NCBI GenBank assembly: GCA_963665775.2
Contig: CAXXTF010000002.1
Location: 832,001-896,000 of the forward strand
Length of the DNA: 64,000 nucleotides
Direction: 5' to 3'
DNA from: Dehalococcoidia bacterium
GTDB taxonomy: Bacteria; Chloroflexota; Dehalococcoidia; SM23-28-2; RBG-16-64-32
This document shows positions 1-64,000 of this stretch, one piece after another; position 1 is the first letter of the stretch, and each line of letters begins with the position of its first letter. Both the position numbers and the translations under genes were made by a program. The notes beneath the pieces are model-generated. The model had not been told where the DNA came from. It saw only the letters and a list, made by a program, of their open reading frames with translations, and ran no database searches.

Positions 1-374
1 CCTGAACCTGATGCTCGGCGGGCGGCGATTCCCCTCCGCCGGATCGGCTACCTGGTAATATCCTACGACGCAACCCTAGCATTAGCGATTCACTGTCCGA
101 ACTCCTTAACCTGTTCGAGACTAGTCCTGATCCATCCTTAACCTCTGGCCCCAGTTTGCCTCATCAATCTCGCCGAAGTCTCGCCAAGCGAATACTCAGG
201 CCGCTGATCCGGCCCTGTGTGTACAGACGCATTCTTGGCACTCTCCGTAACACTAGACAAGATTGGCGGCGACCGAACCACACCCCTTCAACCGCCCAGA
301 GGTGCGAACGACCGCGGAGGTGAAGACCTGGCTCCGAAAGGGGCATCACCTGGTCCGGCAAGTGACCTGAGTGC

Positions 375-1262
375 TTACCTTCTTGCATCCCTCCGAACGA
401 ACGGCGGGCCGACCTCATCCGAGGTTAGCAAACCGTAGGAGCGCGGCTTCCTGTAGGCGTTCCCCCAGGACTCCCGCTCGCGATACGCCCGTATCCTGTC
501 CATATCGAACTCCGCTATGTAAACACCCTCGTCTTCTCCGGCCTCGATAATGCGCGTGTCCCTCGCCTTTCCATCTGGCTTCTCGAACGACACGGCATCG
601 AAGGCACAGGAGTGCCCGTTGTTCTTGGGGGCCGCGTAGTTGGACAGAGCGACGCCGATCATGTTCTCCCAGACACGCGCCCTGAACTGACCGATACGCC
701 CCTCCTCCAGATCGCACGCGTTCGGCGTCAAGATCAGCTCCGCCCCTTTGAGCATGAGGATTCGGGCGCTCTCCGGGAACTCGCGGTCGAAGCAGATCAT
801 TGCGCCAACCCTCACATCTCCCTTTGCCGTATCGAGATCGCATACGAAGAACTCCTCGCCAGGGGTACACGCGGCCTCCATCGAGAAGTCGCAGGTGTGC
901 ACCTTGGCGTAGGTCATCGCGATCTCTCCGTGCCGGTCGATGAGAGTTACGGAGTTCCTGGGAGCATCGTCCCAACGCTCCAGGTAAGTCAACGCTATCG
1001 CCATATCCAGCTCCCGAGCGAGCTCCTTGAAGTGGGTACCGAAGGTGTCATCCAGGCTGACCGCCTGCGCCTGCCACTCCTTTCGGCCGGCCTCATCCCG
1101 TGGACAGGGTACATAGCCTATATTCCACATCTCCGGGAACAGCGCCATGTCAGCTCCCAATGCGGCGGCGCGACGGCAGAAGACGTCTCCCTTGACTTGG
1201 TTGGCCTCCTGGTCGAGGCCACGGCCAGCCATCTGAAGTAAGGCTATTCGTACGACGCTCAT
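375..1262 (-). CDS. Carbon-nitrogen hydrolase (nitrilase superfamily)
   Basis: Catalytic triad contexts FPEMW (Glu), YAKVH (Lys), ICFDREFPE (Cys); GGAG RBS. Confidence 0.92.
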   Translation of the reverse strand: MSVVRIALLQMAGRGLDQEANQVKGDVFCRRAAALGADMALFPEMWNIGYVPCPRDEAGRKEWQAQAVSLDDTFGTHFKELARELDMAIALTYLERWDDAPRNSVTLIDRHGEIAMTYAKVHTCDFSMEAACTPGEEFFVCDLDTAKGDVRVGAMICFDREFPESARILMLKGAELILTPNACDLEEGRIGQFRARVWENMIGVALSNYAAPKNNGHSCAFDAVSFEKPDGKARDTRIIEAGEDEGVYIAEFDMDRIRAYRERESWGNAYRKPRSYGLLTSDEVGPPFVRRDARR

Positions 1263-1590
1263 ATGAGGCAGCTCCTACCGCTCAGATGCCCTATCGGCCA
1301 GTATAGCATCGGGGCCCCAAAGTGGGCTCCGCCCCCGACAGCCGATCGCCAGCATTTCAACCCAAGGCGCCTCATACTCCCAACGATCACTTACTGCCAT
1401 CACCACACACCTGGCCAGGAACACGCCTCCCCCTGACACCGCACCCGTTCAGTGTTGGCTACACCCCCTTCACCTCATCGTCCGGTATTGATCCCCATCC
1501 GCCTGCCGCTTATGATTACGGAAACATTAGTTCTCTCCATGCACCGGAAGCTGAATCCCTATCTCTGGAACCGACCGTAGGCGGCGACAA

Positions 1591-2664
1591 TTGGAGCCGA
1601 GCGTTGTTACGACTCTGAGCCCCTTGGGAGCGCTGGCCCGGACTTACCGCATCCGCGCGATCGACGACGCGCCCTACACCCCCCTGCCGCTTGCGGAGCA
1701 GACTATCGACGAGGACGAGGCCGCTCTCAAGATAAAGCTCCGCCAGCTCTCCTACGAGCTCCCGGCGGGCAAGTGGCAGCCCATCGTGTGTGAAGGCGAA
1801 CCCTCCTATCCACCACATCGCTTCATTGATGGGAGCGTCTTCTCCCGCACGATAGCCGTGCTCATCGTGGCGGGCCAGCGGCGCCCGGCGGTCCTGGCCT
1901 GTATCGGCGCCCTATCCCTCCAGCTTGAGGGCCGCCGGCTGGTGCGGTCGCCCGGCAGCCTCCGCATGGAAACCGTCCTCTGCCTCCTGAGTAACGGCAT
2001 GCCACGGGAGGACATGCAGACACTAAGCGAAGGCCTGGCGAAGCTCGGCGTTCGGCTCGTGGCCTCAGAGACGACGGACTTGACAGCGGACTTCGACGTG
2101 CTACGCAGGCGTTGCTGGGACCTCGCGAAGCAGCAGATGGAGGATGCTGAGCGCGCTGTCCTCCTCGACTCCCCTGAGTTGCCGGCCCTAGTGGACGGAC
2201 TCCTGGAGCGGAGGCTGGTCACCGTTGCCTCACAGGGGATGCCGGTCGTCGGCATGGTCAAGAGGCAGATGCGGCGGTACCTGCCGGAGTCGCACCTCAA
2301 TCTCCTGTACGACCTCCACCCCGGCCAGCGGACACCGGCCTTCCTGCTCGACACCGAGCACGCATCTATCGTGAGCTGGTACCTGCGCCTGTCGGCACCG
2401 GAATCACTGGCGCCCGGCTACGGCATCGTCCGCCTTACAGCGCCACAACAGTATCTTGAAGAGCGCTTCCCACATCCCGCAGAGCGTTGGGCAGAGATAT
2501 CCGCTGTCTCCGGTTGGCTGCGGAGCCTGCGCCACCGGGAGAGCAGCTACGAGCGCGCCGGTATCTCCATCGAACCCATCGTGCGCGTCGAGGACGAGTT
2601 GCATGCGCTCCTGCCCACAGTCGGACAGGAAGCCTCAAAACTGCATCGAGCCCTAGGTGTGTAG
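1591..2664 (+). CDS. nurA: NurA-like 5'-3' nuclease
   Basis: RNaseH-like acidic motifs FIDGS and LVDG, GMVK, C-terminal EPIVRVEDEL; directly upstream of herA; TTG start uncertain. Confidence 0.75.
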   Translation: MEPSVVTTLSPLGALARTYRIRAIDDAPYTPLPLAEQTIDEDEAALKIKLRQLSYELPAGKWQPIVCEGEPSYPPHRFIDGSVFSRTIAVLIVAGQRRPAVLACIGALSLQLEGRRLVRSPGSLRMETVLCLLSNGMPREDMQTLSEGLAKLGVRLVASETTDLTADFDVLRRRCWDLAKQQMEDAERAVLLDSPELPALVDGLLERRLVTVASQGMPVVGMVKRQMRRYLPESHLNLLYDLHPGQRTPAFLLDTEHASIVSWYLRLSAPESLAPGYGIVRLTAPQQYLEERFPHPAERWAEISAVSGWLRSLRHRESSYERAGISIEPIVRVEDELHALLPTVGQEASKLHRALGV

Positions 2665-2673
2665 GAGGACGCG

Positions 2674-4518
2674 ATGACCGGACCGACGGAAGGCCTAGAA
2701 CGACACGACGGTGCCTCGCCCAGCAGCCTCATCCCCATCGGCCGCGTCGGCGCTCCGCGGGGCGCTGAGGCGACGACGGAGCAGTTCTACTTCTGGGTAC
2801 CGGAGGACCGGCTGGTCGAAAAGACGCAACTCGTGTACGTGGAGAGCCCGGCCGGCCCGGCAACCGTGAAGTTCTACGGCCTGGTGACAGAGGTGTTCCG
2901 TCGCTCCCGCCGCTCCGACATGCTGGAGGAGGCAGACCGCTTCGACGGACGTGCCGAGGAGGAGCTGCCCATCGAGAGCCGGGGCGTGACCTACGCCCTG
3001 GTGCGAGTGCTGGCCGCCCAGCCCAACGTCCTCTCGCCGCCCAGAGAGGAGAGCATCGTCTACCCCGCTGACGAGGCGGAGGCCCGTATCGCCTACGGCG
3101 TGGAGGAGATGGGGAACCCCCTGGTCGTCGGCCTGGTGCGCAACGGCGGCGACGCCGTCGCCGGCCCCGCCTACATCGATCAGGACTACCTCCTGGGCGC
3201 GCTGGGCGCGCACATGAACGTCACCGGCATCGCCGGGGCGGGCACCAAGTCCAGCTTCCTGACGATCGTCCTCCAGCAAGTATTGCAGTCTTGCCGTCGC
3301 CACGCCGAGGAACACCCCGAGGACCCTGAGAAACCGCAGGTGCGACCGGTGATCCTCAATGTGAAGGGCTTCGACCTCTTCTGGCTGGACCGTTGGTCGA
3401 ACAGCTTCAGCGAGGAAGACCGCGAAACCTGGCGGCGGATGGGCTGGGAGCAGCCGGCCCCGTTCGATGTAAGCTTCTTCGCCCCCCAGCAACCCGGGAG
3501 CGATCATCTCGCGATGTCGGTCGGTCGTAGCGACGTCCAGCCCTACAGCTGGTCCCTGGAGGACATCGTCAGGGACAACCTCTTCACCTACCTGTTCAGC
3601 GACAGCGACCGGGAGGACGACAACTTCGCCCTGCTGGTGGCGGACGTCGAACGCATCCTGGTGCGGGAATGGCGGCACAACGACGGCACCCCTATGCGGG
3701 AACTGAAGAAGGATGCCCCAGCAACGACCTTTCAAGACCTGTTCGACTGGTTCGAGCGCGGCCTTGGCGACGAGCCGGAGGCAAGTTTCCTGAAGCTGCA
3801 ATCGGGCCAGCACCATCCCGGCACCCTGCGCCGCTTCTACCGCCGACTTCGTCGCATCGTATATGAGAGCGCCGGCATCTTCCGCCTGGGCGGCTTCGGC
3901 AACCACCCCCTGGACATCACCCAAATGGAGACCGGCAGGCCCATCGTCGTGGATATCGAGAGCCTCCCGGACCGCCACCTCCAGCGCTTCGTCGTGGCCG
4001 CGCTGCTCAAGCAGGCCGTCGACCAGCAGACCGGAACGAGCATGCTCCCGGGCATGCACTACATCTTCCTGCTGGACGAGCTAAACCGTTTTGCGCCGCG
4101 CGGCCACAGCGATCCCATCACCCAGCTCATCGAAACCGTCGCCTCGGAGCTCCGGTCCCGCGGCGTGATCCTCCTCGGCGCTCAGCAGCAAGCGTCCCTC
4201 GTGTCGCACCGGGTAGTGGAGAACGCCGCTATCCGGGTCCTCGGTCGCACCGGCGGCCACGAGCTGCGACAGGACGTATTCAGCTTCCTACCAGAGAGCC
4301 TGCGCAACTACGTTGAGCAGCTCGGCAGTGCCGACAAGATCGTCCATCAGCCCAGCTTCCGACAGCCCATGCAGGTGCGCGTGCCGCGGCCGCCCTGGGC
4401 CATGCGCAAGCAGGAAGCGACCACGGAGCCGCCGGCGTTCCTGGCCGCGGAAGGGGCCCAGCCCGCGGCCGCGGGCCCCCGCCGCTTGCCGCCCAGGGCC
4501 TACGACGAGCTGCCCTGA
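2674..4518 (+). CDS. herA: HerA-family ATPase/helicase (HAS barrel plus FtsK-HerA ATPase)
   Basis: N-terminal HAS-barrel-like region, Walker A variant GIAGAGTKSS, Walker B LLDELNRFAP, RSRGVILLGAQQ motif; AGGAGG RBS. Confidence 0.88.
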   Translation: MTGPTEGLERHDGASPSSLIPIGRVGAPRGAEATTEQFYFWVPEDRLVEKTQLVYVESPAGPATVKFYGLVTEVFRRSRRSDMLEEADRFDGRAEEELPIESRGVTYALVRVLAAQPNVLSPPREESIVYPADEAEARIAYGVEEMGNPLVVGLVRNGGDAVAGPAYIDQDYLLGALGAHMNVTGIAGAGTKSSFLTIVLQQVLQSCRRHAEEHPEDPEKPQVRPVILNVKGFDLFWLDRWSNSFSEEDRETWRRMGWEQPAPFDVSFFAPQQPGSDHLAMSVGRSDVQPYSWSLEDIVRDNLFTYLFSDSDREDDNFALLVADVERILVREWRHNDGTPMRELKKDAPATTFQDLFDWFERGLGDEPEASFLKLQSGQHHPGTLRRFYRRLRRIVYESAGIFRLGGFGNHPLDITQMETGRPIVVDIESLPDRHLQRFVVAALLKQAVDQQTGTSMLPGMHYIFLLDELNRFAPRGHSDPITQLIETVASELRSRGVILLGAQQQASLVSHRVVENAAIRVLGRTGGHELRQDVFSFLPESLRNYVEQLGSADKIVHQPSFRQPMQVRVPRPPWAMRKQEATTEPPAFLAAEGAQPAAAGPRRLPPRAYDELP

Positions 4519-5702
4519 TGCGCATCATCCACACGAGCGACTGGCATCTCGGGGCCCGTCTGGGCAGCCAGAACCGGCTGGACGACCAGTTCGCCCGCCT
4601 CCGAGAGCTGTGCGACTACATCGACCGGGAGGAGGCTGACCTCCTCCTGGTCGCCGGCGACGTCTTCGACGAGCACCGGGCGGACGCCCTCGCTCGCATT
4701 ATCGGTCGCCTGGCGCGCCTTCTCACGCCCCGCATCGAGGCGGGCCTCTCCTGCGTGTTCATCGCCGGCAACCACGATCGGGAGCACGTGTTTCCCCTGC
4801 TGCGGGGGCTACAGGAGCTAGTCGCCGCGGAGGACCGGTCGCGCGTGATCTTCGCCGAAAGGCCGTCTCTCGTGCCGATAGTGAGCCGCAGCGGCGAAGC
4901 CGTCCAACTGGTGCTGGTACCCTACCCCACGGCCGTCCGCTACAACCTGACAGACCAGCGTTGGCCCAGCCCGGATACCAAGCGATTCGCCCTGGCCGAC
5001 GCCGTGCGCACATCTATCCAGGAGTTGGGGAGGGAGGCTCGCAGCGCCGGGCGCGGCCTGCCCACGGTGTTGTGCGGCCACTTCCTGGTGCGCGGCGTCA
5101 AGGAGGGCTTTTACCACCTCACGGAGCAAGCGGACATCCCGTTAGAGCCCGGGGACCTTCCCGCCTACGCCTATATAGCCCTGGGACACATCCACAAGCC
5201 CCAACAGGTAGGCGCACCCTACATTCGCTATTGCGGCAGCCTGGAGCGGATGGATCGGGGCGAGGCCCAGGATCGGAAGCAGGCCTTGCTCGTCGAGCTA
5301 GGTCGCGACGGTCTCCGCGACGTGCGCGAGCTCCCCCTCAACGCCACCCCCTTCGCCCAGGTGGAAGCGTCCACAGAGGCCGACCTGGAGGCCGCCGCCG
5401 CCAACCTCAGGGAGCCGGAGCGCACCCTGGTATCCCTCACCGTCACCCTGCAACAGGACCAGAGCCTTGGCGCCCTGCAAGCCCGCGCCCGCCACCTATT
5501 CCCTCGCCTGTACGGGGCGCCGGAGGTACGCCGGGCGGACGCACCGAAAGCCGCCCACCCTGCCGTAGACGTGGACCGCAGCGACGTGCCAGGCACCGTA
5601 GACGCCTATCTGCGAGAGGCGCTCCGGGACGACCCTGACGCCGAAGCCCTGATTGCCCTCGCCACCCAGCTCCTGACGGAGGTGACCGGACCCCAACCAT
5701 GA
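4518..5702 (+). CDS. sbcD: SbcD/Mre11 metallophosphoesterase nuclease
   Basis: Motifs SDWH, AGDVFD, GNHD, LGHIH, YCGS; TGATG overlap with herA. Confidence 0.93.
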   Translation: MRIIHTSDWHLGARLGSQNRLDDQFARLRELCDYIDREEADLLLVAGDVFDEHRADALARIIGRLARLLTPRIEAGLSCVFIAGNHDREHVFPLLRGLQELVAAEDRSRVIFAERPSLVPIVSRSGEAVQLVLVPYPTAVRYNLTDQRWPSPDTKRFALADAVRTSIQELGREARSAGRGLPTVLCGHFLVRGVKEGFYHLTEQADIPLEPGDLPAYAYIALGHIHKPQQVGAPYIRYCGSLERMDRGEAQDRKQALLVELGRDGLRDVRELPLNATPFAQVEASTEADLEAAAANLREPERTLVSLTVTLQQDQSLGALQARARHLFPRLYGAPEVRRADAPKAAHPAVDVDRSDVPGTVDAYLREALRDDPDAEALIALATQLLTEVTGPQP

Positions 5703-8470
5703 TCCCAGTCCGCGTCCTGGTACGAAACTTCCTCTGTTACAGCGAGATGGAAGACGGCACCCCTATCGAATTCGACTTCGAGGGGTCGCGGTTGTGGAGC
5801 ATCACCGGCGACAACGGTGCCGGCAAAAGCGCCATCTTCGATGCCATCACCTACGCCCTGTTCGGACAGCACCGGGGCGGGGCGCAGGATGACGCCCGGC
5901 TCATCCACAAGGGCGCTCTCGAGTGCGAAGCCACCTTCGAGTTCCGCCTCGACGAGCGCCTCTACCGCGTGCGCCGGACGGTAAGTCGGCGCCGAGGAAA
6001 GGCAGCCCAGGACCCGAAAACGTGGCAGGCTGCCTGGTTCGACCCAGACGCCGGAGACTGGAGGCCCATCCAGGAAACGGAGCGAGAGCGCGGCCTCCAG
6101 CGGTGGGTGCAGAACCAACTGGGCTTCGGCTATGAAACGTTCGTGGCGTCCATACTGCTTCTCCAGGGACAGAGCGATCAGCTTATCACCGCCCGGCCCA
6201 AGGCACGGTTCGAGATTCTGAGCGGGCTGCTGGACTTGCAGCCCTACGAGCGGCTGGAAACGGCAGCTCTTGCGCATATGAGATCGGCCCGGACCCAGGT
6301 TCAGAACCTCGATGCCCAACTGGCCGGCCTCCCAGCAGCCGTGGCAGAAGAGATGGAGGAGGCGCGCTCAGCCCTGCGGGCAGGGGAGGAAGCCCTTCAG
6401 AAAGCTCAGGCGAGTATGGCCCAGGCGGAGGTGCTGGTCAACGAGGCCACACGCTACGCTCAGTTGCAAACGGACTTGGCCGAGGCAAGCGACGCCCTGG
6501 CACAGACAGAGGCGCTGCTCCAGGACGCCGACCGCATCCGCCAGGAGTATCAGGAATGGCATCGGCTTTCAGAGGCGCTGCCGAAGCTAGGCGCTGCCCT
6601 GACGGATCTCCAGGAGAAGGATATCCAAGCGGCCCAAGCAGAGGAAGCAGGCGCCGCAGCCGCTGCCATCGATATGGAAGCGCTGGAACGCGCAAAGGCG
6701 GCGGCGGAGAAAGAGGAGCATCAGACGGAGCAGCGAGCCAGCGACCTACGCGTACAACACGACGAGCTGGCCCTGGCCCTGCCGCCGTTGCGCGAGATCC
6801 TTCAGCAGCGCAGTGAGCTCTCGGAGCGCGCGCAAGCCGCAGCCGAGGTAGGCGCAGCACACGAATGGGAGGCTCGCATCGCCCAGTTGGAGGACGATCT
6901 CCGAGGGCGGCAAGAAGAGCAGCGAAAGGCCGACGAGGAGCTGCGACAGGCGCTGGAGGCTGTAGCTCAAGCCGAGGCTGCCGTTGGGCAAGCGGAGCAG
7001 CAGCTGGTTGCCCGGCGAGAGGCGCAGGACGAGGCAGTCTGCTCGCGCTGCGGCCAACCGGTTGACCCTGAGCACATCCGGCGCGAGCTAGAGGACGCGG
7101 AACGGACCGTCGCTTTGGCCCAGGCACCGATGGAGGGCGCCAAACAGGACCGGCTCATAGCTGGCAGCGATGTGACGGCCGCGGCCGAGCGCGTGGAAAC
7201 GACGAGTCGGGAGATAGAGACTGCCCGTCACGGACTCGCCGCGTCTCGCCGGGCGGACGAAGAGCGGCAGCGGGCGCAGGCAAGACTGGACGCCGTCATC
7301 GGCGCCGCAGCGCAGGCACCGGCGGACCGGCGCGCCGCTGTTGCGGAGCGCCCGCTGGCTGGGGCCACCGCAGCTGTCGACGAACTTGATGAGCGAACCA
7401 GCGTACTGCGGGCCCGAATCCAGACGGCAGGCGAAATGGAGAGGAAGGCTCGCAAGGGTTATCGCGACGCCCAGCAGGCCTATCAGGATGCGCTTCGCAA
7501 CCGAGAACAGCTACAAGCCGATGCTCAGCGTCTGGAGGAGAAAGCCCAGGGATTTAGCAGACAGGCGGTGGTCCGGCTTAGCGGCCTGAATCCTGAGTGG
7601 TGCCGACGGGCTCTCGCACAAGACGAGCCGTTTGTTCGAGAACTCTCCACCCGGCGTTCTGCCCTGGAAGGCGTCGACAAACAGCATCGAGCCCTGGAAG
7701 GCGCCCTCGCCGAGCGGGGCCAGTTGGAGCCTCGTGTCCAGGAACTCCATCGCAGCGTCGAGGCGGTGAGACCGGGGCACCGCCTGCCATTAGGAGAGGC
7801 GGACAGCCGGCAAAGGGAGGCCCAGAGCCATCTGAGTGTCAGCCAGAGCCGTCGTGACGAGGCCAGGGAGACCTTTCGCCGCCTGGAAGAGACTCTCGAG
7901 CGCCGGCAGCAGATCGAGACCGAACAAACCGCTGCCAATCGCCGGCGCGCCCTTAACGCTCGCCTGGCCGACCTGTTTGGACGAAGGGGGCTTCAGGGCT
8001 ACCTGATGAACGCAGCGATCCAGGGAATCTCAGACCTGGCCAACGAAACCCTTGCCCGCATCTCCGCCGGTCAGCTCCAGCTCCAGATCGTACGACAGGC
8101 ATCGGCCGGCGGTGAGGAAGAGATCGTCATCCAGACCACGGACCTCGCTTCTAGCGACGACCCGCTCGACGTGCAGTTTATCTCAGGGAGCCAGAAGTTC
8201 CGCACCTCGGTGGCGCTGGCAGCGGGTATCGGCCAGTACGCTGGTCGAGGCGTAGGCAGCGTGCGTTCCCTCATCATCGATGAAGGATTCGGCAGCCTGG
8301 ACACTCAGGGCCGCCAGGAGATGATCGACGAGCTACGCAACCTGTCTGATCTCATGGACCGCGTCATTGTCGTCAGCCACCAGGAGGACTTCCAGGATCG
8401 CACGCTGTTCCCAACAGGGTACGTCCTGCGCAAGATCGGGCAGCGGACAGAGGTAGAGCGCTTTGTGTGA
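5699..8470 (+). CDS. sbcC: SbcC/Rad50 SMC-like ATPase
   Basis: Walker A GDNGAGKS, Q-loop LQGQ, long coiled coil with central CSRC zinc hook, signature ISGSQ, Walker B/D-loop IIDEGFGSLD, H-loop VSHQ; ATGA overlap. Confidence 0.93.
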   Translation: MIPVRVLVRNFLCYSEMEDGTPIEFDFEGSRLWSITGDNGAGKSAIFDAITYALFGQHRGGAQDDARLIHKGALECEATFEFRLDERLYRVRRTVSRRRGKAAQDPKTWQAAWFDPDAGDWRPIQETERERGLQRWVQNQLGFGYETFVASILLLQGQSDQLITARPKARFEILSGLLDLQPYERLETAALAHMRSARTQVQNLDAQLAGLPAAVAEEMEEARSALRAGEEALQKAQASMAQAEVLVNEATRYAQLQTDLAEASDALAQTEALLQDADRIRQEYQEWHRLSEALPKLGAALTDLQEKDIQAAQAEEAGAAAAAIDMEALERAKAAAEKEEHQTEQRASDLRVQHDELALALPPLREILQQRSELSERAQAAAEVGAAHEWEARIAQLEDDLRGRQEEQRKADEELRQALEAVAQAEAAVGQAEQQLVARREAQDEAVCSRCGQPVDPEHIRRELEDAERTVALAQAPMEGAKQDRLIAGSDVTAAAERVETTSREIETARHGLAASRRADEERQRAQARLDAVIGAAAQAPADRRAAVAERPLAGATAAVDELDERTSVLRARIQTAGEMERKARKGYRDAQQAYQDALRNREQLQADAQRLEEKAQGFSRQAVVRLSGLNPEWCRRALAQDEPFVRELSTRRSALEGVDKQHRALEGALAERGQLEPRVQELHRSVEAVRPGHRLPLGEADSRQREAQSHLSVSQSRRDEARETFRRLEETLERRQQIETEQTAANRRRALNARLADLFGRRGLQGYLMNAAIQGISDLANETLARISAGQLQLQIVRQASAGGEEEIVIQTTDLASSDDPLDVQFISGSQKFRTSVALAAGIGQYAGRGVGSVRSLIIDEGFGSLDTQGRQEMIDELRNLSDLMDRVIVVSHQEDFQDRTLFPTGYVLRKIGQRTEVERFV

Positions 8471-8589
8471 GATGAATGTAATGGCCAGGGCTTGACGATC
8501 TTCCGAGAGGAGTTTGTGAGAGTAGAATCGGCTTCTTTATCCATCGCAAGCTCGGAGCGGCCTAGAGCAGGGACCTCCGCCTAGGATGC

Positions 8590-9246
8590 TCAGTCTGTAG
8601 CATACTTAGAGGCCCACACCGCGAACATCGGATCGCCACCGAAAACTGCGGGCCGCGGAGAGCAGTTGGCAGCCGTGATATCTATCCAGCCGCCCGCCTC
8701 CTCAAAGTACCCGCGGACAATCTCGATATGCTGACCATCGTTGGCGGCCCGCCATAAGGCCACCGCCTTCTCGGGAAAACAGCGATTCGAGAACGTCAAC
8801 ACGAATACCCCTTCGGGCCGCAATACTCGATTGACCTCGCGAAAGGTGCGCACCGGGTGGACCATATACTGCACCGAGACTGCGCACATGACGCAATCGA
8901 AATCGTTGTCCGAGAAAGGAAGGCTCTCGTCACGGTTCAGGTCGTGCACCACATGCTCATCTAGTTGCGGGTTATCTTCCATCTCCTCAGCGTTCAGGCC
9001 CAGCCCTATAACCCGATCGGGGCGCAAAACCGCTGGCAGATGACTTCGCCAACTACTCATCAGATCCAACAACCGTCCACCCGCCGGAAGAACCCTCTCA
9101 TACAACCGGCCGATAGCGGCAATCGCCTCGTCGTCCACATGCACCAGCTTACGGGGGAAGGCATAAAACTCGCCGTCGACCGCTTCGTCGATCCGAGCGA
9201 AATAGTGTGGAGGAAAAGGATCGTCAGTCAGAGACTCTACATCCAC
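8590..9246 (-). CDS. Class I SAM-dependent methyltransferase
   Basis: LDLMSSWRSHLP, GLGLNAEEM, VSVQY, LRPEG, FSNRCFP motifs; start taken at GTG 9246 (ORF open to 9333). Confidence 0.85.
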   Translation of the reverse strand: MDVESLTDDPFPPHYFARIDEAVDGEFYAFPRKLVHVDDEAIAAIGRLYERVLPAGGRLLDLMSSWRSHLPAVLRPDRVIGLGLNAEEMEDNPQLDEHVVHDLNRDESLPFSDNDFDCVMCAVSVQYMVHPVRTFREVNRVLRPEGVFVLTFSNRCFPEKAVALWRAANDGQHIEIVRGYFEEAGGWIDITAANCSPRPAVFGGDPMFAVWASKYATD

Positions 9247-9348
9247 CTTCCTCCGGCCAGCCCCTTGCGAACAGAGACGAACCAGATTAAGGAAGAGCGT
9301 TACCGCCGCCCGGCGGCAAGCAGGCGTTAACAAGCGAGTTGCAGATAC

Positions 9349-9606
9349 TCAGTAGCTCTCCTGACCCTGCTCCAACGCGGCCTGAATCACCCTCACCAGC
9401 TGTCGCGCCGATTCGGGAGTGAGCTCGACCGCCGTCCTTGCGCCGGGGCCCTGAGCCTCGTTCAAAAAGTCGATGTTCAGAGCATGTTCCAGCGGCAGAT
9501 GGAACGGGTGATCGTACGACACAGCTACATGGGACAGCGTAAACCAGCCGTCCGGCCCCTTACCACTTCCGGATATCTCCGCCTTCTCGACGATCATAGT
9601 ACACAT
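9349..9606 (-). CDS. Small conserved protein, DUF6295-like
   Basis: MCTMI..GSGKG..GWF..YDHPFH..EHALNIDF pattern recalled as DUF6295; AGGAG RBS. Confidence 0.7.
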   Translation of the reverse strand: MCTMIVEKAEISGSGKGPDGWFTLSHVAVSYDHPFHLPLEHALNIDFLNEAQGPGARTAVELTPESARQLVRVIQAALEQGQESY

Positions 9607-9644
9607 CTCGTATCTCCTGTCTGTCTAAGCGAGGGAGCCAGACG

Positions 9645-10409
9645 TCAAGCCGGCCCGCCGAGGTACTTCTCGAAAAAGGCAAATAGCTTCTCCCAGCCAT
9701 CGACGGCTTGCTCCTGCCGGTATGAGGACCGGTTATAGTAAAAGAAGCCGTGGCCGGCTCCGGGATAGATGTGGAATTCATAGGTCTTGCCGTGCTTCTT
9801 GAGCTCCTGCTCATGCTGCGCCACCTGATCCGCCGTGGGGCCCCGGTCATCCTCACCGAACAGGCCCAACAGCGGGCACGCGAGGTCTGCCGTGTAGTCG
9901 ATCGGGGCGACCGGCAGTTTCTCGGTCAGATCCTCTTGTGACATGACGACACGCCCCCCCCAGCAGTCTACGGCGGCGTCAAACCCCTTCACCCGGCAGG
10001 CTACGAGGACGGTGTGTCGACCGCCCGAGCAGGTCCCGATCACGCCAACCTTGCCGGCGCTATAGGGCAGCGAACGCAAGTACCTCATCCCACCCTCCAC
10101 ATCACCCACCACCTGCTCGTCGGACACGCCCCCAGCCGCACGGACCCTGGCAGCGACGTCTTCTGGCGTCCCATGCCCATCGCGATAGTAGAGGTTGGGG
10201 CATATGGCGGCGTAGCCGTTGTGGGCAAACCTGCGTGTGGTCTCCTTATACCATTCATCCCATCCGGGGATATGGTGAATCAGCACGACACCGGGGAACG
10301 GCCCGGCGCCCAGAGGGCGGGCGACATACGCGTTTATGAGATCGCCGTTATGTCCTGGAATCGTGACCGTTTCCGCCAGCATACCTTCGTACATGTCTGT
10401 TTGGTACAT
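9645..10409 (-). CDS. Dienelactone hydrolase family protein
   Basis: Nucleophile GTCSGG, GEDD, GAGHGF. Confidence 0.92.
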   Translation of the reverse strand: MYQTDMYEGMLAETVTIPGHNGDLINAYVARPLGAGPFPGVVLIHHIPGWDEWYKETTRRFAHNGYAAICPNLYYRDGHGTPEDVAARVRAAGGVSDEQVVGDVEGGMRYLRSLPYSAGKVGVIGTCSGGRHTVLVACRVKGFDAAVDCWGGRVVMSQEDLTEKLPVAPIDYTADLACPLLGLFGEDDRGPTADQVAQHEQELKKHGKTYEFHIYPGAGHGFFYYNRSSYRQEQAVDGWEKLFAFFEKYLGGPA

Positions 10410-10690
10410 TTGTCCCTTCCTTCCCTACGATGCGAGCAGAGAGCCTCAATCTGGTCGCGAGCGAGGTAAGACGGCCCTCAACCGTCTAACGACCGTATAA
10501 CGCCTATCAACCTCCGCGCCGTTCGATGGTTCCGCGATTCAGCTTCCTCTGCTTCGGTCATGACTCGCTCGGCTCCGCTTCGGAGTCTTTACCAGGATAC
10601 TACCTATCCGTCGCTTTCGCATACGCTCGATGATCCGCAGTGCCAGATGGTTCAGGCCTGGCGGCCGCTGACCTGCTAGTATGGTAGGGA

Positions 10691-11665
10691 TTGGAGAGCA
10701 CCGATCCGATGGAGAGTGACGAGCTCACGGAGATTGAGCGGCAGACGGTAGAGGTCGTCTGGGAAGCCGGACGTATCCTCCTCTCGCGCTTCCGCCAGCC
10801 GCTCAAAGTGGAGTGGAAGGGCAGCCGAGAAGGTACTGATCCCGTGACAGAGGTCGACCACGAGGTGGAGGCGTTCGTCCGTGAGGAGCTGGCGCGCCGA
10901 TTCCCTTCGCACGCCCTGGTGGGCGAGGAGGGCGCGGGCGCTGAAGGTAAGCCAGAGCCCTGGACCTGGGTCGTAGACCCTCTGGACGGCACTACGAACT
11001 TCATCAACGGCCTCCCAGCCTTCGCCTGTTCGATAGGACTGCTGGAGCGCGGCATTCCGGTCGTCGGGGCGATTTTCGTCCCCTGGCCGACTACCGAGGG
11101 TGCAATCGTCCTGCACGCCCGCTCCGGCGGAGGCACCTACGTAGGCGACCAGGCCCTCACGCTCTCCGCTGACCCCGCCCTACCTGGCCGACTGGTTGTC
11201 CTACCACGAGGGCCATTCCGGCTCCGCGCTCCACCAAACCATGGCTCAGACCAGCGGCGCAGCGTTGGCAGCATCGCATACGAGCTGGCCGCTACCGCCC
11301 TGGGCACCTACCGCTTTGTGCTGTTCGGCTCTCCGAAGGTCTGGGACGTAGCCGCTGGGGTGCTGCTTGTTAAGGAGGCCGGGGGAGCAGTCATGACACT
11401 CCCCAAGGGCAGCAAATCCTGGGAACCATTTGACGCGTTCGCTCTCGATGAGCAGCCAGGAGCTGACGAACCTGAGTCTCAGATGCCTCGGCAGGAGCAG
11501 CTGAGAAACTGGGCGCGCCCCATACTTGCGGGCACGGTCTCGGCCGTGGAGGAGACCGCAGCTCGTATCGTCCCCTACCGCCCGCTGCTGCCGCGCGCAA
11601 TGGGCATGGTGCGCCGTGCCATTCGTCCCAGGGCCAAGCGACAGAAAACGACGGGGCAGGCCTAA
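10691..11665 (+). CDS. Inositol monophosphatase family protein
   Basis: DPVTEVD, GEE, WVVDPLDGTTNF, WDVAAG; start TTG 10691 or ATG 10709. Confidence 0.92.
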   Translation: MESTDPMESDELTEIERQTVEVVWEAGRILLSRFRQPLKVEWKGSREGTDPVTEVDHEVEAFVREELARRFPSHALVGEEGAGAEGKPEPWTWVVDPLDGTTNFINGLPAFACSIGLLERGIPVVGAIFVPWPTTEGAIVLHARSGGGTYVGDQALTLSADPALPGRLVVLPRGPFRLRAPPNHGSDQRRSVGSIAYELAATALGTYRFVLFGSPKVWDVAAGVLLVKEAGGAVMTLPKGSKSWEPFDAFALDEQPGADEPESQMPRQEQLRNWARPILAGTVSAVEETAARIVPYRPLLPRAMGMVRRAIRPRAKRQKTTGQA

Positions 11666-12387
11666 ATCCACGGCCAGGGAACACCACCCTCGTAGGGCTC
11701 CAAGAAGTGTTGCCGGGCCAGAATGGCCGCCAGCCGTCCTGTCAGGGCTTCTATCTCGGGCGACGTCAGCAGGTCTGACAATTCGGCCAGCGGGCCCTCT
11801 AATCGCTCCAACAGGAGGCCTAATCGCTCCAAATCCATCAGGAATTGCTCCGGGATAGGAAGACCCGCGAAGTCCCAGATGACCGTCCGTAGCTTTGGCA
11901 CGGCGTGAAACGTCAGCCCATGGTCGATGCCCCAGATGGTACCTTCCGGAGATAGCAAGCAGTGACCAGCCTTGCGGTCAGCGTTGTTGGCCAGCCAATC
12001 AAAGAGGAACATGCGCTGAAAGTCCAGAGGATACTTGTCCCTGAGCGTGAAGTAGTGGCGGCTCGGGTCGTGGTCAACGTAGAGCTGCACAGAGCCAGCC
12101 CCATAGGGGCCATCGCGGACAATTGTCGGCGGCACGAAGTGCCACCCGAGCGCTTCGGCTAAGAGGAAAGAGGCCCGCTCACGATTGGAAAGGCTGCCGT
12201 AAGGAAAGTCCCGCAGAGGATTCTCGCCCTGTCCGGGCTTGTAGATGGCGTCGCAACTGGCGCCGTCGTCACCCTCCATCGACACTAAATACGTGTAGTT
12301 GGAGCTGCGCGGGACGAGCGCGCAGGACGTAATGCTTCCGCGCTGCAATAGACCAAGCAGGCTCCCCTGCTGACCGTAATCGTTCAC
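11662..12387 (-). CDS. SCO1664-family PI3/4-kinase-like protein
   Basis: SNYT, IYKP, RERA, VPPT..RDGPYG.GSVQ, NNADRKAGH, IDHGLTFH, KLRTVIW. Confidence 0.85.
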   Translation of the reverse strand: MNDYGQQGSLLGLLQRGSITSCALVPRSSNYTYLVSMEGDDGASCDAIYKPGQGENPLRDFPYGSLSNRERASFLLAEALGWHFVPPTIVRDGPYGAGSVQLYVDHDPSRHYFTLRDKYPLDFQRMFLFDWLANNADRKAGHCLLSPEGTIWGIDHGLTFHAVPKLRTVIWDFAGLPIPEQFLMDLERLGLLLERLEGPLAELSDLLTSPEIEALTGRLAAILARQHFLEPYEGGVPWPWI

Positions 12388-12591
12388 TCTTTACCGGTGC
12401 TTCTAGAGCGCCTCGTATCTACATTTGTCACTCAAGCATTATAGGCCATCTCCCCGCGCCCGCAGAAGCCGGGCCAGTTCCTCGCTCCGAGCCTCCAGGT
12501 AGCGCTCCATCGTTAACGACGGTTTATCAGCCAAACGGGCGGCGATTTTATAGACATTGAGGCATAATACGAGAGACCAGTATCCTATACT

Positions 12592-12614
12592 AATGATAGG
12601 CCCACCCTATCATT
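12592..12614. promoter_or_regulatory. Inverted repeat with ATAG-N7-CTAT core; probable LysR operator
   Basis: AATGATAGG-cccac-CCTATCATT perfect 9-bp arms fitting the T-N11-A rule, upstream of lysR. Confidence 0.6.
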
Positions 12615-12693
12615 GGCTAGAGAGAAGCTGACCTCTGCTTGCCCTAAGGTCACTAAAACATCCTGGCAGGTGCGAAAGGGGATGTGAAGAAAA

Positions 12694-13596
12694 ATGGAAC
12701 TGACACAGTTAGAGGCGCTCCTAGAGGCGGCCCACTGGGGAAGCTTTCGCCGCGCCGCCGAGGCCCTCCTCCTGGCTCAGCCGTCGCTCAGCGAGCGGAT
12801 CAAGAAGCTAGAGAAAGAGATGGGCCAGCCCCTCTTCAACCGCATGGGCCGAGGCGTGACCCTCACGGAATCCGGCAAGACCTTCTTGCCGTTCGTGGAG
12901 CAGGCGTTAGCAACCCTGCGCCAGGGGCGGGAAGCCCTTCAAGCCCTGCAACCTGGCTCGGAGGACTTGCTGCAGGTCGGCACCGCCCGCGCCATCGGGA
13001 CATACGTGCTGCCAGACGTGATCGCCAAGTTCCGCGAGCGCTACTCCGTAGACGTCCACATGCGGTCCGGGCGCTCTACGGAGGTCCTTCAGATGGTCTT
13101 AGACGAGGAGGTCCACGTAGGCGTGGCCCGCGCTCTGACCCACCCGGCGATCGAGGCCTTTCACCTCTACGATGAAGAGATTGTGCTGGTAACCTATCCC
13201 CGCCATCCCTTTGCAGAGGCAGGAGAGGCCAGCATCTACGACGTGGCCAGAGAACCCCTCATCCTATACGACCGAGATTCCTTCTACTTCGTCATGATCG
13301 AGCGCGTATGCCATGAAGCGGGCATCGTCCCCAGAGTGTTGATGATGCTCGATAGCATCGAGGCTACCAAGCAGATGGTGCAACGAGGCCTGGGAATCTC
13401 TTTCCTGCCCCTCAACTCCATCCGCCGAGAGACTGAATGGGGCTCACTGGCTCACGTGCCTTTGGCGGAACGCCATCGGGTTACCCTGGGCAGCGAGGCG
13501 ATGGTGCTCCGCAAGCGGCCCCGCAGCCAGCTGGTCCAAGCGTTCCTCATGACCCTTCGAGAGGAGCTGGGCGGCGGTTCCGTAATAGCCCCATGA
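12694..13596 (+). CDS. LysR-family transcriptional regulator
   Basis: N-terminal HTH GSFRRAAEALLLAQPSLSERIKKLE, LFNR..RGVTLTESG; substrate-binding domain. Confidence 0.96.
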   Translation: MELTQLEALLEAAHWGSFRRAAEALLLAQPSLSERIKKLEKEMGQPLFNRMGRGVTLTESGKTFLPFVEQALATLRQGREALQALQPGSEDLLQVGTARAIGTYVLPDVIAKFRERYSVDVHMRSGRSTEVLQMVLDEEVHVGVARALTHPAIEAFHLYDEEIVLVTYPRHPFAEAGEASIYDVAREPLILYDRDSFYFVMIERVCHEAGIVPRVLMMLDSIEATKQMVQRGLGISFLPLNSIRRETEWGSLAHVPLAERHRVTLGSEAMVLRKRPRSQLVQAFLMTLREELGGGSVIAP

Positions 13597-13762
13597 TCCG
13601 GGGGCGGCCGAAACCGACCTGGGCTGGCCCTAAATCGGGCAGCCGCTTGAACGGATGACCGCTCGACTGATTACATCGCGGACCGTACCGGCCTAGGAGA
13701 TTCGAGTGGGTTCGCGCAGAAACACTCACGGGAAAGAGGCGGCAGGGACAGATGTGCCCTGC

Positions 13763-14633
13763 TCAGCCATCGTCACGTTGCCTACGCAAGAACTCTTCTA
13801 GATCAGTGATGATCTCGCTAGATCGCGGCAGCTCAGGCTGGTTTATCCCAGCATCGAGGCGCCGCTCGAGCTCGGCAATATACGACTTCACTTCATCGTT
13901 GTTCGCCAGGGCCTGATCTACCCCCCGGAGGAACGTGTCGCTGGCCTCGGCTAGGCGGGCCAGGTCGGGCCCGAACGCCAGGAGCCGATCCAGCGCCTGC
14001 AGCAGCACCAGCGCCCCCTGCGGGTTCACACTGTTGCCCAGGTAGGCTGGGAGAGTGGCCCACAGCCCCGCCGACGACAGCTCGCGCCGGTGCCAGGCGT
14101 CATGGGAGGGTACCCACGATGCCGGTCGGCCCCTCATAGTCGGAGAACGAAGCGCCAAATGCCGCGAATTCGCGTTGCAGGGGAGCCTCCGTAGCAAAAC
14201 CGCTGATCCGCGGCGGGCGAGTATGGGGAGCGGCCCCGGCAATCGCACTAAGAGTGATAAGTCGGGAGCCATTCACCCGATCAAACAGATCGAGAACAGA
14301 TTCCGTGAAGCCTCGCCACTTGAGATGGGGCTCTCTTCCCAGGAGCAAGACAACGTCGCTATCGGCATCGTCACGTCGATAATAGAAGAAGCGGTTCAGG
14401 GGCCACCGGAGGTCGCGTAGGCCCTCCTCCGAGCCGCGAACGATCGGCCGCACAACGGTGAAGTCGAAGAAGTCCTCCGCGTCTATGTTAGCGAACGCTT
14501 CGGCTGACCAGGTCTCAACCAGATGACGCACCGCCAACGACCCAGCCTCGCCCGAATCGTTCCACCCACGGAACGCGGCGATGAATGTGGGCGCCCGCAG
14601 CGACGGAAGTCGATCTATCTGTAGAGGATTCAC
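13763..14633 (-). pseudogene. PAC2 (proteasome assembly chaperone)-family gene split by a single-base frameshift
   Basis: N-part AFRGWNDSGEA/PHTRP/YEGPTGIVG in one frame, C-part HDAW..SAGLWATLPAYL..NPQG..LEEFLR in another; one extra C near 14104 (CTC C CAT). Confidence 0.8.
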
Positions 14634-14692
14634 AGTTCGCCAGCCCCAGCCGGTATAGTCAGGCTGATTATAGCCCAACCGCCACACCTACT

Positions 14693-15397
14693 CTAGCGGG
14701 CCAGTTTTGCCGCCAACCGCCTAAATTTCAGGTTCGCCTGCCCTACCAATACACGCCCGTGCCCGAAGCAGGCGACGTCGAACTCCAGCTCCGCCAGCTT
14801 TCGGATGCTCTCCTTGGCCCGCGCCTGATCCAGCGTCATCATGGCATTGGGCATGCCCAGGCGAAGCGTGTTGGCCGCGGCGTCCCCCACGAACAGCACA
14901 CCCCTTGACGGCATGAGAAACGAAACGTGGCCCGGCGTGTGGCCGGGGGTATGTACCACCCTGACGCCGCCGCCGATCGGCAACTCATCCCCGTCCCCAA
15001 TCTCCACGTCCACCGCTGCGGCTGGCGGCTGGCCTAGGAAGCGAGCCAGCCACGGCCCGGCCAGCTTCCCCATGAGGCTCGATGGGTTCGGTCCCGGCTG
15101 CGGTTCAGTACCCCGCACGATCGGGCTGTCAGCGGGGTGCACGTACGATTTGGCGCCGGTTACGTTCTTCAGGTCAGCCAGATTGCCCACGTGATCGACG
15201 TGATGGTGGGTAATCAGGATGTGTCGGATATCCGATGGCTGTAGGCCCGCCGCCGCAGCTGCGGCCAAGATAGCACCCTTCCGCTTCGGTAGGCCAGCGT
15301 CCACCAGCACCAGGCCGTCATCGCTCACCACCAGGAAAGCGTTGACGAAGCTCATGGCGATGCCATAAACGCCGGGCACCACCTCCTCTGCCGCCAT
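14693..15397 (-). CDS. Metallo-beta-lactamase-fold hydrolase
   Basis: THHHVDHVG, TPGHTPGH, GDA, FGHG. Confidence 0.93.
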   Translation of the reverse strand: MAAEEVVPGVYGIAMSFVNAFLVVSDDGLVLVDAGLPKRKGAILAAAAAAGLQPSDIRHILITHHHVDHVGNLADLKNVTGAKSYVHPADSPIVRGTEPQPGPNPSSLMGKLAGPWLARFLGQPPAAAVDVEIGDGDELPIGGGVRVVHTPGHTPGHVSFLMPSRGVLFVGDAAANTLRLGMPNAMMTLDQARAKESIRKLAELEFDVACFGHGRVLVGQANLKFRRLAAKLAR

Positions 15398-15510
15398 GGC
15401 CGTCCCCTAACTGATCCCGTCCGACACGGTTCTACTCCTCCTCCACCAGACCGACAGCGTACTTCTCTGGATTCGAGACCTGACCTGCTCCCAAGCCGGC
15501 ATGAGCGACC

Positions 15511-16047
15511 TCACAGGCCGAGATGATAAGCCATCACTACTCGCCCCGGGATCGGCTCTATGTCAAACTGCGGCGCACGCTTGAACCCCATCCGCTCGTA
15601 CATACCGCGGGCTACGGCCATGACCTCCGTGGTGTGCAAGCCGACGTAACGAACGCCACGCTCGCGAGACCGCCGCAGGCACTCGGACATGAGTGCTCGG
15701 GCTACGCCTCGGCCTCTCGCCTCCGGCCGAACTGCCAGCAGCCGAATACCCGAATACCCTGGCGGCCAGCCCTCCACGGCAGACAGCGAAGCGTCAGGAT
15801 AGAAGGTTACGGCACCAATAATGGTGCCATTCCGCTCGGCAACTATGAGCTCAGACTCACCGAGCCGCTCGCGAACGTTAGCGACATTGCTGGCGTACGC
15901 CTCCCACACCTCCCGGGAAAAGGAGGCGGCGTACTCACTATACGCGGCGATGTTTACCGCTGAAACCTCGTCCAGCTCCCCCAAAGAAGCATCCCGTACG
16001 TGCAGCGGGTTGCTCTCGGACGCCGCCTCCAAGGACTCTCCACCCAT
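15511..16047 (-). CDS. GNAT N-acetyltransferase
   Basis: LAVRPEARGRGVA acetyl-CoA motif, MYERMGF. Confidence 0.9.
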   Translation of the reverse strand: MGGESLEAASESNPLHVRDASLGELDEVSAVNIAAYSEYAASFSREVWEAYASNVANVRERLGESELIVAERNGTIIGAVTFYPDASLSAVEGWPPGYSGIRLLAVRPEARGRGVARALMSECLRRSRERGVRYVGLHTTEVMAVARGMYERMGFKRAPQFDIEPIPGRVVMAYHLGL

Positions 16048-16219
16048 CCTAACTACGCTCTCCTACAACTATCCGGTACGTCTCGTCCCGCCCGATGGGC
16101 CGGAATCCGGCCCAACCTCCGCCGCGCCTGACCGTGTCGGCTCAGCCCCTCTATCCGCGACGAGGGGAGCATCGGCACTGGCCTAGCTGGGCGCCTCCGT
16201 GGCGATTCTGTCGGCGAAA

Positions 16220-16705
16220 CTACCTCTCGATCATGCCCTTGAGGAGCTTGAGGGAGCGCACCATCTTTTGGCCGTAGAACAAGCCGGGTTCATTTTGGTT
16301 CATGACATCCATCGGGCCGGGCAGGCCGGTTACGAATACTGGTACCCAGCCCGCCCAGGCCGGGATGGCCAGCGGGCCCTTGATACTGAGGCGAAGGGTG
16401 GCGCGGGTGCCGCCAAAGTCGCGCTCGGCCACGTGTTCCAAGACGACGCGGACACCGGGTGGGAAGGACGAGCTCAAGGTGACGGAGCGGCCGGCGCTGA
16501 TCTCGGTAACCTTCCAGGCGGTGCCTATCGGGCTCCCTTTCACGGCGGTACTCACCCGTGAGCCGAGAGCGAGAGGGCCATCCGTATGGGGTTTCACGTT
16601 TCGCACGTGGGGGTTCCACTCCAGCCATCGGCTCAAGTCTAGATACGCCTCATAGACCCGATCAGGCGGAGCATCTATGAAGACAGAGCGTTCTGCGGGT
16701 CGCAT
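16220..16705 (-). CDS. SRPBCC (polyketide cyclase/dehydrase-like) protein
   Basis: SVFIDAPPDRVYE..DLSRWLEWNP N-terminus, C-terminal helix LKLLKGMIE. Confidence 0.8.
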   Translation of the reverse strand: MRPAERSVFIDAPPDRVYEAYLDLSRWLEWNPHVRNVKPHTDGPLALGSRVSTAVKGSPIGTAWKVTEISAGRSVTLSSSFPPGVRVVLEHVAERDFGGTRATLRLSIKGPLAIPAWAGWVPVFVTGLPGPMDVMNQNEPGLFYGQKMVRSLKLLKGMIER

Positions 16706-16849
16706 GTAGAATTTTTCCTTCCTAGAGGCTAGCTAAGGCGGCGGCGAGTGCGGGCACCGCGCACTCATCGTGAAACCGACGGGCTTCCCGATTTTCCCGA
16801 TCCCGTGTGCGAGCGTCGCTGCCTTTCCGGTCCCCTTATCGATGCCGAA

Positions 16850-16878
16850 AGGGTATGGCAGCCATGGTTACCTGTCAA
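16850..16878 (-). promoter_or_regulatory. Sigma70-type promoter for the SRPBCC gene
   Basis: TTGACA-17 nt-TACCCT on the minus strand. Confidence 0.5.
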
Positions 16879-17360
16879 CCTTTAACCTCCATGCGGTGTC
16901 ATCTGAAGCGTAGCGCCGGCGGGGAGCACGAGCCGCTGTGACCGCTACGGAACGGGGCGCCGGGCTGCGCATTGCTACCAGGGCAAACCGCAGCACCCTC
17001 TTCACCGTCCCGCCCAGAAGCTAGAGGCTCTCGCTTTTACAACGTGAAAATGAACTCTTACCTACCGTGTCAATAAATAATATCATAGGTCTCACCGCTT
17101 TTGGATGCGGCTTCAGCTACCTGACTAGGGTCGGACTGATTCGAATCCAGTGTGCCTGGCTCGACCGGCCCGAAGCGATAGGTTCGGATGTTATCAGCCT
17201 CATTGTCATCGATAGCGGGTAATCACGACACTGAGCTCGTATTCGGGTTAGCTGAGGAGACTCGATTGCCTTTCTCTCGTACCACCATATAGAATGGCCG
17301 ACGTGAAGCCGTATATCTATATGTTCCCACGGGTCATTCCATAGGGACTACGACGCAGCG

Positions 17361-18704
17361 ATGAAACTCCCGTTTATCCACAGAGAGCAGGCGCTCCCTG
17401 GAACAGCGGCGGGTACTGACAGGCGCGGCCGGGGCATCTTCTACGGCTGGTGGATCGTTGCCGCCGGGGCCGTGATCTGGGTCTTCAACGGCATGACCTA
17501 CTCCTACGGCCTCAGCGTGTTCTACACCAGCATCATTCACGACGTTGGCTGGACGAGGACCCAGCTGGCCGGCGCAATCTCCCTCTCCAGGCTCGAGAGC
17601 GGTCTGCTGGGCGGGCTCGGCGGCTTCCTCGTCGACAAGTTCGGGCCCAGACCGGTGATGCTCTTCGGCATTACTATGATGTCCCTGGGCTTCATCGCCC
17701 TGTCGATGGTCCACACCCTTCTCCAGTTCTATCTCGTCTTCATCCTCATGGTAGCCGTCGGCAGCAGCCTCAGCCACGCCGTCCCCATAGACACCACGGC
17801 GGCCAACTGGTTCGTGAGGAAACGGGGCAGGGTCTTCGGCATCCTGAGGGGGGCTATCGCCGTGGGCGCCCTTGGCGTGACCCTCCTCGCCCTGTTCATC
17901 GAAGCGTATGGCTGGCGAACGGCATTCGTGGGGGTAGGCATCGGGACCTTCGCGTTGGGAATTCCCGCCGCTCTGATAATGCGGCGCCGGCCCGAGCACT
18001 ACGGCCTGCTACCCGACGGCGACCCGCGCCCGGAACTGAGCGCCGTCGATACGGTCGCCACGGACGCGGAGGCCGAACCCTCCTCCGCTGCAGCGACGGT
18101 AGACGAGGCCGCTGAGGAAGCGATAGGGCTGACCGGCCGCCAGGCCCTGAGGACCAGGGCCTTCTGGACGATCTCATTCGGGTTCGCCCTCCGCCTGATG
18201 GTCACCGGAGCCGTCACCCTGCACGCCATCCCCATCGTGGAGGACCTGGGCTACTCCCGTGCCGTGGCCGCCAGCGTCCTCGGCACCATCGGCATCACCA
18301 GCCTCACCGGCCGGCTGGGTGGCGGCTGGATCTGCGACCTCCTCGGCACCAAACGTGTGGTGGTCTTCAGTGTTTTTACCCTGGCCATCTCGGCCCTGGT
18401 CCTCGCCTTCGCCCAGAACCTCTGGATGGTGATGCTGTTCGTGGCCATCTACGCGCCGTCCTACGGAGCCCAAGCCGCGGCGATGCCTACCATGCGAGCG
18501 GACCACTTCGGCCGCCGCTCATACGGCGTCATCTCCGGCCTCTCCGGCATGGTCCAGACCACCGGATCGATGATCGGCCCCTTCTTCGCGGCCTACGTCT
18601 ACGACACGACGGGCAGCTACCAGATAGCGTTCCTCATCTTCGCAGTGCTTCTACTCATCTCCGCCGCTCTGTTCCTAACCTTGGAGCGTCCCCGCTATCG
18701 CTGA
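17361..18704 (+). CDS. MFS transporter (OFA/monocarboxylate-like)
   Basis: About 12 hydrophobic segments, motif A GFLVDKFGPR, IFYGWWIV, DHFGRRSYG. Confidence 0.93.
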   Translation: MKLPFIHREQALPGTAAGTDRRGRGIFYGWWIVAAGAVIWVFNGMTYSYGLSVFYTSIIHDVGWTRTQLAGAISLSRLESGLLGGLGGFLVDKFGPRPVMLFGITMMSLGFIALSMVHTLLQFYLVFILMVAVGSSLSHAVPIDTTAANWFVRKRGRVFGILRGAIAVGALGVTLLALFIEAYGWRTAFVGVGIGTFALGIPAALIMRRRPEHYGLLPDGDPRPELSAVDTVATDAEAEPSSAAATVDEAAEEAIGLTGRQALRTRAFWTISFGFALRLMVTGAVTLHAIPIVEDLGYSRAVAASVLGTIGITSLTGRLGGGWICDLLGTKRVVVFSVFTLAISALVLAFAQNLWMVMLFVAIYAPSYGAQAAAMPTMRADHFGRRSYGVISGLSGMVQTTGSMIGPFFAAYVYDTTGSYQIAFLIFAVLLLISAALFLTLERPRYR

Positions 18705-18848
18705 GACCGGGCAGCGAGCCCTACCAGCGGTATTACACCCGGAGTCCACAGGGCAGCACCGTTGCCGCTAGCGCCCCCCACGGATTACGATGCAGGCTAG
18801 ATGCAGAGCCGACTGGACATCTTATCCGCCGTAGGAGAGTGATCACCA

Positions 18849-19544
18849 GTGGAACCTGATAGGGCGATGGTCATTGTGGCCCACCCCGACGACGTCGAAT
18901 TCCTGGCCGCCGGCACCGTGGCCCTGTGGACTAAGGGAGGGACGGCGGTCACATTCGTAATCGTCACGAACGGTGACAAGGGTTCGGACGATCCAGATAT
19001 GACCAGCGAGCGACTCGTCGTCGTTCGTCGAGGCGAGCAGGAGCGGGCGGCGGAAAGCCTCGAGGTCAAGAGGGTTCTATTCCTGGACTACGAGGATGGC
19101 ATGCTCGAACCGACCCTCGAACTCCGCCGTGACCTTGCCCGTGTCATACGCATGCACCAGCCACACACCGTCGTCACCTTCGACCCGACCTCCCGCTTCA
19201 TTAGCGAGAACTATCCCAACCACCCGGACCATCGCGCTACTGGGGACGCAACCATTGATGCGGTCTTCCCCAGCGCCCGCGACCGCCTGACGTTCCCGGA
19301 ACTGCTGGCCGACGGTCTGGAGCCCCACAAGGTCAAAGAGCTGTGGCTGGGACCCAGCATCTGCACAAACCACTGGACCGATATCGAGTCCGTCATCGGG
19401 CAGAAGATCGCGGCCCTCCGCCATCACGAGAGCCAGCTAGCCGAGCTGCCGTTGGAGGAGTTCATTCCCGAGATGGCACGCGCTCAGGCCGAGAAGAGCC
19501 CCTACACCCTCGCTGAGGGCTTCCGTCGCGTCGAATTGGGATAG
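18849..19544 (+). CDS. PIG-L/LmbE family deacetylase
   Basis: AHPDD, TNGDKG, NHPDH, HESQ. Confidence 0.93.
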   Translation: MEPDRAMVIVAHPDDVEFLAAGTVALWTKGGTAVTFVIVTNGDKGSDDPDMTSERLVVVRRGEQERAAESLEVKRVLFLDYEDGMLEPTLELRRDLARVIRMHQPHTVVTFDPTSRFISENYPNHPDHRATGDATIDAVFPSARDRLTFPELLADGLEPHKVKELWLGPSICTNHWTDIESVIGQKIAALRHHESQLAELPLEEFIPEMARAQAEKSPYTLAEGFRRVELG

Positions 19545-19743
19545 CGCTCGGCCGGTGGTCCGGCGGCGGGTCACTTGCGCTCATGGAACGTCGATCCAGA
19601 AGCCTACGAGGCTGCCCTACGGGACTCTCTAGCGTTGGCGACTCGGCCGCGCTAGGGCAGGGAGGTCGTCATCCGGCACGGTGCCGCTACTTTAGACTCA
19701 CGGGGACGACGCATCAGGTAAGGATCGGCAGCTCTCACTGCTT

Positions 19744-19762
19744 CGGCTCGGTCCCCGAGCCG
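19744..19762 (-). promoter_or_regulatory. Hairpin 11 nt after the TGA; candidate bacterial SECIS
   Basis: TGA-GAGCTGGATGA-CGGCTCGG-GGA-CCGAGCCG; G-rich apical loop; no U-tract. Confidence 0.45.
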
Positions 19763-19773
19763 TCATCCAGCTC

Positions 19774-19917
19774 TCAACATCCCGGCTCGCCACGATGTCC
19801 GCAACAGCTCGACCGCATGCGGATCTTGGTCAGATTATTGGCGATCAGCCGGCCTATCTTGCGTCCCAGCGGCATAGCTGCTCTCAAGTTCGCGAACGCA
19901 GATTTAAGGTTTGGCAT
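19774..19917 (-). CDS. 47-aa basic Cys-rich protein ending CCGHRGEPGC; candidate selenoprotein
   Basis: ATG at 19917 after GAGGAGCGAAGGA; MPNLKSAFANLRAAMPLGRKIGRLIANNLTKIRMRSSCCGHRGEPGC-TGA. Confidence 0.7.
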   Translation of the reverse strand: MPNLKSAFANLRAAMPLGRKIGRLIANNLTKIRMRSSCCGHRGEPGC

Positions 19918-19964
19918 TCCTTCGCTCCTCTGACTGCACGTGGGGGCCCTGCCCTTATGACCAG

Positions 19965-20290
19965 CTACTCTTCCAGCTCGATCTGCACAACCTGCCCCGC
20001 GGCCGAAGACTCCCGTACGGCATCCAGCACCTGCTGGCACCGAAAGCCATCGTGGAAGTTAGGACTGGCGGGCCGGCCACGCTGACCGCGTCCAAGCCAT
20101 CCATCTGGAGCATCTCTCGGTAGTCCGTGAACGCCTGTGGGATGCCAAACCGTTCCGCCGCCTCCCGGGCGCGCTCGGACCGGCGAGCGCATACCGCAAC
20201 GACCTCCAGCCCTTCAGACTGGAAGGCCGGGATGTGGACCCGTGCCCCAAAGCCAACGCCGATAACGCCAACTCGGGCTCCATCCGGCAT
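19965..20290 (-). pseudogene. Gfo/Idh/MocA oxidoreductase remnant with large internal deletion
   Basis: N-terminal Rossmann VGVIGVGFG...DAVSVAGPP joined out of frame to a family-typical C-terminus SPNFHDGFRCQQVLDAVRES. Confidence 0.8.
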
Positions 20291-20398
20291 TCGCCACCTC
20301 CATGACGCCTAGTAATGCCACCGCCGCAGCTTCGTGATAAGAACGCCGGGCCGGCGCCATCGGTGCCGCCAGAGGGGCGAGGCACATAGATCCGAATA

Positions 20399-20686
20399 TC
20401 ACAGCTCCAGGAACGGAAGAAAGGCCGGCTCTCCCTTCTTCGTTTCGGTGATGGTGACACGAGCTCTCTCGATGGCGGCATCCATCCGTTCCTTCTCGTC
20501 GCCAGCCTCCACTACGTTCTCTAACACCGCAAGAAGCTTTGGCGCAGATTCGTGGAGCACGCAATAGGATATGCCATGGACTTGTCCCTCTTCCGCCTCC
20601 CGGATAACGAAGCACCCACACGGCAGCTCAGCCTCTATGAGCCAGCTATGGTCCCTGTCCGTGAAGACCTCTCCTTCGTGACTCAT
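20399..20686 (-). CDS. 95-aa hypothetical protein with CGC and CxxH motifs
   Basis: AAGGAGGA RBS at good spacing to ATG 20686; LPCGC...YCVLHESAPKLL. Confidence 0.7.
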   Translation of the reverse strand: MSHEGEVFTDRDHSWLIEAELPCGCFVIREAEEGQVHGISYCVLHESAPKLLAVLENVVEAGDEKERMDAAIERARVTITETKKGEPAFLPFLEL

Positions 20687-20956
20687 TTCCATTCCTCCTT
20701 CCCGATCTCTTTCGATTGGCGCCGCAATTCTGGTCTCGCTGGAGAAATCCGGCAAACGCTCCCGCGGCCTCGTCAGCCGCCGGTAGACCGCTGGCACCAG
20801 TTGGCCGTTACAGATCCTCCCTCTCGGGTGGCGGATCGGCACTCCACGGCTACCATCCACACCCTATCGGGAGGTAATCCGGGGCTCAGGCGTGATGACG
20901 ATCAATATGGAGCAGGTCATCCTTGCGTCGCGGAGAGCGACGACGGCGGTCCGCCG

Positions 20957-21223
20957 CTACCCGCCGCCCATAGCAGGAATGAAGTGAATCTCGGAGTCCT
21001 CCTGGATCGGCTGCAACAAGCCCAGATGGGCCGTCTCTCCATCGATGGCCACAGCGATACCAGGTTGAATTTGTCCCGCCTCGTCTATCAGCTTTTCCTT
21101 CATGCCGGGGCAAATTTGGTCAAGTTGATTGATTACCTGGCGCAGCGTCAGGCCAGGCACCGTGATCTTCTCCGCGCCCCCGGCTAAGCCCTGGAGCTGG
21201 GGAGGGACCCAAACAACTGCCAT
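20957..21223 (-). CDS. MoaD/ThiS ubiquitin-like sulfur carrier
   Basis: 88 aa, beta-grasp pattern, C-terminal IPAMGGG. Confidence 0.9.
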   Translation of the reverse strand: MAVVWVPPQLQGLAGGAEKITVPGLTLRQVINQLDQICPGMKEKLIDEAGQIQPGIAVAIDGETAHLGLLQPIQEDSEIHFIPAMGGG

Positions 21224-21260
21224 AGCGATCCGGCCGCGTCACCGAGAAGGCTGGTGAGGT

Positions 21261-21746
21261 TCATGAGGCCTTGCTCCTGATCATTTCGCCCGCCTGAAGG
21301 ACGGCCCTTACTATCTTGTCGTAACCCGTGCAGCGGCATAGGTTTCCGGCCAGCCATTCGCGGATCCGTTGCTCGTCCGCGTCAGGCTCCCTATCCAGGA
21401 GCACCTTTGCCGCGATGATGAACCCGGGGGTGCATATTCCGCACTGGAGGGCAGCCTGTTCCAGGAAGGCCTGCTGCACCGGGTGCAGCTCCTCCGGCGA
21501 TGCCACGCCTTCGATCGTGGTGACGCTTTTCCCCTCCAGTTCGGCAGCCAGAACGAGGCAGGAGTCGACCAGTCTTCCGTCCAGGATAACGCTGCAGGCG
21601 CCGCAATTGCCGTCGTTGCAGCCCTCCTTGGTGCCGGTCAGCCCCAGCACATCGCGCAAGACGTCCAGCAGGCTCTGGCGACTGTCGCACAGGAACTCTG
21701 CTTCGTTGCCATTAATACTGGTTCGGATATGTACCGTTTGAGTCAT
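21261..21746 (-). CDS. Mo-hydroxylase 2Fe-2S subunit (CoxS/XdhC-like)
   Basis: GCNDGNCGAC..C and QCGICTPG..NLCRCTGY. Confidence 0.95.
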   Translation of the reverse strand: MTQTVHIRTSINGNEAEFLCDSRQSLLDVLRDVLGLTGTKEGCNDGNCGACSVILDGRLVDSCLVLAAELEGKSVTTIEGVASPEELHPVQQAFLEQAALQCGICTPGFIIAAKVLLDREPDADEQRIREWLAGNLCRCTGYDKIVRAVLQAGEMIRSKAS

Positions 21747-22639
21747 CGTTCCCGCACCTCGTTCGCTCTCCGGATGGCGGTCCTAAGCGCCCTTTTCGTA
21801 AGGACGCCCACCAGATGGACCCGTTGGTGGGCGGTGCCCCGCATGTCGCTTATGGGACGAGCGGCGCCCTTGGCCGCCTCCGCCGCCTCCTCGATGGCGC
21901 CCTCGTTGGCCTCCTTGCCGACCAGCAACGCGCTCGCCTCGGTAGCGAAAATCGGGGTCGGGCCGACGGCCGCCAGGGCGATCCTAGCCGACCGAATATG
22001 GCCGTCGTCCAGGACCACGGAAGCCCCGACCCCCACCACCGCGATGTCCATCTCGTTCCGCGGAATGAATCGAAGATAATGGGCGCCGGAGTTCGGCCGG
22101 GGCGACGGGAACTTCACGGCGACCAGCAATTCGCCCTCCTCAAGCAACGTCCTCCCGGGGCCGGTGCAGAATTCTTCCACGGGCACACTCCGGCGACCCT
22201 TAGTCCCAGCGACCAGGCATGTCCCTTCCAGAGCGATGAGCGCGGGGATGGCGTCAGCGCTGGGAGATCCGTTACAGAGGTTTCCGCCCACGCTGGCCCG
22301 GTCCTGAATCTGCACGCTGCCGATCAGCGAAGCCGAATCGACGAGCGCCGGATATAGCCTGGCGATCGTTTCGTCCTCATAGATACGGTAGCAGGGCACG
22401 GCGGCACCCAGCGTGAGCCCGTCTCCTTCTGAATAAGACAGCTCGTTGAGTTCAGGAACGTTCTTCACATCCACCAAGCGTTCAACTTGATGGCGGCCGG
22501 CACGCATCTGGACAAGGATATCCGTCCCACCGGCCAAAATACGGGCCTTGGCGCCCTTCTCCGCCATCATGCTGACAGCTTCGTCCAAGCTCTTTGGCGC
22601 TACGTACTCTAATGGCTGCAGAAAACCCCTCCTTCTCAC
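21743..22639 (-). CDS. Mo-hydroxylase FAD subunit (CoxM-like)
   Basis: LAGGTD, IGSVQIQDRASVGGNLCNGSPSAD, PISDMRG; real start may be CTG 22621. Confidence 0.95.
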   Translation of the reverse strand: MRRRGFLQPLEYVAPKSLDEAVSMMAEKGAKARILAGGTDILVQMRAGRHQVERLVDVKNVPELNELSYSEGDGLTLGAAVPCYRIYEDETIARLYPALVDSASLIGSVQIQDRASVGGNLCNGSPSADAIPALIALEGTCLVAGTKGRRSVPVEEFCTGPGRTLLEEGELLVAVKFPSPRPNSGAHYLRFIPRNEMDIAVVGVGASVVLDDGHIRSARIALAAVGPTPIFATEASALLVGKEANEGAIEEAAEAAKGAARPISDMRGTAHQRVHLVGVLTKRALRTAIRRANEVRER

Positions 22640-22710
22640 CTCGCACGGCTGACCGGCTCCCTTCCGGGCCAGCGGTCAGACGCCGCTACGATCCAGCGTG
22701 ATAGTGCCTA

Positions 22711-25062
22711 TCATCCATGCCCGGCCCCTGACCCTGCCGACCGCGAACCAGCCCCGACCAGCCCGCTCTCCGCCTCCAGAGCTTCTAGGATCGCGCCGGG
22801 CGACATGGGTAGCTTGGCCATACGCTTCCCGGTAGCATGATAGATGGCATTCGCTATCGCAGCCATAGGCACTACGATAGGTATCTCCCCTACACCCCGG
22901 ACGCCAAGCGGGTGGCGCGGGTGCGGTACCTCTATCAGCACGGTATCGATCATTGGTACGTCCAGGCTGGTCGGCATCCGGTAATCGAGGAAGCTGGAGT
23001 TCAGCATCGTACCGTCATCGGAGTAGAAATACTCCTCGTTCAGCGCCCAGCCGATGCCCTGTACGCAGCCGCCCTGCAGCTGACCTTCCACATAGCTGGG
23101 ATGCACGGCCCGACCGGCGTCCATGAAGGCCGTGTAGCGAAGGATCTGCACCTTGCCGGTCTCAAGGTCTACTTCCAGGTCCACGATGTTGCCGCCGAAG
23201 GTAGGCCCGACACCGATGTTCTTGTTTGTCGCTGAGCAGGAGATCGGGCCGCCGGTGCTCATTAGCTTGCCCGCCAGCGCCTTGAAATCGATCTTCATCT
23301 CCGGGTTATTAGTGCAGATAAAGACGCCGTCCTCGAACTCGACCTCGTCTTCTGGCACTTCCCATAAGAGAGCGGCGCGGGCGATCATCCGCCGCTTGAC
23401 CTCTTCCGCGGCATCCATCGCCGCCAGTGTCGTGTCGAAGGCGACCCGACTGCCACCGGTGGCGCCGGACCAGCCTACCGCGTCGGTGTCTACCACCTGA
23501 GGTGTGACTTCTTCCGCAGTCAGCCCCAACACCTCAGCGGCCGCCATCGCCGTCGCGACTCGCGTACCACCAATGTCCACCGCCCCGCTCACCAGGCTCA
23601 TCGTGCCGTCGCTGTTTACATTCAGCGTAACGGAGGACGATCCTCCCGCGTTCCAGCGAAAACCTACAGCCACGCCCCGGCCGCGGCCAGGGCCATCGAG
23701 CGGCGCGCTGTAGTGGGGATGCGCTTTCATCGCCTCCGCCAGCTCCTTGTAGCCGATGCGGGGGAACGGCACCCCGCTGGCCATCCGGTCCCCCTCCTCG
23801 ACGGCGTTCTTCAAGCGGAACTCCACAGGGTCCATGCCTAGCTTCTCCGCCAGCTCGTCAATCACAGGCTCGACGGCAAAACAGGCCTGGGGATAGCCGG
23901 GCGCCCGGTAGGCCTGCACCCGCTGCTTGTTGGAAACGACATCGTACCCGTCCACCAGCAGGTTATCCATCTTGTATGGGCCCAGGCCGCCAGTGGCGCC
24001 ACCGCCCGCGGCCACGCCGGGAAACGCCCCCGCCTCGTACGCCAGGTAGAGCTGCGCCGCCGTAATGACGCCGTCTCGCGAGGCTCCAATCTTGCATCTC
24101 ATATGGCTGCCGGGGGCCGGGCCTGTACCCTCGAATATCTCGGTGCGGGTCATGATAATTCTGACGGGACGGCCGCTCTTTCGCGAAAGGATGGCCACGA
24201 CGGGGTCCAGGTAACTGACAAGCTTTCCACCGAAGCCGCCGCCGATCTCTTGCGGGATCACTCGAACCACCGATTCCGGTATGCCGAGTATGGCCGCGGT
24301 GGATTCACGGACGCCGAACTGGTTCTGAGTGCTAGTCCAGATGGTCAAGCGGCCATCGAGCGCCCAGTGCGCGGTTGAGGCATGGGGCTCGATATAGCCC
24401 TGGTGAACGGTCTCGGTCGTAAACTCACGCTCGACGATGATGTCGGCCTGTTTGAACCCCACCTCAACATCGCCGCGCTTGAACTGGAGGTGGCCGGCGA
24501 TATTACTCGTTTTTCCGGTGTCGCTCCCTCGCTCGAACCGCTGAACGCGGAACATTGTGGTCAGGTTCTCATGAAGTATGGGCGCGTCCTCTCGCATCGC
24601 CGCCCGGACATCGAAGACAGCCGGCAGCACTTCGTACTCCACCTCGATGAGGTTGAGCGCCTCCTCAGCGATGTGCGTAGTAGTGGCCGCCACTGCCGCC
24701 ACGGCCTGACCTTTGTACAGCACCTTTTCGCTCGCGAGGATGTTCTCCGCTAGCACTCTGGCGCTGCCCATGGTCTCCGAAAAGTCCATGAGCTTCTCCT
24801 CCACGATGGGAAAGTCCCGAGACGTGGCTATAGCCGTCACGCCGGCCAGCGCCTCTGCTTTACCCGTATTAATGGACTTTATGCGGGCGTGGGCGTGAGG
24901 ACTGCGGAGGATCTTTCCGTGCAGTAAACCAGCCATCTGAACATCGGGGGCAAACTTGGCTCGCCCTGTGACCTTGTCCAGGCCATCATGTCTGATCGGT
25001 CTGGTCCCAATAACCTTGAACCCGTTGGCACGTTGGCCGTTCGCGTCTCCCTTTTTGGCCAC
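22711..25062 (-). CDS. Xanthine dehydrogenase-family molybdopterin-binding subunit (CoxL-like)
   Basis: RSPHAHA, QGYIEPH, IGGGFGGK, AYRAPG, GGSR, VEGQLQGG, GVGE; GAGGAGG RBS before GTG. Confidence 0.95.
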   Translation of the reverse strand: MAKKGDANGQRANGFKVIGTRPIRHDGLDKVTGRAKFAPDVQMAGLLHGKILRSPHAHARIKSINTGKAEALAGVTAIATSRDFPIVEEKLMDFSETMGSARVLAENILASEKVLYKGQAVAAVAATTTHIAEEALNLIEVEYEVLPAVFDVRAAMREDAPILHENLTTMFRVQRFERGSDTGKTSNIAGHLQFKRGDVEVGFKQADIIVEREFTTETVHQGYIEPHASTAHWALDGRLTIWTSTQNQFGVRESTAAILGIPESVVRVIPQEIGGGFGGKLVSYLDPVVAILSRKSGRPVRIIMTRTEIFEGTGPAPGSHMRCKIGASRDGVITAAQLYLAYEAGAFPGVAAGGGATGGLGPYKMDNLLVDGYDVVSNKQRVQAYRAPGYPQACFAVEPVIDELAEKLGMDPVEFRLKNAVEEGDRMASGVPFPRIGYKELAEAMKAHPHYSAPLDGPGRGRGVAVGFRWNAGGSSSVTLNVNSDGTMSLVSGAVDIGGTRVATAMAAAEVLGLTAEEVTPQVVDTDAVGWSGATGGSRVAFDTTLAAMDAAEEVKRRMIARAALLWEVPEDEVEFEDGVFICTNNPEMKIDFKALAGKLMSTGGPISCSATNKNIGVGPTFGGNIVDLEVDLETGKVQILRYTAFMDAGRAVHPSYVEGQLQGGCVQGIGWALNEEYFYSDDGTMLNSSFLDYRMPTSLDVPMIDTVLIEVPHPRHPLGVRGVGEIPIVVPMAAIANAIYHATGKRMAKLPMSPGAILEALEAESGLVGAGSRSAGSGAGHG

Positions 25063-25090
25063 AGTTCTACCTCCTCAGGCAAGCTTTAAA

Positions 25091-25122
25091 CGTCCGAGCG
25101 TCCGAGCGCCCGAGCGCCCGAG
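25091..25122. repeat. 8-bp tandem repeat x4 (CGYCCGAG)
   Basis: cgtccgag cgtccgag cgcccgag cgcccgag. Confidence 0.85.
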
Positions 25123-25396
25123 ATTCACAGCGGATAGAGCAATGGCCACCGGCCGTCAACCTTGCGGTTCGACTCACCCCACTGCAACGCGCTGCGTTCA
25201 TGTTAAGGGGAACTTATGACACATGCAACAGTCTAAACCACCCCTCAGCTATCCGGGTCCGCCCCGGCACCCACCTATTTTGTGTATATTGCCAACCCAC
25301 ACGCTGCTCGGCGGGAGATCGACCCGCATACGGCGGCGAGGCGGCTCATCGGCGGCCCAGACCTGTCGCTACCCGTCCCAGGGGGCGCAACGCTGC

Positions 25397-25425
25397 TTGA
25401 CAGGGCAGAGAGCGCGAAGTACATT
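25397..25425 (+). promoter_or_regulatory. Sigma70-type promoter for the YbhB/YbcL gene
   Basis: TTGACA-17 nt-TACATT. Confidence 0.6.
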
Positions 25426-25496
25426 TCATTTCGATCTTGGGTGTGCCCGATTAGGGCCTCCCTCCGTTGGCATAAGGTCAAGCTAAGGAGAATAGC

Positions 25497-25964
25497 ATGG
25501 CGCTTTCCTTGAGAAGCAATAGCTTCGGCAGCGGAGAAGCGATTCCCCCTCAGTATACCGGGGATGGTGAGAACGTTTCCCCCCAACTCTCCTGGAGCGA
25601 GGTCCCTGAGAACACAGCAGCCTTCACCCTCATCATGGACGACCCGGATGCGCCTGCTCCCTGGGAGTTCTTTACCCACTGGGTACTAATCAACCTCCCG
25701 GCGGACGTTCGGGAGCTGCCACAAGGGCTGCCCAAGAGCGAGACGCTGGAAGACGGCTCCGTTCAGGGCGCGACGGGCACCGGCCAAATCGGATACTTTG
25801 GGCCCTCTCCTCCGCCGGGGACGCCCCACCGGTACCGCTTCATCGTATATGCGCTCGACGCTGCCCTGGCCTTGGGTCCCGGCGTAACTAAGGAAGCGGC
25901 CGTGGAGGCGATGGCGGGCCACATCCTCGCAGAAGCGGAGCTTGTGGGCACCTACGGCCGGTAA
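25497..25964 (+). CDS. YbhB/YbcL (PEBP/Raf kinase inhibitor-like) protein
   Basis: SPQLSW, DDPDAP, FTHW, GPSPP..HRYRF..YALD; AAGGAG RBS. Confidence 0.93.
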   Translation: MALSLRSNSFGSGEAIPPQYTGDGENVSPQLSWSEVPENTAAFTLIMDDPDAPAPWEFFTHWVLINLPADVRELPQGLPKSETLEDGSVQGATGTGQIGYFGPSPPPGTPHRYRFIVYALDAALALGPGVTKEAAVEAMAGHILAEAELVGTYGR

Positions 25965-26083
25965 ACGTTGTTCCGCACTCACCACTTACCGACATCCCAT
26001 CCGTCCCGCCGGCGCTCAGCACAGCTCAACGTGTCAACCCGAGAAGGGCAAGACCCGATTCTAGAAACGACTGGGGTGAACTT

Positions 26084-26986
26084 ATGACTGATCTGCCAAG
26101 ACGGAAACTGGGACGCACGGGCTTGCTGGTTACGGCATTGGGTTACGGCGCCATGGAACTGCGAGGCGGCCGGCGCGGCCCTGATCTCGGTCCCCAACAC
26201 GCGGAGGCGTTGCTCAATGGGTTGCTGGACGCCGGCATAAATTACGTTGACACCTCGATCGACTACGGTCGGAGCGAGGAGTTGATCGGAAAGCACATCG
26301 CACACCGCCGCTCGGAGTACTACCTGGCCACCAAGTGCGGCTGCCTGGTCGGCGGTCCGCAGCCGGCCCAGGGGCAACGACCGACCCATGTCTTCACGCG
26401 CGACAACATCTTGGCCGGCGTGAGCCAGAGCCTCTCCCGCATGAAAACCGACTATATTGACGTGCTCCAGTTCCACGCCGGGCCATCCCGAGAAGAGCTG
26501 GAGGATAACGACGCGCTCCAGACGCTCCTCGACCTGAAACGCGACGGAAAGATCCGGTTTATCGGCATGTCGTCTACCCTTCCCAACCTGGCAGACCACA
26601 TTCGTATGGGCGTCTTCGACGTCTTTCAACTACCCTACTCTGCACTCCAGCGGGAGCACGAGGACGTCTTCACCCAGGCCGCTCAGGCAGGCGCAGGGAC
26701 AGTCATCAGGGGCGGCGCTGCCCGCGGCGCCCCATCCGATGGGAAACAGGCGGGGGGAGCGTGGGAATTATGGCAGAAGGCCCAAATGGACGAACTCCTT
26801 GACGGCATGACTCGCATGGAGTTCACGCTGCGCTTCACGATCACGCACCCGGACGTTCACACCACAATCGTCGGCACGAGCAATCCCGACCACCTGAGCG
26901 ACAACGTACGCGCTGTCCAGAAGGGGCCGCTTTCCCCTGATCTCTATGCTGAGGCCAAGCGCCGGCTTGCCGCAGCTGGCACGTAG
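26084..26986 (+). CDS. Aldo/keto reductase
   Basis: LGRTG, DTSIDYG.SEELIG, LATKCG, QFH, GKIRFIGMS. Confidence 0.92.
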   Translation: MTDLPRRKLGRTGLLVTALGYGAMELRGGRRGPDLGPQHAEALLNGLLDAGINYVDTSIDYGRSEELIGKHIAHRRSEYYLATKCGCLVGGPQPAQGQRPTHVFTRDNILAGVSQSLSRMKTDYIDVLQFHAGPSREELEDNDALQTLLDLKRDGKIRFIGMSSTLPNLADHIRMGVFDVFQLPYSALQREHEDVFTQAAQAGAGTVIRGGAARGAPSDGKQAGGAWELWQKAQMDELLDGMTRMEFTLRFTITHPDVHTTIVGTSNPDHLSDNVRAVQKGPLSPDLYAEAKRRLAAAGT

Positions 26987-27167
26987 TCGAACACGAGATA
27001 GCTCCGGCAACCACCCTATACCTTCATCTATAAACGTTTCCGAGCGGAGGCGGCTGGTCCCACTCTTAGGAGGATGCGTTCTTGCAGCCTTCGGCAGGCG
27101 ACAGCCGCTGAGCTGCCGGCCCTCGCAAGCGCCGGAGCCGACACACCGGCCGGGGGTCTCTCGCTAC

Positions 27168-27716
27168 CTAAACGCCGATCACCGGACACCCCGCCTCCTG
27201 GCTGACCGACAGTCCGGCTACGAAGCGAAGTAGCTTGAGGGAATCGACGGCATCGACATCGTCGTCACAGTCCACGTCGCCGAATAGAGAGGCGACCTCG
27301 CTCCCGATATCCGGGCAGCCTGGCTGCTGGCTCACTGGCAGGCCGGCCACAAAGCGCAGCTCCTTCAAGGAATCCACCGCGTCCACATCGTCATCGCAGT
27401 CCACGTCGCCAAAGACGAACGCCTCCGGCGTAGGTGCGGGCGGCTCGACCGGCTCGGACCCGGAGGCCGCGGCGCCCGGCCAGAAGCCAGCATCGAGCTG
27501 GAAGCCGTCGCTCGCCGAGGTGCCAGGCGCGTTCTGTCCCACCGTCGATCCCAGGGCAAAACTGTCCGATGCGCCACTATCGCTCCCACCGCCAAGCACG
27601 TTCCAGCTGAGGTCGAAATTGGTGGAGGTCTGGGCGATGACCACCCCTATGGCTATGAGACCGATCAGGAGAGCTACCCCTGCGACCAGGAAACCTGAGA
27701 CATGTCTATTCATCAC
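27168..27716 (-). CDS. Secreted protein with two dockerin-like Ca-binding repeats
   Basis: Signal peptide; SWNVLGGG...GQ...GFW domain; Pro linker; 2x FGDVDCDDDVDAVDSLK.LRFVAGL. Confidence 0.8.
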   Translation of the reverse strand: MMNRHVSGFLVAGVALLIGLIAIGVVIAQTSTNFDLSWNVLGGGSDSGASDSFALGSTVGQNAPGTSASDGFQLDAGFWPGAAASGSEPVEPPAPTPEAFVFGDVDCDDDVDAVDSLKELRFVAGLPVSQQPGCPDIGSEVASLFGDVDCDDDVDAVDSLKLLRFVAGLSVSQEAGCPVIGV

Positions 27717-27740
27717 AATGCTCCATGGCGTAGCGGACGC

Positions 27741-27929
27741 CTACCTGATCTCCCAGATGCGCGCGCGGATCTTGTCGCAAAATGGATCGTCGGCCCACCG
27801 AAAGATGTCGATCGTGTCTGATAGTAGATCGTCCCAGGTGGCGCCCCTCAAGGTGCCGCCGTCCGCGTCACTGCCCACATTCCAGTTATGGGCGAGGCCG
27901 TCTCCATCCCACATGCAATGCATCTCCAC
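27741..27929 (-). pseudogene. 3' remnant of a gene cut by the IS1595 left end
   Basis: Gene-like GC3-rich codons; frame begins exactly at the putative IS end at 27930. Confidence 0.5.
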
Positions 27930-28668
27930 GTAATTATCCCCTTAACGTAGGTACTTGTTCATGGTACGATATCCCCGAAAGGTAGGTAGAAACCATGAAC
28001 AAGTACACAATCCGAGACCTCGATAGTCAGTTCCCCACGGACGATGCTTGCCTGGACTGGCTGAAGGATTACCTCTACCCCGATGGCATCTTTTGCAAGG
28101 TCTGCCAAGCCGTCACTAAGCATCATCGGATTAAGAGCCGCACTTCCTACTCATGTGACCGCTGCGGGCACCATGAGCACCCGATGGCCGAAACGATTTT
28201 CGAGAACTCACGCACCCCGCTCCGACTGTGGTTCCATGCTGTATTTCTCATGGCCTCCACACGCTGCGGCATTTCGGCTAAGCAGCTTGAGCGTCAATTG
28301 GGCGTCACCTATAAGACGGCTTGGCGCATGTTCAAGCAGATTCGTACCCTTCTGGCTGAGCCGCCTAGCCTCCTCTCCGGCCAAGTGGAGGTTGATGAGA
28401 CCTACATCGGCGGCAGGCCGCGTCAGAGCACCGACAGGCGAACCGCCGCCCGAACCCGCATGAGTAACAAGTCTGCGGTTGTTGGCCATGTCCAGCGCGG
28501 TGGTAGGCTTCACGCCATCCACCTACCAGATGGTACAGCCAAGGTGCTGGTGCCCCTAGTTGAACAGTACATCATCCCTGGCTCCACGGTTTACAGCGAC
28601 GAACTCCCCGCCTACAAGGCGCTTGCCCGTAAGGGCTACCAGCACAAGCGGGTCCACCACGCTGCTAA
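27930..28668 (+). mobile_element. IS1595-family element, left part only
   Basis: Putative left end GTAATTATCCCCTTA at 27930, followed by transposase; no matching right end found by eye. Confidence 0.75.
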
Positions 28669-28744
28669 GCCCGAATCCACCGAAGGACGGCCTTGGGGAC
28701 AGTCCTTGAAGAAGCCATCGGGTGCTCCTCTGAATCTGGGATAA
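27995..28744 (+). pseudogene. IS1595-family transposase truncated at about residue 225 by IS1380
   Basis: Zn ribbon CKVC/CDRC, HTH GISAKQLERQLGVTYKTAW, VEVDETY, YSDE; third catalytic (E) region missing; tail is read-through into the IS1380 IR. Confidence 0.88.
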
Positions 28745-30377
28745 TGGTTTTGGAACAGAAACCAGCCCGGAAACAAGGAGCACCCAATAGATGCTGCCAC
28801 AGAACAAACCCGACCGTATCCGCATCCTCTTTGACGACCATCGCCTGGTGGCCAATGCCGGCCTGCTCCTGCCAGCCACCCTAGCCCGGCACCTGGGCCT
28901 GCGGGAACTCGTCGACCATCACCTTGACCTCGGCGGAGCGCCGGGACGGGCGAACACTGGGGACAAGATGCTGACGCTGGTCGCTTCCGCGCTGGCAGGC
29001 GGCGACTGCATCGACGACGCCGATGCGCTGCGCGCTGGTGGGACGGTCGGTGTTCTAGGCTGCGTGGTCAAGGCGCCATCCACCCTGGGGACCTTCCTGC
29101 GCAGCTTCCGGTGGGGGCATGTCCGTCAACTCGACCGCGTGAGCCGCCAGTTGTTGGCCCGGGCCTGGGCCGCTGGGGCCGGACCCGGCGACTCGCCCCT
29201 GACCATCGACCTGAACTCGACCATCTGCGAGACCTATGGACTGGCCAAGGAGGGAGCGCGCCACCACGGCTATACCGGCGCCCGCGGCTATCACCCGCTG
29301 CTGGCCATTGCCGCCGGCACCGGCGAGGTGCTGATGTCCCGGCTGCGCGAGGGCCGGGCCAACACCGCCCGTGGCGCCGCCCACTTCCTGCGTGAGACGG
29401 TGGGGCGGGTGCGCTACGGCGGGGCCAGGGGACAACTCACGGTGCGGGCCGACAGCGGCTTCTACGCCCACACTGTCGTTGCCGCCTGCCGGGAAATGGA
29501 TGTCCGCTTCTCTATCACCATCCGCCAGCGCGCCAGCCTGCGGGACCTGATCGAGGCGATACCAGAGGAGGACTGGACTCCCATTCCCTACTGGATGGAC
29601 GGCGCCGCCGATGTCGCCGAGACGACTTACACCCCGTTCCAGACCAAGCCGGACGCCGCGCCGGTGCGGCTCATTGTCCGGCGGGTGAAGCCGACGCCCG
29701 GTTCCCAGCTCGCCCTCTTCGCCAGATACAGCTATCACGCCTTCATCACCGACCGCGATGGGGAGACGCTGGAACTGGAGGCCGATCATCGCCGCCACGC
29801 CGAGGTCGAGAACGCCATACGCGACCTCAAGTACGGCGTCGGGCTGAACCACATGCCGTCGAGGCGCTTCGCCGCCAACGGCGCCTGGCTGGCGGTCCAG
29901 GTGATGGCGCATAACCTGGCCCGCTGGACAGCCCGCATCGGCCTGGGTCAGCAGATCGTGACCACCAAGACCCTCAGGCGGCGGGTCTTCGCTCTCGTGG
30001 GACGGATCACCCGCTCGGCGCGCCGCCTCACTTTGCATCTCCCCCGGCGCTGGCCTTGGGAAACCCAGTTCAGTCGCGCCTTGGCCCGGCTGCAAGCCAT
30101 TCCATTCCCGGCCTGACGGCCAGCCTGCAACTGACCCAACGTCCCCGCAATCTCGCGCCACCCCGGTCGCGAGAGTCCCCTGCTGCGTATCCTCTCGCCA
30201 TCCCGCGCATCGCAACTCCCGCATAGGGCCTTAGGGGCCCTGTGCGGCGACTGAAGACCGTCCGCCGGCCTCCCATCTACCCCAAGACCCCAGGCCATCT
30301 CCCCTGTAGCTCCCTCACCCACCCCCTTCCGCTGTCCTCACACCGTCCATCCGTGTCCTTCGGTGGATTCGGGCTTA
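28666..30377 (+). mobile_element. IS1380-family insertion sequence
   Basis: Perfect 23-bp inverted repeat TAAGCCCGAATCCACCGAAGGAC at 28666-28688 and 30355-30377 (outer 3-4 bp may be target sequence). Confidence 0.92.
28791..30116 (+). CDS. IS1380-family DDE transposase
   Basis: APSTLGTFLRSF, TIDLNST, GYHPLL, VRADSGFY, HAEVENAIRDLK, FAANGAW; AAGGAG RBS. Confidence 0.93.
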   Translation: MLPQNKPDRIRILFDDHRLVANAGLLLPATLARHLGLRELVDHHLDLGGAPGRANTGDKMLTLVASALAGGDCIDDADALRAGGTVGVLGCVVKAPSTLGTFLRSFRWGHVRQLDRVSRQLLARAWAAGAGPGDSPLTIDLNSTICETYGLAKEGARHHGYTGARGYHPLLAIAAGTGEVLMSRLREGRANTARGAAHFLRETVGRVRYGGARGQLTVRADSGFYAHTVVAACREMDVRFSITIRQRASLRDLIEAIPEEDWTPIPYWMDGAADVAETTYTPFQTKPDAAPVRLIVRRVKPTPGSQLALFARYSYHAFITDRDGETLELEADHRRHAEVENAIRDLKYGVGLNHMPSRRFAANGAWLAVQVMAHNLARWTARIGLGQQIVTTKTLRRRVFALVGRITRSARRLTLHLPRRWPWETQFSRALARLQAIPFPA

Positions 30378-31421
30378 ACGTTAGTCCTGCTCTCGGTTCT
30401 ACTCGTGGCCGCTACATGCGGGGTCAACGATACGGCGGACCTAGCCCCATCGCCGGGAGGTAACACACTAGCGTCACCTGATGGGGGCATCGAGACGGTG
30501 ACCCCCAGTCCCACCCCTGAAGCGCCGTCACCCACGTCAGTGCCGTCAGCAAGCCCTATGCCGCAACCCACACCGACGGCAAGCCCTACGCCGCAACCCA
30601 CACCGGCCGCCACCCTTCCTCCCACCCCCGGCCGGATCGCTTTCTCATCAAACCGCGATGGAGACTCCGACATTTTTATCATGGACGCCGACGGATCCAA
30701 CGTGACCAATCTCACCAACCACATAACCTGGGACGACATTCCGTCATGGTCACCCGACGGCTCCCGTATCGCCTTCGAGACGAACCGCGATGGCAATTTT
30801 GAAATCTACGTGATGAACGCCGACGGCTCCAGCCTGACCAACCTCACCAATAGCTCCGACCTGGACGGCGACGCCGCCTGGTCCCCGGACGGCTCAAGGC
30901 TAGCATTCCACTCCCGTCGAGATGGCAACCTCGAGGTCTACGTGATGAACGCCGACGGTACGGAGCAGACACGGCTTACGAACAACCCTGATGATGATTG
31001 GGACCCCGCCTGGTCGCCCGACGGCACGAAGATACTCTTCCGTTCCCAGGGGGACGGCAACGCCGAGATTTACGTCATGAGCGCCGATGGTACGAACCTC
31101 GGCAACCTCTCCAAAGATCCGGGTAACGACGTCGATCCAGTCTGGTCTCCTAATGGCACCAGCATCGCCTTCGCTTCCGACCGCGCGGGCGCCCGCAACA
31201 TCCATGTGATGAACGCGGACGGTTCCAACGTGAGGCGGCTCACGGACGGCGTCGACGATTCCTGCCCCGCCTGGTCAGTCGACGGTTCCCACATCGTATT
31301 TGAGGCGGTCCACGAAGGCGCAATGGAGATCTTCGTCATGACCGCCGACAGCTCTGAGGTAACGAACCTCACAAACAGCCCATCGACCGACCGCTACCCC
31401 TCCTGGACGCGGCTGCCGTAG
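30363..31421 (+). CDS. TolB-like PD40 beta-propeller lipoprotein, N-terminus clipped by IS
   Basis: Hydrophobic stretch plus VAATC lipobox-like site, Pro/Thr linker, about 6 repeats of IAF.S.RDG..EIYVMNADG..NLTN..P.WSPDG. Confidence 0.85.
   Translation: MDSGLTLVLLSVLLVAATCGVNDTADLAPSPGGNTLASPDGGIETVTPSPTPEAPSPTSVPSASPMPQPTPTASPTPQPTPAATLPPTPGRIAFSSNRDGDSDIFIMDADGSNVTNLTNHITWDDIPSWSPDGSRIAFETNRDGNFEIYVMNADGSSLTNLTNSSDLDGDAAWSPDGSRLAFHSRRDGNLEVYVMNADGTEQTRLTNNPDDDWDPAWSPDGTKILFRSQGDGNAEIYVMSADGTNLGNLSKDPGNDVDPVWSPNGTSIAFASDRAGARNIHVMNADGSNVRRLTDGVDDSCPAWSVDGSHIVFEAVHEGAMEIFVMTADSSEVTNLTNSPSTDRYPSWTRLP
30549..30608 (+). repeat. 30-bp coding tandem duplication (ASPxPQPTPx)
   Basis: gcaagccctatgccgcaacccacaccgacg / gcaagccctacgccgcaacccacaccggcc. 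Confidence 0.85.
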
Positions 31422-31618
31422 CAGGGGAGCCAGCCACTTTTGGGCCACGCCTGTCCGTCCACCAGGGCCAGTTACCTGAACGTCAGGGCAATCAGTGTAT
31501 TGGTGTATTATGGGGCCGTGGGAGCAGCGCCCGCTCGGGCTCTGGACTCATAATTTGGGCGAAAACCCACGTGGATACCTGAATACGCAGCGCCCGGTGT
31601 CCAATCAGGAACGCCTCC

Positions 31619-32305
31619 ATGAAATATACGGCTGTTGTTTTCGATCTCTTCCATACGCTGGTTGACTCTCCGCCCCATGACGATTCCCACCGAAACTTAC
31701 TGGAAATGGCCTCAGCCGTCGGCGCGCCAGGCGACGAATTTGCACGGCTATGGGCGAACACGTATACCGAGCGGAGTGAAGGAGTCTTCGCAACGACCGA
31801 GGCGGCGATTTCGCACGTCTGTGCAGCGCTAGATGTGCAGCCGAAGGCGCGGGATATCAACGCCGCATCCGCCATTCGCGTCGGCCTTCTGCGGCACGCT
31901 CTAGTGCCACGGCCGGGTGCCGCAGAGACATTGGCAGAACTGAGAAAATCGGGCCGTAGGATAGGCCTCCTGTCCAACTGCACCACGGAAATACCACTGG
32001 TGTGGAAAGAGAACCCCCTTGCGCCATTGGTGGATGTTCCAGTCTTCTCGTGCAACGAGGCCCTCAGGAAACCTGATGAGCGCATCTACCACCTGGCCGC
32101 CGAGCGCCTCCACGTGAACCCTCAGGACTGCCTATACATAGGCGACGGAGAAAGCGATGAACTGACCGGCGCCTCCAAGGCGGGGATGCACCCGGTCCTG
32201 ATCCGAGTGCCCCATAGGGCGTTGAGCGAGGGCAGCGAAGCAGGCTCTTGGTTGGGGCCCGCAATCGCGTCCTTAGGAGAAGTCCTGACCCTGGTGGAGG
32301 GATAG
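31619..32305 (+). CDS. HAD-superfamily hydrolase
   Basis: FDLFHTLV, LSN, RKPD, YIGDG..DELTGA. Confidence 0.92.
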   Translation: MKYTAVVFDLFHTLVDSPPHDDSHRNLLEMASAVGAPGDEFARLWANTYTERSEGVFATTEAAISHVCAALDVQPKARDINAASAIRVGLLRHALVPRPGAAETLAELRKSGRRIGLLSNCTTEIPLVWKENPLAPLVDVPVFSCNEALRKPDERIYHLAAERLHVNPQDCLYIGDGESDELTGASKAGMHPVLIRVPHRALSEGSEAGSWLGPAIASLGEVLTLVEG

Positions 32306-32458
32306 ACAACGCGGAGCGGGGTGAGTTCAGCGCCTGGTGATTACCTTCATCGGTAACTCCTGGTTGCGGCAGCCAGCTTGCCGCCGTGACTGTGAGCGAG
32401 GGCCGGGCGGCTGCAGGGCGTGCCAGCCGTGCAGAATCGTGGCAGAATAGCATTAACC

Positions 32459-33367
32459 ATGACCATCCAGGTTGGCGCCTTTGAACTTCAGGAGCCAGTG
32501 CCTGCCCTGAGGCACCCGCGTCTCATCGCCTCCCTTCGACCCTGGATCGACGTTAGCTCTGTGGGGACGAAGGCCCTGTCCTTCTTGGAGGAGTCCTGGC
32601 ATGCTGAGCCTCTGGGTCAGCTCAGTCGGCCGGGAACATTCTACGACTTCACCCGATACCGTCCTACCACCACTCTCAAAGAGGGGCGCCGCGAGGTGAT
32701 CCTTCCCAACACCTCCTTGCACCACGCGCAGAGCGCCGACGGCCGAGACTGGTTGCTCCTGAGCATGCTGGAACCGCAGAGCCACGGAGACAAGTACGTC
32801 GAGTCGATTCTCGAACTCCTGCGATACCTGAAAGTCAGCCATTATTGCCGTGTGGGTTCCATGTCGGCGCCCGTGCCGCACACTCGGCCTCCGATAATCA
32901 GCGGCAGCGCCAGCGACGAAGCGCTTCAAGACCGACTGCGCCAGCTTGGCGTGACGGTGGGCACGGGAACATATCAGGGCCCCACTTCCATCCTTAGCCT
33001 CATTACTAACGAGGTCCAGCAATTGGGAATCGATACGCTAACCGTGATGCTCCAATTGCCGGGATATCTTCAGGTGGAACCGTACTACCGCGGACTTAAT
33101 GCCCTCCTGGAACTCCTGTCCAGCCTCTACGATCTTTCTCTGAACACCGATGCCGTGCGACAGAGAATGGAGCGTCAGGGCGCCAGTCTCGACGAAAGCC
33201 TTCAGCGAGACCCTCATGCACAAGAGATGGTGCGAGGGTTAGAGGCCACCTACGATTCGCAGCCGGAGTCATCCGCACCAGAGGGTGACAGCCCCCAGCT
33301 TTCTCCCGAACTGGATCAGTTCCTCCGTGACGTCGAGAGAAAATTGGACGAGCCCGGGAGCGACTAA
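32459..33367 (+). CDS. PAC2-family protein (second paralogue, intact)
   Basis: RPWIDV, FYDFTRYRP, VPHTRP, YQGPTSI, LPGY, ELDQFL. Confidence 0.85.
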   Translation: MTIQVGAFELQEPVPALRHPRLIASLRPWIDVSSVGTKALSFLEESWHAEPLGQLSRPGTFYDFTRYRPTTTLKEGRREVILPNTSLHHAQSADGRDWLLLSMLEPQSHGDKYVESILELLRYLKVSHYCRVGSMSAPVPHTRPPIISGSASDEALQDRLRQLGVTVGTGTYQGPTSILSLITNEVQQLGIDTLTVMLQLPGYLQVEPYYRGLNALLELLSSLYDLSLNTDAVRQRMERQGASLDESLQRDPHAQEMVRGLEATYDSQPESSAPEGDSPQLSPELDQFLRDVERKLDEPGSD

Positions 33368-33449
33368 CCGTGGCCTTTAGATTGGCGTTGGCCTCACTTA
33401 AATCCGAAGGTGAGCGCCTCCCGCGCCTAGCAATGGGCCGTAGGGCGAG

Positions 33450-33458
33450 TGCTATAAT
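33450..33458 (+). promoter_or_regulatory. Consensus extended -10 promoter element
   Basis: TGCTATAAT in a GC-rich intergenic region between convergent genes. Confidence 0.5.
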
Positions 33459-33856
33459 CTGATTCACGATGCGGCGTTTGCTTAGCCTACCAATACGTCT
33501 CCTAAGGGCTGTTGACGACTACCTTCTAGCGCCCTGCCCGTCAGCCATTTCTGCCATTGAGGGCGCCGGCTGAGAGGCTCCGGCCGACCCCGTGTGGGCC
33601 GCCAACTTCGCCCTGTCTTGCCGAGACCCAGGCTCTAGACGGAAACCGTCCGCCCGGTGGGCTCCACCTACCCTTTAGACGCACGTCAATGCGTAAGAAT
33701 ATCTGGGCCACCTCCCTTTCCTGGACCTCACAGGGCACATCTCCAGCACTTATGTCAGTTGTGCCTGTCTCAGGCCAGGTCTATCCCGGCGATATGGCAA
33801 CGGGAGAATAGGATTTGGTCTGGATCAACGGCCGGCGAGGCCCTGGAGAGACATCC

Positions 33857-34732
33857 CTAACTGATCTCGCTCTTGGCACGAATCATCGTCTCTTCCGCAA
33901 AGCGCGTTAGCGCCGCCAGCTTCTCCTGGAGCGTCATCGGAACGTCGAATGGCCAGAGGGCAACGGTCACATGGGATATCCCATCCTCCTGACACCGTCT
34001 AAGGTTCTCCAGAGTAGGGTCGCCGGGAGCGGAGCCCCAAATCTGGAAGGGGATGTGTCCACGTCCGGCTTCCTCACGCAGTACCTTAAGGCGTCGGATA
34101 GTAGCCAGGGTACGATCATAAGGGCCGATGGATCGCCAGCCATCCCCTCGAAGGGCCGCCCGACGCAGCGCCGGTTCCGCTTCCCCGCCGAATATGATCG
34201 GGATGCGAGTCGATGGCTTGGGGGTGAAGAGGACGGGCTCGAACTGGTAGAACTTGCCGTCATGTCCCACCGGCTGCCCCGACCAGAGTTCCTGCAATAT
34301 GTCGAGGATTTCGTCCATTCGAGCGGCCCGGTTCGAATAGTTCTCGCCCACCGCCTGGAACTCCTCTGCCATCCAGCCGGACCCGATGCCGAAGAGCAGG
34401 CGGCCACCCGAGTATAGGTGGGCTGAGGCCACCGCCCGCGCGGTCACAAAGGGATTAACAAGCGGCAGGATGTACACGCCGGTGCCAAACTTGATTCGCT
34501 CCGTGATGGCAGCGAAGTGGCCGAACGCGACCCATGGATCGACAAACGGGGTCTGGGGGTTATAGGGGCCAGGGCGACCGCTCTCGTGGTGCGGATACCT
34601 ACTTTGCCACTCCAAGGGAGTAATCAGGTGGTACGACATCCACACAGTGTCATAACCCAGCTCGTCAGCACGCTTGACTAGTGCTGGCCACTGAGCGGGG
34701 TCGCCGCCAAACAGGTTGATTCCGAATTCCAT
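33857..34732 (-). CDS. LLM-class (probably F420-dependent) oxidoreductase
   Basis: ADELGYDTVW, DPWV, GTGVYILP, SGGRLLFGIGSGW..EEF, GGE..ALRRAA..GDGW. Confidence 0.9.
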   Translation of the reverse strand: MEFGINLFGGDPAQWPALVKRADELGYDTVWMSYHLITPLEWQSRYPHHESGRPGPYNPQTPFVDPWVAFGHFAAITERIKFGTGVYILPLVNPFVTARAVASAHLYSGGRLLFGIGSGWMAEEFQAVGENYSNRAARMDEILDILQELWSGQPVGHDGKFYQFEPVLFTPKPSTRIPIIFGGEAEPALRRAALRGDGWRSIGPYDRTLATIRRLKVLREEAGRGHIPFQIWGSAPGDPTLENLRRCQEDGISHVTVALWPFDVPMTLQEKLAALTRFAEETMIRAKSEIS

Positions 34733-34816
34733 GGTGCAACACCTTTCCATCCGGGCAGGCGTATTGATTCACCAGCCCACAGCTACATTCAGGCAGGCGG
34801 TGGGCCGCTCTGCGTT

Positions 34817-36022
<1,206 letters not shown>

Positions 36023-36205
36023 TCCAGTAGCATGAAGACGGCGTACGTAATACCCACCGGAAGCCCCTTCGCCGGGGCCTCCGTCAAGTTACGCTCTGGA
36101 GCTATGGTCCATGAAAGCAGCTCTGTTTGCAACCGGTCAGCGGTTCTCCGGGGACCGACATCACAGCCGATCCAGCCGGCGATAGCCGTATGCTAACATG
36201 AGGGC

Positions 36206-37135
36206 ATGACACTCGTACACACAGAATCGCTGACCAAGCGCTACCCCGGCGTGACCGCCCTCGATGGGCTGACGCTGGAGCTTGAGCCGGGGATTATCGG
36301 CCTCGTGGGGGCCAACGGGGCCGGCAAGAGCACGCTGATCAAGATCCTGCTGGGGCTTCTAGAGCCGACGAGCGGCCGAGCGGAGCTGCTAGGCTTCGAC
36401 GTGGCCCAGCAAGGCATCGAGCTGCGGCAGTACGTCGGCTACATGCCGGAGCATGAGTGCCTGCCGACAGACGTTTCCGCCACGGAGTTTGTGGCGCACA
36501 TGGCACAGATCAGCGGCCTGCCCCGGACTGCGGCCCGCGAGCGCACCGCGGAGACGCTTCGGCTAGTCGGCCTCTTCGAAGAGCGGTATCGAGAGATGAG
36601 AGGCTACTCCACCGGCATGAAACAGCGGGTCAAGCTGGCACAGGCGCTTGTGCACGACCCCCAACTGATGCTCCTCGACGAGCCTACCAACGGCCTGGAC
36701 CCGGCCGGGCGGGACGAGATGCTGGAGCTGGTGGGCCGGATCAGCCGCGAGTTCGGCATCGCCATCATTATGGCCTCCCACCTGCTCGGCGAGATCGAGC
36801 GCGTTTGCGACCACCTGGTGGAGATCGAGGGTGGCAGGCTGGTGCGATCGGCCCCCATCGCGTCGTTGACGGAGCAGACGCAGGTGCTGGCGGTGGAGGT
36901 GGACGGCCCGGCGGAAGCGCTCGCCCTCCGCCTGCGCGAGCACGGCCTCGACGTTCGGGAGGACGGGCGTCTACTGCTGGTTCAGGTGGACGACGATGGG
37001 CTGTACGACACCATTCGGGATACGGTGGTGGATCTGGGACTAGGGCTGATCCGGCTGGAGCAACGCCGGCAGCGGCTGGAAGACCTGTTCCGTGCCCCAG
37101 TAGCGGTAGAGGAGGAGGAGGGAGCAAGTGTCTGA
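36206..37135 (+). CDS. ABC exporter ATP-binding protein
   Basis: GANGAGKST, YSTGMKQR, LLDEPT. Confidence 0.95.
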   Translation: MTLVHTESLTKRYPGVTALDGLTLELEPGIIGLVGANGAGKSTLIKILLGLLEPTSGRAELLGFDVAQQGIELRQYVGYMPEHECLPTDVSATEFVAHMAQISGLPRTAARERTAETLRLVGLFEERYREMRGYSTGMKQRVKLAQALVHDPQLMLLDEPTNGLDPAGRDEMLELVGRISREFGIAIIMASHLLGEIERVCDHLVEIEGGRLVRSAPIASLTEQTQVLAVEVDGPAEALALRLREHGLDVREDGRLLLVQVDDDGLYDTIRDTVVDLGLGLIRLEQRRQRLEDLFRAPVAVEEEEGASV

Positions 37136-38012
37136 GCGTGCCGCCGGCAACATCTACGACCTCGGCTACCGCAACTACCGAGGGGTGAGACTGGGCCGCC
37201 GGCACGCCCTGTTCGCCCTTTACGTTCACAGCCTGCGGGGCGTCTTCGGGATTGGGCGAGGAATATCGAGCAAAGTCTTCCCCATCGGCCTGGCGATCGT
37301 CATCCTCGTTCCGGCAGCCTTCCAACTGGGCATTGCGGCGATTGCGGACAACACCATCGAGGTGTTGAGGGCGGAGGATTACTACGGCTACGTCCAGATA
37401 ATACTGGCGCTGTTCTGCACCGCCGTGGCGCCGGAGCTGGTCGGTCGAGACCAGCGGACCCAAACGTTGCCCCTGTACTTCTCCCGCGCCCTCAAGCGAG
37501 ACGACTACGCGCTGGCCAAGTGGGGAGCGCTGGTAACGGCGATGCTCGTCCTGACGGTGGTGCCGCAGGCGGTGCTGTTCGTGGGCAACGGCATGGCGGG
37601 GAACGACCTCTCCGGCTACCTGAAGGACGAATGGGAGCAGGTGCCAGCCATCCTGGGCAGCGCGCTGCTACTTTCGCTGATGACGGCCGGCATCGGCCTG
37701 GCCATCGCCGCCCAGACATCGAGGCGCGCCTACTCCTCGGTCGCAATCCTGGCGACCTTTGTTCTGGCCTCCGCGATCGCCGCAATCCTGCTGGAAGCCT
37801 CTGACCCCGACGTGGGGCGCTTCTCATTGCTGCTGAGCCCGTTCCACCTGGTTCGCGGCTTCACGCTCTGGTTCTTCGGTGTGTCGCCGGACGCCGAGAG
37901 CCAGATCGGCAGAGCGGACCTGCCCGGTGCCATATACGCGATGAGCGCCCTGCTGATCGCATCGCTCACCATCATTCTCCTTCTGCGACGCTATCAACGG
38001 ATCACGGCATGA
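37128..38012 (+). CDS. ABC-2-type permease
   Basis: About 6 TM segments, IYDLGY, LYFSR; overlapping operon. Confidence 0.88.
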   Translation: MSERAAGNIYDLGYRNYRGVRLGRRHALFALYVHSLRGVFGIGRGISSKVFPIGLAIVILVPAAFQLGIAAIADNTIEVLRAEDYYGYVQIILALFCTAVAPELVGRDQRTQTLPLYFSRALKRDDYALAKWGALVTAMLVLTVVPQAVLFVGNGMAGNDLSGYLKDEWEQVPAILGSALLLSLMTAGIGLAIAAQTSRRAYSSVAILATFVLASAIAAILLEASDPDVGRFSLLLSPFHLVRGFTLWFFGVSPDAESQIGRADLPGAIYAMSALLIASLTIILLLRRYQRITA

Positions 38013-38968
38013 CCTCACAGGCAACGGTCGAGCCGAGAGAGGAGGCGCCACCCGAGCGTAGCACGATCGAGCTGGTCAACGTCTCGCGCTGGTACGGGAA
38101 CATCGTCGCCGTGAACGAAATTTCGTTCTCGTTAGGACCAGGCGTCACGGGGCTCCTTGGCCCGAACGGGGCCGGGAAGAGCACCATCCTGCACATGCTC
38201 GCCGGCTTCCTGCGCCCCTCAAGCGGGACAGTGCGGGTGCTGGGGGAAGCGGTCTGGCAGCAGCCGGAAGCGTACCGCCGAATCGGGCTGGTGCCGGAGC
38301 GAGAGGCGGCCTACCCGTTTCTCAGCGGCTACGAGTTCGTACTGCTCAGCGCAAAGCTGCACGGCCTGCCCAGCCCAGGCGAGGCAGCGATGCGGGCCGT
38401 CCAGGCCGTAGACATGGAAGAGGCCCAGCACCGCGCCATGGGCGGCTATTCGAAGGGTATGAATCAGCGAATGAAGGTCGCTTCGGCGATCGTCCACGAC
38501 CCCCAGGTGCTGCTGCTGGACGAGCCGTTCAACGGCATGGACCCGCGCCAGCGGCTGCACATGATGGACCTGCTGCGGGAGGTCGCCGCCCAGGGCCGGA
38601 CGATCGTATTCTCGTCCCACATCCTGGAAGAGGTGGAGCGGCTGGCGGAGAAGGTGCTGGTGATCATCGCTGGGCGGCTCGCCGCCGCGGGCGACTTCCG
38701 GGCCATCCGGAAGCTAATGACGGACAGGCCGCACACGTTCACCGTGCGTTCGAGTGACAACCGGCGGCTGGCCTCCGTGCTCGTGGCTGACCCGTCGGTC
38801 GTCGGCGTGGAGCTGGACGGCGAGCGGCTGAGCGTGCGCACCTCGGAGTTCGCGGCCTTCGCGCTGGCAGCGCCGCGCCTGGCGCGAACGGAGGGGATCA
38901 GGTTGTTGGAGCTGCTGCCCACGGACGAGTCGTTGGAGAGCGTGTTCTCGTACCTGATGAAGCGATGA
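38009..38968 (+). CDS. ABC exporter ATP-binding protein
   Basis: GPNGAGKST, YSKGMNQR, LLDEPF. Confidence 0.95.
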   Translation: MTSQATVEPREEAPPERSTIELVNVSRWYGNIVAVNEISFSLGPGVTGLLGPNGAGKSTILHMLAGFLRPSSGTVRVLGEAVWQQPEAYRRIGLVPEREAAYPFLSGYEFVLLSAKLHGLPSPGEAAMRAVQAVDMEEAQHRAMGGYSKGMNQRMKVASAIVHDPQVLLLDEPFNGMDPRQRLHMMDLLREVAAQGRTIVFSSHILEEVERLAEKVLVIIAGRLAAAGDFRAIRKLMTDRPHTFTVRSSDNRRLASVLVADPSVVGVELDGERLSVRTSEFAAFALAAPRLARTEGIRLLELLPTDESLESVFSYLMKR

Positions 38969-39702
38969 ACGGTACCATCTTCGCGCTGACCCTCCGTCAG
39001 ATGATCGGCCGACGACGAACGCTGCTGATGGTTCTCTTCGCCCTGCTGCCGGTGGCGATCGCCGTCATCTACCGCTTGGGCAACGAAGATACGAACCAGC
39101 AGGACTTTACGGCGAACGTCCTCCTCAACGGCCTCATAGTGACCACCCTGCTCCCGCTGAGCGCTCTCATCTTCGGGACCGCCGCTCTCGGCGCGGAGAT
39201 CGAAGACGGCACGTCAGTTTACCTGCTTTCCAAGCCGGTCCCTCGCCAACATGTGATCGCCGCGAAGCTGCTGGCGGCCTGGCTGGTGACAGCCGCCATC
39301 GTGCTCGCCTCTACTATCTTAACCGGCGCCATCGCCCTCGAAGGAGTGGAGGAGCAGGGTATACTCTTGGCCTTCGTGGCGGCGACGTTGCTGGGCTCGT
39401 TCGTATACACGGCCCTGTTTCTGCTGCTGTCGGTGGTGACTAGCCGAGCGCTCATCGACGGACTGGTGTACGTGTTCATCTGGGAGGGCGTCGTGACAGA
39501 GCTGTTCAGCGGCACCCGAATCTTCAGCGTGCGTCAGTACAGCCTGGGGGTGGCCGACCTCATTGCTGATACGAGCGCCGCCACCTTCGAAGCGGATCTC
39601 GGCGGCACGGGGGCACTGGTGATGATGGGAATCGTGAGCGCCGTGGCGATCACTCTCGCCGTGCGCAGGCTTCGCTCGTTCGAGATCGGCGAGGCGGTCT
39701 GA
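38965..39702 (+). CDS. ABC-2-type permease
   Basis: About 6 TM segments, EIEDGTSVYLLSKPVPR. Confidence 0.88.
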   Translation: MNGTIFALTLRQMIGRRRTLLMVLFALLPVAIAVIYRLGNEDTNQQDFTANVLLNGLIVTTLLPLSALIFGTAALGAEIEDGTSVYLLSKPVPRQHVIAAKLLAAWLVTAAIVLASTILTGAIALEGVEEQGILLAFVAATLLGSFVYTALFLLLSVVTSRALIDGLVYVFIWEGVVTELFSGTRIFSVRQYSLGVADLIADTSAATFEADLGGTGALVMMGIVSAVAITLAVRRLRSFEIGEAV

Positions 39703-39836
39703 GCCCGGCACGTTCGGGCCACAGACAGCCGGAAGGGTTCAGGGCCAGAGCGTGTGACCTACGCCACCGGCGGTTTAATCGTGACCCGGCACCCAGCGGG
39801 GGAAGCCGGTCAACATCATCGGCATCGCCATTCCCG

Positions 39837-41762
39837 CTAGGTGTTACCGTCCTCTCCCACAAAACCGTGTTCCAACAGGAACAGGAAGCACCTCTCGGCG
39901 AGCTCGTCAGGAGAGCCCTGCACGACTTTCTCATCCCGGGAAGAGCCTCCACCGCCCGTGGACTGCCAGGTTGAGCCCTTAGATTGGGTTTGAATACGCT
40001 TCGCGACCGGCTTGGGTGGACCCACCCTCACCACCTCGATAGCGGACCCGGTTGCCCCCACCTCATCCTCTCCCAACCCCAAGTCCGTGCGGCCCCAGCG
40101 GCTCATGGGTCGGGACGGCGCTGCCAGCACATCTCGGAGTCGAGCGTAGCGCGGACGGTTGATGCCCGGCTGCACCGCCAGCACCGCCGGCAGCAGGCAG
40201 TCCACCATGGCTTGCCTACCCCATTCGAGCGCTTGGCGAGCAACGACGCGCCCGCCCCCTTCGACGGCGATGGCAAGGATGTCGCTGATGGCGGCGGCTC
40301 CCAACAGCTGGCCCAGCTGAAGGGGCAGCTGCCCGCCGTCGCCATCAGCGCCGCGGTTGCCACACAGGACGATCTGCGCACCGAGACGGTGAACGGCAGC
40401 CGCCAGGATGCGGGCGGTGGCGAGGCTGTCCGAGCCGACAAAGGCCTCGTCCCACAGGAGGACCGCGTCGTCAACACCCAGGGCCAGCGCCTGGCGCAGG
40501 ACATCCTCCCCGGCCGAGGGGCCCACATGCAAGGCGACCACCCGCAGTGAGGGGGACCGATCCTTAATGGCTAACGCCTCCTCCAGAGCGTGCAAATCAG
40601 CCGGCCCCATGAGCCGCGGGACGGCGTCTATCTCCTCAGGCCGCCGCGAATTAAACCGAACCTCTGCATCAAGGCTGCGGCTCAGGCACACAGCGATGCA
40701 GCGGACGCCCTCGTCGCTCTCCCCTCCCTCGGATGCCGACGGCAGGGGGCTGTCGAACTCCTTGAAGGCCGCCTGTTGCGGAAGCTGACGCAGGCGGTCC
40801 AACAGCGGCGGCAGAATCTCATGCACGTTACCCACAAGCGCCAGCTGGGCCATCTCCGTAATCGGGGCGTAAGCATCCTGGTTGATCGTCACCACCGCTT
40901 CGGAGTCCCGCATGCCGAAAACATGCTGGGTAGCCCCCGAAATACCGCAAGCGATGTACAGCTGCGGGGCCACGACTCTGCCGCTGGACCCTATCTGGCG
41001 CGATGATGCCGCCCAGCCCGCGTCTACGGCCGGACGGGATGCTGCCACGGCACCACCCAGCAAACCGGCCAGCTCCTCCAGCGGCTGAAAACCTTCGGGG
41101 CCCCCTAAACCGCGCCCACCAGCAACTACGACCTCCGCTTGAGTCACATCGAGCGCGGTGGGAGGCGGACGCTCGATGCGCCGGAGAAAGCGCCCCTGTC
41201 GGAACCCTTCCAGGCGCAGGATCAGCGGCTTCACCTCCGGTTCGCCCTGCCCACCGCCTCCACTACTAGAGAGCGAATCGGGCAAGAGAGTGGCGATCTG
41301 CGGGCGGCGCGAGGGACACACGACTGTGCAGGAAGCGCGCCCACCGTAGACCGGTCGAAGCATAGTGATGAGACCTCCATCCTCCACATCGACGCGTAGG
41401 CAGCCGGAGGCCAGGCCGGTGTCCAGGATAGCGGCCAGCCGGGGAGCCAGCTCGTTCCCCATAGCGGTAGCGGCCAGCAGGAACACCGAAGGTTGCGCCT
41501 CTCGTACGATCTCCGCTAGCGCTGCCGCCATAGCCTCAAGGCTGTGGTCGTTCAGTCGCGCATCCTCTCCCAGGTAGACCGTGTCAGCCGGAATAGAGGT
41601 CGCCAGCGGGGCAACGTTGTCCCCTAGGAGCACGGCCGCCGCGCGTGACCCGAGATCCCGGGCGACGCGGCCCGCTTCCGCTGCCAGCCCCAGAGCAGTT
41701 GGCGCGAGCTTGCCTTCCTGCTGTTCGGCAAGAAACCAGACGGTGGCATCTTCGTTAGCCAT
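39837..41762 (-). CDS. Fused electron transfer flavoprotein, alpha then beta
   Basis: N-half: GGRG, SRPAVDAGW, QIGSSG, PQLYIACGISGATQH (EtfA). C-half: DLHALEEAL, ALALGVDDA, DSLATA, GNRGADGDGGQ, NRPRY (EtfB). Confidence 0.9.
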   Translation of the reverse strand: MANEDATVWFLAEQQEGKLAPTALGLAAEAGRVARDLGSRAAAVLLGDNVAPLATSIPADTVYLGEDARLNDHSLEAMAAALAEIVREAQPSVFLLAATAMGNELAPRLAAILDTGLASGCLRVDVEDGGLITMLRPVYGGRASCTVVCPSRRPQIATLLPDSLSSSGGGGQGEPEVKPLILRLEGFRQGRFLRRIERPPPTALDVTQAEVVVAGGRGLGGPEGFQPLEELAGLLGGAVAASRPAVDAGWAASSRQIGSSGRVVAPQLYIACGISGATQHVFGMRDSEAVVTINQDAYAPITEMAQLALVGNVHEILPPLLDRLRQLPQQAAFKEFDSPLPSASEGGESDEGVRCIAVCLSRSLDAEVRFNSRRPEEIDAVPRLMGPADLHALEEALAIKDRSPSLRVVALHVGPSAGEDVLRQALALGVDDAVLLWDEAFVGSDSLATARILAAAVHRLGAQIVLCGNRGADGDGGQLPLQLGQLLGAAAISDILAIAVEGGGRVVARQALEWGRQAMVDCLLPAVLAVQPGINRPRYARLRDVLAAPSRPMSRWGRTDLGLGEDEVGATGSAIEVVRVGPPKPVAKRIQTQSKGSTWQSTGGGGSSRDEKVVQGSPDELAERCFLFLLEHGFVGEDGNT

Positions 41763-41943
41763 AGTTCGCTCATTGCCGGATGTCCGCAGACGGCCCGGCT
41801 ACGCGGTCTGCTCTTCTTTTATGGGCTTGTGCATCTAGCTAAAGCGGCGTCCAGAGGACGCGCCCATAGTATTGCCCACCGCGCAAGAGCCGTCAATCGG
41901 ACGTTGCCCGAATCCCATCGTGCAACGCCGCTTGGTGGCGCGG

Positions 41944-43311
41944 TCAGGCCAGGGCCGTCTTTAGGGCAGCGATGAGGGCGCGGTCGTCATCGGGCCGCAC
42001 GGTGCGCGGGTCGAACAGGAGCAAGTCGCGCTCGATGCGAGCGACGACGGGGGGGCTGCCGGTGCGGAGGCCACGGGCCAGGTCGCTCAGGTAAGCGCCA
42101 TCGCCGGGGAAGGCCATCAATCGGGTCGGGAGGCTCTCTTCGGGGAGGCTGCCACCGCCGATCATGGAGCGGCCGTCCACGACGCGGGCGGGAGGGCCCA
42201 GGGCGCGGGCCCAGCGGCCGGCGCGACGCCGGATCGCCGCCAGGGGAGTGGAGATCATGCGCCAGACGGGAACCTTCTCCAGCGCCTCGCCGCGCAGGTA
42301 GTGGAGCAGGGTGGCCGCCAGCCCGGCAACGCTGGCCTTGTCCATGCGCACGGCCCGGGCCAGCGGGTGCCGCCGCAGCAGGTCGATCAGATCGGCGCCG
42401 CCGACGATGACGCCGGCCTGGGGACCGCCCAGAAGCTTATCGCCGGAGAACAGGGTGAGATCGGACCCCGCGCTAAGGCTCTCCTGCACGGTCGGCTCCG
42501 CGGCCAGGCCGAACGCGGCCGTATCCAGAAGGCAGCCGGAGCCGATATCGTCCAGGACAAGCAGACCATGCTCGTGAGCCAGACGGGCGAGGTCGCTGAG
42601 GGAGGCCGACTCGGTGAAGCCGATGATACGGAAGTTGCTGGCGTGGATGCGCATCAAGGCAACGGTGTCGGGCGTGATGGCCGACTCGTAGTCGCGCAGG
42701 TTGGTGCGGTTGGTGGTGCCCACCTCGACCAGCCGCGCGCCGGACTGGCGCAGGACATCTGGAATGCGGAAGCCGCCGCCGATCTCGACGGCCTGGCCGC
42801 GGGAGATGATGACCTCACCGGCACCGGCAAGGGCGGAGAGGGCCAGCAGAAGGGCGGAGGCGTTGTTATTGACGGCGATAGCCGCGGGGGCGCCGGTGAC
42901 CTGGCGGAGGAGCTCCTCCAGGTGGAGATGGCGGGAGCCCCGCTCGCCGGCAGCCAAGTCAAATTCCAGGTTGGAGTAACCGCGGGCGACGGCGCCCATG
43001 GCAGCGATGGCGTCGTCCGAGAGGGGGGCGCGACCCAGGTTGGTGTGAATGATGACGCCGGTGGCGTTGATCACGGGCCGCAGCGACGGGCGGAAAAGCG
43101 TGTCGGCCAGACCCAGCACCGTCGCCACGATCTGCTCCTCGCCGGGAGCCGGGAGCCCCTGGGCGATCGAGGCGCGCGCCGTCTCCAGGGCCTCCCGCGC
43201 CAGTTGCCTGACGAGGGAAGCCGCCTGGCCATCGCCCAGGGCGCGGATGCGCTGATGAGCCAAGAGCCGGTCGACTGAGGGGAGGGTGCGGTATGGGTTA
43301 TCGGCGGTCAT
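41944..43311 (-). CDS. selA: L-seryl-tRNA(Sec) selenium transferase
   Basis: VINATGVIIHTNLGRAPL, YSNLEFDL..GERGSR, VNNNA, EIGGGFRIPD, EVGTTNRT, FSGDKLLGGPQAG. Confidence 0.97.
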   Translation of the reverse strand: MTADNPYRTLPSVDRLLAHQRIRALGDGQAASLVRQLAREALETARASIAQGLPAPGEEQIVATVLGLADTLFRPSLRPVINATGVIIHTNLGRAPLSDDAIAAMGAVARGYSNLEFDLAAGERGSRHLHLEELLRQVTGAPAAIAVNNNASALLLALSALAGAGEVIISRGQAVEIGGGFRIPDVLRQSGARLVEVGTTNRTNLRDYESAITPDTVALMRIHASNFRIIGFTESASLSDLARLAHEHGLLVLDDIGSGCLLDTAAFGLAAEPTVQESLSAGSDLTLFSGDKLLGGPQAGVIVGGADLIDLLRRHPLARAVRMDKASVAGLAATLLHYLRGEALEKVPVWRMISTPLAAIRRRAGRWARALGPPARVVDGRSMIGGGSLPEESLPTRLMAFPGDGAYLSDLARGLRTGSPPVVARIERDLLLFDPRTVRPDDDRALIAALKTALA

Positions 43312-43402
43312 GGCAGAACTGCGGGGCAATTCTACCATGTTCTATATCCCCTTCGCTTCCCTTGACCACCGTTGGGCCGCCGCATAATATGACGCTAGAA
43401 CC

Positions 43403-44515
43403 ATGCCCCAGCGACCAAATCTCCGTATCCCGGGACCTACACCCGTGCCACTTGACGTATTGGAGGCGGTGGCGCGACCTATGGTCAACCACCGGGGCCC
43501 CCAATTCGCCGCCCTGATCCAGAGGGCCAGCGCCAGACTCAAGGAGTTCTTCCAAACGGAGAATGAGGTGATGATCCTCAGCACCTCCGGTACGGGCGGG
43601 ATGGAGGCAGCAGTCGTAAATACGCTTTCCCCGGGCGACAAGGTGCTGGCGGTAAGCACCGGCGCCTTTGGCGACCGCTTCGCCTCGATCGCGGAGGCTT
43701 ACGGCGCCGCGGTGGTCCCCCTGGCCTACGAGTGGGGGCAGGCGGCAGACCCAGCAGACGTTGGCCGGGCCCTGGCCAAGGACGCCGCCATAAAGGCGGT
43801 GCTGGTAACCCACAACGAGACGTCCACCGGCGTCACCAACCCCCTGGAAGCGATCGCCAGCGTGGTGCGGGAGAACGATCGCCTGATCCTCGTGGACGGT
43901 GTAAGCAGCCTGGGAGCGATCCCGCTGGACACGGACGGCTGGGGGCTGGACGTGGTGGTGACCGCCTCGCAAAAGGGGTGGATGGTGCCGCCGGGGCTGG
44001 CCTTCGTCGCCGTGAGCGAACGGGGTTGGAAGGCGAACGAAAGCGCCAAGATGCCCCGCTTTTACTTTGACCTGGCCAGGCACCGGAAGATGATCCATAA
44101 CGGCCAGACGCCCTGGACGCCAACCGTTTCGGTCTTCTTCGGACTGGACGTGGCCCTGGAACGAATGGCCGCCGAGGGGCAGGAGCGCATATTCGCCCGA
44201 CACGCCCGCCTGAGCCAACTCGTACGCGACGGCGTGAAGGCTCTGGGACTGGAGCTGTTCGCGGCGGACCAGCGGTTCGCCTCGGCCACGGTGACCGCCA
44301 TCAAGTGCCCCGAGGGCATCGAGGTGGCCGCCCTGCGCAGCCTCCTAGAGAACGAATACGATGTGATACTGGCGGGAGGCCAGGGCAAGCTGTCCGGTAA
44401 GATCTTCCGCATCGGACACCTGGGCCTCGTGGATGAAGACGACATCCGCCATGCGCTGGAGGCGCTGGAGGCGGCCCTGCCCCGGGTGGGCTACCTGGGG
44501 GCCACCAGGCGGTAG
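43403..44515 (+). CDS. Class V PLP aminotransferase (alanine/serine-glyoxylate type; probable SerC substitute)
   Basis: IPGPTPV, SGTGGMEA, HNETSTG, ASQKG (PLP Lys), FRIGHLG; linked to serA. Confidence 0.9.
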   Translation: MPQRPNLRIPGPTPVPLDVLEAVARPMVNHRGPQFAALIQRASARLKEFFQTENEVMILSTSGTGGMEAAVVNTLSPGDKVLAVSTGAFGDRFASIAEAYGAAVVPLAYEWGQAADPADVGRALAKDAAIKAVLVTHNETSTGVTNPLEAIASVVRENDRLILVDGVSSLGAIPLDTDGWGLDVVVTASQKGWMVPPGLAFVAVSERGWKANESAKMPRFYFDLARHRKMIHNGQTPWTPTVSVFFGLDVALERMAAEGQERIFARHARLSQLVRDGVKALGLELFAADQRFASATVTAIKCPEGIEVAALRSLLENEYDVILAGGQGKLSGKIFRIGHLGLVDEDDIRHALEALEAALPRVGYLGATRR

Positions 44516-44529
44516 GTCCGCAGGCGAAG

Positions 44530-45015
44530 ATGTCAGACGGATTCCTCAAAGAGTTCATCGGAATTACGGGGGCCGACGAGAATGCCCTCGCCGAGGTGGG
44601 AGCCGTCCTTGCGGAGAAGGTGGGTCTGCAGCGGCTGGTGGAGATGGTCTACCAGCGGCTGCTTAGCTACCCGGAAACGGCGCGCTTCTTCGAGACCCAG
44701 GATGTAGAGATGCGGATACGGACCCTCGCCGCCTACATCGGCCGCCTCTTGGAGGGGGGCTTCGATTCTCAATATGACGCCGACCACACGGAGGTGGGCC
44801 GCAAGCACCAGCAGGTTGATATCCCCTTTGAGTTTCTGGTGGCCACGTACGGCTGGGTGAGGAGCCTGGTGCCGGGGTTGTTGCTAGAGGCCTTGGGCAG
44901 TGAGCCGGAACGGGCTGTCGCTCTGGCTACGTCCTTCAACAAGGCACTGGACTTCGATCTCTGCCTGCTGGCGAGGGGATACAGCAGGAGCGGTATACCC
45001 CTGGCCACTGTGTGA
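44530..45015 (+). CDS. Single-domain protoglobin/sensor-globin-like protein
   Basis: FIGIT..D N-terminus, B10 Tyr (VYQRL), CD1 Phe (PETARFF), proximal His (VGRKH..VDIP), KALDFDL..Y H-helix. Confidence 0.8.
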   Translation: MSDGFLKEFIGITGADENALAEVGAVLAEKVGLQRLVEMVYQRLLSYPETARFFETQDVEMRIRTLAAYIGRLLEGGFDSQYDADHTEVGRKHQQVDIPFEFLVATYGWVRSLVPGLLLEALGSEPERAVALATSFNKALDFDLCLLARGYSRSGIPLATV

Positions 45016-46598
45016 TGACTGTACGAGTCCTAGTCTGTGACCCCATAGCCAAAGACGGAGTGGCCGTGCTCCAGCGGTTGGGGGCCGAAGTCGATGTTCG
45101 TACCGGCCTCCCTCCCGACGAACTCCAGGACGCCGTCGACGGGTACGACGCCGTTATCGTCCGCAGCGAGACAAAGGTAACGCGGGAGATCATCGCTGCC
45201 ACGAGCCGGCTTCAGGTTATCGGCCGCGCCGGCGTCGGCGTAGACAACATCGATGTGGCGGCAGCCACGGAGAAGGGTATCGTGGTCGTGAACGCGCCCA
45301 CGGGCAACACCATCTCGGCGGCGGAGCACGCCATCGCCCTGATGCTGGCCCTGGCTCGGCACATCCCGGAGGCGAACACCTCACTCCGCGCCGGCCGCTG
45401 GGAACGTGACCGCTTTCTCGGCACGGAGATACGAGGCAAGACCATGGGGGTCATCGGCTTAGGACAGGTGGGCGCCGAGGTAGCCAGGCGGGCCCGCGGT
45501 CTGGAGATGCAGGTCATCGCCCAGGACCCCTTCATATCTGAGGAGAGGGCACGAATGCTGGGCGTCGACCTGGTTCCGTTCGACCAGTTGCTGCGGGAGT
45601 CGGACTTCATCTCCGTCCACACGACACTGACGGAAGGCACGCGAGGACTCGTCGGCGAGGCGGAGCTGCGGTCCATGAAGCCGACAGCCCGAATCATCAA
45701 CACTGCCCGAGGCGGCATCGTGGAGGAGGCGGCGCTGGAGAAGGCGCTGCGAGAGGGCTGGATCGGCGGGGCGGCCCTGGACGTGTTCGAGGCTGAACCT
45801 GTCACAGATCACCCCCTGTTCAGTCTAAACAACGTGGTGGTCACGCCGCATCTGGGCGCCTCGACCGCGGAGGCGCAGGAGCGAGTAGCGGTGGACGTAG
45901 CGGAACAGATCATGGCAGTCCTGAGCGGGGAGCCAGCCCGCTACGCCGTAAACGCGCCGTTGATCTCGCCGGAGACGTACAGCACCCTGGCGCCATACCT
46001 GCCCGTCGCCCTCAAGGTGGGCTCGCTGGCGGTTCAGATGTGCCCGGGTCAGATGAGCGGTCTGGAGATCGACTATTCGGGGGAGATCGTGCAGCATGAC
46101 CTCACGCCCCTGAAGGCGGCCGTGGTAGGAGGAGTGCTGGCCCGCGTCAGCGAAGAGCACATCAACGTGGTAAACGTGGACATCGTCGCCCAGCGACGAG
46201 GGATGAAGATAACCGAGAGGCGGGGGCCGTCCCACGAACTCTACGCGAACCTGATAACGGTGCGCATCCCCACCAGCGCCGGCGAGACGATGGTCTCGGG
46301 CACCGTGGCCCCCGATGGCCCGCACATAGTGCGCATCGACGATTTCTGGGTGGACATACCGCCCGGCGAGGGGTACCTCCTGGCCTGCGAGAACCGAGAC
46401 CGGCCGGGGATGATCGGGGCTCTGGGCACGCTGTTGGGCGGGTTCGGCGTGAACGTCAACTTCATGAACGTAGGGCGTCACGAGAAGCGGGGCACGGCCC
46501 TGATGGTGCTCACCCTGGGCGAGACCCTGACGCCGGAACAGCTGGCTCAGGTGCGGCAGATTCCGGACATCTTCGGGGCTAAGCTGGCTCGCCTGTAG
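45012..46598 (+). CDS. serA: D-3-phosphoglycerate dehydrogenase (long form with ASB and ACT domains)
   Basis: GRAGVGVDNID, NTISAAEH, GLGQVG, NTARGG, TPHLGAST.EAQ, C-terminal DRPGMIG ACT domain. Confidence 0.96.
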   Translation: MMTVRVLVCDPIAKDGVAVLQRLGAEVDVRTGLPPDELQDAVDGYDAVIVRSETKVTREIIAATSRLQVIGRAGVGVDNIDVAAATEKGIVVVNAPTGNTISAAEHAIALMLALARHIPEANTSLRAGRWERDRFLGTEIRGKTMGVIGLGQVGAEVARRARGLEMQVIAQDPFISEERARMLGVDLVPFDQLLRESDFISVHTTLTEGTRGLVGEAELRSMKPTARIINTARGGIVEEAALEKALREGWIGGAALDVFEAEPVTDHPLFSLNNVVVTPHLGASTAEAQERVAVDVAEQIMAVLSGEPARYAVNAPLISPETYSTLAPYLPVALKVGSLAVQMCPGQMSGLEIDYSGEIVQHDLTPLKAAVVGGVLARVSEEHINVVNVDIVAQRRGMKITERRGPSHELYANLITVRIPTSAGETMVSGTVAPDGPHIVRIDDFWVDIPPGEGYLLACENRDRPGMIGALGTLLGGFGVNVNFMNVGRHEKRGTALMVLTLGETLTPEQLAQVRQIPDIFGAKLARL

Positions 46599-46646
46599 GC
46601 GGGCCCAGAATGACACAGCGCGGAGCGCTGGCCAGCGGCTTCGGCG

Positions 46647-47921
46647 CTAGTCGTGCAGTGAGTTGAACAGCAGTCCAGTCGGGACCTTCGGGTAGAAGAA
46701 GGTCGATTTCTGAGGCATGCGCTCGCCGGCATCGGCGATGTCGAGGATGCGGCGCACGGGGAGAGGGTTCAGGAGCAGGGCATAGCGGCAACGTCCGCCA
46801 CGTACGCTGCCAAGCGCATCCTGGGCATCCTCGGTGAACCAGACGGTGCGAATGTCCGTCATCTTCGCCTCATCCAGGCCCATTCCGTCCCGCAGGATGG
46901 CGTGAGTCGCGATGGCGGCGTCCAGCCCGCGCCAGTCGGCTGATCGCTCCTGGGGAAGCAAGGCGTCCACAGCCTCCCGGTCGGAGGGAGTCACGAGATA
47001 GAGGTCGGGCGAATCGGCGGCGGCCAGACCGAAGGCAGGCGCCGTGCGGCCACGCTCGGCGAGAGCGGTCAGCAGGACGGATGACGAAGGCATCGAGGCG
47101 ACCTCGAACCGTCCGCGAAGGCGGCTGAGCAGCTCCTGGAGAGGGATCTCAGCCGCCGCCAGGCGATGGATGGGAAGCACCAGCAGGCCCGGGTCGTGGG
47201 CGGCGGTGAGGGCGACGAGGGCGAAGCTCTCCGGCTCGTCGCCGGTCCCAGCGGCGGCGCGGCGCTCGTCCCGATAGGCCAGGGCCGTCTCGTAGCGGTG
47301 GTGGCCATCGGCCACGTATAGCCTTTCGAGCGCGAAGGCCTGGGTAAGGGCGCCGGTCAGGTCTGGGTTATCGATGCGCCAGAGGGCCTGGGCCTCGCCT
47401 CCACCGTCGCTGAACTGAGCCAGGGGAGGCGCGCCAGTTAAGTCCGCCAGGTGCGGCGCGATGAGCCTTTTATCGTCCCTGTAGAGGAGGAAGACTGGGC
47501 TGGCGTTCAGGCCGGTAGCCCGGAGTAGCTGCATCCGATCCTCCTTAGGGGCCCCGAACGTTTGCTCGTGGGGGAGGACGACGCCTCGGTCCCACTCCTC
47601 CAGTCGCAGCCGAGCGAAGAGCATGTGCCGCGCGTAGGTCTGGCCCCCGTGCTGGAACTGCTGACGATAGACGTAGAAGGCGGGTGAGACGTCGCGGCGG
47701 AGGCTGCCCTCCTGACGCCACAGCTGGAGCGTCTCGGCGGCCCGCTGGTAGCGGTCGCCCCCGCCCTCCGTCAGCTCTATGCGCACGGCGTTGTGTGGGG
47801 AGCGCTGGTAGAGGGCGCGCTGCTCCGCGGGCGAGATGACATCGAAAGGTGGACAGATGACGGCGGCGAGGTCGATATCGGGCGCGTACCTGAGGGCACG
47901 GAAGGGCACGACCTCGCTCAT
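46647..47921 (-). CDS. DUF1015 family protein
   Basis: PFRALRY, PPFDVIS, PHEQT, YVADGHHRYETA, LPIHR, MPQKSTFFYPK. Confidence 0.92.
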   Translation of the reverse strand: MSEVVPFRALRYAPDIDLAAVICPPFDVISPAEQRALYQRSPHNAVRIELTEGGGDRYQRAAETLQLWRQEGSLRRDVSPAFYVYRQQFQHGGQTYARHMLFARLRLEEWDRGVVLPHEQTFGAPKEDRMQLLRATGLNASPVFLLYRDDKRLIAPHLADLTGAPPLAQFSDGGGEAQALWRIDNPDLTGALTQAFALERLYVADGHHRYETALAYRDERRAAAGTGDEPESFALVALTAAHDPGLLVLPIHRLAAAEIPLQELLSRLRGRFEVASMPSSSVLLTALAERGRTAPAFGLAAADSPDLYLVTPSDREAVDALLPQERSADWRGLDAAIATHAILRDGMGLDEAKMTDIRTVWFTEDAQDALGSVRGGRCRYALLLNPLPVRRILDIADAGERMPQKSTFFYPKVPTGLLFNSLHD

Positions 47922-48002
47922 GATCCGATAATAGCATTCGACGATTGCCGCGAGCCAGATCAGGGATTAGAATGTCGGCAAGACCATGGTAAGGAGTACA
48001 CG

Positions 48003-48323
48003 GTGGGCGACTGCATGTTCTGCGACATCGTGGCCCGGCGGGAGCCGGCAGAGGTCCTGTACGAGGACGACGAGGTGATGGTATTCCGCAACCGACTGCG
48101 CTGGGTGCCAGTCATGCTGCTAGCGGTGCCCAAGGTCCATAAGACCCAGCCGGACCTGTGGCGGGAGATGGGTCGGGTAAGCGAGATAGCGGTGCGGATG
48201 GGGAAGAAGCACTGCCCGAGGGGTTTCCGATTGCTCTCGAACTTCGGGGACGAGGCGATGCAAAGTCAGGAGCACGGTCACGTGCACATCCTGGGCGGAA
48301 CGTTTCTTGGAAAGTACGCCTAA
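48003..48323 (+). CDS. HIT-family nucleotide-binding protein
   Basis: CMFCDIV, VPKVH, HGHVHILGG; AAGGAG RBS before GTG 48003. Confidence 0.9.
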   Translation: MGDCMFCDIVARREPAEVLYEDDEVMVFRNRLRWVPVMLLAVPKVHKTQPDLWREMGRVSEIAVRMGKKHCPRGFRLLSNFGDEAMQSQEHGHVHILGGTFLGKYA

Positions 48324-48389
48324 GGAGTGTATATTTGACCCAGTTGAGCTACCTAGGGTTCATAACGCTATAGCGATGGAGGGGTACCA

Positions 48390-49781
48390 ATGATTAAGAA
48401 GGTAATGGAAACCCTGGATGAAACCGTCGCCGATATACCGGATGGCGCCAGCATCATGGTCGGCGGCTTCGGCCCCGGCATCCCCTACAACCTGATCTCC
48501 GCCCTCCACCGCCAGGGGGCCAAGGAGCTCACGGTTATCGCCGTCACACCGACAACCTTTCGCCGCCCAGACGTCAGCCTCCTGACCAGGGAAGGACGGG
48601 TGAAGGAGCTCATCTCCCAGGGTGGCGATGGCCACACTCCGGGCGTTCCCCAGGGCACGATGGCGGAGCGCGTTCGGGCTGGGGCCGCGGGAATCCCCGC
48701 CTTCTACACCCCTACCAGCGTCGGCACCAACATGGCCAAGGGTAAGGAGCACCGGGAATTCAACGGCCGCACCTATGTCCTTGAGACCGCCCTCACGGCG
48801 GACTACGGCTTTGTCCGGGCCAGGAAAGCCGATACCGTAGGCAACCTTCAGTACCGGCTCTCCCAAATGAACAGCAACCCGCTGGTGGCGCGGGCGGCCC
48901 GCATCACCATAGCCGAGGTGGAGGAGCCGATCGTCGAGGTGGGGGACCTCGATCCCAGCTTCGTCCACACGCCCGGCCTTTACGTCAAGCGAGTCGTGGA
49001 GATTCCGCCGCCTCCGGAGGGGTTCGAGGACCGCCCCTATAACATCTTTGGGGTGGCCCCGACGGGCCGAAGGTCAACACGGGGCATCGGCGAAGAGGCC
49101 GAAAGGGAAGAGAGCGGCAAGAAGAAGCTGAGCCGGGAGCAGATGGTGCGCCGGCTGGTCCAGGAGTTAGAGGAGGGCTGGGTGGTAAACCTGGGGATGG
49201 GTCTACCACAGTATTGCTGCATGCTCGCGCCGCCGGAGCGGGGCATCATCTTTCACGCGGAGAACGGGGTCATCGGCTACGGGGGAATGGCGACGAAAGA
49301 GAACCTGGACATTCACCTGGTGGACGCCCTGGGTTTTCACCTTACCCTTGGCCCCGGCGCCAGCGTCGTCGATCACGCGGAGTCCTTCGCTTTGGTCCGC
49401 AGTGGGCGCCTGGATGCCACCGCGCTAGGAGCGTATCAGGTGGCCGAGAACGGAGATCTGGCCAACGTGGGTCGCGAGCCGGGGGGCGAGGGAGGAGCAG
49501 GGGGCGGCGCCATGGACATGGCCGCCAACGCAAAACGGGTGTTCGTGATCATGCAGCACAATCGGGATGACGGAGAGGCTCGACTGGTAAAGCGAAGTAA
49601 TCTACCCCTCACGGCCCCGGGCGTGGTCAAGATGGTCTTCACTGACCTGGGGGTGTTCGAGGTGACGTCTGAGGGCTTCCTCATGCGTGAGATCGCTCCA
49701 GGCTGGACGGTCGACGAGGTGAATGCCCTGTCCGGCGCCGAGATCCACGCCGCTCCAGACCTGAAGGAGGTCCAGGTCTAG
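48390..49781 (+). CDS. Family I CoA-transferase, fused A and B subunits
   Basis: VGGFG, PQGTMAERVRAG..GIPAFYTPT, VHTPG (A); VNLGMGLP, AENG catalytic Glu, GGAMD, TDLG (B). Confidence 0.9.
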   Translation: MIKKVMETLDETVADIPDGASIMVGGFGPGIPYNLISALHRQGAKELTVIAVTPTTFRRPDVSLLTREGRVKELISQGGDGHTPGVPQGTMAERVRAGAAGIPAFYTPTSVGTNMAKGKEHREFNGRTYVLETALTADYGFVRARKADTVGNLQYRLSQMNSNPLVARAARITIAEVEEPIVEVGDLDPSFVHTPGLYVKRVVEIPPPPEGFEDRPYNIFGVAPTGRRSTRGIGEEAEREESGKKKLSREQMVRRLVQELEEGWVVNLGMGLPQYCCMLAPPERGIIFHAENGVIGYGGMATKENLDIHLVDALGFHLTLGPGASVVDHAESFALVRSGRLDATALGAYQVAENGDLANVGREPGGEGGAGGGAMDMAANAKRVFVIMQHNRDDGEARLVKRSNLPLTAPGVVKMVFTDLGVFEVTSEGFLMREIAPGWTVDEVNALSGAEIHAAPDLKEVQV

Positions 49782-50103
49782 CTTCGCCACCCAGTGGCCC
49801 GGGTTGTGCCTCCTCAACGGATGCATTCCAGGAAACGCTGCAACAGGGGGGCAGGCGTGGGATCACCGAGGGTGATCACGCAAGGGCGGGACGACAGGCG
49901 CGAGTAGAAATCAGCCTTTAAGAGGAATAGGTTGCCGCTCCGGCGGAGGGCCTGCCCTGCTTCAACCGAGGGACGCGTACTGGGGACGGCCACGGAATCG
50001 GCAAACGCCTGATGGCTATCGGCATATCTCTCGCCCTGACCCTGGCGGTCGGACGCCGGCCGGGCCTTTCGGCACACTCGCTCCCAGGCCGGCGGTGAAA
50101 CCC

Positions 50104-50132
50104 TTGACACCCAGCGCAAATGTGGATATTAA
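50104..50132 (+). promoter_or_regulatory. Sigma70-type promoter for the oxidase operon
   Basis: TTGACA-17 nt-TATTAA in an AT-rich patch. Confidence 0.55.
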
Positions 50133-50328
50133 TTAGCGATGATAGATAGAAACCGTAGATGCCTTCACTACTTGCACATCGTTTACGCGTGAATCTTACT
50201 GAACGTCGCGGCATGGTGACCGGCCCACAATTCGTGGACGCCGATAACAAGGATTGTTTGGCCTTTCTCGGCCGGTTCCACGTATTGACGCATGCGTCCT
50301 GCTGGAACCTTAGGCTGGGTGATTGATA

Positions 50329-51339
50329 GTGGAATACTTACAGACTGTTCTGGTTCGGATAGAGGCGGCAAAGATTGACGAGGCGCTGCGGCCGCAAGGC
50401 CTCCTCGAGGAGCTGGAGGAGCACCGGGGCTTTCTAGAGGAGCAGCCCGGCTTCCAGGACCTCAGTTTAGCACGCTCCATCAACAGGGACGGGAACATCC
50501 TGCTGATCGTGGAGACGCGCTGGCAGGACGACGATAGTCTCGTGTATTACGAGACGCACGAGCCCAACGTTATGGGCATCCTCAACCAGCACCAGGACCT
50601 CGTCATCCCGGACAGCCTGCAGGTTCTGGACATGGAGGCCCTGACACCTAAGGTATCGGCAGCACGCGTCAGGACGGCCACCGACCGCCTCGCCCTCCCC
50701 GTTCTGGTGCCCTTCGGGACGCTGGCCTTCATCCTCCTTGTGGTATACGGCCTCTCCCGCGTCTACCTGGAGCTGCCCGGGGACACAGCGACAGGCTTGG
50801 CTGCGGGCATCGCTCTGGGGATTCTTGCCATGGCCTGGTTCCTGTCCACACGTCCCATTATCTCCGGGATGCAGGTCGGCTTCATGGCCGTAGTGGTTGC
50901 CGGCGTGCTGGCTGGTGGGGCGATCTACGCGGTGGTTGACGATGACGATGGGGCGGAAGGTGACGGCCAGAATGGGGTCTCCGAGCCGACTCCCGGGGCG
51001 GGGGGCGGTACCGGCCGCTCGTTGGTGACCATGGGTGACAACTTCTTTGAATTCGAAGGGGAGCGAACGCCTGTCATTGAGGTCGCAGCCGGAGAGGCAG
51101 TGACCTGGGACCTAAGCCACAACGGTCAGGCCGTCCACAACATGCACATCGCTGGCACGGACAATGAATACGGTGTCGACTTCTGCGACGTGGGGGGTGA
51201 GGAGCCCTGCTCCGACCCGGATATATTTACAGCCGGCCAAAGTGGCACGATCACGTTCCAGTTCGACGAACCGGGCACCTTCATCTTCCGGTGCGATTTC
51301 CACGCGCAGGAGATGACGGGCGAAGTGAGAGTACGCTAG
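50329..51339 (+). CDS. ABM-like domain, 3 TM helices and type-1 copper cupredoxin fusion
   Basis: QPGFQD..LARS..IVETRW ferredoxin-like ABM pattern; three hydrophobic helices; HNMH and CDFHAQEM copper ligands. Confidence 0.8.
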   Translation: MEYLQTVLVRIEAAKIDEALRPQGLLEELEEHRGFLEEQPGFQDLSLARSINRDGNILLIVETRWQDDDSLVYYETHEPNVMGILNQHQDLVIPDSLQVLDMEALTPKVSAARVRTATDRLALPVLVPFGTLAFILLVVYGLSRVYLELPGDTATGLAAGIALGILAMAWFLSTRPIISGMQVGFMAVVVAGVLAGGAIYAVVDDDDGAEGDGQNGVSEPTPGAGGGTGRSLVTMGDNFFEFEGERTPVIEVAAGEAVTWDLSHNGQAVHNMHIAGTDNEYGVDFCDVGGEEPCSDPDIFTAGQSGTITFQFDEPGTFIFRCDFHAQEMTGEVRVR

Positions 51340-51359
51340 CCAATGCATCCGCCGCGGCA

Positions 51360-52205
51360 ATGAGATCTGTGGAGTCCGGTAGACTCGCTGTATCCCCCTG
51401 GCTGGGGATAGGTCTCCTGGTAGGCCTAGTCATCATTTTGGCGGGCTGCGGCGTCGACACTCCTCAGAACACGTTTGCGGCGGAAGGCGATGTAGCAGAG
51501 AAGCAGAAGGACCTTTTCAACCTGACACTGTGGCCGGCGATTGCGATCTTTATCCTCGTCGAGGGGCTGCTGGTTTACGCCCTCGTGCGATTCCGCCACA
51601 GGCCGGGGAACGAGGGGCTGCCCAAGCAAGTTCACGGTAACACGAAATTGGAGATTACCTGGACAATTCTACCGGCCATTCTGATGCTTGCTCTCGCCGT
51701 GCCAACGATCGCCGGCATCATAGACCTGGGGCGACCGCCGGCGAAGGACGCCTTGCAGGTCACCGTAACCGGTTTCCAATGGAACTGGATAATCGAGTAC
51801 GAGGAATACACCGACGCAGATGGCAACCCCCTGCGAGTTATCGGTACCTGCTCCACAAACTGCGCTGAGCTGCACGTTCCGGTCGGGCGTGAGGTCGCCG
51901 TTTACCTGGAGTCCTCAGACGTACTGCATAGCTTCTGGATCCCGAGGCTGGCGGGTAAGCTGGATGCGGTCCCCGGACGGACAAACGTCACCTGGTTTAA
52001 CGCTGTGAACCCTGGCACATATCAAGGACAGTGTGCGGAGTTCTGTGGGCTAGGCCATGCCGAGATGCGGATATCCGTAGTGGCCCAAAGCCAGGAGGAG
52101 TTCGAGGCGTGGGTGCAGGAGCAGCTCGGCGGAGATCTGACGACCAACGCTGGCGACGGGGAGGAAGGGCTGGCCGAGGCGAACACGGCGAGGTCCAAGG
52201 AGTAA
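51360..52205 (+). CDS. ctaC: Cytochrome c oxidase subunit II (CuA), lipoprotein, no fused cytochrome c
   Basis: LAGC lipobox, HGNTKLEITWT, QWNW, DVLHSFWIP, CAEFCGLGHAEM. Confidence 0.95.
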   Translation: MRSVESGRLAVSPWLGIGLLVGLVIILAGCGVDTPQNTFAAEGDVAEKQKDLFNLTLWPAIAIFILVEGLLVYALVRFRHRPGNEGLPKQVHGNTKLEITWTILPAILMLALAVPTIAGIIDLGRPPAKDALQVTVTGFQWNWIIEYEEYTDADGNPLRVIGTCSTNCAELHVPVGREVAVYLESSDVLHSFWIPRLAGKLDAVPGRTNVTWFNAVNPGTYQGQCAEFCGLGHAEMRISVVAQSQEEFEAWVQEQLGGDLTTNAGDGEEGLAEANTARSKE

Positions 52206-52208
52206 GCG

Positions 52209-54131
52209 ATGGCGAGCGAGGCTGCGGGACGGAGACCAATAACCGTTAGCGAAACGTTGCGCCAGCTCCGGACGCAGGGCGGAGACTACGGCGGGGTGTG
52301 GAGCTGGATCGTGACCGTCGATCACAAGCGCATCGGCATCCTATACGGGGTCACCGCCTTCGTCTTCTTCCTGTTCGGCGGCCTGGAGGCTATGGTGCTC
52401 CGGCTTCAGTTGTCGAACCCGGACGGTATCGGCGTAAACGCCGACCAGTTCAATCGGCTCTTCACGATGCACGGGACGACCATGATCTTCCTGGTGGTGA
52501 TGCCGCTGAGCGCCGCCTTCTTCAACCTCCTGATTCCCCTCATGATCGGCGCCCGCGACGTGGCCTTTCCGCGGCTGAACGCCTTCAGCTACTGGGTGTT
52601 CCTGGCTGGCGGCATCTTCATGAACGTCAGCTTCTTTACTGGGGGCAACATCTTTGCCGGAGAACTAGGCGCCCCGGATGCCGGATGGTTCGGTTATGCC
52701 CCGCTCAGCCTGCGGGGAGACACCGGCATCGACTACTGGGCGCTGGGGCTGCTCATTCTGGGCGTCTCATCGATGGCCGGAGGATTCAACTTCGCGGTCA
52801 CCATCCTCAACATGCGAGCGCCCGGGATGGCCCTGTTACGAATGCCTCTCTTTGTCTGGATGACGCTGGCCACCGCCTTCTTGATCATATTCGCCATGCC
52901 GATAATCACGGTCGCCCTGTTTCAGCTTCTGTTCGACCGCCTGTTTGACGCCAACTTCTTCAACGTCGCTGCGGGCGGCAACCCGCTCCTCTGGCAGCAC
53001 ATGTTCTGGCTGTTTGGCCATCCCGAGGTATATATCCTGATCCTACCCGCCATGGGCATCGTCTCGGAGGTGCTGCCCGCCTTCTCCCGCAAGCCGCTGT
53101 TCGGCTATCCGTTTGTGGTCTTCTCCGGCATCGCCATCGCCTTCATGAGCTGGAGCGTGTGGGCACACCACATGTACACGACTGGCCTGGGCACGGTGGC
53201 GAATTCGGCCTTCGGGATGTCCACGCTACTGATCGCCGTACCGACGGGGGTCAAGATCTTCAACTGGCTGGGGACCCTCTGGGGCGGCTCGATTAGGTTC
53301 AAGACTCCCCTCTATTTCTCAATAGGCTTCATCTCCATGTTCGTGATCGGCGGGCTAACCGGCATCATGCATTCGATCGTCCCCGCGGACTACCAGCAGC
53401 AGGACACCTATTTCGTCGTCGCGCATTTCCACCAGGTGTTGTTCGGCGGCGCTATCTTCGGCCTGTTCGCGGGGATCTACTACTGGTTCCCCAAGTTCAC
53501 GGGGCGGCTGCTCCACGAGGGCTGGGGCAAGGCGCACTTCTGGCTGATGTTCATCGGGTTCAACATCACGTTCCAACCGATGATGATCCTGGGCCTATTG
53601 GGAATGCCGCGCCGTATCTCATCGTACCCAGACGGCTTTGGCTGGAACCTCTGGAACATGGTGGCGACGCTGGGAGCGTTCACCATAGCCCTATCGATCC
53701 TGCTGTTCATCATCAACGTAATCATTAGCCTGCGCAGCAAGGAGCGAGTAGGGCCGGACCCCTGGGACGGGCGCACGCTGGAGTGGAGCCTCCCCTCACC
53801 GGTGCCGCCGTACAACTTCGCCCAGATTCCCACGGTCAAGGCACGGGACGACTTCTGGCACCAGAAGTACGTGGAGGATCAGGCGGGGCGGCCGGTGCCT
53901 GTGGTGGCGGACGGCGCCCAGGGAGCGCCGGCCAACGAACACGATGGCAGCGAGGAAGATCACGAAGTACACATACACATGCCGTCCCCATCTATCTTCC
54001 CCCTGATCGCCGCCCTGGGCCTGCCCATCATCGCCGCCGGCTTGATCTACGATTACGCCCTCGTGGCGGTGGGGGCTGCCGTCTTGATGGTCGGCATCTA
54101 CGCGTGGGCTTTGGAGCCCCCGACAGAGTGA
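52209..54131 (+). CDS. ctaD: Cytochrome c oxidase subunit I, A1 type
   Basis: TVDHKRIG, TMHGT, WLFGHPEVY, WAHHM, VAHFH, GMPRR. Confidence 0.97.
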   Translation: MASEAAGRRPITVSETLRQLRTQGGDYGGVWSWIVTVDHKRIGILYGVTAFVFFLFGGLEAMVLRLQLSNPDGIGVNADQFNRLFTMHGTTMIFLVVMPLSAAFFNLLIPLMIGARDVAFPRLNAFSYWVFLAGGIFMNVSFFTGGNIFAGELGAPDAGWFGYAPLSLRGDTGIDYWALGLLILGVSSMAGGFNFAVTILNMRAPGMALLRMPLFVWMTLATAFLIIFAMPIITVALFQLLFDRLFDANFFNVAAGGNPLLWQHMFWLFGHPEVYILILPAMGIVSEVLPAFSRKPLFGYPFVVFSGIAIAFMSWSVWAHHMYTTGLGTVANSAFGMSTLLIAVPTGVKIFNWLGTLWGGSIRFKTPLYFSIGFISMFVIGGLTGIMHSIVPADYQQQDTYFVVAHFHQVLFGGAIFGLFAGIYYWFPKFTGRLLHEGWGKAHFWLMFIGFNITFQPMMILGLLGMPRRISSYPDGFGWNLWNMVATLGAFTIALSILLFIINVIISLRSKERVGPDPWDGRTLEWSLPSPVPPYNFAQIPTVKARDDFWHQKYVEDQAGRPVPVVADGAQGAPANEHDGSEEDHEVHIHMPSPSIFPLIAALGLPIIAAGLIYDYALVAVGAAVLMVGIYAWALEPPTE

Positions 54132-54778
54132 GCGCCGCGGAGAGGGGAGAGTTGGAACACGCACCGACCGCCGAGCACGGGCTAGAAACGAGCACTGGCC
54201 TCGACAACCGCAAGCTGCTGATGTGGCTGTTCCTGGGCTCGGAATGCCTGTTCTTCGGGTCGCTCATAGCCGCTTACTTGCTCTACCGGGACCAGAGTCT
54301 GGTTCCGCCGTGCCCAGCGGACTGCGTGATCGATGGGGTAGCGCACCAGGGGTTGTTCGACATTCCGTTTACGTCGGTGAGCGCCTTCGTGCTGCTGATA
54401 AGCAGCCTGACGATGGTGCTGGCGCTGGCAGCGATCCAACGGGGTGACCAGAAAGGGCTGCGGGTCTGGCTGTTCGCCACGGCCGCGCTGGGAATCCTGT
54501 TCCTGGCGGGCCAAGCGTTCGAGTTCACGGAGTTCTACCGGGAAGGGCTGACGCTCAGCACCAACCTGTTCGGCACCACCTTCTACGTGCTGACAGGGTT
54601 TCACGGGGCGCACGTAACAGTCGGAGTATTAATCCTCCTTTCGCTGTTCGTCATGTCACTGCGAGGCCAGCTGTCGCCGGCCAAGAGCCTGAACGTGGAG
54701 CTGGCCGGACTGTTCTGGCACTTCGTGGACGTAGCCTGGATCGCCATCTTTACGCTTATCTATCTGATCCAGGCCTGA
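54128..54778 (+). CDS. ctaE: Cytochrome c oxidase subunit III
   Basis: MWLFLGSEC.FFG, LTGFHGAHV, WHFVDVAW; GTGA overlap with ctaD. Confidence 0.95.
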   Translation: MSAAERGELEHAPTAEHGLETSTGLDNRKLLMWLFLGSECLFFGSLIAAYLLYRDQSLVPPCPADCVIDGVAHQGLFDIPFTSVSAFVLLISSLTMVLALAAIQRGDQKGLRVWLFATAALGILFLAGQAFEFTEFYREGLTLSTNLFGTTFYVLTGFHGAHVTVGVLILLSLFVMSLRGQLSPAKSLNVELAGLFWHFVDVAWIAIFTLIYLIQA

Positions 54779-54797
54779 GGCACCGAGGAGAGAACGC

Positions 54798-55163
54798 ATG
54801 ACGCTAGCCGATTTCCGAGGGATAAAGAGGTCAGCAGAGGACGAGACGCAAGCTGCCACCGGGGATGCCCCTGCGCCACATGAGAAGGGCCACCCAGGCC
54901 CGGCGGAATACAGTAAGATCGGTCTCATCCTAGGAGTCATAACAGCCGTTGAGGTGGCGCTGTTCTATATGGATATGGCGCAGTGGGCTCTGGTTGCCAT
55001 CCTAATCCTGCTGTCCGCGACGAAGTTCGGCTTCGTGGTCCTGTGGTTCATGCACTTGAAGTTCGATAGCCAGCTCTTTTCGGCGCCGCTGGTAATCGGC
55101 ATGGCATTTGCCGTCGCGCTCTTCGCCGTGCTGCTGTCCAGTCTCGGCGGTGGGCTGGTATGA
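54798..55163 (+). CDS. ctaF: Cytochrome c oxidase subunit IV
   Basis: ITAVEV, K..FVVLWFMHLKFD; 3 TM. Confidence 0.88.
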   Translation: MTLADFRGIKRSAEDETQAATGDAPAPHEKGHPGPAEYSKIGLILGVITAVEVALFYMDMAQWALVAILILLSATKFGFVVLWFMHLKFDSQLFSAPLVIGMAFAVALFAVLLSSLGGGLV

Positions 55164-55223
55164 AAAGCAGATGTGGACGATTGGCTAAAGTACGATACTC
55201 TTATCCCTAAAGGGGCGTGACCT

Positions 55224-56045
55224 TTGCCGCTACTGCATATCGGTGTCGGCGGGCCCTCGTGGCTCAATTGGTCCGTAGAGACGGATGTCCTCCTCCTGTG
55301 CATAGCGCTGGAATGGGGATACCTGTATACCGTGAATCGGCTGCGGACGCCCATCTCGGATGCCGGCCGGGTCAAGCGCAGCCAGGTGGTCCTTTTCTCC
55401 CTGGGGGTGCTGGTCATCTATGCGGCGTCCGGATCACCCCTTCACGACCTGTCCGATAAACACCTGGCCAGCGCCCATATGTTGCAGCACATCCTTCTGA
55501 TGCTGGTAGCGGCTCCGCTTATGTTAGCGGGGATACCAGGATGGATATGGCAGGCGCTGCTTCGGGTGCGGGGAGCGATGCCGGTTGCTCGTGTGCTCAC
55601 AAATCCGCTGGTCGCACTGGCCTTCTTTAACGCAGCGCTCCTGCTGGCCCATCTGCCGTCGGTCGTGGACCTGCAGTTACGGCAATGGTGGTTTCACCTC
55701 TTCGTACACTCGGGGCAGGTGGGAGCCGGGCTCGTGCTGTGGTGGCCAATCCTGAGCCAGGTGCCGGAGCTGCCTCGTCTTTCCTACCCACTGCAGATGG
55801 GATATCTGTTCTTGCAGTCGCTGCTGCCCTCGGTCGCGGCCTCGTTTGTCACGTTCTCAAACGTGGTGGTCTATTCCGTCTACGCCGAGGCTCCTCGCAT
55901 CTGGGGCATCACGCCCATTACCGACCAGCAGATCGCGGGGGGGCTGATGAAGCTCATGGGCAGCCTCATCCTGTGGTCGTTCATGGCCCTGGCCTTCTTC
56001 AAGTGGTACGACCGGGAGGAAGCTGAGGCGCAAGGCCCACGGTGA
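55224..56045 (+). CDS. ctaG: Caa3-type CtaG oxidase assembly factor
   Basis: SAHMLQH, APL, WWP, DQQIAGGLMK. Confidence 0.88.
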   Translation: MPLLHIGVGGPSWLNWSVETDVLLLCIALEWGYLYTVNRLRTPISDAGRVKRSQVVLFSLGVLVIYAASGSPLHDLSDKHLASAHMLQHILLMLVAAPLMLAGIPGWIWQALLRVRGAMPVARVLTNPLVALAFFNAALLLAHLPSVVDLQLRQWWFHLFVHSGQVGAGLVLWWPILSQVPELPRLSYPLQMGYLFLQSLLPSVAASFVTFSNVVVYSVYAEAPRIWGITPITDQQIAGGLMKLMGSLILWSFMALAFFKWYDREEAEAQGPR

Positions 56046-56207
56046 AAAGAGGTGCGAGAGGAGCTTGACCAGATGAGCCTGACAACGAGGGAGTAAGCCA
56101 GCCCTGTGGCAGACCGCAAGTGAGGAGCCGCCCACCTACCTGTTGCTGCACCTATTCCGCCGTTGCCACGACGACCGACACAATCATTGTGGAGGGCTAA
56201 CATACCC

Positions 56208-56849
56208 ATGACTCAAGAACCTACCTTAGAACCAGAGCCCTCCCCATCCGAAGCCGCGGAGCGCGTCGCATCTGGCCTCATGGCTAGCCTCCCCCAAGCG
56301 CTCCTCCTCGCACACGGCCCGAGCGCTACGCCCGACCTGCCCCAAGTGTACACGCCGCCCACCGACAATCTGCGCTCGGAGTCGCGGGAGACGCTATACC
56401 TGAAGGCCCTCAACGATGTTGCTCGCCTCCGTTTCGCCTTTCCTACACCCGATTATTCGGATTTCAAGACCTATGCCAACCATCCCCAGCGCAGCATGGG
56501 CGTCCAGATGTCCAACGGCGCCGTAGCCTACCCCGACATCGTGGTCGTTCAGCATCCCGAGAACTACACCCAGATAGTAGCCCAGGTTGAGACGAACGAG
56601 ACCGTCAGAGAGGATGTCGCCCACTACGAGTGGCGACTTTACGCCGATCTAGCGCCCCTATATCTGTATGTACCCGTGGGCAAGGGCGACGAGGCGCTAA
56701 CTCTCTGCCGCCGTTCTAATATTGCGGTCGTAGGCGTTCGCACCTGGCGCTACGTCGTCGGCTACGAAGGGATCGAGCTCAACGACCACTTCACAGTACC
56801 GAAGGGACCAGAGGATCTCTTGCCGAAGTTCCTAAGGCCTCCATTGTAA
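56208..56849 (+). CDS. Hypothetical protein with PD-(D/E)XK-like core
   Basis: GGAGG RBS; YPDIVVV...IVAQVET...LYLYVP. Confidence 0.6.
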   Translation: MTQEPTLEPEPSPSEAAERVASGLMASLPQALLLAHGPSATPDLPQVYTPPTDNLRSESRETLYLKALNDVARLRFAFPTPDYSDFKTYANHPQRSMGVQMSNGAVAYPDIVVVQHPENYTQIVAQVETNETVREDVAHYEWRLYADLAPLYLYVPVGKGDEALTLCRRSNIAVVGVRTWRYVVGYEGIELNDHFTVPKGPEDLLPKFLRPPL

Positions 56850-56868
56850 GCGCCTCTGTAAGCGCCTC
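56845..56868. repeat. 12-bp tandem duplication across the stop codon
   Basis: tgtaagcgcctc x2. Confidence 0.8.
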
Positions 56869-57065
56869 CTCCCTTGGCAACCTCCGACACGTTGGCAGGG
56901 TTGCTGAGGAAGAGACCCAGGCGAGCCACTCGCTCTCTTGCCGGGTGCCGTAACGTCCCGCATCAGGTGCCCAACGACCGAGTCTCCGTCTCCAGTGGAA
57001 CCTTAGCGCCCCGGGAACCGCTCTTAAGCTTGAGGGTCGGCGGGCAGAACAGGCCCCTCTCCCCA

Positions 57066-59060
57066 TCAGACCCGCAGCCCGATCTTCAGGCCGTCCAGGC
57101 TGGAGGCCAACAGCCTGCGGGGAGACACGGACTCGCCGATGTTGTAGATCTCCTTCACCTGACCGCGGAGCGCCTTCCACAGGGCATCGTTACTCCGGCT
57201 GCCGGCGGAAATGACCAATGTCTCCACACCTTCTAGCGGCCGCTCCGGCCCGTTAGGGGGACTAAAGGCGTAAATGACGCCCTCACGAACGGCCTTGACC
57301 GCGGTCATGATGCTCAGCTTGACGTCCTTACGGGCCAGGCGATCCATGATCACCCACTTGGTCACCAGCCACTCCAGCCGGGCGCCGACATTAGGATAGG
57401 GGATCAGGACCTCCACCTCTTTGCCCCGCTCGGCCAGGAAGTCGGCGGTCGTCAGCCCCTCCATCCCCTGGTCCGTAGCGAACACCGCGACCTTACCCCC
57501 CGTCACCTCGGCGGTGCCGTCCAGCACATCCCAGGCCAGCACCACGTTCACCCCCTCGGCCTTGCCGTACTCATCGATACCGTCAACCGCCAGGAGCGCC
57601 GGCAGGCCGCCCGTGGCCACGATTACGGCGTCCGGCTTCTCCCGGCGCACCAGCTTCTCGTCCACGGCGACCCCCACGTGCACCGGCACCGCCAGCAGGT
57701 CGAACTGCTTAGTGTAGTAACGCACCGGCTCCGCCATCTCGGCACGGCCGGGAGCCTTGGCCGCTATCTGGAGCTGGCCACCCATCTGCGACTCCCTCTC
57801 GTACAGGGTCACTTGGTGGCCTCGCAGGGCCGCTACCCGGGCCGCCTCCATGCCGGCGATCCCGCCACCGATGACCATCACCCGTTTGCTGACGGAAGCC
57901 GGCGTGATCTGGGTCTCCGCCTCTCGCCCCACCGAAGCGTTGATGGCGCAGGTGAGGCCGCTGCCGCCATGGTTCAGACAGCCCTCATTGCAGGCGATGC
58001 AGTAGCGGATCTCGTCCAGGCGGCCTTCGCGGGCCTTGTTCGGAAGCTCTGGATCGCAGAGGTTGGCGCGGGTCATCCCGACGAGATCGGCCTCGTTGCG
58101 CTCCAGGATCGCTTCCGCCAGGACGGGGGTATTGATACGGCCAACGCAGATGACCGGCAGCTCCGTGACCTGCTTGATACCGGCCGCCAGGTATACGAAC
58201 GCCCCCGGCGGCACGTACATGGGAGGGATGACCGGCCCGCTCATCCCGAAGCTTGCGTTGCCGCCCAACCCCCAGTTCACGCTCACGTAGTCCAACTGGC
58301 CGGAGGCGGCCAGCGCGCCGACGATGCGCTGCATGTCCTCCTGGTTCAGGCCATCCTCCTCGTACTCGTCACCGTTGACGCGGATGCCCACGGTGAAGTC
58401 GCGGCCCACGGCCTTGCGGACCGCCGCTATCACCTCGTGGGCGAAGCGGAGGCGGTTCTCTTCGCTGCCGCCGTACTCGTCCTCTCGCTGGTTGAAGAGG
58501 GGCGACATGAACGTCTCGATCAGGTAGTCCTGGCCGCAGTGAACCTCCACGCCGTCCAGACCGGCCTCGCGCATGCGACGGGCGGCCGAAGCGAAAGCCT
58601 CGATAACCAACTGGATCTCGTCCACCGTCATCTCCCGGGGCGTTCCCATGTGCATCTTGCTCACGATGGGCGAGGCCGACCAGACTGGGTCCAAGGTGGG
58701 GGCACCGTAATTGGCCCGGCCCGCATGGTTTATCTGCACAACGATACGGGCGTCGTGCTGGTGAATGGCATCCGCGATCCGCCTAAATGGCTCGATGCAC
58801 TCGTCCCTCCAGAGCTGGATGGCAGCAGGCGACCTCCCGGCTGAAGGATGCACGACCGACGCCCCCGTGACGATGAGACCGATGCCTCCTTTAGCTTTGG
58901 AAGCCCAGTAATCCAGGTGCCGCTGTGTGGGCAGGCCTCCAATGCCGTAACCGGTGCCGTGGGCCGTGCTCACTATGCGGTTGCGCACGGTGAACGAGCC
59001 CACACGCAAGGGCGTGAACAGGTGCTTAAACTGCGCGGCGGCCTCTGTCTGTGTAGCCAT
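57066..59060 (-). CDS. OYE/FadH-type NADH:flavin oxidoreductase with 4Fe-4S and FAD domains
   Basis: RNRIV.TAH, QINHAG, AGLDGVEVH, FMSP..NQREDEYGGS..NR, CIACNEGC..C, VIGGGIAGMEAA. Confidence 0.93.
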   Translation of the reverse strand: MATQTEAAAQFKHLFTPLRVGSFTVRNRIVSTAHGTGYGIGGLPTQRHLDYWASKAKGGIGLIVTGASVVHPSAGRSPAAIQLWRDECIEPFRRIADAIHQHDARIVVQINHAGRANYGAPTLDPVWSASPIVSKMHMGTPREMTVDEIQLVIEAFASAARRMREAGLDGVEVHCGQDYLIETFMSPLFNQREDEYGGSEENRLRFAHEVIAAVRKAVGRDFTVGIRVNGDEYEEDGLNQEDMQRIVGALAASGQLDYVSVNWGLGGNASFGMSGPVIPPMYVPPGAFVYLAAGIKQVTELPVICVGRINTPVLAEAILERNEADLVGMTRANLCDPELPNKAREGRLDEIRYCIACNEGCLNHGGSGLTCAINASVGREAETQITPASVSKRVMVIGGGIAGMEAARVAALRGHQVTLYERESQMGGQLQIAAKAPGRAEMAEPVRYYTKQFDLLAVPVHVGVAVDEKLVRREKPDAVIVATGGLPALLAVDGIDEYGKAEGVNVVLAWDVLDGTAEVTGGKVAVFATDQGMEGLTTADFLAERGKEVEVLIPYPNVGARLEWLVTKWVIMDRLARKDVKLSIMTAVKAVREGVIYAFSPPNGPERPLEGVETLVISAGSRSNDALWKALRGQVKEIYNIGESVSPRRLLASSLDGLKIGLRV

Positions 59061-59165
59061 GAGTCACCATCCTTCCGCCAATTGAGGGGTGAGTGCGGGC
59101 GATCCTCAAGGGCAGGATGAGATACGAGAGCTAGATCGTCAAGAGGGGAAGGCCCTCTAGCTACA

Positions 59166-59182
59166 GTAGGGCTTTGCCCTAC
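59166..59182 (-). terminator. GC hairpin (terminator- or REP-like)
   Basis: GTAGGGC-ttt-GCCCTAC just after the DUF547 stop; no clear U-tract. Confidence 0.4.
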
Positions 59183-59187
59183 ACGGG

Positions 59188-60108
59188 TCACAGCCGGTTG
59201 AGAGACCAGTCGTAGCGCTGGTAAGAGAGGCTAAGCCCGCCACCGCGGGCCCGCAGGAACTCGCGGCCCGGGCCGTCGTCAAGGTGGCTCTCCACGAAGT
59301 CGAGTACCCCTCTCCGCCCTCCAAAGTCCCGCCGATACCAGCGGAAGATGGGCGACAGGCTCAGCCGCCCGGCTGGCACATCGACGACGGCGCCGCCGCT
59401 GTTGACGAAGTTGGCGGCCGCCACATCGAGCTGCTCGTGTATGCGGTCGGCATCGTAGACGGCGATGGGCGGGCAGGAGTGGGAGGCGCAGACCAGGGCG
59501 CAGTGTAGCCGGGGGTCAACTGACGCCAGCGAATGGGCGAGGCGAACGTCGCCCGGGGTGAACTGTGGGAACGGGATCAGGGGATGGAAGTGGCGTCGAT
59601 TGTCCCGCAGGATGCCGTGCTCGATATCGTCAGCAGAGTATCGTAAGCCCCCTATGACGTAGGCGGCCCGGCGGAAGAAGCCCATATCCTCGCGGATGTT
59701 ATCCTTGAGGTCGAAGGCGATGACGGCATCGATGATAAGGGCGTTGTACAGGTTGATCCAGAAGGCGAGCCGCTGCTCACTGGAGGAGAGCTTAGCCGGG
59801 TCGAAACTGATGAGGCCGGTCGTACAGGCGCGGTACTGCTGGTAGGTCTCGCTGCCCCGTAGACGCCCGTAGTCGACGCCGCCACCGGAGGGATCGAACG
59901 CTTCGGCCTTCATCATCTTGACCGCGGCGTAGAGCTCGCCAGCGATGTCGCCGCTGCCAGCCATCGCCTCGCGGCCGAGGTTCAGGGCCTGCGAGCGATC
60001 GACGCGCAGGATAAGATCGACGGTGCGCTGAAAAGCATGATTGGCCAGGGATTCCCCCCGGGCCAGCGGCCCCCGCTCCGGACCCTCCGCCTGCGTCTGC
60101 TGGCTCAC
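59188..60108 (-). CDS. DUF547-domain protein
   Basis: VDY..L, LAFWINLYNAL, DDIEHGILR, DPRLHCALVCASHSCP, LSPIFRWY..DF, YDWSLN. Confidence 0.9.
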   Translation of the reverse strand: MSQQTQAEGPERGPLARGESLANHAFQRTVDLILRVDRSQALNLGREAMAGSGDIAGELYAAVKMMKAEAFDPSGGGVDYGRLRGSETYQQYRACTTGLISFDPAKLSSSEQRLAFWINLYNALIIDAVIAFDLKDNIREDMGFFRRAAYVIGGLRYSADDIEHGILRDNRRHFHPLIPFPQFTPGDVRLAHSLASVDPRLHCALVCASHSCPPIAVYDADRIHEQLDVAAANFVNSGGAVVDVPAGRLSLSPIFRWYRRDFGGRRGVLDFVESHLDDGPGREFLRARGGGLSLSYQRYDWSLNRL

Positions 60109-60121
60109 CGTGTGCCCTCTC

Positions 60122-61012
60122 CTACGCCTTCTCCGCTACCAACAGGCAGTAGCCCAAGGCACCCTCCTGCACCATCGATCGGGCCTGCTTGGTCAAGTCC
60201 ATCGCTTCGGTAACCAGCTTGTCGGCTAGTAGAAGCGCCGCAGCAGCCTCGGCGTCGCCCCCCTTGCCCAGCTTGATCTGGCCCGCCTTGGCAGCAACGC
60301 GCAGGATAAACAGCTTCTTCCGCACCTCCGAGAGGGTTCCGGCCAGCGCCGGCGTCTGATCCTCCACCCGGGTCACCCTCAGGCCAGCGTCCTCCAGCAA
60401 CGCACCGTACTCCTCGGAGGGGCGGGCGTCGGCAACGCAAGCGATCCAACCGATCACGTCGCGAAAGCGGTCCACGGCAGCGTCCGCGGCGAGCGTCACG
60501 TCGCTGATGCCCAGGCGGCCGCCCGACCGGAGCACGCGCCGGAACTCAGCAGCGGCCCGAGGCTTGTCGGGGAGGAGGCAGAAGGAGCACTCGCAGACGA
60601 TCGCATCGAAGGTGTTATCGGCGAAGGGGATCGACTCGGCATCGCCCCGGGCGAACGACCGCTGCCCCTCGCCGGCAGCGCCACCCTGCAACGATAGCGG
60701 CAGCAGGGCACCGAGATCCAGCCCCACTGCCCGGCTGCCGAACGACTCCGAGAGCACCCTAAGGGTATCGCCTGGACCGGTCGCCACGTCCAGGACCAGG
60801 CTGGAGGACGAGAGGCCCAAGGCCTGACCCAGGTATCGGGTCAGGGCCTCGCCGCCGGGGTGATACGATTCGCCCAGCAGCCAGCGGACCGCCGGATGCT
60901 CGTACAGGTAGGCGCAGCAGGCCTTAAACGCGGCATCGTCCTGCGGCGCCGACTCGCCCAGCAGGAAGCGAGTCAGCAAGGAAGACGTCCCACTCTCGAC
61001 GGGGGTCGTCAT
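60122..61012 (-). CDS. Class I SAM methyltransferase with N-terminal CC (ArsM/UbiE-like)
   Basis: KACCAYLY..LLGESYHPGG, LDVATGPG, GDAESIPF, CECSFC, WIACVADA. Confidence 0.88.
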   Translation of the reverse strand: MTTPVESGTSSLLTRFLLGESAPQDDAAFKACCAYLYEHPAVRWLLGESYHPGGEALTRYLGQALGLSSSSLVLDVATGPGDTLRVLSESFGSRAVGLDLGALLPLSLQGGAAGEGQRSFARGDAESIPFADNTFDAIVCECSFCLLPDKPRAAAEFRRVLRSGGRLGISDVTLAADAAVDRFRDVIGWIACVADARPSEEYGALLEDAGLRVTRVEDQTPALAGTLSEVRKKLFILRVAAKAGQIKLGKGGDAEAAAALLLADKLVTEAMDLTKQARSMVQEGALGYCLLVAEKA

Positions 61013-61122
61013 CGCTCCGCCGCCTCGTACTCGGGACAGAGGCTGCGGGTCACCCCCAGTAGGATCTCGTTTCGCTGCTTCTGCCGGGCGGCCTGTCCAG
61101 CGGGCAGCGGGCTCATAGTCAC
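61009..61122 (-). pseudogene. 37-aa ORF, probable internally deleted radical SAM gene
   Basis: GGAGGTG RBS; MTMSPLPAGQAARQKQRNEILLGVTRSLCPEYEAAER; ATGA overlap with the methyltransferase. Confidence 0.6.
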
Positions 61123-61194
61123 GAAATCACCTCCATCTCTTGTGATGCGATAAGAGACCATCTTAAAGGATTTTAGCACAAGCCTCGGCCGCTC

Positions 61195-61827
61195 CTAGAC
61201 GAGATGCGTGGCCAGGTCGAACGATTCGCCCGCCGCGAGGGCAGCGGCGCTCGTGACGGGCTTCTCCAGACTCCTGAAGGCACCACCGTCGACGAGGAAG
61301 CGGGCGGCCTCGGCGGCGGTGGTGGCGCTGAAGTCGCTCGTCTGGGAGTCGCGCACGTCGTCAGCCTCGTACGTGGCGAGATAGAGAGCGCGACCCGCCA
61401 CCAGCGGCACCTCCTTCACCACTAGGGCGTTGTGGCGCACGACGGCGAGCCAGCCGCTGTCGCCTTGGAGCGGAACCGCCCCGGCGATTCGGGGTGTGTT
61501 CTGGTCATCCCTCTCATAGTCGAGGGCGAGCAGGACCAGCGCCAGCGCGTCGGGGGCGGGCAGGCCAGCAGCGATCTTCTCGGCGATGGGATCTGTGTGG
61601 CTGCCGTTAGCGACGATGGCCCACTCCCCGGCGAGCCGAACGGCGTTGTAGGCGATGTACGGGTTCCTGGCAACATCGGCCTCGAACCCCGGTCGCGGCA
61701 CCACTGTCACCGTCGCGTCTGACGCCACCGCCTGTCGGTTGGGGAACGAGCGGCTGGACACCCGATAGAGGGCGGCATTGGCGCCGTTTCCGGTCTTGCC
61801 AACCGCAACGATGCGCCCTACATACAA
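61195..61827 (-). CDS. purO: Archaeal-type IMP cyclohydrolase
   Basis: MYVGRIVAVG, YRVSSRSFPNR, NPYIAYN, NGSHTDPI, LDYE.D..NTPRIAG, ATYE. Confidence 0.88.
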   Translation of the reverse strand: MYVGRIVAVGKTGNGANAALYRVSSRSFPNRQAVASDATVTVVPRPGFEADVARNPYIAYNAVRLAGEWAIVANGSHTDPIAEKIAAGLPAPDALALVLLALDYERDDQNTPRIAGAVPLQGDSGWLAVVRHNALVVKEVPLVAGRALYLATYEADDVRDSQTSDFSATTAAEAARFLVDGGAFRSLEKPVTSAAALAAGESFDLATHLV

Positions 61828-61856
61828 GGTGACGTCCCCTCCAGCCGAATCACGGC

Positions 61857-62795
61857 CTAGCCATCAGGCCGGTCGTTTCCGCTCCCCGGCGCCAGATACG
61901 TGGCCAGCGCCTCCGACAAGGGGGTGACCGTGATCCCCAGCTTGCTCTGGACCGCCGCCGGGTCTGCCAGCGCGTCCTGCGTGATGAACTCGATGGCGTT
62001 CGGCGTGAGGGGAGGCCCCGGCATAAACTGGAGAAAGGTCGCCGCCAGCTTCATCACGCCCTTGGGAGCCGATAGCAAGAGCCGGCGCCGACCCGCCACC
62101 CGCAGCGCCGTGCGCACGATCTCGTTCATGCTCAGCACTTCCGGCCCGCCGATCTCCAGCAGCTGGTTCTCCACAGCCGGGTTGTCCACGGCCTCGGCGA
62201 CCGCGCGCCCCACATCGTCGACGAACACCGGCTGAAGCCTCTGCCGGTTGCCATCGCCGATCATCGGCACGAAGGGAAGGAAGCGAGACATCCCCAGGAA
62301 GCGGTTCAGCGCCACGTCCTCCGGCCCGAAGATCCAGGACGGCCGGAAGATGACGTAAGGGATGCCGCTCTCCCGTACGGCCGTCTCGGCCCGCCACTTG
62401 GCGCGAAACCAGTGGTACCCCGCGTCAGGCGCGGCACCGGCGCCGCTCAAGTAGATATAGCGCGTGACCCCTGCCTCCTTCGCGGCCAGGACCAGCCGCT
62501 CCGTGCCTGCCGCGTCGATCTCCTCGAAGGTGTGCCCGCGCCGCTTATTCTCCATCGGCGAGCCGGGGAACTGAGCACAGCCGATGATCACCTCCGCATC
62601 TCGCATCGCCGATTTCAGGCCCTCGGCGTCCCGTACATCCCCTTGCCTGAACTCGATATCCAGCCCGGAGAAGCGGCCCCGGGCCCGCCCGGCGTCGCGG
62701 GTGAGCACGGCCACTGCCTTGCCGCGACGGGCCAGCTCCCGCACGATGCCGCCGCCTACGAAACCCGTACCGCCAGCAACCAGGATCATGAGCAC
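61857..62795 (-). CDS. Atypical SDR / NDUFA9-like NAD(P)-binding protein
   Basis: GGTGFVG, FRPSWIFGPED, QPVFVDDV, GGPE; start probably ATG 62789. Confidence 0.9.
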   Translation of the reverse strand: MLMILVAGGTGFVGGGIVRELARRGKAVAVLTRDAGRARGRFSGLDIEFRQGDVRDAEGLKSAMRDAEVIIGCAQFPGSPMENKRRGHTFEEIDAAGTERLVLAAKEAGVTRYIYLSGAGAAPDAGYHWFRAKWRAETAVRESGIPYVIFRPSWIFGPEDVALNRFLGMSRFLPFVPMIGDGNRQRLQPVFVDDVGRAVAEAVDNPAVENQLLEIGGPEVLSMNEIVRTALRVAGRRRLLLSAPKGVMKLAATFLQFMPGPPLTPNAIEFITQDALADPAAVQSKLGITVTPLSEALATYLAPGSGNDRPDG

Positions 62796-63129
62796 ACCTT
62801 CCTATTGTTAACGACAGAACTCCGCATCTCCCGGACAAGAGACCCTGCGCCGTGCTCAGGCTGACAGTGCGGCCCGCGATCCTTCCGGCGGTCATCTCGA
62901 GCCCTTCGCCGTGTCATTCTAAGCGAAGCCAAGAATCTTAGTGCACACATGCATTACCGCCACCAAGCATCGGCGCACATGCGTCCCTTCGCTATCGCCT
63001 TCCATGATACGCCAGCTCCCCTGGAGACGCAGCCGCCAGAGCAACCGGCGCTGTCCCGCACCGCCACTCGTCGTAGTTGATACTACCTTCATTGAGGGGC
63101 ATTGTCCACCGCGATAGAATGATAGTGCG

Positions 63130-64000
63130 ATGGTTGCCTCATCCGCCAGACGATTCCAGAACCAGACCCGTGCCCTGCCCACCCGCCCAGGCGTCTACAT
63201 CTTCCGCGACGCCGGGGGCGAGGTTATCTACGTAGGGAAGGCCGCCTCCCTCAAGAACCGCGTGCGCTCCTACTTCGGCTCGCCTCACAGCTTCGAGCCC
63301 AAGACCCGTCGTCTCGTGGAGCAGATCGCGGACCTCGATTACATCGTCACGGGCACGGCGCAGGAGGCCCTCATCCTGGAGGCGACCCTCGTCAAGCGGC
63401 ACCAGCCCTACTTCAACGTTCGGCTCAAAGACGACAAGCATTACCCCTACCTTAAGATCGACCTCGCCGAGGCCTGGCCACGGCTGGAGATAACCCGTCG
63501 CGTCCTCGACGACGGCGCCCGCTACTTCGGCCCCTTCGCCTCGGCGGGCTCCGTGCGACGGACGCTGGACCTGGTCAAGAAGCTCTTCCCCTGGCGCTCC
63601 TGCACCAAGACGATCACCGGCACCGATCCCCGACCCTGCCTGGACTTCTACATCCAACGCTGCATCGGCCCCTGCGCCTCCCTCTGCTCCAGGGAGGAGT
63701 ACGACGCCGTCATCCAGCAGGTGACGATGTTTCTGGAGGGCCGCACGGAGGATGTCGTGCGGGAGCTGCGCAGGGAGATGCAGGAGGCGTCCGACGGCCT
63801 CCAGTTCGAGCGGGCGGCCCGCCTGCGCGACCAGGTCCAGGCGATCGAGCGAACCACCGAGCGGCAGGTGATGGAGGTGCGGGACCGAGTGGACATGGAC
63901 GTGTTCGGCCTAGCGCGGGAGCAGCAGGAGGCCTGCGTGCAGGTCTTCTTCGTGCGGCGCGGCAACGTCATCGGCCGCGACAACTTCGCTCTGGACGGCG
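63130..64000 (+). CDS. uvrC: Excinuclease ABC subunit C, 5' part (runs off the window)
   Basis: Own translation from ATG 63130: LPTRPGVYIF..VIYVGKAASLKNRVRSYF, EALILEATLVK..QPYFNVRLKDDKHYPY, YFGPF, CIGPC, FERAARLRD. Confidence 0.96.
   Translation, partial: MVASSARRFQNQTRALPTRPGVYIFRDAGGEVIYVGKAASLKNRVRSYFGSPHSFEPKTRRLVEQIADLDYIVTGTAQEALILEATLVKRHQPYFNVRLKDDKHYPYLKIDLAEAWPRLEITRRVLDDGARYFGPFASAGSVRRTLDLVKKLFPWRSCTKTITGTDPRPCLDFYIQRCIGPCASLCSREEYDAVIQQVTMFLEGRTEDVVRELRREMQEASDGLQFERAARLRDQVQAIERTTERQVMEVRDRVDMDVFGLAREQQEACVQVFFVRRGNVIGRDNFALDG

Follow-up and report, generated by a model that had tools for sequence, protein, structure and literature searches.

The small gene and its surroundings

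The minus strand of the window (the whole 64,000-nt stretch of Dehalococcoidia DNA analysed) carries a short open reading frame preceded by a Shine-Dalgarno-like sequence (Table 1). Its translation, MPNLKSAFANLRAAMPLGRKIGRLIANNLTKIRMRSSCCGHRGEPGC, starts with MPNLKSAF and continues ...SSCCGHRGEPGC, ending with CCGHRGEPGC. The next codon is TGA, followed after a short spacer by an inverted repeat that can form a perfect hairpin without a U-tract. Reading of the sequence confirmed these elements as they had been described in the first-pass annotation, which regarded the gene as a candidate selenoprotein. Read-through of the TGA would add 12 in-frame codons up to a second TGA, and translation gave the 60-residue product that had been predicted. 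The gene for selenocysteine synthase, selA, was also found in the window as claimed (positions 873959-875293 of contig C2 of the source genome, G000).

Table 1. Features of the small gene and its neighbourhood (positions in the window)
Feature	Position	Strand	Basis or remark
Shine-Dalgarno-like GGAG	19925..19928	-	sequence reading; ATG at 19917, 7 nt further
47-codon ORF with the conserved head CCGHRGEPGC at its end	19777..19917	-	ORF list and translation
In-frame TGA, predicted selenocysteine codon (residue 48)	19774..19776	-	codon comparison among homologues
Predicted post-Sec tail ELDDGSGTEPKQ, residues 49-60	19738..19773	-	frame kept in relatives; the same part of the mRNA bears the putative SECIS
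Second TGA, predicted true stop of the 60-residue product	19735..19737	-	translation
SECIS-like hairpin, 8-bp stem, GGA apical loop	19744..19762	-	bSECIS constraints and covariation
Spacer between TGA and hairpin, 11 nt	19773-19763	-	
Stem, first arm CGGCTCGG	19762-19755	-	8 bp, perfect pairing with second arm
Loop GGA	19754-19752	-	
Stem, second arm CCGAGCCG	19751-19744	-	
selA (selenocysteine synthase), trans-acting decoding part	41959..43293	-	TIGR00474, 536.5 bits, above cut-off
Molybdenum hydroxylase subunit, MoCoBD_1/2	22711-25062	-	upstream; Pfam families
Molybdenum hydroxylase subunit, FAD_binding_5/CO_deh_flav_C	21743-22639	-	upstream
Molybdenum hydroxylase subunit, Fer2_2	21261-21746	-	upstream
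ThiS/MoaD-family ORF	20957-21223	-	upstream
153-residue ORF without family	20399-20860	-	upstream
Gfo/Idh/MocA oxidoreductase remains	19955-20290	-	last element upstream of the small gene
PIG-L family gene	18849-19544	convergent	other side of the small gene; family match

Upstream of the small gene, on the same strand, lie the genes of a three-subunit molybdenum hydroxylase and a ThiS/MoaD-family ORF. The location downstream of these genes had been pointed out in the first-pass annotation and is correct, but the link is local to the source genome: neither these families nor the other neighbours seen in the window recurred beside the homologues described below (160 loci). Since its neighbours do not recur, the small gene appears to stand alone. 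A scan of positions 19500-20400 found no sigma-70-like promoter and no terminator-like site. Contigs assembled from metatranscriptomes (two runs, small shares) cover only positions 20116-20300, a segment outside the small ORF, and speak neither for nor against its expression.

The nearest upstream element is a broken gene. All that is left of the Gfo/Idh/MocA gene is a 76-residue Rossmann match from the N-terminus and, in a different frame, a piece of the C-terminus, and a decayed gene in this position indicates that the neighbourhood is eroding. This raised the possibility that the family is a genuine selenoprotein family of which the copy in the window is a silent or decaying remnant, and the missing promoter would fit such a view. 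However, the promoter result says little, because a single promoter type was scanned and only about 0.1 matches were expected by chance. Moreover, the ORF, ribosome binding site, UGA, hairpin and tail are all intact, and the peptide, which is 62-72% identical to its relatives, has kept every invariant residue. Decay of this copy is therefore improbable.

Homologues and the codon at position 48

A word-based protein search found the window's own protein alone at similar length, and in addition two over-extended ORF calls ending ...CCGHRGEPGC. When 41 related genomes were searched at the DNA level, five further copies were detected, in each of which conservation crossed the TGA and the hairpin. 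The six copies (window plus five) have in common PGC-TGA-GAR, nine further nucleotides, a 7-bp stem and a GGA or GTG loop. The read-through frame is kept in the relatives, with tails such as EVDDGSGTEPKQ... and EAERGSRGEPTQ...

A profile built from five read-through translations (A1) matched 290 representative clusters (E <= 0.001) among 1.84 billion proteins, and 80 loci in species-representative genomes. The depositors' labels of these loci were Dehalococcoidia, Anaerolineae, Chloroflexia, Syntrophorhabdaceae or "delta proteobacterium", Nitrospirae, Acidimicrobiia, Thermoleophilia, Gaiellales and Coriobacteriia/Anaerosomatales; judged by record titles the family spans four phyla, plus metagenome contigs. 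A later profile search yielded 978 clusters at 90% identity. Among the best 120 of these 978 every source name was "hypothetical protein", none had a Pfam domain and most were cut at the UGA. Matches in the ESM Atlas were limited to unnamed Chloroflexota clusters with scores all below 0.9. The small gene very probably represents a widespread Sec/Cys family whose members have so far been annotated as hypothetical proteins of about 47-50 amino acids truncated at the UGA.

In the genome set the codon following PGC was TGA at 80 of 80 loci (83 copies), among them a low-G+C Nitrospirae locus (L046). Six aligned Cys forms (A2) served as the query against metagenome contigs and returned 80 loci: 65 with TGA, 10 with TGT, 5 with TGC and none with TAA or TAG. 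The window, the genome set and the metagenome set were pooled (160 copies) and de-duplicated to 156 unique copies; four loci (L037, L134, L150, L170) with less than 63 nt of downstream sequence each were left out. TGA was present in 142 of the unique copies, TGT in 10 and TGC in 4 (14 TGY), and TAA or TAG in none, counts which do not represent independent events as homologous copies share ancestry. The two observations expected for a selenoprotein in the first-pass annotation, a conserved TGA and a cysteine codon replacing it in other homologues, were thus both made.

The family was also tallied in an even sample of 401 Chloroflexota genomes (including the unpublished genome G362, on which nothing else in this analysis depends), 43 of which (about 11%) had a match. 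Holders of TGA forms in this sample include five complete genomes, each a single contig, from one genus of the same class (G147, G159, G222, G267, G366). Of the 44 matched places 39 had TGA. Two of the other five were Cys forms, ...GEPGCCE-stop in G231 and ...GQPGCCATGSCSIGPEHPH-stop in G116; the remaining three were a TGA form with a truncated match (G152), a disturbed frame (G140) and a non-member (G443). Some database proteins run past position 48 and have C or W there. The simplest explanation of the W forms would be that the gene caller translated TGA with a different genetic code.

The sequence beyond position 48 behaves as coding sequence. The residue following it is E or Q in 115 of the 142 TGA forms; in the Cys forms it is E in 13 of 14. 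The shortest tails have 1 codon and the longest 50 or more. At least three histidines were present in the tails of 26 of 142 TGA forms when frame 0 was read, and in 6 and 2 when the other frames were read, and His-rich tails occur both after Cys (P0007, P0045, P0063, P0065, P0090) and after Sec (L064, L102). The read-through tails of the TGA forms end with TGA (60), TAG (45) or TAA (35). At its real ends the family therefore accepts any of the three stop codons, but next to PGC the only one of them is TGA.

These data bear on the possibility that the TGA is an ordinary stop codon, the product a 47-residue Cys-rich peptide and the hairpin a terminator, an mRNA-stabilizing stem or another 3' element. 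In most database entries the protein called does end at PGC, TGA is a frequent stop in G+C-rich genomes, and certain read-through tails comprise only 1-4 codons. However, an ordinary stop would not account for TGA in all 142 non-Cys copies when the true stops are mixed, for its retention even in the low-G+C Nitrospirae locus, or for Cys codons at the exact position in 14 copies with their tails in frame. The hairpin provided further evidence on this point.

The hairpin and the selenocysteine machinery

The bSECIS model of Zhang and Gladyshev, as summarised in section 5 of PMC13188914, specifies a loop of 3-9 nt, a stem of 4-16 bp, a G in loop position 1 or 2, a distance of 16-37 nt from the UGA and a folding energy of -7.5 kcal/mol or lower. 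The hairpin of the window (8 bp, GGA, 19 nt from UGA to loop, -13.9 kcal/mol) agrees with all four constraints. A lower pairing GCTG/CAGT is possible on paper; RNAfold predicted a different one for this part of the structure.

The folding energy of the 54 nt following the UGA, compared with mononucleotide shuffles, gave a median z of -1.08 for the TGA forms. Because this whole-segment score discriminated poorly, position-specific hairpin tests were used instead. The strict test was our own script of the four bSECIS constraints (not bSECISearch), in which only perfect stems without bulges were accepted. It was passed by 104 of the 142 TGA forms and by none of the 14 Cys forms; the controls gave 74 of 1420 shuffled sequences (5%) and 52 of 727 ordinary TGA stops (7%), the latter being the ends of ORFs of at least 250 codons in the source genome. 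The hairpin of the window is thus beyond chance, such elements following 104/142 TGA codons of the family vs 52/727 ordinary stops. In the 104 passing copies the spacing between UGA and loop was 16-22 nt; 38 TGA forms failed this strict test without bulges.

The position test asked for uninterrupted pairing over 5 bp or more and for a loop 3-7 nt long that begins at position 19-31 relative to the U of UGA. By this test 128/142 TGA forms and 2/14 Cys forms were positive, compared with 673/2840 shuffles (24%) and 207/727 ordinary stops. Of the 14 TGA forms lacking a 5-bp perfect stem, eight have a 4-bp stem with a GGTC loop. GT was present in the loop of 103 of 142 TGA forms, in none of the 14 Cys forms and in 4% of either control; the GGA loop of the window lacks the GU found in these 103 relatives.

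To assess covariation, 18 close relatives were aligned without gaps. The stem positions were paired in 97.6% of the cells, and four of the seven pairs changed on both sides (GC to CG, CG to UA, GC to AU). None of 500 shuffles reached these values and registers slid along the alignment paired to 20-44%; the shuffles overstate the significance because the sequences are related, but the slide control and the contrast with the Cys forms are independent of kinship. The hairpin is conserved together with the TGA and is missing from the Cys forms. In a part of the family the stop codon lies before or inside the hairpin (tails of 1-4 codons), so that the putative SECIS extends beyond the reading frame or lies entirely 3' of it. 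Absence of the hairpin from the Cys forms, its fixed distance from the UGA across the family and its lack of a U-tract all argue against termination at this codon, and we consider an ordinary stop extremely improbable.

The source genome (2.35 Mb in 2 contigs) has tRNA-Sec, selA, selB and selD, and its selD itself contains an in-frame TGA at the active site (...LASCAG-U-AGKAGAE). Within the order the co-occurrence with selA is uninformative, because 39 of 41 relatives have selA. In genomes of other lineages with TGA forms selA was found in 48 of 50 cases (47 above the cut-off). Of the two genomes without a selA match one (G069) has a tRNA-Sec that scores above threshold, a TGA-containing selD and, at the edge of a contig, part of selB, and the other (G072) a TGA-containing selD. 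As for the Cys forms, there was no selA match in G231, which is 98% complete, and selA was present in G116.

Stop codon read-through stimulated by downstream structure occurs in other systems, so the hairpin might favour near-cognate decoding of the UGA as Trp, Cys or Arg, all of them standard amino acids, instead of selenocysteine. Such decoding is hardly to be expected here: all 50 checked genomes with TGA forms use selenocysteine (selA in 48, TGA-containing selD in the other two), Cys is the sole natural replacement at the position, and the hairpins match SelB-type bSECIS elements, as the model is summarised in the review, in their G-first loop, spacing and energy.

Alternation of TGA and Cys codons, the hairpin and the presence of the Sec machinery support the selenoprotein proposed in the first-pass annotation. 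In our interpretation, which we hold to be very probably correct, the small gene is genuine and monocistronic, its product is a selenoprotein of 60 residues in which residue 48 is Sec, the hairpin is a bacterial SECIS and the protein carries the CC...CU head of a Sec/Cys family. SelB-dependent insertion of selenocysteine at residue 48 is predicted with high confidence. The hairpin starting 11 nt past the UGA would act as SECIS during translation and recruit SelB with Sec-tRNA(Sec), the UGA would be decoded as selenocysteine, and translation would continue for 12 codons to the second TGA.

Relation to known families and possible function

Flanking ORFs of the 160 loci (2489 ORFs) were clustered all against all. 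No conserved partner gene emerged; the biggest groups consisted of the peptide gene itself and of ORFs antisense to it. When 120 same-strand ORFs located downstream were compared with Pfam, no family was common to more than 14 of them: GGACT 14, ExoIII-like 6, heliorhodopsin 6, rubrerythrin/ferritin-like 5, TspO 4, Fe/Mn SOD 3, ArsP_1 permease halves 2, MsrA-MsrB 1 and flavodiiron-like 1. In 11 of the 160 loci the next gene downstream, at a distance of 51-56 nt, encodes a desulforedoxin-like protein of 40 residues (GEKYRCNVCGNEV...GGGTLVCCGEDM). Within 3.2 kb there were clusters of a P-type ATPase (11 loci), a SufC-like ATPase (12) and a thioredoxin-reductase-like flavoprotein (8), labels that stem from representatives read by eye, not from a family scan. 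Neighbours related to oxidative stress and metal biology are thus repeated but varied, and as the counts have no background frequency we take them as a lead, not as enrichment.

The peptide could also be the precursor of a RiPP or of a selenobacteriocin-like selenopeptide, with the conserved N-terminal part as leader. Small size, the presence of several copies on some contigs (three in L048, two in L044) and a conserved N-terminal part ahead of a Cys-rich C-terminus would suit a precursor, and a RiPP-like peptide had been the fallback reading of the first-pass annotation. The neighbourhoods did not bear this out, for there was no maturase or other conserved neighbour and no recurrent radical-SAM, cyclase, protease or export gene at the 160 loci. 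The peptide matched neither TIGR04081 nor any other NCBIfam model. In addition, the supposed core is the most conserved part of the protein and the tail the variable part. For these reasons a precursor role is very unlikely.

Ten members (Sec and Cys forms) were compared with Pfam-A and NCBIfam 20.0 at E <= 10. No similarity to families of known function and no family match were found with the exception of L064, in which UreE and ZrgA matched the His-rich tail below the curated cut-offs and Hormone_6 appeared at E 0.57. The models of the CU-motif selenoprotein families (SaoC, KCU-star, MbdU, SaoL, HgcA and others) gave no match either. The families of Haft and Tolstoy (2025) entered the comparison through the review table and the NCBIfam models. 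In Table 1 of PMC13188914, a 2026 review, 119 selenoprotein families or subfamilies are listed, including the CU-motif families just named, and almost every entry carries an identifier from Pfam, NCBIfam, TIGRFAM or CDD; none of the 119 entries of that table could be identified with the CC-x7-CU family, families with only CDD or PTHR identifiers being outside the profile scan. BSepDB is described in PMC13326102 as a compilation of previously reported selenoprotein families. Full-text searches with the motif strings led to unrelated papers alone, and searches for selenoproteins of Dehalococcoidia or Chloroflexota yielded no description of the family. This is probably a new selenoprotein family within a well-known kind of system, although a prior mention in supplementary tables or in the paper of Haft and Tolstoy is possible.

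In an alignment of 79 sequences, which was also used for structure prediction, N27, C38, C39, G46 and C47 are invariant. All 156 unique copies have either a predicted Sec or a Cys as residue 48. The AF2 model has helices at 4-11 and 17-34 and an unstructured Cys loop, with low confidence (mean pLDDT 60.7). Judged from the sequence the longer helix is basic and amphipathic with a broad hydrophobic face. The head is a Gly/Pro-rich loop, C38-C39-G-H-x-G-E-P-G-C47-U48, in which the CC and CU pairs are seven residues apart; C38, C39, C47 and U48 are candidate ligands for a putative four-ligand site.

The CU-motif families resemble the family described here in being short proteins that are cut at the CU site in databases and have Cys-form relatives. 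They differ in that the present family has CCG[HN]xGEPGC-U after a basic helix, matches none of their models at E <= 10 and has a variable, often His-rich tail (1 to 50+ residues); unlike the Sao systems, it lacks a conserved Sao-like gene neighbourhood. In the preprint of Haft and Gwadz (bioRxiv 10.1101/2022.07.06.499078) CC and CU motifs are taken to suggest heavy-metal binding, and those of the CU-motif families are interpreted as soft-metal ligands. With the SECIS of E. coli fdhF and bSECIS elements in general, as outlined in the review, the hairpin shares its location directly 3' of the UGA within the reading frame, its small G-first loop (commonly GG or GU) and, in the window, an energy well below -7.5 kcal/mol. 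Differences are the location beyond the stop codon in part of the family and the absence of U from the GGA loop of the window.

Desulforedoxin uses a vicinal Cys-Cys pair. Like the Fe(Cys)4 microproteins desulforedoxin and rubredoxin, the present protein is tiny, with a function that would depend on four closely spaced ligands, but it has no sequence similarity to them (no Pfam match), no CxxC knuckle, and Sec as one putative ligand. Animal thioredoxin reductase has a C-terminal Gly-Cys-Sec-Gly redox tail. The G-C-U of the present family, also on a flexible C-terminal segment, could similarly form a vicinal selenenylsulfide; in contrast to the reductase there is no flavoprotein domain, U is followed by E or Q and then by the tail, and a second vicinal pair, CC, lies seven residues upstream.

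The two pairs around the Gly/Pro-rich loop suggest a compact four-ligand metal site or redox-active vicinal (seleno)disulfides. The head would bind a metal ion or cycle between thiol/selenol and (seleno)disulfide, and the helix might anchor it to the membrane surface or to a partner. Both functions are deduced from the CC...CU motif, and the His-rich tails and the scattered metal and oxidative-stress neighbours point in the same direction. Metal binding is a tentative assignment, possible rather than probable, and a pure thiol/selenol redox role is somewhat doubtful; altogether the biochemical role can be proposed with low confidence. A more specific model, which we regard as speculative and rather unlikely in all its parts, would see in the CC-x7-CU head a mononuclear three-thiolate/one-selenolate centre, a seleno-analogue of the rubredoxin/desulforedoxin site, carried on an amphipathic helix that binds a membrane or a partner. 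The protein would then serve oxidative-stress or metal-homeostasis networks in anaerobic Chloroflexota, Actinomycetota, Desulfobacterota and Nitrospirota, either as a small carrier of electrons or as a metal chaperone.

Annotation of selenoprotein genes goes wrong systematically because the UGA is taken for a stop codon. Recognition of the family would add one entry to the approximately 119 catalogued prokaryotic selenoprotein families, and many existing annotations in Chloroflexota, Actinomycetota, Syntrophorhabdaceae and Nitrospirota would be corrected. Since the protein is very small, the chemistry of the CC...CU head should be accessible on a synthetic or recombinant peptide, and the natural Sec and Cys forms allow direct comparison. 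The many SECIS variants of the family, including those located beyond the stop codon, may be used for testing the rules of SelB recognition.

Open reading frames and an oxidoreductase remnant beside the small gene

The features considered here are listed in the table below. In the all-against-all clustering of 2489 flanking ORFs from 160 loci, ORFs antisense to the small selenoprotein gene grouped across loci as clusters 0 and 2, solely because the sense gene is conserved. The 116-aa ORF lying opposite the gene in the window is probably not a gene. The 153-residue ORF gave no match in scans against Pfam and NCBIfam.

In the Gfo/Idh/MocA remnant, the N-terminal NAD-binding match covers residues 6-76 of a 111-aa ORF, and of the C-terminal domain only the last 36 positions are matched, in a separate frame (window 19965-20192). 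The gene looks to have lost its middle part through an internal deletion. Window 20116-20300 is covered by two metatranscriptome contigs, whose ends fall inside the remnant.

Features in the window, elsewhere in the source genome (contig C2) and at locus L048
Feature	Position	Strand	Remark
116-aa ORF antisense to selenoprotein gene	window 19583-19933	+	probably not a gene
Gfo/Idh/MocA oxidoreductase remnant	window 19955-20290	-	partial domain matches in two frames
153-residue ORF	window 20399-20860	-	between ThiS/MoaD-like gene and Gfo/Idh/MocA remnant
selD copy 1, Sec type	C2:1214863-1215795		outside window
selD copy 2, Cys type	C2:1465008-1465940	-	outside window
tRNA-like gene	C2:1019767-1019857		outside window
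L048 small-gene copies	near 470, 2005 and 4108		PGC motif
L048 ArsR-like ORF	5816-6154		nearby; judged by eye

Neighbours of the small gene at other loci

At 11 loci holding homologues of the small gene (L120, L123, L125, L129, L132, L149, L151, L156, L157, L158 and L165) a desulforedoxin-like ORF of 40-53 residues (GEKYRCNVCGNEV...GGGTLVCCGEDM) begins 51-56 nt past the Sec codon; a GGACT/AIG2-like gene comes after it in 10 of the 11. The SECIS hairpin of this subclade is located just 5' of the next gene's ribosome-binding site.

Some Anaerolineae contigs carry the small gene in two (L044) or three (L048) copies. In L048 two copies are each followed directly by a half-size ArsP_1-family permease gene, itself duplicated, and a TspO/MBR gene lies downstream of one copy. 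Also seen at this locus, by eye, is an ORF similar to ArsR-type regulators.

selD copies of the source genome

Since an in-frame TAG occurs about 20 codons past the LAARAGCASKTGAE stretch, the Cys-type selD copy may be a pseudogene. On the same contig ARAGORN reported a tRNA-like gene with no identity assigned and a two-base anticodon call, '(ac)'.

Two hairpins are located downstream of the UGA in the Sec-type copy. One starts 12 nt after the UGA and has a 5-bp stem and a TGAA loop. The other starts about 26 nt after the UGA and has a 7-bp stem (AGCGCAG/CUGCGCU) and a GUC loop; it is similar to the hairpins with GUC/GUG loops that many members of the new family of small selenoproteins carry.

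Follow-up and report, generated by a model that had tools for sequence, protein, structure and literature searches.

A gene at positions 50329..51339 (+) of the 64,000-nucleotide stretch of DNA that we analyzed (the window) encodes a 336-residue protein that joins an ABM-fold domain, three membrane helices, a linker and a type-1 cupredoxin, and it adjoins the genes of a terminal oxidase whose subunit II has no cytochrome c domain. How does this oxidase receive its electrons? On balance, we think it probable that the fusion protein is an accessory oxidase subunit and a tethered electron donor to the CuA center, standing in for the cytochrome c that the oxidase lacks. The blue-copper domain, predicted to lie outside the membrane on a flexible linker, would relay electrons between the bc complex and CuA; the path would run from quinol through the bc complex (Rieske protein, cytochrome c and the cupredoxin fused to it) to the cupredoxin of the fusion protein, then to CuA and on to the hemes a/a3-CuB. 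Subunits I and III would hold the protein by its three helices. The ABM-fold domain would lie on the cytoplasmic face, beside the point where helices 2 and 3 of subunit III meet, and would serve as a cap without catalytic function, either structural or ligand regulated, rather than as an electron wire.

The fusion gene starts with GTG and has no internal stops, and the aligned homologues share its M-E-Y start at the same position. An AlphaFold2 model built from 114 sequences revealed a ferredoxin-like domain at residues 1 to 105 (pLDDT 95 to 97), helices at 109 to 148, 151 to 173 and 180 to 204, an acidic disordered linker at 210 to 228, and a cupredoxin at 231 to 336 (pLDDT 96 to 98); with a pTM of 0.48, the model does not fix the relative placement of these domains. 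On the plus strand of the window, the acidic ABM/dimeric alpha+beta barrel domain spans 50329..50643 (residues 1 to 105), the three predicted membrane helices 50692..50937 (about residues 122 to 148, 153 to 173 and 182 to 203), the acidic Pro/Gly-rich flexible linker, a predicted tether, 50938..51018 (residues 204 to 230), and the cupredoxin 51019..51336 (residues 231 to 336). The matches listed by Foldseek were all of the cupredoxin fold; the structure searches with the fusion and f17 models covered the soluble domains, not the membrane helices. The original prediction of an ABM-like domain, three helices and a cupredoxin with His and C-x2-H-x3-M ligands was borne out in all its parts by the model, the structure search and the alignment.

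On which side of the membrane does each soluble domain lie? The mean number of Lys plus Arg was 2.4 before helix 1, 0.3 in the loop between helices 1 and 2, 1.0 in the loop between helices 2 and 3, and 0.45 in the linker. This bias fits an N-in/C-out topology, with the ABM domain predicted inside and the cupredoxin outside, and it agrees with the earlier argument that an odd number of helices puts the two domains on opposite sides. Residues S143 and R144 in the helices are invariant and are also kept in 30/30 rows of an alignment made up mostly of ABM-less relatives. No His, Cys or Met column able to carry a cofactor was present in the aligned helices, which offer no path for electrons through the membrane.

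Downstream of the fusion gene, on the same strand, lie ctaC (51354..52205, start approximate; subunit II with a CuA motif and a lipoprotein-like signal), ctaD (52209..54131; subunit I of 640 residues with the motif GHPEVY), ctaE (54182..54778; a shortened subunit III that covers Pfam COX3 positions 77 to 255), a subunit IV gene (54798..55163; COX4_pro) and a gene with a domain match to the Caa3_CtaG assembly factor (55224..56045). Subunit II scored 213.5 bits against TIGR02866 (cut-off 147.7) and subunit I 699.7 bits against TIGR02891 (CtaD_CoxA; cut-off 670.75); judged by these profiles and the CuA motif, the enzyme is an A-type heme-copper oxidase with CuA. CtaD ends in a two-helix tail (53967..54116) that matches helices 1 and 2 of subunit III, and subunit III proteins made up 8/12 of the tail's own best PDB matches (best E 0.034). 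A motif search found ctaD to be the sole heme-copper subunit I gene in the genome, in which bd oxidase gave no match and ctaA and ctaB are sited elsewhere. CtaC continues for 45 residues past the CuA motif without a CxxCH, and the 64-kb window holds no CxxCH open reading frame of at least 80 residues, so that the claims of a CtaC without a heme c domain and of an operon without a cytochrome c gene both stand.

Contigs from two other studies run unbroken across 48500-53504 and 48500-52586, and since they span the order from the fusion gene to the cox genes, we rejected an assembly artifact. A scan for promoters and terminators was uninformative: it gave 3 and 5 sites where shuffled sequence gave 1.7 and 4.6 on average, with none on the plus strand upstream of the fusion gene. 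Some of the locus is also represented in contigs from RNA libraries, one of which (51154-51534) bridges the fusion gene and ctaC; such contigs do not show a transcript. Two other genes of the window are worth recording. One (56163-56849, +) encodes a 228-residue protein with no Pfam or NCBIfam match, whose homologues with 60 to 68% identity are divergent from ctaA in family relatives. The other (44530-45015, +) is a Protoglobin-family gene (E 9e-26) between genes that by eye resemble an aminotransferase gene and serA.

We then asked how the fusion is distributed. A protein search returned 161 matches, and the best 120 of these were mostly full length, with 43 to 86% identity, as expected of a fusion conserved in relatives; every organism-named source among these 120 was Dehalococcoidia or Chloroflexi. 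The N-domain profile occurred once per genome in 49/301 Dehalococcoidia genomes (a count that includes the source genome and G216, which is unpublished), with the matches clustered in a small number of families, and in 3/351 genomes sampled across the phylum, all three within Dehalococcoidia. CoxB was found in 183 of the same 301 genomes, and thus most oxidase-bearing members have no ABM domain. Gene order was compared at 40 of the 48 non-self N-domain matches, with 8 left out. The architecture of the window protein recurred at 21/40 loci, of which 15 have the gene tail-to-tail with ctaG at the end of a ctaC-D-E-IV-G cluster, one has it about 7 kb from the cox genes, and 5 have no cox gene in the fetched flank. 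Synteny with the cox genes is thus kept at most of these loci. The fusion gene heads the oxidase operon in this genome, as had been noted, but does so at 0/21 of these loci; we attribute its place to a local rearrangement and rejected it as a conserved feature.

A second architecture, family f17 (16/40 loci), reads [two helices]-ABM-[one helix]-cupredoxin(s), with one or two cupredoxins. Fourteen of the 16 genes lie directly after ctaE, and no subunit IV gene match was present at these 14 loci. At the same loci, CtaD has about 536 to 586 residues, with the C-terminal tail absent. The two f17 helices match subunit III residues of about 2 to 59 (19/20 PDB matches were COX3, best E 0.0011) and the CtaD tail of the window (hhalign 96.6%, E 5e-10). 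By these alignments, the ABM domain and cupredoxin of f17 are joined in one chain with a structural piece of the oxidase, namely, the two missing N-terminal helices of subunit III. Subunit III usually has an N-in topology, so a start with two helices would place the ABM domain in the cytoplasm, independent of the charge bias. The f17 form was present in 3/3 Tepidiformaceae-labelled genomes. Its oxidases carry the motif YSHPAVY, compared with GHPEVY in the window, and the ABM module thus accompanies two oxidase types, which we take to be A2 and A1, respectively.

The remaining loci encode two helices plus ABM only (family f6, 2/40) or ABM alone (1/40). At two f17 loci (L148 and L153), the ABM-cupredoxin gene follows ctaAB and the two-helix motif is degenerate; the CoxB operon lies elsewhere and has neither a fused cytochrome c nor a fused cupredoxin. 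Elsewhere, a subunit I gene with a CcoN-like look by eye is followed ~1.8 kb downstream by a stand-alone ABM gene (L134:9440-9835, +). The three-helix cupredoxin also occurs without ABM. It adjoins caa3 operons that keep the cytochrome c of CtaC at eight loci, six of them labelled Actinomycetota or Acidimicrobiales, and a CtaC without cytochrome c at 8 more. This ABM-less form is older and more widespread than the form with ABM. Its presence beside cytochrome-c-keeping caa3 indicates that it arose before cytochrome c was lost and did not simply replace it, and its presence beside a cytochrome-c-less CtaC indicates that ABM is dispensable there.

Does the module track the loss of cytochrome c from subunit II? 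At the ABM-gene loci, the CuA motif of CtaC could be read in 25 cases, and a CxxCH was present in 0/25 of these. In the 30 top-ranked CoxB loci of the class, it was present in 25/25 from ABM-negative genomes and 0/4 from ABM-positive genomes, with 1 unreadable. Further GHPEVY-type operons had it in 9/9 cases, and eight HPAVY-type oxidases in ABM-negative genomes had no fused cytochrome c, six of them with a separate CxxCH gene nearby; these loci were partly picked for a short CtaC in search of counterexamples, and the tally of 9 plus 8 leaves out L251 (cut CtaC), L261 (no annotated match) and L248 (CtaC with CxxCH, no subunit I seen). One ABM-positive genome (G084) carries a second oxidase, which is of the caa3 type. 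The pattern holds at the level of operons in related genomes, and the counts are neither independent nor a statistical test.

Some genomes have an ABM piece with no cupredoxin. In all three of these that were checked (G001 and G036, with two helices plus ABM, and G021, with ABM alone), CtaC itself ends in a type-1 cupredoxin that sits where caa3 carries cytochrome c. The CtaC of a second oxidase in G088 likewise ends in a cupredoxin. These subunit II genes lie at L228:7310-8425 (-), L229:3654-4751 (+), L232:6687-7970 (-) and L238:6662-7702 (-). A cupredoxin on CtaC precisely where the ABM piece has none (3/3 genomes) is most easily explained by a donor role, and this swap of domains strengthens the original idea of a tethered copper electron donor.

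Sequence features of the cupredoxin are consistent with a blue-copper site. The type-1 ligands H270 (51136), C322 (51292), H325 (51301) and M329 (51313), the last three in a C-x2-H-x3-M motif, are all present in 138/141 aligned homologues, as is N271 of the His-Asn motif. The domain matched Pfam Copper-bind (28 bits, cut-off 21.2, E 3e-6) and the fold of 4hcf (Z 12.7, rmsd 1.6, 87 residues aligned). An additional pair, C286 (51184) and C294 (51208), probably forms a disulfide; both Cys residues are present in 85/141 homologues, one in 2, and neither in 54. Copper ligation by this pair is unlikely, since it is absent from 54/141 and nearly always kept or lost together. The cupredoxin (4 Lys plus Arg, 20 Asp plus Glu) and the CuA domain of CtaC (6 and 14) are both net acidic and therefore offer no charge complementarity. 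In a tree of 58 cupredoxin domains, which has few columns, 13/55 forks open and limited resolution, single lineages contain both cox-linked and bc-linked domains (f3 clade, 100/95; f28 clade, 98/92).

Could the cupredoxin instead be a copper chaperone that loads CuA during assembly and then leaves or stays inert? The original prediction had allowed for this, and some data point that way. Neither Sco nor PCuAC had a match in this 91%-complete genome, and Sco was present in 1/7 family relatives. The gene family neighbors ctaG, an assembly gene, and does so even where a caa3 operon retains its cytochrome c (for a review of CtaG and of CuA assembly, see PMC9145763). The fold also resembles that of the chaperone CupA (Z 10.1, rmsd 2.2, 87 residues aligned). 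The window protein itself had no SCO1-SenC or PCuAC match at E up to 0.1. However, Sco accompanies the ABM module in 18/20 f17 (Tepidiformaceae-type) genomes, and the idea that the fusion replaces Sco was thus not borne out; 10/25 caa3 genomes likewise have no Sco match. Moreover, the conserved His-Cys-His-Met set with its His-Asn motif describes a closed site, and in relatives the cupredoxin is permanently fused to subunit II or to a piece of subunit III. A chaperone role is less likely than electron donation, and we give it a small chance.

The ABM domain is the best-conserved part of the fusion protein and is strongly acidic (7 Lys plus Arg, 22 Asp plus Glu). Its fold resembles LsrG (2gff; Z 11.9, rmsd 2.6, 97 residues aligned) and IsdG (1xbw; Z 10.6, rmsd 2.5, 97 aligned), with 9 to 15% identity to the structure matches. 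The Pfam ABM profile scored the window copy at 18.6 bits (E 0.018), below the cut-off of 23.1, and matched 29/33 N-domains at E up to 0.1. The nearest solved sequences are IsdI/IsdG-type proteins (E 0.001 to 0.4), which raises the possibility of a heme-handling assembly factor, in which the ABM domain would bind heme o or a in the cytoplasm and hand it to subunit I, with the cupredoxin as a separate passenger. We take the heme-ruffling Trp of IsdG/IsdI to be IsdI W66 and the axial His to lie, presumably, ten residues after it. The column aligned to W66 is Tyr in 140/141 homologues; position 84, ten residues on if the alignment is ungapped (as printed, it ends before 84), is Ile in 130/141. As aligned, then, the Trp is not kept, and the axial His appears not to be.

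Other residues leave some room for heme. H88, one turn beyond position 84, is His in 119/141 homologues, and its counterpart is His in 20/28 proteins of other architectures; M102 is also conserved, in part, in the window architecture and the others. H32 is invariant in the window architecture, but the matching column has His in just 4/28 proteins of other architectures, and we rejected it as a universal ligand. An ABM gene lies directly after ctaA-ctaB at 5/40 loci, although ctaAB flank cox genes anyway, and the eight cytochrome-c-less operons described above have the anchor without ABM. We rate heme handling as about as improbable as a chaperone role. We read the ABM domain as a predicted cap without catalytic function on the cytoplasmic side; a part in heme handling during assembly is another possibility. 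The suggestion that the two soluble domains are wired together found no support: the helices have no cofactor column, the ABM domain and the cupredoxin each occur without the other among relatives, and the heme residues of IsdG appear to be lost, as aligned.

We next considered the source of electrons. The genome has a bc operon (G000:C1:556155-559996) with petB, a petD-like gene, and genes for a Rieske protein and a cytochrome c, cytochrome b being split. The cytochrome c has 402 residues and a single CxxCH, ends in a cupredoxin, and is the sole Cytochrom_C match in the genome. A petB homologue was present in 46/47 ABM-positive genomes and in 7/25 caa3 genomes. In 15/16 bc loci fetched from ABM-positive genomes, the cytochrome c ends in a cupredoxin (12 identified by motif, 2 by eye and 1 by profile, the check covering all but L206); the same is true of 3/3 in the caa3 family f28, while at that place G197, which is a caa3 genome, carries a second cytochrome c. 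The f17 bc cytochrome c has a long repeat insert between its heme and copper domains (L203:4618-6468, +; L205:1552-3489, -), which looks LysM-like by eye and has a possible role in wall anchoring.

No multiheme subunit of alternative complex III (ACIII) and no multi-CxxCH open reading frame were found in the 91%-complete genome, whose sole NrfD match adjoins a ferredoxin-type gene. This NrfD-type membrane protein is encoded ~3 kb from the bc operon (G000:C1:549229-553122, -), with a ferredoxin-type protein and an aldehyde-oxidoreductase-like gene, the latter two assigned by eye. The genome also encodes other tethered cupredoxins, which are possible donors. A lipoprotein-like cupredoxin gene just after ctaB (L087; G000:C2:501678 to about 502200, -) contains one in-frame TAG. 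Contigs from 4 studies are identical there, so this is not a one-off assembly error, and the gene is either a pseudogene or subject to read-through.

These carriers bear on a further alternative, that the fusion protein is an AcoP-like partner or supercomplex scaffold that binds and stabilizes the oxidase or links oxidase and bc complex via ABM dimers, with electrons coming mainly from the bc-fused or another cupredoxin. ABM folds usually dimerize, a cupredoxin is already present at the end of the bc cytochrome c, and the three-helix anchor coexists with caa3. The AcoP protein itself is described as stabilizing its oxidase and possibly providing a second electron entry (PMC5982212). The replacement of cytochrome c by a cupredoxin on subunit II, in 3/3 checked genomes with a cupredoxin-less ABM piece, argues against a mainly structural role, and we hold the scaffold to be slightly less probable than either of the assembly roles. 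A transmembrane sensor that relays the copper redox state via the helices to the ABM domain and so regulates respiration would suit soluble domains on opposite sides and the invariant S143/R144, but is very improbable given that a disordered linker of about 30 residues parts the cupredoxin from the helices, that the domains occur separately, and that there is no output domain.

For the favored reading of an accessory subunit and tethered donor, we modelled a complex of CtaD 34-638, CtaE 6-196 and fusion protein 1-203, subunits II and IV being left out for size. The complex score was 0.35 (runs 0.42, 0.00 and 0.35), the best of 3 controls was 0.00, the contact agreement between runs was at least 0%, and the partner pLDDT was at least 63. 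The score mark is reached by 116/157 solved complexes and 2/215 mismatches; at scores of 0.60 or under, it is reached by just 18/157 solved complexes and both mismatches. The prediction thus lends weak support to binding of the fusion protein to subunits I and III.

More tentatively, an aerobic clade of Dehalococcoidia may have rebuilt the link from complex III to complex IV out of interchangeable tethered copper domains, with one heme c left. It is possible that the same clade recruited the ABM fold as a true cytoplasmic oxidase subunit that binds heme or a metabolite, controls assembly or activity, and is kept on two oxidase types (GHPEVY and YSHPAVY) via four gene architectures. Copper donors to terminal oxidases have so far been reported mainly from archaea and Acidithiobacillus. 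This bacterial clade displays the swap at the level of domains, with cupredoxins attached to subunit II, to the cytochrome c of the bc complex and to a fragment of subunit III, and so offers a natural series for asking how CuA takes electrons when the donor is a copper site instead of a heme. A further prediction is a cytoplasmic subunit of the ABM fold, as yet undescribed, in heme-copper oxidases; we have not found an inside-facing ABM fold reported on such oxidases.

A search of open-access main texts returned no description of this protein or architecture, and the available portions of PMC8756737 and PMC10284905 do not describe the architecture. A search for Dehalococcoidia together with cupredoxin returned nitrite reductase only, and the main text of the Tepidiforma paper makes no mention of cytochrome, cupredoxin or plastocyanin. 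Tepidiforma isolates have been cultured and are oxidase positive (PMC10284905, in part). Because the f17 form occurs in Tepidiformaceae-labelled genomes, the idea may be testable in these isolates.

How does the fusion compare with known systems? The window operon has the same gene set as the Bacillus-type caa3 operon (ctaCDEF-ctaG), including Caa3_CtaG, and orthologous caa3 operons in other Dehalococcoidia have a fused cytochrome c; the window operon differs in having no cytochrome c domain and an extra cupredoxin/ABM protein. The IsdG/IsdI and ABM-family proteins share the fold of the N-domain and its best sequence similarity, whereas the N-domain is membrane tethered and fused to oxidase parts in relatives, and appears not to keep the heme residues as aligned. 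Auracyanin A is the best solved-sequence match to the anchor-plus-cupredoxin profile (E 1.5e-11), and the membrane-tethered AuraB of Chloroflexus/Roseiflexus has been hypothesized to serve respiration (PMC3150298, in part). In the portions available, the auracyanins have alternative complex III as their partner, their genes lie far from those of the complex, and no three-helix anchor or ABM domain is described. The earlier comparison with auracyanin holds as an analogy but not as the same system, because a bc complex is encoded in this genome and the search for a multiheme ACIII subunit gave none. Sulfocyanin (SoxE) of the Sulfolobus SoxM supercomplex is likewise a blue-copper link between a bc-like complex and an oxidase (PMC3062577, in part), and some ABM-less relatives match Pfam SoxE; sulfocyanin is archaeal, however, and the window protein itself has no SoxE match. 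AcoP of Acidithiobacillus ferrooxidans is a membrane-anchored cupredoxin that is encoded with its oxidase and co-purifies with it (PMC5982212, in part), and its fold resembles the f17 model (Z 10.0, rmsd 2.3, 95 residues aligned). From the same portions, AcoP differs in its one anchor helix, its green type-1.5 site, its work with cytochrome c4 and its lack of a cytoplasmic domain. HcpB of Halobacterium salinarum, a halocyanin-CbaD fusion listed as uncharacterized, likewise joins a blue-copper domain to a small terminal-oxidase subunit, which has been taken as evidence of electron donation (PMC2674319 and PMC8305020, in part). HcpB belongs to an archaeal ba3-type oxidase with no ABM domain described in those portions, whereas the window protein accompanies an A-type oxidase and a bc complex with one cytochrome c.
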